A stretch of DNA of 18,748 nucleotides from Clostridia bacterium. Its GTDB lineage: Bacteria > Bacillota > Clostridia > Christensenellales > Aristaeellaceae. The position numbers and the translations under genes were made by a program. The stretch lies in NCBI GenBank assembly GCA_024404275.1, contig JAKSQG010000019.1, forward strand, positions 1 through 18,748, given 5' to 3'. The notes under the pieces are model-generated. The model was not told the origin of the DNA, made no database searches, and saw only the letters and a list, made by a program, of their open reading frames with translations. Shown piece by piece: positions 1 through 18,748 of this stretch (position 1 is its first letter; each line of letters starts with the position of its first letter).

Positions 1-2417
1 CCATTGCTGCCCTGTCCGCTGACAAGGAAGCCAACGAGGCCGCCATTGCTGCCCTCACCGCTGACAAGGAAGCCAACGAGGCCGCCATCGCCGCCCTCAC
101 CGCCGACAAGGAGGCCAATGAGGCGCAGATTGCCGCTCTCATCGATGAAAAGGCCTCCGCTGAAGCGCAAGTGCAGCAGCTGACCGCCGGCATGAATGCC
201 GCCGAAGCGCAGGTGGAAGAACTGACCACCCTCAAGACTGCCAACGAAGCCAAGATTGCCGAGCTGACCGCGGGCAAGGAAGCCGCCGAAGCGCAGGCGA
301 CCGAGCTGGCTGCCGTCATTCAGGCGACCGATGCCCGCATCAGCGAGCTGACCGGCTCCGGAACGGAGACCGCGGCGCAGATTGCCGCCCTCACCGCCGA
401 TAACGAAGCCGCCACCGTCCGCATTGCCGAGCTGACCGCCACCAAGGAAGAAGCAGAGACCCGCATCAACGAGCTGACTGCCCTCAAGCAGGAAGCAGAG
501 GCACAGCTGGCTCAGCTGGATGCCGACAAGGCCGCCGCCGAAGCACAGCTGGCCGAACTGGTCAGCGGCAAGGAAGCCGCCGAAGCGCGCATTGCTGAGC
601 TGACCGCCGAATATGCCGCCAACGAAAGCAAGCTGATTGAGCTGAGCGCCTCCCGTGACGCCGCCGAAGCCCGCATCGCCGAGCTGAGCAGCACGGAAGA
701 AAACGCCGCCGAACAGCTCGCCGCCGTCACCGCCGAAAAAGAAGCCGCCGAGGCGCAGATCGCTGCCCTCACCGCCGATAAGAACGCCGGTCTGAGCGAA
801 CTGGCGGAGCTTTCCGCGCAGGTCACCAAAGCCAAGGTACAGATCCTGGTTTTGGAAGCCACCCGTCAGAAGGCCGCCTCGGAGATTGAAACCCTGACTG
901 TCGAAAGAGACAACGCTGACACGCAGATTGCCGAGCTGACCGCCGGCAGTGCCGAGACCGAAAAGAGCATCAGCGAACTGACCGCTCTCAAGGAAGCCGC
1001 TGAAGCGCAGATTGCCGAGCTGAACAGCGCCGAGGGCTCTGTCACCGGCAAACTGGAAGAACTGGCCGCCACCGTCAGCGCCGCCGAGGCGCAGGTGACT
1101 GCCCTGACCGCTGAGAAAGAAACCGCCGAGGCGCAGATTGCCGTCCTGACGACCGAAAAAGAAGCCGCCGAGGCGCAGATCAGCGAGCTGACCGATGGCA
1201 AAGCTTCTGCCGAAGCCAAGACCGAAGAGCTCGCCGCCATCATTGCCGCCGCAGAGGAAAGCATCGTAACCCTGACCGCCGCCAAAGAGGCCGCCGAAGC
1301 GCAGGTCACGGAGCTGACCGCTCTCAAGGCCGAAAACGAAGCCGCCATCGCCGCGCTGACTGCCGGCAAGGAAGCCGCGGAAAGCGAAGCTGCCACGCTG
1401 GCGGCCGAGAAGGAAGCCGCTCTCGCCGAAGTGTCCCGCCTGACTGCCGAAAAGGAAGCCGCCGATGTGCAGATCGCACAGCTGACCGCCGAAAAGGAAG
1501 CTGCCGAAGCCAATATCGAAGCTTTGAACACCTCCATGGCTGCCGCCCAGCAGCAGATCAACGATCTGGCCGCCGGCAAGCAGGCCGCCGAAGCGCAGGT
1601 CGCGCAGTTGACCGCCGATAAGCAGGCCGAAGCCGAAGCCTCTGCCGCGCTCATTTATCAGATGGCCGGCACCTTCAAGAGCATGAACGCCTACAAGGAT
1701 GCCAAGGCGCTTTACGAGCAATTGGGCGATTACCTTGATTCCGCCGAGCAGGCCGCCCGCTGTGCCGATAAGATCGCCGAGATCCGCGAACAGTCCTTCA
1801 CCGTCCGCAACTATGTGACCTTCGGTTCCTACGAGCAGGATAACAACCTTGCCAACGGCGCCGAGCCCATTGAGTGGCTGGTGCTGGCCCGCGAGGGCGA
1901 CAAGGCGCTGCTCATCAGCCGCTATGTACTGGACGCCAAGCCCTACCATGCAGGCTATGAAAGCGTCACCTGGCAGGATTGCACGCTGCGTGAGTGGCTG
2001 AACAATGAGTTCATCAACGCCGCCTTCACCAATGCCGAGCAGAACGCCATCCTGATGACTGACTGCGACAACAGCTGCAGACAGAGTTACAGCGGCTGGC
2101 GCAAGGGCAGCAATGACACGCAGGACAAGATCTTCCTGCTGAGCTATCATGAAGCCTTTGTGGATTACTTCTGGGGCGACAGAAGCCGCAAGTGCGTCCC
2201 CACCGCTTACGCCAAGGCGCAGGGCGCCGTAACCAGCAGCGAAAACTTTGTGGCCGGTCAGGAGACCTGCTACTGGTGGACCCGCTCCAACGGCGAGACC
2301 CGCATCCGCGGTGCCGTGGTGTTCTATGACGGTTCCCGCTACCAGCGCGCGGTGGATTACTGCCGCAATGGTGTGCGTCCCGCCATCTGGGTCAACATCG
2401 AATCCGGTCAGTTTTAA
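1..2417 (+). CDS. 5'-truncated large Ala/Glu-rich repeat (coiled-coil-like) protein with a C-terminal DUF6273-like globular domain
   Basis: The frame that holds the 171..2417 ORF stays open back to the window edge (codons start at nt 3: IAALSADKEANEAA...), so the gene is 5'-partial. Stop is TAA at 2415..2417. After the repeats comes a linker (YQMAGTFKSMNAYKDAKALYEQLGDYLDSAEQAARC). The domain at ~1797..2414 has the motifs FGSYEQD, EWLVL, KIFLLS, CYWWTRS and RPAIWV. These recur in the second gene at 10316..11104 and match my recollection of Pfam DUF6273. Confidence 0.9.
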   Translation, partial: IAALSADKEANEAAIAALTADKEANEAAIAALTADKEANEAQIAALIDEKASAEAQVQQLTAGMNAAEAQVEELTTLKTANEAKIAELTAGKEAAEAQATELAAVIQATDARISELTGSGTETAAQIAALTADNEAATVRIAELTATKEEAETRINELTALKQEAEAQLAQLDADKAAAEAQLAELVSGKEAAEARIAELTAEYAANESKLIELSASRDAAEARIAELSSTEENAAEQLAAVTAEKEAAEAQIAALTADKNAGLSELAELSAQVTKAKVQILVLEATRQKAASEIETLTVERDNADTQIAELTAGSAETEKSISELTALKEAAEAQIAELNSAEGSVTGKLEELAATVSAAEAQVTALTAEKETAEAQIAVLTTEKEAAEAQISELTDGKASAEAKTEELAAIIAAAEESIVTLTAAKEAAEAQVTELTALKAENEAAIAALTAGKEAAESEAATLAAEKEAALAEVSRLTAEKEAADVQIAQLTAEKEAAEANIEALNTSMAAAQQQINDLAAGKQAAEAQVAQLTADKQAEAEASAALIYQMAGTFKSMNAYKDAKALYEQLGDYLDSAEQAARCADKIAEIREQSFTVRNYVTFGSYEQDNNLANGAEPIEWLVLAREGDKALLISRYVLDAKPYHAGYESVTWQDCTLREWLNNEFINAAFTNAEQNAILMTDCDNSCRQSYSGWRKGSNDTQDKIFLLSYHEAFVDYFWGDRSRKCVPTAYAKAQGAVTSSENFVAGQETCYWWTRSNGETRIRGAVVFYDGSRYQRAVDYCRNGVRPAIWVNIESGQF
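3..1640 (+). repeat. Tandem 42-nt (14-residue) coding repeat array, 39 consecutive units in perfect register (array continues upstream of the window)
   Basis: Units start at nt 3+42n for n=0..38, checked at 3, 171, 843 and 1599. Consensus is I-A-E-L-T-A-x-K-E-A-A-E-A-Q. Units 1 and 2 (3..44 and 45..86) are 40/42 nt identical. Later units are diverged at the DNA level but keep the period with no indel. Confidence 0.95.
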
Positions 2418-2430
2418 GTAAATAAAAGAA

Positions 2431-2471
2431 GCGGTACGCTTATCAAGAATGAAAGCGTACCGCTCTTTTTT
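2431..2471 (+). terminator. Rho-independent terminator after the repeat-protein gene
   Basis: Perfect 10-bp stem: gcggtacgct (2431..2440) pairs with agcgtaccgc (2454..2463). The loop is 13 nt and the stem is followed by ctttttt (2465..2471). It lies 14 nt after the TAA. Confidence 0.85.
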
Positions 2472-2611
2472 ATGCCCATGTGTCAAAGCAATCCAAGCGT
2501 ATGCATATTAATAATATTAATGATATAACTTCCTTTTTCGCGGAAGGTTTGGAAACCTCCTTTTGGGGCATCAAAAAGGGGGTTCCCAACGTCTCGTTTC
2601 CCTTTCTTCGT

Positions 2612-3565
2612 TCACCGCTCGCCGCGCAGACGGGCAAACAAGTCATCAAACAGCGCGTCGCGCTTGATATGATACACATAGCGCACGGGATGACGGCGCC
2701 CATCCTGTGCCCACCGGTGGTCATACTCCGGTATGGGCGCGGGAATCAGCTCATCCAGCATAAATTTTCCCGTCAGCCAGCCCACCGCCGTCACATCCCA
2801 GATGGGCTTGGACCAGCAGTGTACCTTGCTGCGTGCGGAACACTCGGAGACCGTATAATCATACAGATAATCGCACAGCGCGTTCTGCCCCTTCAGGTTC
2901 TCCCTCAGCTCGGGCTCCGTCGTGGCGAAAGCCGATACCACGCCATTGCAGGGCAGCAGTACCACCGCCGCGCCGCTGCGCAGCACCACGCGCCCCGCAG
3001 CCACATCCTGCATCATGTTGAACTCATGATTATCATGCCAGTGCAGGGCGTGCCCACCCAGCCAGACAATGACGATGCGGTCTCGGATCCGCGGCTCCAG
3101 CAGCAGCGCCGACGCCACATTGGTGATGGCAGCGATGGCGATCACATACAGCGGCTTTTCCGGCGTATACTGCATGGCTCTTGCCGCAAGGTCCCGTGCA
3201 GCAGGAGAATCCACCGCCGTTTTTTCATCCGGCAGATAGTCGGGCGAGCCGTCAAACACATTTTCTTTCATATCCTCCCGGCCCATCAGGGTCAGGATAT
3301 GTTCAATTTCCGCCCGGCTTTTTTTCATGCCGATGGCCGGCGTTTCCGCCTTATCGTTGCCGAAGGGCGCTGCATAGATTGCCTGCAGGCAGATTTTCTC
3401 TTCCGACAAAAGCAGATAGGCCAAAGCGAACTGGTCGTCGATCTCGTTATAGGTATCGGTATCCAGTACCGCGTCCACCTTCCCCTGTGGTCTTTCAAGG
3501 CGGCGGAGCAGGGCGGCATTGTCGAATTCGCCCGGCTGTTCCATGTCAAAGAAAGCATATTTCAT
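2612..3565 (-). CDS. Inosine-uridine-preferring nucleoside hydrolase (IUNH) family protein
   Basis: N-terminal Asp cluster VLDTDTYNEIDDQFAL resembles the IUNH DxDxxxDD calcium/ribose-binding motif. Length is ~317 aa with family-like content throughout (IAIAAITNVA..., WDVTAV). I prefer the ATG at 3565 (MKYAFFDME), which has AGGGGA upstream. The upstream in-frame ATG at 3595 lies inside the predicted -10 box. Stop is TGA. Confidence 0.8.
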   Translation of the reverse strand: MKYAFFDMEQPGEFDNAALLRRLERPQGKVDAVLDTDTYNEIDDQFALAYLLLSEEKICLQAIYAAPFGNDKAETPAIGMKKSRAEIEHILTLMGREDMKENVFDGSPDYLPDEKTAVDSPAARDLAARAMQYTPEKPLYVIAIAAITNVASALLLEPRIRDRIVIVWLGGHALHWHDNHEFNMMQDVAAGRVVLRSGAAVVLLPCNGVVSAFATTEPELRENLKGQNALCDYLYDYTVSECSARSKVHCWSKPIWDVTAVGWLTGKFMLDELIPAPIPEYDHRWAQDGRRHPVRYVYHIKRDALFDDLFARLRGER

Positions 3566-3593
3566 ATCGGTCTCATCCCCTTTTTCTGCACGC

Positions 3594-3623
3594 ATTATAG
3601 CACGGCATTTCCGCCCCTGTCAA
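3594..3623 (-). promoter_or_regulatory. Sigma-70/SigA-type promoter for the nucleoside hydrolase gene
   Basis: On the minus strand: TTGACA (3623..3618), 18-nt spacer, TGcTATAAT extended -10 (TATAAT = 3599..3594). Confidence 0.65.
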
Positions 3624-3632
3624 TTTGCCGCA

Positions 3633-3661
3633 TTGACATCCCCCATCCGCAAGGGTATAAT
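3633..3661 (+). promoter_or_regulatory. Consensus SigA-type promoter for the secreted-paralog operon
   Basis: TTGACA (3633..3638), exactly 17 nt of spacer, TATAAT (3656..3661). It sits ~37 nt upstream of the ATG at 3698. Confidence 0.8.
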
Positions 3662-3697
3662 ACGGTCAGAATCTTTCCAGATTGTGAGGTGACCGAT

Positions 3698-4534
3698 ATG
3701 CTCAGGCGATGTATGGCGCTGCTGCTGATGCTTTTTTTGCTTCTGCCGCCCGCATTTGCAGAGGAAAAGCTGCCGCTCAGCGCCGTGAATGCCGATGATA
3801 CCTTTACGGTCTATCTCAAGCAGAAGTATCATGTCATTGCCGCCGACGGCGCCGACAAATACCTCTACCGTGTGCAGCAGGGCAGCTGCACGGATGGACG
3901 CTATTACTACATCATCAAAGAAAACCAAAAGGTGCACGACTGTTCCGTTTGGAAGCTTGACCTTGAAACTTGGGAACCGGTCGACATTGCCTTCTCCCTG
4001 CCGCTGGGGCACGGCAACGATATGACCTATAACCCCGTCACAAACGAGCTGCTGGCGGTACACTACAAGCCCGAAAGAAACCGCATCACACGCCTTGACC
4101 CCGATACACTGCAGGTGCTGGGCACGCTTGAAATGCCCTACGAAAGCTTCTGCATCGGCTATTGCCGTGAGAGGGATCAGTACATCATCGGCGTGGCGGA
4201 CACCTATCAGTTTTACATCACCGACAGCGAGTTTCATGTGCTGTCCTATCATTATGGGTTGGATACAGGACTCATCACCCAAGGCGTGGACTGTGACGAG
4301 AACTATATCTATTTTCCGATGAACAGCAAGGATAAAAAGACGGTGGTCATTCTGGTCTATGACTGGGACGGCAACTATGTCAACACGCTGAAGCTCGGTA
4401 TCTTCCGTGAAATTGAAAGCATGTCACATGACGGCGATACCTGGTACATTGCCTTCAACGATTTCGGCAGCTGGGTCTACACCGCCACCATGACCGAAAA
4501 AGAGGGCAAGACCGTTTATCCGTGGGAAAAATAA
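3698..4534 (+). CDS. Secreted hypothetical protein, paralog A (predicted repeat/beta-rich fold, unknown family)
   Basis: Only the 3' part of the 2480..4534 ORF is real, because the 5' part is antisense to the hydrolase gene. ATG at 3698 is preceded by GAGGTG. Signal peptide is MLRRCMALLLMLFLLLPPAFA/EE. It shares conserved blocks with the next gene: VQQGSxTDGxY, HGNDMTYNP, DPDTL, ITDxEF, DTGLxxQGVxCDxxYIYFP, VYDWxGNYVNT and EIES. Stop is TAA. Confidence 0.88.
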   Translation: MLRRCMALLLMLFLLLPPAFAEEKLPLSAVNADDTFTVYLKQKYHVIAADGADKYLYRVQQGSCTDGRYYYIIKENQKVHDCSVWKLDLETWEPVDIAFSLPLGHGNDMTYNPVTNELLAVHYKPERNRITRLDPDTLQVLGTLEMPYESFCIGYCRERDQYIIGVADTYQFYITDSEFHVLSYHYGLDTGLITQGVDCDENYIYFPMNSKDKKTVVILVYDWDGNYVNTLKLGIFREIESMSHDGDTWYIAFNDFGSWVYTATMTEKEGKTVYPWEK

Positions 4535-4549
4535 AGGAGGAAATGAAAC

Positions 4550-5353
4550 ATGAAAAAGTTGATCAGTCTGCTGCTTGTTCTTCTGCTGCTCTGCCCCGCC
4601 GTACTGGCGGAGGACACCCTGTTTGGCGTGATTGAGCCCGATGTCAATTACAAGATCACCCTGACCCGCAAGGCGGTGCTCAAGGGCGGCGATACCTTCA
4701 AGACCATGAACTACCACGTGCAGCAGGGCAGCGCCACCGACGGCACCTATGCCTATTTTGTGCTGGAGGATCAGCATCAGTCCCTCGGCTCCATCTGGAA
4801 GGTGGATATGAGCACCTGGAAGGTCGTCGACACCATGTACGACCTGCCCATTGATCACGGCAACGACATGACCTACAACCCCGGCAAGCATCAGCTGGTG
4901 GTGGTCAACAATAAGCCCCATTACAACACCCTCACCTTTATCGACCCCGATACGCTGACCATCATTGAGACCAAAAAGCTTACCGCCGACATGTATGCCA
5001 TCGCCTACAACCCCGCAAGCGACCGTTATGTCATCGGTCTGAGCGGCAGCTGGAACTTTATGATCACTGATGGTGAGTTCAACGTGCAGCACCTGTGCAT
5101 CGGCAAGGATACCGGTCTGGTCAAGCAGGGTGTGGAGTGTGATGACAGCTACATCTATTTCCCGCAGTGCAAGTCCGACAACAGCATCAACCAGTTGGTG
5201 GTGTATGACTGGGAAGGCAACTATGTCAACACCATCCGCGTTTCCGCCTATCAGGAAATCGAAAGCCTGTTCCACAATGAGAACGGTACCTACATCGCCT
5301 TCAACGCCAGCGGCAGCTCCATTTACGAAGCCAAGCTGAACATCATCGAATAA
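4550..5353 (+). CDS. Secreted hypothetical protein, paralog B
   Basis: AGGAGG at 4535..4540 lies 9 nt before the ATG at 4550. Signal peptide is MKKLISLLLVLLLLCPAVLA/ED. It is collinear with paralog A along its full length. Only 15 nt separate the two genes, so they form an operon. Stop is TAA. Confidence 0.9.
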   Translation: MKKLISLLLVLLLLCPAVLAEDTLFGVIEPDVNYKITLTRKAVLKGGDTFKTMNYHVQQGSATDGTYAYFVLEDQHQSLGSIWKVDMSTWKVVDTMYDLPIDHGNDMTYNPGKHQLVVVNNKPHYNTLTFIDPDTLTIIETKKLTADMYAIAYNPASDRYVIGLSGSWNFMITDGEFNVQHLCIGKDTGLVKQGVECDDSYIYFPQCKSDNSINQLVVYDWEGNYVNTIRVSAYQEIESLFHNENGTYIAFNASGSSIYEAKLNIIE

Positions 5354-5375
5354 CGGGAACACAATAAAACAGACA

Positions 5376-5423
5376 GGGAGGTCACACTTTTCGCAGCCGA
5401 AAAGCGTGACCTCCCCTTATTTT
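5376..5423. terminator. Bidirectional rho-independent terminator between convergent genes
   Basis: 18-bp stem with one mismatch: gggaggtcacacttttcg (5376..5393) pairs with cgaaaagcgtgacctccc (5398..5415), with a 4-nt loop cagc. It is followed by cttatttt on the + strand. The preceding aataaaaca gives a T-run when read on the - strand. Confidence 0.85.
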
Positions 5424-5432
5424 CACCGTATA

Positions 5433-7229
5433 TCAGATACCGTCAAACTGCGGGCTGACATAGACCTGGAAGAACTGAATGCCGTCCTTGCGGGAGGCTT
5501 CCAATTCAGGGTATTCCAGCTCCTCAATGACCGGCAGCCTGCCGTCACAATAGCAATTCAGCGTATAGCTGACGTCCTTCAATCTGCCCTTCACAGCACC
5601 ATAGCGCAGAGTGATATTCTCCCAGCCCAAACGCTTATAGGACGCCCACCACAGGGTGCGGTGTGCCTCTTCCAGCGCGTCATAAAGCTTTACCAAAGCG
5701 GGAATCTTTTCTTCCGCAATGCGGCGCAGGGCGGAAGCATCCTTTTTCTTATACGCCGCACGCAACTGAAGGATCAACTGCGCCTTCTCATATGCCACAC
5801 GGAACAGCGCCGCGCCGTAGCGGCAGCGGGGATCGTTCTCGCACAGTGCCATGCGCCGCAGACCTTCCGCGTACTGCTCCGCCGCCGCTGCCAGATTGGG
5901 CTGATGCGGCAGAAGCGGATACAGCAGATCACAATAGATCAGGCCTTTGCCTGTGCGGTCATCGGTCTCATCCTTGTAGAAGCAGCCGAAGCCCTCGTAC
6001 ACCTCCCACGGCAAGCCGGTCAGCGTTTCCGCCATATGACGGGCTTCGTCCATGTCATAATCTTCCCCGCGCCAGCAAGCCTCGGAAAACAGCGTCATCT
6101 GGCTCATGGCCAGAAAATAATCGGTCTCGGTGCCGTCATCGCCCCACATGGTAGCGATCGCCGTGCGTACACCATGGCGCGCACAGGCTTTCAGGGCGGG
6201 TACCATGGTGGCATCCGTGCGCTTGACCTGCGGCATAAAGCCGCTCCACGTCCATACGCCGCCGGCAAACACGGTATTCTCGCTCATGCGTTCATGCTCG
6301 GACAGCATGTGCTCGTACCAGCGGTCCTCCATGTGGTAGTAGTCCCAGTAGACCATATCCACGTCGGGCAATCCGGCGATCACGCTCTATGGCAGATGGG
6401 AATCCAGATCGTAATATTCGTTCTGCTCCGAGCCCAGGCGGAAGAACATATCGCTCCACATCATGGCGTGGAAATGATACTTTTCGCAAAGATCGACCAC
6501 GCGCTTCAGATGACGCTTAAGCAGCTCGTAGCGATCCACCACACCGTATTTGCGCAGGTAGCGGATAAGGCCCATGTTATGCGCCTCATCCATGCCGATG
6601 TGCAGACGATTGGTACGGAAGCATTCACGGATGATCTTGATCTCCGCCTCGATGAACCGGTAGGTCTCTTCCTCATCGGCCATCAGGCAGTCATCGGTAT
6701 CCTTCAGATGGGATACAGCCTTCCACTGCAAAAACTGCCCCAAATGCGCCAGCGTCTGGATCTGCGGCAGCAGTTCGACGCCAAGGCTTGCCGCGTAATC
6801 GTCCAGCTCCTTGAGCTCCTCCGCGGTGTAGCGGCCGCGCAGATGCCCGAAGTAGGGATATTCGGGCACCGTGTAGGTATCCTCCATATACATGACAAAC
6901 AGGTTCATGCCGAGGGCTGCCATGGCGGCGATGTACTTTTTGCAGGCAGCCATCGTCATCACCGCACCGCGTGAGCAATCGATGAAGGCACCGCAGGAAG
7001 CAATGTGCCGCGATTCCCGGATATGCAGCTCCGTTTTGCCGTCTGCAACGGCCTGAACGAGCAAGAACACACCGCGTGCGAGGGCGGTTTTGTCCTCGGC
7101 GGCGATGGAGGCCGTACTGCCGTTCCACTCAACGGTCAGCCCGGCGCCGTCACAGACATCGATATCAAACGGAAAGCGCTTTCCGACGGTGCTTTCCACC
7201 GTTTGGCGGATGAATTCCATCTGCTCCAT
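5433..7229 (-). pseudogene. GH20-like beta-N-acetylhexosaminidase family gene interrupted by a single in-frame TAG (6387..6389); pseudogene or recoded
   Basis: The track ORFs 6387..7244 and 5433..6383 are in the same frame (7244-6383=861=3x287). The junction reads ...EYYDLDSHLP-TAG-S-V-IAGLPDVDMVYWDYYH.... The N-terminal half has a TIM-barrel-like region with HIGMDEAH (GH20 H-x-G-x-D-E catalytic pair). The C-terminal half continues the barrel (WGDDG) and adds a helical tail. The likely start is the ATG at 7229, 7 nt after GAGGAG, which overlaps the end of the ThuA-like gene. Final stop is TGA. Confidence 0.7.
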
Positions 7230-7233
7230 ATGA

Positions 7234-7947
7234 TTACTCCTCACCGATCTTTTTGATATGGGGAGAATACAGCTTTTCCACGCGATACATGGGCTTCACC
7301 CATTCCACGGCGTTCCTGATCACCGTCTGCACGTTGGGATCGTAGAAGATGGGGAAGGTCTCGTGACCGGGCTGGAAATAGAAGATGCGGCCGTTTTCAC
7401 GATGGAAGGTGCAGGCGGAGCGGAACACCTCACCGCCCTCATACCAGCCGATCATCAGCACCTGATCGGGCTCGGGCAGGGTGAAGGGCTCGCTGTAGGT
7501 CTCCTCATGCTCCAGCTCAAAATAGCGTCCGATGCCGCGCATGATGGGATGGGAGGGGCAGATGTTCCACAGGCGTTCCATATCGCCGTCCTCACGCCAG
7601 CTGACATCGCAGGAGGTGCCCATCAGCAGACGGAAGGGCTTGGAATGATGACCGCTGTGCAGGAAGATGATGCCCATGCCCTTCAGCACAGCGTTTCTGA
7701 CACGCTGCGCCACCTCGTCGGGCACGGCGGAATGGCGCAGATGACCCCACCAGAGCATGACATCGGTATCGTCCAGCACCTCATCGGTGATCTCTTCGAT
7801 GGTTTCCAGCGTAAAGCAGCGAACTTCGTTTTCATCCGAACGCAGGAAATCAGCCAGAGCGCCATGAATGCCCTGCGGATATACCTCGCGGACTTTTTCT
7901 TCGGTCTGCTCGTGATAAAATTCATTATAAATGGTAATTTTCGTCAT
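7234..7947 (-). CDS. ThuA-domain (trehalose-utilisation ThuA-like) protein
   Basis: Full-length family pattern: ITIYNEFYHE, VYPQGIHGALA, DVMLWWGH, IFLHSGHHSKPF, LMGTSC, WRE, ERLW, HPI, FRSACTF and IFYFQPGHETFP. GAAGGAG lies 10 nt upstream of the ATG. Stop is TAA. Confidence 0.88.
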   Translation of the reverse strand: MTKITIYNEFYHEQTEEKVREVYPQGIHGALADFLRSDENEVRCFTLETIEEITDEVLDDTDVMLWWGHLRHSAVPDEVAQRVRNAVLKGMGIIFLHSGHHSKPFRLLMGTSCDVSWREDGDMERLWNICPSHPIMRGIGRYFELEHEETYSEPFTLPEPDQVLMIGWYEGGEVFRSACTFHRENGRIFYFQPGHETFPIFYDPNVQTVIRNAVEWVKPMYRVEKLYSPHIKKIGEE

Positions 7948-7973
7948 TGTCTTCAGGCTCCTTCACTCATTGA

Positions 7974-9035
7974 TCAAAGACGGATCTCATGACCTTCCGC
8001 GGCGGAACGGTACATGGCTTCCAGAATGCGTACCATATTGATGCCCTGCTGCGGTACAAACATAGGTTCAGCGCCATGCAGCACCACATCGGTAAAATGC
8101 TTCAGGTTGGCGGCATGCTGCGGCATGCTCTTTTTGTTATCAATATTCGGCAGGATATCCGCCGTGCGGCCGTATTCCTCGGTATAGATGGCCAGCCGGT
8201 CACTGTCAGAGGACCATTCCGCGCCGGAGCGGGTGCCGCGCAGCTCAAAGAAACGGCGTTCCTTTTCAATGTTGGAAGCCCAGGAGAATTCGATTTGCAG
8301 CGAGGCACCGTTTTCAAAGCGGATGAAGCCCATGGCCAGATCTTCCACATCAAAGACACCGTTCAGGTCAACATCGCGTCCATGCGCCTCCACCATGCGG
8401 TTATCGGCAAACTTGGTATAGGTGCAGCCGGACACCGCCACGGGTCTGGGATTGCCCATCAGCCACATGGTCAGGTCGATCATATGCACACCCAGATCGA
8501 TCAGCGGACCGCCGCCGCTCTGCTCCTTGTTGGTGAACCAGCCGCCGCGCCCGGGAATGCCCCTGCGCCGCTGCCAGCCGCAGCGCGCCGCGTAGATTTC
8601 ACCCATACGACCATCATCAATATACTGCTTGATAAAAGCGGAAGTAGGCAGATAGCGGTTGTTGCGCATGACCATCAGCGTTTTGCCGCTCTTTTCAGCC
8701 GCCTCACGCATTCGCTCCGCCTCGGCGGCGGATACGGCATCCGGCTTTTCGCAGAACACATGCAAGCCGTGCTCCAAAGCATACACGGCAATGACCGAAT
8801 GCAGGTAGTTGGGGGTGCAGATATCCACCGCATCCAGCTGTTCCTTTTCGATCATTTCCTGATAATCAGTATAGATGGGCACATTGCCGTACAGCTCCGA
8901 CTGGACCCGGGCTCTTTCGGTGTTGACATCGCACAAAGCGACCACTTCGGCTTCTTCGATCAGCTGCCAGCCGGGCAAATGCGCCTTGCGGGCAATGTTG
9001 CCCGTTCCGATCACACCGATCCGCAATTTTTCCAC
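7974..9035 (-). CDS. Gfo/Idh/MocA-family NAD(P)-dependent oxidoreductase (ThuB-like partner of the ThuA-like gene)
   Basis: N-terminal Rossmann motif IGVIGTGNIA, followed by the EKP motif (FCEKPDA) and GGGPLIDLGVHMIDL. GTG start at 9035 with AGGGGA 9 nt upstream. The gap to the ThuA-like gene is 26 nt. Stop is TGA. Confidence 0.88.
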   Translation of the reverse strand: MEKLRIGVIGTGNIARKAHLPGWQLIEEAEVVALCDVNTERARVQSELYGNVPIYTDYQEMIEKEQLDAVDICTPNYLHSVIAVYALEHGLHVFCEKPDAVSAAEAERMREAAEKSGKTLMVMRNNRYLPTSAFIKQYIDDGRMGEIYAARCGWQRRRGIPGRGGWFTNKEQSGGGPLIDLGVHMIDLTMWLMGNPRPVAVSGCTYTKFADNRMVEAHGRDVDLNGVFDVEDLAMGFIRFENGASLQIEFSWASNIEKERRFFELRGTRSGAEWSSDSDRLAIYTEEYGRTADILPNIDNKKSMPQHAANLKHFTDVVLHGAEPMFVPQQGINMVRILEAMYRSAAEGHEIRL

Positions 9036-9076
9036 AGTTTATTTTCCCCTTTCTGATGGGTTGTCTTCCAATCAAC

Positions 9077-9105
9077 ATTATAAGCCGCGGGGCGGCAAAT
9101 TTCAA
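9077..9105 (-). promoter_or_regulatory. SigA-type promoter of the oxidoreductase/ThuA-like/GH20 operon
   Basis: On the minus strand: TTGAAA (9105..9100), 17 nt of spacer, TATAAT (9082..9077). Confidence 0.75.
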
Positions 9106-9126
9106 TACAGTACGGCCGCATGTGCT

Positions 9127-9163
9127 ATACAAAAGCCACCCCTTCTTATACAGAAGGGGCGGC
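9127..9163 (-). terminator. Rho-independent terminator of the C_GCAxxG_C_C/FMN-bind gene
   Basis: 12-bp stem with one mismatch (9135..9146 pairs with 9152..9163) and a 5-nt loop. On the minus strand it is followed by TTTTGTAT. It starts 18 nt downstream of the TAA at 9182..9184. Confidence 0.8.
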
Positions 9164-9181
9164 CAAAGATGCGTGAATGGA

Positions 9182-10108
9182 TTACTTGATCTTGCTCAGG
9201 GCGTCCTTGACAGCAGCCATGATGGCTTCGGAGGACTCGGTGGCATGCGCCACGGCGTCAACATCCGCGGACTGCGCATCGATGATGGCCTGAGGAATGG
9301 TGTTGAAGGCGGGATCGCGGAGACCGGGGGTCTCGTTGCTTTCCAGAATGTCGATCTTGGCGATCTTGTCGCCGTCCATGGTGACCTTGACCTTCATTTC
9401 GCCGCGGCTGGTGGAGCTGGTGCCGATGTACTCATTGGCGGCAGCTTCGACGGGAGCGGCTTCGACAACGGGAGCAGCCTCTTCGTAGCCGTACAGCACG
9501 TTGAGCAGCTCGATGACCTTGACCACGCACTCGCCGGTCAGGGCAGCGCAGCGGGCCTTGCGGGCGTCATCGCCCATCTTGAGGTTATTGGCTTCCATGA
9601 ACTTGCTGACGGAAGCGGAGCAGGTGATGTCGCCGGCCACGGTGGTCACAGCGGAATACACGGGCTGATAGGTGGGGAAGGGCTCGTTGCGATACCAGTC
9701 AAACAGCTGATCACGAAGCTTGGAGGCATCGGCGGGCTTGCAGAACAGACCGATCATCATGCAGGAGCCGGCAAGGGCGCCGCAGAAGGTCTGGCAGCCG
9801 AAGCCGCCGCCGCCCAGCGTCAGCATCTGGCAGGGGATCATGTTGTAGGGATAGCCGTATTCTTCGGCCAGCAGCTCGATGATACCGGCGATGGAACCGG
9901 CGCCGCAGCCGCCCACTTCAAACCAGCGCTTATAGGTATATTCCAGCGCCTTCTGCTTGTCGATGGGATGCCACACCCAAGGATGCTCGGGAACATCGGG
10001 AGTTTCGGCCATGGCGGGAACAACGCCCATCATCGCGGCGCCGGCAGCACCGGCAGCGCCCATACCCAGGGCCTTCAAAAATTGTCTGCGATCCATTTCT
10101 TTATTCAT
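9182..10108 (-). CDS. Tat-signal C_GCAxxG_C_C-family redox protein fused to a C-terminal FMN-binding (FMN_bind) domain
   Basis: Twin-arginine signal MDRRQFLKALGMGAAGAAGAAMMGVVPAMA. C_GCAxxG_C_C-type motifs GGCGAGSIAG and FCGALAGSCMMIG. An AAPVVEAAPVEAAA linker. FMN_bind-like tail (MKVKVTMDGDKIAKIDILESNETPG...DVDAVAHATESSEAIMAAVKDAL). ATG at 10108 with GGAGG 9 nt upstream; the track start at 10117 is a TTG inside the spacer. Stop is TAA. Confidence 0.82.
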   Translation of the reverse strand: MNKEMDRRQFLKALGMGAAGAAGAAMMGVVPAMAETPDVPEHPWVWHPIDKQKALEYTYKRWFEVGGCGAGSIAGIIELLAEEYGYPYNMIPCQMLTLGGGGFGCQTFCGALAGSCMMIGLFCKPADASKLRDQLFDWYRNEPFPTYQPVYSAVTTVAGDITCSASVSKFMEANNLKMGDDARKARCAALTGECVVKVIELLNVLYGYEEAAPVVEAAPVEAAANEYIGTSSTSRGEMKVKVTMDGDKIAKIDILESNETPGLRDPAFNTIPQAIIDAQSADVDAVAHATESSEAIMAAVKDALSKIK

Positions 10109-10159
10109 GGGTTTCAACCTCCGTTTTTATGTGTTATCTGGTAACACATTTTCCATATA

Positions 10160-10188
10160 ATTTTATCATGCTCCTTCGGACCCGTCAA
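10160..10188 (-). promoter_or_regulatory. SigA-type promoter for the C_GCAxxG_C_C/FMN-bind gene
   Basis: On the minus strand: TTGACG (10188..10183), 17 nt of spacer, TAAAAT (10165..10160). Confidence 0.65.
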
Positions 10189-10255
10189 CCCTTTTATCCG
10201 CCTTTTTGCGGATAAATCATTTTTTACCTCACTTTGCTCTGCATGATGCATATCA

Positions 10256-10284
10256 TTGAAAAACACAGGGGAAAATGCTATAAT
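10256..10284 (+). promoter_or_regulatory. SigA-type promoter for the small DUF6273-like gene (and probably rpiB and the permease)
   Basis: TTGAAA (10256..10261), 17 nt of spacer, TGcTATAAT (TATAAT = 10279..10284). Confidence 0.75.
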
Positions 10285-10315
10285 GGCAAAGCAACTTGGA
10301 ACGGAGGAACAAGAA

Positions 10316-11104
10316 ATGAAAAATTTCCTCGCAATGCTTCTGGCGCTGATGCTTCTGCTCTCCCCGGCTGCCCTGGCTGAGAACTGGGTATGTCCGCGGG
10401 ACAGCAGTGAAAACAGCGGCAACTTTTGTCCCCAGTGCGGCATCAGCCGCGAAGAGGCCTTGAAAGAAAGCGGCGCCTATGTTCAGCCCGGCGACAGCAT
10501 CACCTTCGGCCGCTATACACAGACCGCCGAAGGCCGTGACATTACGCCGCTGGAGTGGCAGGTGCTGGCAGTAGACAACGGCAAAGCGCTGCTCATCACG
10601 CGCGATATCATCGACTGCCTGCCCTATAACGGTGCCTATGAAGCCGCTGACTGGGAGCACAGCCTGCTGCGCTATCTGCTGAACGGCAGTTTCCTTGATG
10701 TGGCTTTCACATAGTCGGAAAGAGAAGCCATTGTCATGACCGAGGTGGACAACAGCGCCGCCCAAGGCTATCCCGGATACACACAGGAAGCCGGCAGCAA
10801 TACGATGGACAAGGTCTTCCTGCTGAGCTATCAGGAAGCCTGGACGTATTTTGCCGACAACGCCGCCCGCAAGTGCGTGCCCACCGGTTTTGCCATCACC
10901 CGCGGCGCCAATTTCTATAATGGCACCAACGAGGATTATCTTCTGGACCGCAGCGGCTGCGGCTGGTGGTGGCTGCGTTCCCCCGGCATCGATACCCGCT
11001 ATGCCATGTATGTCCGCTATGACGGCAACCGCAGTTCCAATCGTGTGGACGGTACCATCATCGGTCTGCGTCCCGCCCTGTGGATCGACCTGAACAGTCT
11101 GTAA
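10316..11104 (+). pseudogene. Secreted DUF6273-like protein gene interrupted by a single in-frame TAG (10712..10714); pseudogene or recoded
   Basis: The track ORFs 10256..10714 and 10736..11104 share a frame. The junction reads GSFLDVAFT-TAG-SEREAIVMTEVDNS and aligns residue-for-residue with NEFINAAFT-N-AEQNAILMTDCDNS of the 1..2417 protein. ATG at 10316 has GGAGG 8 nt upstream. Signal peptide is MKNFLAMLLALMLLLSPAALA/EN. Downstream motifs are KVFLLS, CGWWWLRS and RPALWI. Final stop is TAA. Confidence 0.8.
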
Positions 11105-11136
11105 TATTTCATTATATATAAAGGAGATTTATAACG

Positions 11137-11586
11137 ATGATTGCAATTGCCAATGACCATTCCGCGCTTTCCATGAAAAAAGAGATCATTTCCGTGCTGG
11201 AAGAGATGGGGCTGGAGTACAAGGACTTTGGCACCTATACCGACGCCAGCTGCCCCTACCCCGTTTTCGGCGCCCGTGCCGCCCATGCCGTCGCCAGCGG
11301 AGAATGCGACCGCGGCATCCTCATCTGCGGCACCGGCATCGGCATCGGTCTTGCCGCCAACAAGGTGAAGGGCATCCGCTGCGCCCTGTGCAACGATCCC
11401 CTCTCCGCCCGTCTGTGCCGTGAGCACAACAACGCCAACATGATCTCCCTGGGTGCCCGCATCATCGGACCCGAGCTGGCCAAAGAGATCGTGCGCGTCT
11501 TCCTGACCACCGAAGCCCTCGGCGGCCGCCATGCGGAGCGTGTAGCCATGCTGACCGCTTTGGAGAACGGTGAGGAGATCGAATAA
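11137..11586 (+). CDS. rpiB: Ribose-5-phosphate isomerase B (RpiB/LacA/LacB family)
   Basis: 149 aa. Family hallmarks IAIANDHSAL, GILICGTGIGIGLAANKVKGIRCA, REHNNANMISLGARI and GGRHAERV. AAGGAG lies 10 nt upstream. Stop is TAA. Confidence 0.93.
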   Translation: MIAIANDHSALSMKKEIISVLEEMGLEYKDFGTYTDASCPYPVFGARAAHAVASGECDRGILICGTGIGIGLAANKVKGIRCALCNDPLSARLCREHNNANMISLGARIIGPELAKEIVRVFLTTEALGGRHAERVAMLTALENGEEIE

Positions 11587-11596
11587 CAGCACTGCC

Positions 11597-12703
11597 ATGT
11601 TGAAGGCTTTTGTCAAAAAGAACGCCGTACTCTGCATTGCCTTTGTGCTGGCGGTGTTATCCTCGCTGATCATTCCCCCGGATGCCGGATGGGCCGGGTA
11701 TTATGATGTCAAAACGCTTTGCTGCCTGTTCGGCACGCTGGCGGTGGTGTGCGCGCTGAAGAATATCCGCTTCTTTTACATTCTGGCGCAGCGCATCGTG
11801 GTGTTTGCGGGCAACGCCCGCACGGCGGCGCTGCTGCTCATCGCCATCACCTTTATCGGCTCCATGCTGATCGCCAACGACATGGCGCTGATCACCTTTT
11901 TGCCGCTGGGCTATTATGTATTCAGCGTCATGGGCAATAAAAAAGAGATGGCCACCGTGTTCATTCTTCAGAACATCGCGGCCAATCTCGGCGGCATGCT
12001 GACGCCCTTTGGCAATCCGCAGAACCTGTACCTGTATTCGCATTACAGCATCGCCAATGACCGTTTCATGGAGATCATGTTTCCGCCGTTCATCGTATCC
12101 ATCTCGCTGGTAGCGCTGTGCTGTCTGCTCATCCGTCCAAGGAGGCTGCGTCTGGCAGTGACACAGAACCCGCCGCTGCCCAAACTGCGCACGGCGTATT
12201 ATCTGTTTCTCTTTGCCCTGACCATTCTGATGGTCTTCCGCGTGCTGCCGCCGCTGTGGGTCATCGCCGCGGTGGTCATCTCCCTGCTGGTGCTGGACCC
12301 CAAGGCGCTGCGCCGTGTGGATTACGGTCTGCTGCTCACCTTCGTGTGCTTTTTCACCTTTGCGGGCAACATGGGCAGGGTGGAAGCAGTGCGCTCCTTC
12401 TTTTCCTCCCTGTTGGAAAAGAGCACGCTGCTGACCGCCGTGCTCTCCTGTCAGGTGATCTCCAATGTGCCCAGCGCCATCCTGCTGTCGCAGTTCAGCG
12501 AGACCTGGCCTGCCCTGCTGGTGGGCGTCAACATCGGCGGCACGGGCACGCTCATTGCCTCACTCGCCTCGCTCATCACCTTCCGCGAATATACAGCGCA
12601 CTGCCCCGGCGAATCCAAAGCCTACATTCTGCGCTTTTCAGCCTTCAATTTCGGCTTTCTCGCCATCCTGACGCTGTTCTCGCTGCTGGTCCTGCATTAT
12701 TGA
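11597..12703 (+). CDS. ArsB/NhaD/CitMHS-superfamily anion permease (YbiR-like), polytopic membrane protein
   Basis: Hydrophobic throughout, with multiple predicted TM segments. The TPFGNPQNLYLY motif is typical of this permease superfamily. The start is uncertain: ATG 11597 (MLKAFVKKN) versus the in-frame GTG at 11570, which overlaps the end of rpiB. Neither has an ideally spaced SD. Stop is TGA. Confidence 0.75.
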   Translation: MLKAFVKKNAVLCIAFVLAVLSSLIIPPDAGWAGYYDVKTLCCLFGTLAVVCALKNIRFFYILAQRIVVFAGNARTAALLLIAITFIGSMLIANDMALITFLPLGYYVFSVMGNKKEMATVFILQNIAANLGGMLTPFGNPQNLYLYSHYSIANDRFMEIMFPPFIVSISLVALCCLLIRPRRLRLAVTQNPPLPKLRTAYYLFLFALTILMVFRVLPPLWVIAAVVISLLVLDPKALRRVDYGLLLTFVCFFTFAGNMGRVEAVRSFFSSLLEKSTLLTAVLSCQVISNVPSAILLSQFSETWPALLVGVNIGGTGTLIASLASLITFREYTAHCPGESKAYILRFSAFNFGFLAILTLFSLLVLHY

Positions 12704-13717
12704 TAAACATACATTGCGTGCCGCCCGCATGGCTGTCGGCATCGGCAATGCTTCAAGCCCCTCCGCCGTTACAAAAACGCGGTCGGGCTTTTTGATTGTC
12801 TCCTCCGCCTCAAAGCAGCAGAGCTTCATCTGCCACACGCGGTGGGTGAACACATGCCGTGCCTCTCCCGCCTCTCCGGTATACCGCACCCGAAGGCCCA
12901 TTTTTTCGATCGTTTTCTGCACCGCCTCCGGCGTGTTATCGCCCTCGCACAAGGCGAAGACCCATAAGTTTTGCAGCAATTTTTCTTTTCTTTTGCACAA
13001 AAGAACGGTATCCCCGCAGAAGACCAGCCCCACGCCCACGGGCACGGATACAGGCGGCTTGAGTTTGCTGTGCACAGGCAGCGCTTCCGGACTTTGGTCC
13101 TTGGCCCGGCAGTGCGGTGCCAACGGGCAGAGGGCACATTCAGGTGTGCCGGGCAGACAGATGGTAGCGCCGATGTCCATCAGCGCCTGATTCCAGTCGC
13201 CGGGACGGTCACGGTCGATGAGGTCGTCTGCCATCTCCTGCAGACGCCGCATGGCGTCCGGGCGGTCCATGTCCTCGCGGATGTTTTCGGCACGGCACAG
13301 CACCCGCCGCAGGTTGCCATCCACCGCTGCCTTGGGATAGCCGTAGGCAATGGAGCACACCGCCGCCGCCGTATAATCGCCGATGCCGGGCAGTGCCCGC
13401 ACCGCCTCATAGCCTTTGGGAAAAACACCATTGTACTCATCCCGTACCAGCTTTGCCGCCTTGTGCAGGTTGCGGGCACGGGTATAATACCCCAGCCCCT
13501 CCCAGTACTTGAGCACCTCCTGCTCGGGAGCATCCGCCAGCGCTTTTACGGTTGGAAAACGCTCCATAAAGCGAATAAAGTAGCCCTCCGCTGTTTCGGT
13601 ACGCGTCTGCTGCAGCATGATTTCAGATACCCACACGGCATAGGGATCTTTGATGCCGCGAAAGGCAAAGCTGCGCCTGTGCGTATCGTACCAGCCGAGC
13701 AGTCCGCTGTAAGCCAT
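12638..13717 (-). CDS. mutY: A/G-specific adenine DNA glycosylase MutY
   Basis: WVSEIMLQQT, HhH-GPD element LPGIGDYTAAAV...VDGN, Fe-S loop C-x6-C-x2-C-x5-C (CLPGTPECALCPLAPHC) and a C-terminal NUDIX-like domain. ATG at 13717 has GGAGG 6 nt upstream. The track start at 13762 lies upstream of that SD. Stop is TGA. Confidence 0.92.
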   Translation of the reverse strand: MAYSGLLGWYDTHRRSFAFRGIKDPYAVWVSEIMLQQTRTETAEGYFIRFMERFPTVKALADAPEQEVLKYWEGLGYYTRARNLHKAAKLVRDEYNGVFPKGYEAVRALPGIGDYTAAAVCSIAYGYPKAAVDGNLRRVLCRAENIREDMDRPDAMRRLQEMADDLIDRDRPGDWNQALMDIGATICLPGTPECALCPLAPHCRAKDQSPEALPVHSKLKPPVSVPVGVGLVFCGDTVLLCKRKEKLLQNLWVFALCEGDNTPEAVQKTIEKMGLRVRYTGEAGEARHVFTHRVWQMKLCCFEAEETIKKPDRVFVTAEGLEALPMPTAMRAARNVCLSIMQDQQREQRQDGEKAEIEG

Positions 13718-13731
13718 GATGTTCCTCCGTT

Positions 13732-13768
13732 CAAAACGGGGGAACGCCCTTTTGACGGGCATTCCCCC
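13732..13768 (-). terminator. Probable terminator or attenuating hairpin between pgi and mutY
   Basis: On the minus strand: 12-bp stem gggggaaugccc/gggcguuccccc (one G-U pair), 7-nt loop, then GUUUUG. It lies 21 nt after the pgi stop and directly before the mutY SD. The short U-tract means read-through into mutY is plausible. Confidence 0.55.
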
Positions 13769-13789
13769 ATGCAGATATTATAGTTAGTA

Positions 13790-15373
13790 TCAGATGCCCA
13801 GCAGATCGCTGAATACCTTCAGCGCGCCGTCGGTCTCATGCGCCAGCACACGCTTGGCCAGCACCTTGCCCAGCTGCACGCCTTCCTGATCGAAGCTGTT
13901 CACATTCCACACAAAGCCCTGGAACATGACCTTGTTTTCAAAGTGCGCCAGCAGCGCGCCCACCGTTTCGGGGGTGACGGCGTCGGCGATGATGATGGAG
14001 GAGGGACGGCCGCCCGCGAAGCTCTTGTTGGGGTTGGCATCCTCTTTGCCGCAGGCAAAAGCCATGATCTGCGCAGCCACATTGGCGCACAGCTTCTGCT
14101 GGCTGGTGCTGCCCTGAATGTCAACATCCATGCCGCACTGATTCTGGCGGTAGCCCACAAACTGCAGCGGCACGATATCGGTGCCCTGATGCAGCAGCTG
14201 ATAGAAGGAGTGCTGACCGTTGGTGCCGGGCTCACCGAAGATGATGGGGCCGGTCACATAATCAACGGGAGCGCCGTCACGGTTGACGGATTTGCCGTTG
14301 CTTTCCATATCCAGCTGCTGCAGATGCGCCGGGAAGCGGCTGAGCGCCTGGCTGTAGGGCAGCACGGCGGTGGAGGGCCAGCCCTGCACATTGCGCTCGT
14401 ACACGCCGATGAGGGCATCCAGCATGTCGGCATTCTTGAGGGGATCTTTTTCCATGGCCAGACGGTCTTCCTCGGCGGCGCCGTTCAGGAAACGGGCAAA
14501 CACATCGGGACCAAAGGCCAGGGACAGGATCACGCCGCCCACGCAGCTGGAGGAGGAATAACGGCCGCCGATATAGTCATCCATGAAGAAGGCGCCCAGA
14601 TAGTCGCTGCTCTTGGCCAGCGGAGAGGTCTCGCTGGTGACGGCGACCATGTGCTTGGCGGGGTCAAGTCCCTGCTTTTTGAGGGCATCCTTGACGAAGG
14701 ATTCGTTGGTCAGCGTTTCCAGCGTGGTGCCGGACTTGCTGACCAGCACAAACAGCGCACGGCTGACATCGATGCTGTTCAGCACCGCAGCGGCATCATC
14801 GGGGTCGACGTTGCTGATGAACTTGGCTTCCATCTTGAAGGTGTTGTTCTTCTTGGCCCAGTTTTCCAGCGCCAGATAGATGGCACGGGGACCCAGGTCG
14901 CTGCCGCCGATACCGATCTGCACGGCGGTGGTAAAGGTCTCGCCCTTTTCGTTGACGATCTGGCCGTTATGGACCTTTTCGGCAAAGTCAGCGGCTTTCT
15001 TCTGCTCGCCGACATAGAATTCACGCTTGTTGACGCCATCGGCAATGACTTCGCCCGCCAGCTGACCGCGGGTCAGCTGATGCAGCACCAGACGCTTTTC
15101 ACCGGTGTTGATGACAGCGCCGGACAGCAGAGCCTGATACTTCTCGCTCAGCTGCATTTCCTCCGCCAGCTTCTTGAGGGCGGCAAGCACCTCGTCATCC
15201 ACCGCCTTGGCGGCATAGTTATAGGTCATGCCGGCAGCCATGGGCAGGCTGTATTCCTTGGCGCGGCGGGCGCCGTTTTCACCGGCCATGGCTTCCTTCA
15301 GGCAAACTTTGTCTTTCAGCTGTTTCAGCTCGCCGTAAGCGGCGGCTTTGTCCAGGTTCTTCCATTCAATCAT
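13790..15373 (-). CDS. pgi: Glucose-6-phosphate isomerase
   Basis: Both PGI signatures are present (DDYIGGRYSSSS and NSFDQEGVQLGK), plus IGIGGSDLGPR and SKSGTTLET. ATG at 15373 (MIEWKNL) has GGAGG 8 nt upstream. The track start at 15388 is a TTG within the SD. Stop is TGA. Confidence 0.95.
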   Translation of the reverse strand: MIEWKNLDKAAAYGELKQLKDKVCLKEAMAGENGARRAKEYSLPMAAGMTYNYAAKAVDDEVLAALKKLAEEMQLSEKYQALLSGAVINTGEKRLVLHQLTRGQLAGEVIADGVNKREFYVGEQKKAADFAEKVHNGQIVNEKGETFTTAVQIGIGGSDLGPRAIYLALENWAKKNNTFKMEAKFISNVDPDDAAAVLNSIDVSRALFVLVSKSGTTLETLTNESFVKDALKKQGLDPAKHMVAVTSETSPLAKSSDYLGAFFMDDYIGGRYSSSSCVGGVILSLAFGPDVFARFLNGAAEEDRLAMEKDPLKNADMLDALIGVYERNVQGWPSTAVLPYSQALSRFPAHLQQLDMESNGKSVNRDGAPVDYVTGPIIFGEPGTNGQHSFYQLLHQGTDIVPLQFVGYRQNQCGMDVDIQGSTSQQKLCANVAAQIMAFACGKEDANPNKSFAGGRPSSIIIADAVTPETVGALLAHFENKVMFQGFVWNVNSFDQEGVQLGKVLAKRVLAHETDGALKVFSDLLGI

Positions 15374-15403
15374 GTTCAGTACCTCCAATCGGTCTTTGAA
15401 TTG

Positions 15404-15432
15404 ATTATACTCTTTTTTTCATCTGATTTCAA
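15404..15432 (-). promoter_or_regulatory. SigA-type promoter of pgi
   Basis: On the minus strand: TTGAAA (15432..15427), 17 nt of spacer, TATAAT (15409..15404). Confidence 0.75.
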
Positions 15433-15530
15433 TATCCCTCTTCCGCTGTTCAAAAAAGCGCCGATTTCTGATTTTTCTTCACCGACGGGCAAAAAAAGAA
15501 TACGGCAGGCAAAATTTTTTCAAAAAGGGG

Positions 15531-15921
<391 letters not shown>

Positions 15922-15968
15922 TTCTTCTATATAAAGTATATCGCATATTACGGAAAGGAAGTTTTTGA

Positions 15969-17603
<1,635 letters not shown>

Positions 17604-17628
17604 TCCCCGCGATCCATCACGCTCACAC

Positions 17629-17659
17629 GGCGGAAAGCTTCGGCTTTCCGCCTTTTTTT
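17629..17659 (+). terminator. Rho-independent terminator of groESL
   Basis: Stem ggcggaaagc (17629..17638) pairs with gctttccgcc (17643..17652), with loop ttcg, followed by ttttttt (17653..17659). Confidence 0.92.
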
Positions 17660-17683
17660 GTTCGAAAGTTCCTTTGTTTTTTA

Positions 17684-17712
17684 TTGACAAACCCTTTGAA
17701 AAAGAATAAAAT
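17684..17712 (+). promoter_or_regulatory. SigA-type promoter of the uracil permease leader
   Basis: TTGACA (17684..17689), 17 nt of spacer, TAAAAT (17707..17712). Confidence 0.8.
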
Positions 17713-17735
17713 ACACTTCGACAACCAACGCGTGT

Positions 17736-17766
17736 CCTTTAACCCGGTCCGGAGAGGCTGGGAAGG
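17736..17766 (+). promoter_or_regulatory. PyrR-binding anti-antiterminator hairpin (pyr attenuator binding loop)
   Basis: ccuuuaaccc-GGUCCGGAGAGGCU-gggaagg. The loop closely matches the conserved PyrR site (..UCCAGAGAGGCU..GAAGG) known from Bacillus pyr leaders. The flanks ccuu..ccc and ggg..aagg can pair. Confidence 0.8.
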
Positions 17767-17786
17767 CTGCACAACAACGGTTTTGC

Positions 17787-17820
17787 CGCCTTGCCCGCCA
17801 TGGGCAAGGCGTTTTCTCTT
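17787..17820 (+). terminator. Attenuator terminator of the PyrR-controlled leader
   Basis: Stem cgccttgccc (17787..17796) pairs with gggcaaggcg (17802..17811), followed by ttttctctt. The upstream gggaaggc (17760..17767) is nearly complementary to the left arm gccttgccc. This gives the expected alternative antiterminator pairing. Confidence 0.75.
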
Positions 17821-17860
17821 GGGGCGCGCCGGTTGATCTTCGAAGGAGGCATCAGTTATT

Positions 17861-18748
17861 ATGAAACTGACCTACAACATCAGCGACAAGCCGAAGCTGT
17901 CCCAGACGCTCGTCTTTGCTCTGCAGCAGGTGCTGGCCATTCTGGCCGCCACCATCGCCGTGCCCTCCATCGTCGGCAACGGTATGAGCCAGTCCGCCGC
18001 CCTGTTCGGCGCCGGTATCGGTACCCTCGTTTACCTCGCTTTCACCAAGTTCAAGAGCCCCGTGTTCCTGGGTTCTTCCTTCGCCTTCCTGGGCTCCATG
18101 TTCACCGCCTTCGCCGGTGCCGTTTCCATGGCTGCCGGTTACGCCGGCATCCTGCTGGGCGCCATCTTCGCCGGTCTGGTGTACGTTGTCATCGCTCTGG
18201 TCGTTAAGAAGAGCGGCACCGGCTGGATCAAGAAGCTGATGCCCGCTGTTGTTATCGGACCTACCGTGGCCATCATCGGTCTGTCCCTGGCCGGCAACGC
18301 TGTGGGCGACCTCAAGACCGCCACTGCCGGCGGCTCTGAGTATCTGGCCATTGTCTGCGGTCTGGTCACCCTGGGCGCCACCATGTACGCCTCCGTGTAC
18401 GGCAAGAAGTTCATCAAGATGATCCCCTTCATCATCGGTATCTGCGCCGGCTATGCCGTTGCCGCCGTGATGACCGTCATCGGCACCATCGCCAATGTTC
18501 AGGTCCTGATGATCATCGACTTCAGCAAGTTCAACAACATGCAGTGGGTGCCCGACTTCACCTTCGTCAAGGCCTTCAACGGTCTGGGCGAGCTGACCGC
18601 CTCCTACATCGCCACCATCGCCGTCGCTTATGTGCCCGTCGCCTTCGTTGTGTTCGCCGAGCATATCGCCGACCACATGAACCTCTCCTCCATCATCGAG
18701 CATGACCTGCTGACCGATCCCGGCCTGCACAACACCCTGCTGGGCGAC
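17861..18748 (+). CDS. pyrP: Uracil permease, NCS2 (nucleobase:cation symporter-2) family, 3'-truncated by the window edge
   Basis: Not in the ORF track because it has no stop in the window. My own translation from the ATG at 17861 (GAAGGAGG upstream) gives 296 open codons: MKLTYNISDKPKLSQTLVFALQQVLAILAATIAVP...FLGSSFAFLG...KKSGTGWIKKLMP...VFAEHIADH...DLLTDPGLHNTLLGD. This is collinear with E. coli UraA features (GSSFAF, KKAGTGW, EHIGH, DLLRDPGLHR). The PyrR leader supports uracil specificity. The track's 17852..18730 minus ORF is its antisense shadow. Confidence 0.9.
   Translation, partial: MKLTYNISDKPKLSQTLVFALQQVLAILAATIAVPSIVGNGMSQSAALFGAGIGTLVYLAFTKFKSPVFLGSSFAFLGSMFTAFAGAVSMAAGYAGILLGAIFAGLVYVVIALVVKKSGTGWIKKLMPAVVIGPTVAIIGLSLAGNAVGDLKTATAGGSEYLAIVCGLVTLGATMYASVYGKKFIKMIPFIIGICAGYAVAAVMTVIGTIANVQVLMIIDFSKFNNMQWVPDFTFVKAFNGLGELTASYIATIAVAYVPVAFVVFAEHIADHMNLSSIIEHDLLTDPGLHNTLLGD

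Follow-up and report, generated by a model that had tools for sequence, protein, structure and literature searches.

Whether the two interrupted genes of this locus are broken, or are instead translated through to their ends, is the question raised by the window (the whole stretch of 18,748 nucleotides that was analysed). Each of the two carries a single in-frame TAG, and these are the only in-frame stops among the 16 genes of the window, as the original prediction had noted. It held two independent nonsense pseudogenes to be the default and put forward amber read-through, suppression or reassignment as a hypothesis, and translation of TAG is what the contigs of relatives support. It is probable, judging from comparative sequence, that UAG is translated and does not terminate in this uncultured gut Clostridia lineage, and that both 'broken' genes are intact and of full length. 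The features concerned are as follows.

5375..5416, minus strand: strong intrinsic-terminator-like hairpin, 19 pairs and a T run, directly after the full-length GH20 stop (TGA, 5433-5435)
5433..7229, minus strand: GH20 beta-N-acetylhexosaminidase gene (GcnA/GH20C-like), 598 codons as one gene, through the TAG
6387..6389, minus strand: in-frame TAG of the GH20 gene, codon 281, within the catalytic domain
9077..9105, minus strand: promoter-like site TTGAAA-17-TATAAT (11/12), preceding the Gfo/Idh/MocA - ThuA - GH20 operon
10256..10284, plus strand: promoter-like site TTGAAA-17-TATAAT with extended TG, preceding the DUF6273 gene
10316..11104, plus strand: gene for a secreted DUF6273-domain protein, 262 codons as one gene, through the TAG
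10712..10714, plus strand: in-frame TAG of the DUF6273 gene, codon 133 from ATG 10316 and codon 144 from ATG 10283

The GH20 product has the Pfam domains PF00728 and PF18088 and gives a single unbroken alignment (residues 34-574) with the solved structures 2EPK and 5A69, which spans the TAG. Homologues number 3416 at E<=1e-20, the best listed being ~600 aa in length with a query coverage of 84-100%. In public annotation the gene appears as two proteins of 280 aa and 316 aa (MCQ2453393.1 and MCQ2453392.1), and protein clusters contain the fragment pairs from additional samples. Protein search returned no full-length GH20 of more than 64% identity; the intact 598 aa GH20 of the sister species contig L086 (83.5% nt) surfaced only through locus and cluster look-ups. 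In the DUF6273 protein PF19789 is matched in one stretch, residues 99-269, which again spans the TAG, and orthologues of the full 262 aa are found on contigs L173, L174 and L086. Both genes had been credited with good expression signals and this is borne out, with the Shine-Dalgarno sequence GAGGAG found 7 nt upstream of the GH20 ATG and GGAGGA upstream of ATG 10316, in addition to the promoter-like sites and the GH20 terminator hairpin, to which nothing comparable follows the TAG.

The other facts first read from the window are also present as described. Both TAGs stand in the pentamer CATAG and are followed by a Ser codon (CTG CCA TAG AGC in GH20, TTC ACA TAG TCG in DUF6273), and the complete termini (n=15) count as 8 TAA, 7 TGA and 0 TAG, but neither termini nor context carry any weight as support. 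In control loci of 52-63% GC, with genes chosen by a GC3-based picker that recovers the real genes of the window, TAG terminates 14 of 290 genes (4.8%), which gives P(0/15) ~0.48, and the gene-family termini of the lineage (TAG in 0/18) give p ~0.4 against this baseline of standard-code loci. TAG makes up 56-63% of the single-step nonsense opportunities calculated from the codon usage of the window, and the probability that both lesions are TAG is ~0.35; even for all five lesions now found in the lineage it is 0.6^5 ~0.08, which is weak alone. A Ser codon comes next at two of the five lineage sites, a matter of chance, and CATAG is found at three of the five. The latter results from avoidance of CTAG, which is absent from the window (8.6 expected) and from 55 kb of relatives, as this pushes the final C of the preceding codon to A; compared with non-TAG alleles the preceding codon goes from CCG/CCC to CCA, from TCC to TCA and from ACC to ACA. 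With preceding codons shifted in this way, the TAG site behaves like ordinary coding sequence. The pattern within the window is no more than chance, and significance arises only with comparative data.

The lineage used for comparison takes in the MAG of the window, strains of it from several metagenomes and a sister species, GCA_045599485.1. It covers ~24,000 aligned codons and ~18 gene families on contigs of up to 18.7 kb, and comes from five independent datasets (the window, Logan SRR21150819, Logan SRR27361835, ENA ERZ27247129 and NCBI GCA_045599485.1). In-frame TAG occurs at five distinct sites with nine occurrences, in 4 of the ~18 gene families, across strains and two species-level lineages, and no in-frame TAA, TGA or frameshift was found in the surveyed lineage genes. 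The sites further to those in the window are:

2726..2728, minus strand: codon 290 of the nucleoside hydrolase gene 2612-3595, GAG (Glu) in the window, TAG in the sister species (L086, GCA_045599485.1)
4892..4894, plus strand: codon 115 of the secreted protein gene 4550-5353, CAG (Gln) in the window, TAG in strains L002 and L085
6297..6299, minus strand: codon 311 of the GH20 gene, GAG in the window, TAG in another haplotype (L085, L173)

Three of the five sites are common to diverged strains, and the sense codons that alternate with TAG are CAG, GAG (twice), GAC/GAT (twice) and GCG. Sense codons in close relatives at both sites of the window had been named as one of several signs that would together speak against read-through, and they do exist: at codon 281 of GH20, L085 and L173 have GAC and L086 has GAT, whilst at codon 133 of the DUF6273 gene L173 has GAC, L174 and L175 have GCG and L086 has GAT. 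The GH20 TAG is kept in L002 and L180. All TAG-ended ORFs of the lineage run on in frame into the remainder of the same protein.

It might be assumed that these are ordinary nonsense alleles segregating in dispensable secreted or accessory genes, with the downstream halves possibly re-initiated as separate polypeptides at a nearby GTG or ATG. This is the default reading for a MAG, the nonsense codon that mutation can most often produce in the window is TAG, and the affected genes are all non-essential, the five sites falling in accessory or secreted-protein genes and none in GroEL, GroES, PGI, MutY or RpiB of the surveyed lineage. Candidate restart codons are also at hand, a GTG two codons past the GH20 TAG and an ATG seven codons past the DUF6273 TAG, although neither has a Shine-Dalgarno site. 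Against this, purifying selection is equally strong after the TAGs as before them, with omega around all sites of 0.01-0.26 downstream and 0.09-0.19 upstream; in the 37 codons past the TAG of the nucleoside hydrolase there are 19 synonymous and 3 non-synonymous changes. The same holds when the window is compared with L002, which has the codon 281 TAG as well: the dN/dS of GH20 is 0.125 upstream and 0.096 downstream (downstream p=6e-12 against neutrality). These two differ by 73 mismatches in 1797 nt of GH20 (~4%). The mismatches closest to the TAG lie 28 nt upstream of it and 5 nt downstream, which makes the allele roughly the same age as the divergence of the two strains and not part of a recently transferred tract.

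Nor is the form of the alleles that of decay, as five nonsense events stand beside zero frameshifts and zero TAA or TGA, and TAG and sense alleles are 2-3 adjacent substitutions apart with adaptation of the context. In the second GH20 haplotype codon 281 reads GAC and the TAG stands 30 codons later, at codon 311; the two haplotypes are found together in metagenome ERZ27247129 (L173 and L180). A functional split of the gene is at odds with two distinct interruption points inside the same (beta/alpha)8 catalytic domain. The default of two independent nonsense pseudogenes is therefore rejected by the five sites in four genes, the lack of other lesions, the shared alleles and the unchanged constraint, and segregating nonsense alleles in general are improbable. 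Recurrent in-frame TAGs that persist in genes under purifying selection on either side are the ground on which UAG is held to be translated.

As the sequences behind this reading are metagenomic throughout, and TAG-recoded phages are common in guts, an artefact of sequencing, assembly or binning has to be considered, such as systematic miscalls or contamination by such phages. It is scarcely credible, since the same TAGs occur in independent short-read assemblies from different assemblers and projects (NCBI MAGs, MEGAHIT contigs in ENA, Logan) and the TAG-bearing genes are chromosomal, in synteny with groES-groEL, pgi, mutY and rpiB. A phage genome context for these genes is likewise rejected, with chromosomal housekeeping neighbours and a synteny that is conserved in the sister species.

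Translation of UAG could in principle be directed by signals at each site or by a decoder acting in trans. Directly 3' of the TAG the five sites have A, C, C, T and T, the following codons differ and no conserved 3' context is found among them. The 100 nt downstream of the GH20 and DUF6273 TAGs fold like shuffles (z = -1.0 and -0.85). Programmed context-dependent read-through is rejected, as there is neither a conserved 3' context nor a stimulatory RNA structure, and this lack of a local signal favours a trans-acting decoder.

The residue inserted would most likely be Gln, with Glu second, to judge from homologous sequences. The Codetta-style inference that had been suggested for the TAG columns draws on four sites only and gives posterior probabilities of 0.84 for Q and 0.16 for E. 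Codon 281 of GH20 has the homologue column Q 95, D 14, E 6 (n=120) and codon 311 has E 57, Q 45, G 9, L 5, A 4; codon 115 of the secreted protein gene 4550-5353 has Q 45, E 26, R 25, K 20 among 160 homologous stretches, and the column of DUF6273 codon 133 is variable (S 42, E 17, A 16, P 11, D 9, K 6, T 5, Q 4). Within the lineage, the codons alternative to TAG encode mainly acidic residues (E, E, D, D/A) and in one case Q, and Glu and Gln suit this set about equally.

A further candidate is pyrrolysine. The lineage would then have pylTSBCD and represent among bacteria what Code 34 is among archaea, with scattered, lineage-specific internal TAGs accumulating near-neutrally. In Code 34 all TAG is read as pyrrolysine in methylotrophic methanogens with pylTSBCD (bioRxiv 10.1101/2024.09.30.615893). 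The lineage would resemble these archaea in reading rare TAG codons as sense chromosome-wide, and it matches them in internal TAGs that are singletons confined to one strain or genus and look near-neutral, in the homology on both sides of them, in few or no TAG terminators on a low-TAG background, and in genes split by public annotation (bioRxiv 10.1101/2024.09.30.615893). Some Bacillota and gut bacteria possess Pyl systems (PMC7593587). The same authors state, however, that Code 34 was not observed in bacteria (bioRxiv 10.1101/2024.09.30.615893). The window, L085-L087 and L173-L180 (~20 kb of distinct sequence in all) contain neither pyl genes nor a gene for a methylamine methyltransferase, their gene content appears saccharolytic and shows nothing of methylamine metabolism, and the TAGs lie in Q/E/D columns that favour Gln or Glu, K being missing from both GH20 columns (codons 281 and 311), although mutational proximity to CAG and GAG could yield the same. 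Pyrrolysine is thus an unlikely reading, if one that deserves some consideration.

It is also conceivable that UAG is read with no dedicated tRNA: RF1 would be missing or impaired, and various residues would be inserted by near-cognate tRNAs (Gln, Tyr, Lys, Trp), the situation in laboratory E. coli deleted for RF1. This would likewise give tolerated internal TAGs and termination at TAA and TGA only, and there are no tRNA genes in the window or in the eight relatives' loci, and so no tRNA-CUA. In RF1-deficient E. coli such read-through is inefficient and ribosomes stall. Here TAG occurs in the order of 10% of genes in the small lineage sample, with alleles lasting for a dS of ~0.14 under strong constraint, which speaks for efficient decoding and makes near-cognate reading a slim prospect. 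The absence from the window of a tRNA-CUA, RF1 or Pyl component had been stated at the outset and stands, and neither prfA nor prfB is found on any of the lineage contigs examined (<=18.7 kb).

Translation of UAG as a standard amino acid has its closest parallels elsewhere. Gut phages of the code 15 type (TAG to Gln; crAss-like, Lak and others with a suppressor tRNA-CUA) are alike in codon, probable amino acid and habitat, in scattered in-frame TAGs within otherwise normal genes and in keeping TAA and TGA as terminators. They differ in that theirs are phage genes expressed late in infection whereas here the genes are chromosomal and lie by groESL, pgi and mutY, and in that they carry the suppressor tRNA, whereas here TAG is rare (~0.04% of codons) and no suppressor tRNA is found in the loci examined. 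The supE amber suppressors and the RF1-free E. coli C321.deltaA follow the logic proposed here, by which a CUA tRNA derived from tRNA-Gln through one anticodon change reads UAG and RF2 suffices. These are laboratory mutants or constructs, whereas here the state appears fixed in nature in at least two species-level lineages. Among bacteria, code 4 reads UGA as Trp in Mycoplasmatota, some endosymbionts and Eggerthellaceae, and code 25 reads it as Gly in Gracilibacteria and Absconditabacteria. Codes 4 and 25 are alike in the lineage-wide sense reading of a former stop, seen as 'split' conserved genes under table 11. They differ in concerning UGA and RF2, whereas here it would be UAG and, by inference, RF1, and the genome is that of a free-living type of gut Clostridia with 57% GC and not a reduced AT-rich one. 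All bacterial stop-codon reassignments known so far are of UGA with loss of RF2 (Codetta paper, PMC8629427).

No earlier report of the translation of TAG as an amino acid in a bacterial chromosome was found. The change in this lineage may have been cheap, given the low use of TAG terminators in the group (about 5%). RF1 would have been lost or weakened, termination at UAA and UGA would be carried out by RF2, and a tRNA with a CUA anticodon would insert a standard amino acid at UAG. If UAG is so translated, the GH20 and DUF6273 genes are intact at full length.

The TAG codons that interrupt two genes of this Clostridia contig are very probably translated, and UAG translation is, on comparison of coding sequences, shown in at least two species-level lineages. 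The genes lie in a stretch of 57% GC with 16 genes, in which an Rfam search found no match.

Genes of the window
1-2417: coiled-coil/DUF6273 protein, partial
2612-3595, minus strand: nucleoside hydrolase
3698-4534 and 4550-5353: secreted paralogues, tandem pair
9035 down to 5433, minus strand: operon of Gfo/Idh/MocA oxidoreductase, ThuA and GH20 hexosaminidase
10316-11104: DUF6273 protein
Also in the window: C_GCAxxG/FMN-binding protein, rpiB, CitMHS transporter, mutY, pgi, groES, groEL and a partial permease

The partial gene at 1-2417 has long Ala/Glu-rich coiled-coil repeats with a DUF6273 domain at its end, and is a second DUF6273 paralogue within the same 18 kb; the window contig and L085, a contig of a relative, both stop inside these repeats, which is probably an assembly break. 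The secreted paralogues belong to no Pfam family but have the motif HGNDMTYNP in common, and a representative library yielded 1087 relatives (E<=0.001), of which many form the C-terminal domain of a much larger protein. The pair looks like a domain family not yet described. The CitMHS transporter gene and mutY are convergent and their 3' ends overlap by 66 nt (12638-12703), with mutY of the sister species (L087) having GGA at the stop-codon position and a longer protein.

The original prediction was read from the window alone, and what it read is borne out. GH20 has a single in-frame TAG (6389..6387, codon 281) and the DUF6273 gene a single one at 10712..10714, these being the only in-frame stops; the contexts are CCA TAG AGC and ACA TAG TCG, the gene termini are eight TAA, seven TGA and no TAG, and promoter-like sites, Shine-Dalgarno sites and a strong terminator hairpin are placed as full-length genes require. 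Judged within the window, none of these four facts exceeds chance. From the codon usage of the window (CAG 188, GAG 213, AAG 221, TAC/TAT 220, TGG 76), TAG accounts for 56-63% of single-step nonsense opportunities. The Ser codon that follows both TAGs is rejected as evidence, being seen at only two of the five sites now known.

The lack of TAG terminators is likewise uninformative. A GC3/GC2-filtered gene picker, which recovers the true genes of the window, was run on control Clostridia loci of 52-63% GC (those of L005-L172 within this range), where TAG terminates 14 of 290 genes (4.8%), and at this baseline 0/15 has p ~0.48. As TAG terminators are rare in the controls, their absence from a short window means little. 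A baseline of 11-18% from a length-only ORF picker was discarded as unreliable, as it took wrong-strand ORFs on the window. TAG is generally a rare terminator in GC-rich gut and rumen Clostridia, a background permissive for amber reassignment. The two closest GH20-bearing outgroup loci (L181 and L003) have 0/17 and 0/14 TAG terminators; in L181, the nearest outgroup (GH20 64% identical), the count is 0/17 and there is no internal TAG. Apparent read-through in two controls, L095 (2416-4026) and L096 (2288-3898), proved to be a genuine TAG stop between an M20 peptidase gene and its downstream neighbour, which shares the reading frame, so that TAG does terminate at that phylogenetic distance (GH20 54% identical).

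Public annotation (PGAP, table 11) gives the GH20 gene as two: MCQ2453393.1, a 280-aa 'family 20 glycosylhydrolase', and MCQ2453392.1, a 316-aa 'hypothetical protein'. Fragment proteins from the lineage occur in protein databases as separate clusters. A protein search with GH20 found no full-length protein above 64% identity, although it did find a 316-aa fragment of 97% identity from another sample; exact protein look-up with the GH20 N-terminal fragment (from the GTG start) and with ThuA gave no match, and a GH20 search of metagenome contigs gave no lineage member, the best match being 60%. A search of genome contigs with PGI gave at least 80 loci at 76-83% identity, and among the matches listed none was syntenic or from the lineage, as PGI is too conserved; these loci were used solely as standard-code controls. 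The PGI of the window (13790-15373) has this 76-83% identity to its counterparts in many Lachnospiraceae and rumen Clostridiales, whose loci show no synteny and have no close relatives of its neighbouring genes, and is either unusually conserved or horizontally exchanged. The syntenic contigs of the lineage were retrieved via exact-protein look-ups, and the window was compared with them codon by codon over roughly 24,000 aligned codons.

Syntenic contigs, with identity to the window
L001, L173, L180: ENA ERZ27247129; 96-98%
L002: Logan SRR21150819; 95%
L085, L174, L088: Logan SRR27361835; 93-99%
L086, L087: NCBI GCA_045599485.1, sister species; 87-92%
L089-L092, L175-L179: several shorter contigs; 95-99%

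Codons at the five TAG sites
GH20 codon 281: TAG in window, L002, L180; GAC in L085, L173; GAT in L086
GH20 codon 311: TAG in L085, L173; GAG in window, L002, L086, L180
Secreted protein 4550-5353, codon 115: TAG in L002, L085; CAG in window, L086, L180
Nucleoside hydrolase codon 290: TAG in L086; GAG in window, L085, L180
DUF6273 codon 133: TAG in window only; GAC in L173; GCG in L174, L175; GAT in L086

Across all strains the surveyed genes have no in-frame TAA or TGA and no frameshift, and the real terminators, never TAG, vary among strains in three genes, being either TAA or TGA. The TAGs recur across independent projects and assemblers, which excludes an artefact. Several assemblies break right beside GH20 codons 281 and 311 (6297-6389, minus strand).

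The default reading had been that the two genes are ordinary nonsense pseudogenes, and the comparative data lead to its rejection, leaving it very unlikely. Between the window and L002, which both have TAG-281, dN/dS is 0.125 upstream and 0.096 downstream of the TAG, with 28.5 synonymous against 10.5 non-synonymous changes downstream (p=6e-12 against neutrality), and constraint also persists after every other TAG (omega 0.01-0.26). The closest differences between these two sequences are 28 nt before and 5 nt after TAG-281, with a mean of one mismatch per 25 nt, thus the TAG allele is as old as the divergence of the strains (dS about 0.14) and a recently imported tract is excluded. Equal purifying selection on both sides of the codon, the age of the allele and the restriction of lesions to TAG all stand against decay. 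Five nonsense events in 4 of about 18 genes, amongst very close relatives and with no frameshift, are unlike gene decay.

GH20 also argues against genes that function when split. Residues 34-574 align in one piece with the solved enzymes 2EPK and 5A69, and codons 281 and 311 are both within the catalytic domain. The TAGs are mutually exclusive, with haplotypes TAG-281/GAG-311 and GAC-281/TAG-311, and both haplotypes coexist in one metagenome, ERZ27247129 (L173, L180). A sense codon trivially accounts for two alternative interruption points, which are implausible if the genes function when split. A truncated GH20 homologue from another MAG (P0123) was considered as a further TAG case, and its lesion is a frameshift. 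A 58% identical homologue in two unrelated NCBI MAGs (L003 and L004, 9000-11020) is interrupted by a frameshift and not a stop codon, an ordinary lesion or assembly error which contrasts with the TAG-only pattern.

The pentamer CATAG is rejected as a recoding signal, and is instead explained by avoidance of CTAG. CATAG is found at three of the five sites, where the preceding codon ends in A whilst the non-TAG alleles end in C or G (CCG/CCC, TCC, ACC); NCA codons make up 1.1% of window codons. On both strands of the window 130 TAGs are preceded by C in no case and by T in four, with CTAG observed 0 times against 8.6 expected and TTAG 2 times against 11.5. CTAG is absent from 55 kb of relatives (L001-L002, L085-L087, L173-L180) and strongly depleted in the control GC-rich Clostridia loci too. 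The preceding codon changes because TAG after a codon ending in C would make CTAG, evidence that the TAG sites evolve as ordinary coding sequence and not as a recoding signal. The base 3' of TAG varies over the five sites (A, C, C, T, T), and no PYLIS-like or read-through-stimulating RNA structure was found downstream of TAG, the folds being no better than shuffles.

Residues in homologue columns
GH20 codon 281: Q 95, D 14, E 6, P 4, R 1
GH20 codon 311: E 57, Q 45, G 9, L 5, A 4
Secreted protein codon 115: Q 45, E 26, R 25, K 20, L 13
DUF6273 codon 133: S 42, E 17, A 16, P 11, D 9, K 6, T 5, Q 4

A simple Codetta-style product over these columns gives Q 0.84, E 0.16 and all others <0.001. The sense alternates within the lineage (E, E, Q, D, D/A) suit Glu about equally well, and with five sites only the preference for Gln over Glu is a lean and not a result. 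Pyrrolysine is an unlikely residue, even though mutation alone would supply NAG neighbours to a tolerated pyrrolysine.

It is likely that UAG is decoded by a tRNA of its own, charged with one of the standard amino acids. The mechanism draws on what is established about suppressors and about release factors: UAG would be read by a tRNA-CUA, which a single anticodon change separates from tRNA-Gln(CUG) or tRNA-Glu(CUC), RF2 would terminate at UAA and UGA, and RF1 would become dispensable and possibly be lost. A TAG-terminator background of roughly 5% would make such a code change cheap. A fuller version is put forward tentatively, in which reassignment to Gln or Glu is clade-wide, genome-wide and completed, with the dedicated tRNA-CUA, no functional RF1, and termination left to RF2 at UAA and UGA alone; a suppressor tRNA of phage type may have seeded it, at a time when TAG terminators were already rare.

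The code changes known in bacteria are all UGA reassignments (Codetta survey, PMC8629427), and a 2024 preprint counted three codes in Bacteria, established TAG as Pyl as archaeal Code 34 and stated that bacteria have not been seen to use it (bioRxiv 10.1101/2024.09.30.615893). Low use of TAG terminators has been proposed as a precondition for Code 34, and the Clostridia background of roughly 5% would supply the same one; Code 34 is defined by pyl genes and the lineage is not filed under it. Gut phages are well known to read TAG as Gln, and TAG-recoded phages are common in the gut, but this is a phage code (code 15) to which the lineage does not belong because it is not a phage. The lineage is filed as stop-codon reassignment or suppression, a known phenomenon with a codon new for bacteria. 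Searches of the open-access and bioRxiv literature found no earlier account of a bacterial chromosome with the amber codon reassigned.

A natural bacterial lineage translating UAG would be a new code variant. Completed reassignment, if true, would add another natural code to those of bacteria, the first, as far as could be found, with the amber codon of a bacterial chromosome reassigned. In practice, gene calling with table 11 would mis-split about one gene in ten in these MAGs (a small sample), as with MCQ2453392.1/MCQ2453393.1, distorting annotation, pseudogene counts and completeness estimates. The lineage would be a possible source of orthogonal tRNA/synthetase pairs, and a natural experiment on how a GC-rich genome of normal size loses termination by RF1. 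For phage-host biology, a host that already reads TAG would alter the logic of TAG recoding in the gut.
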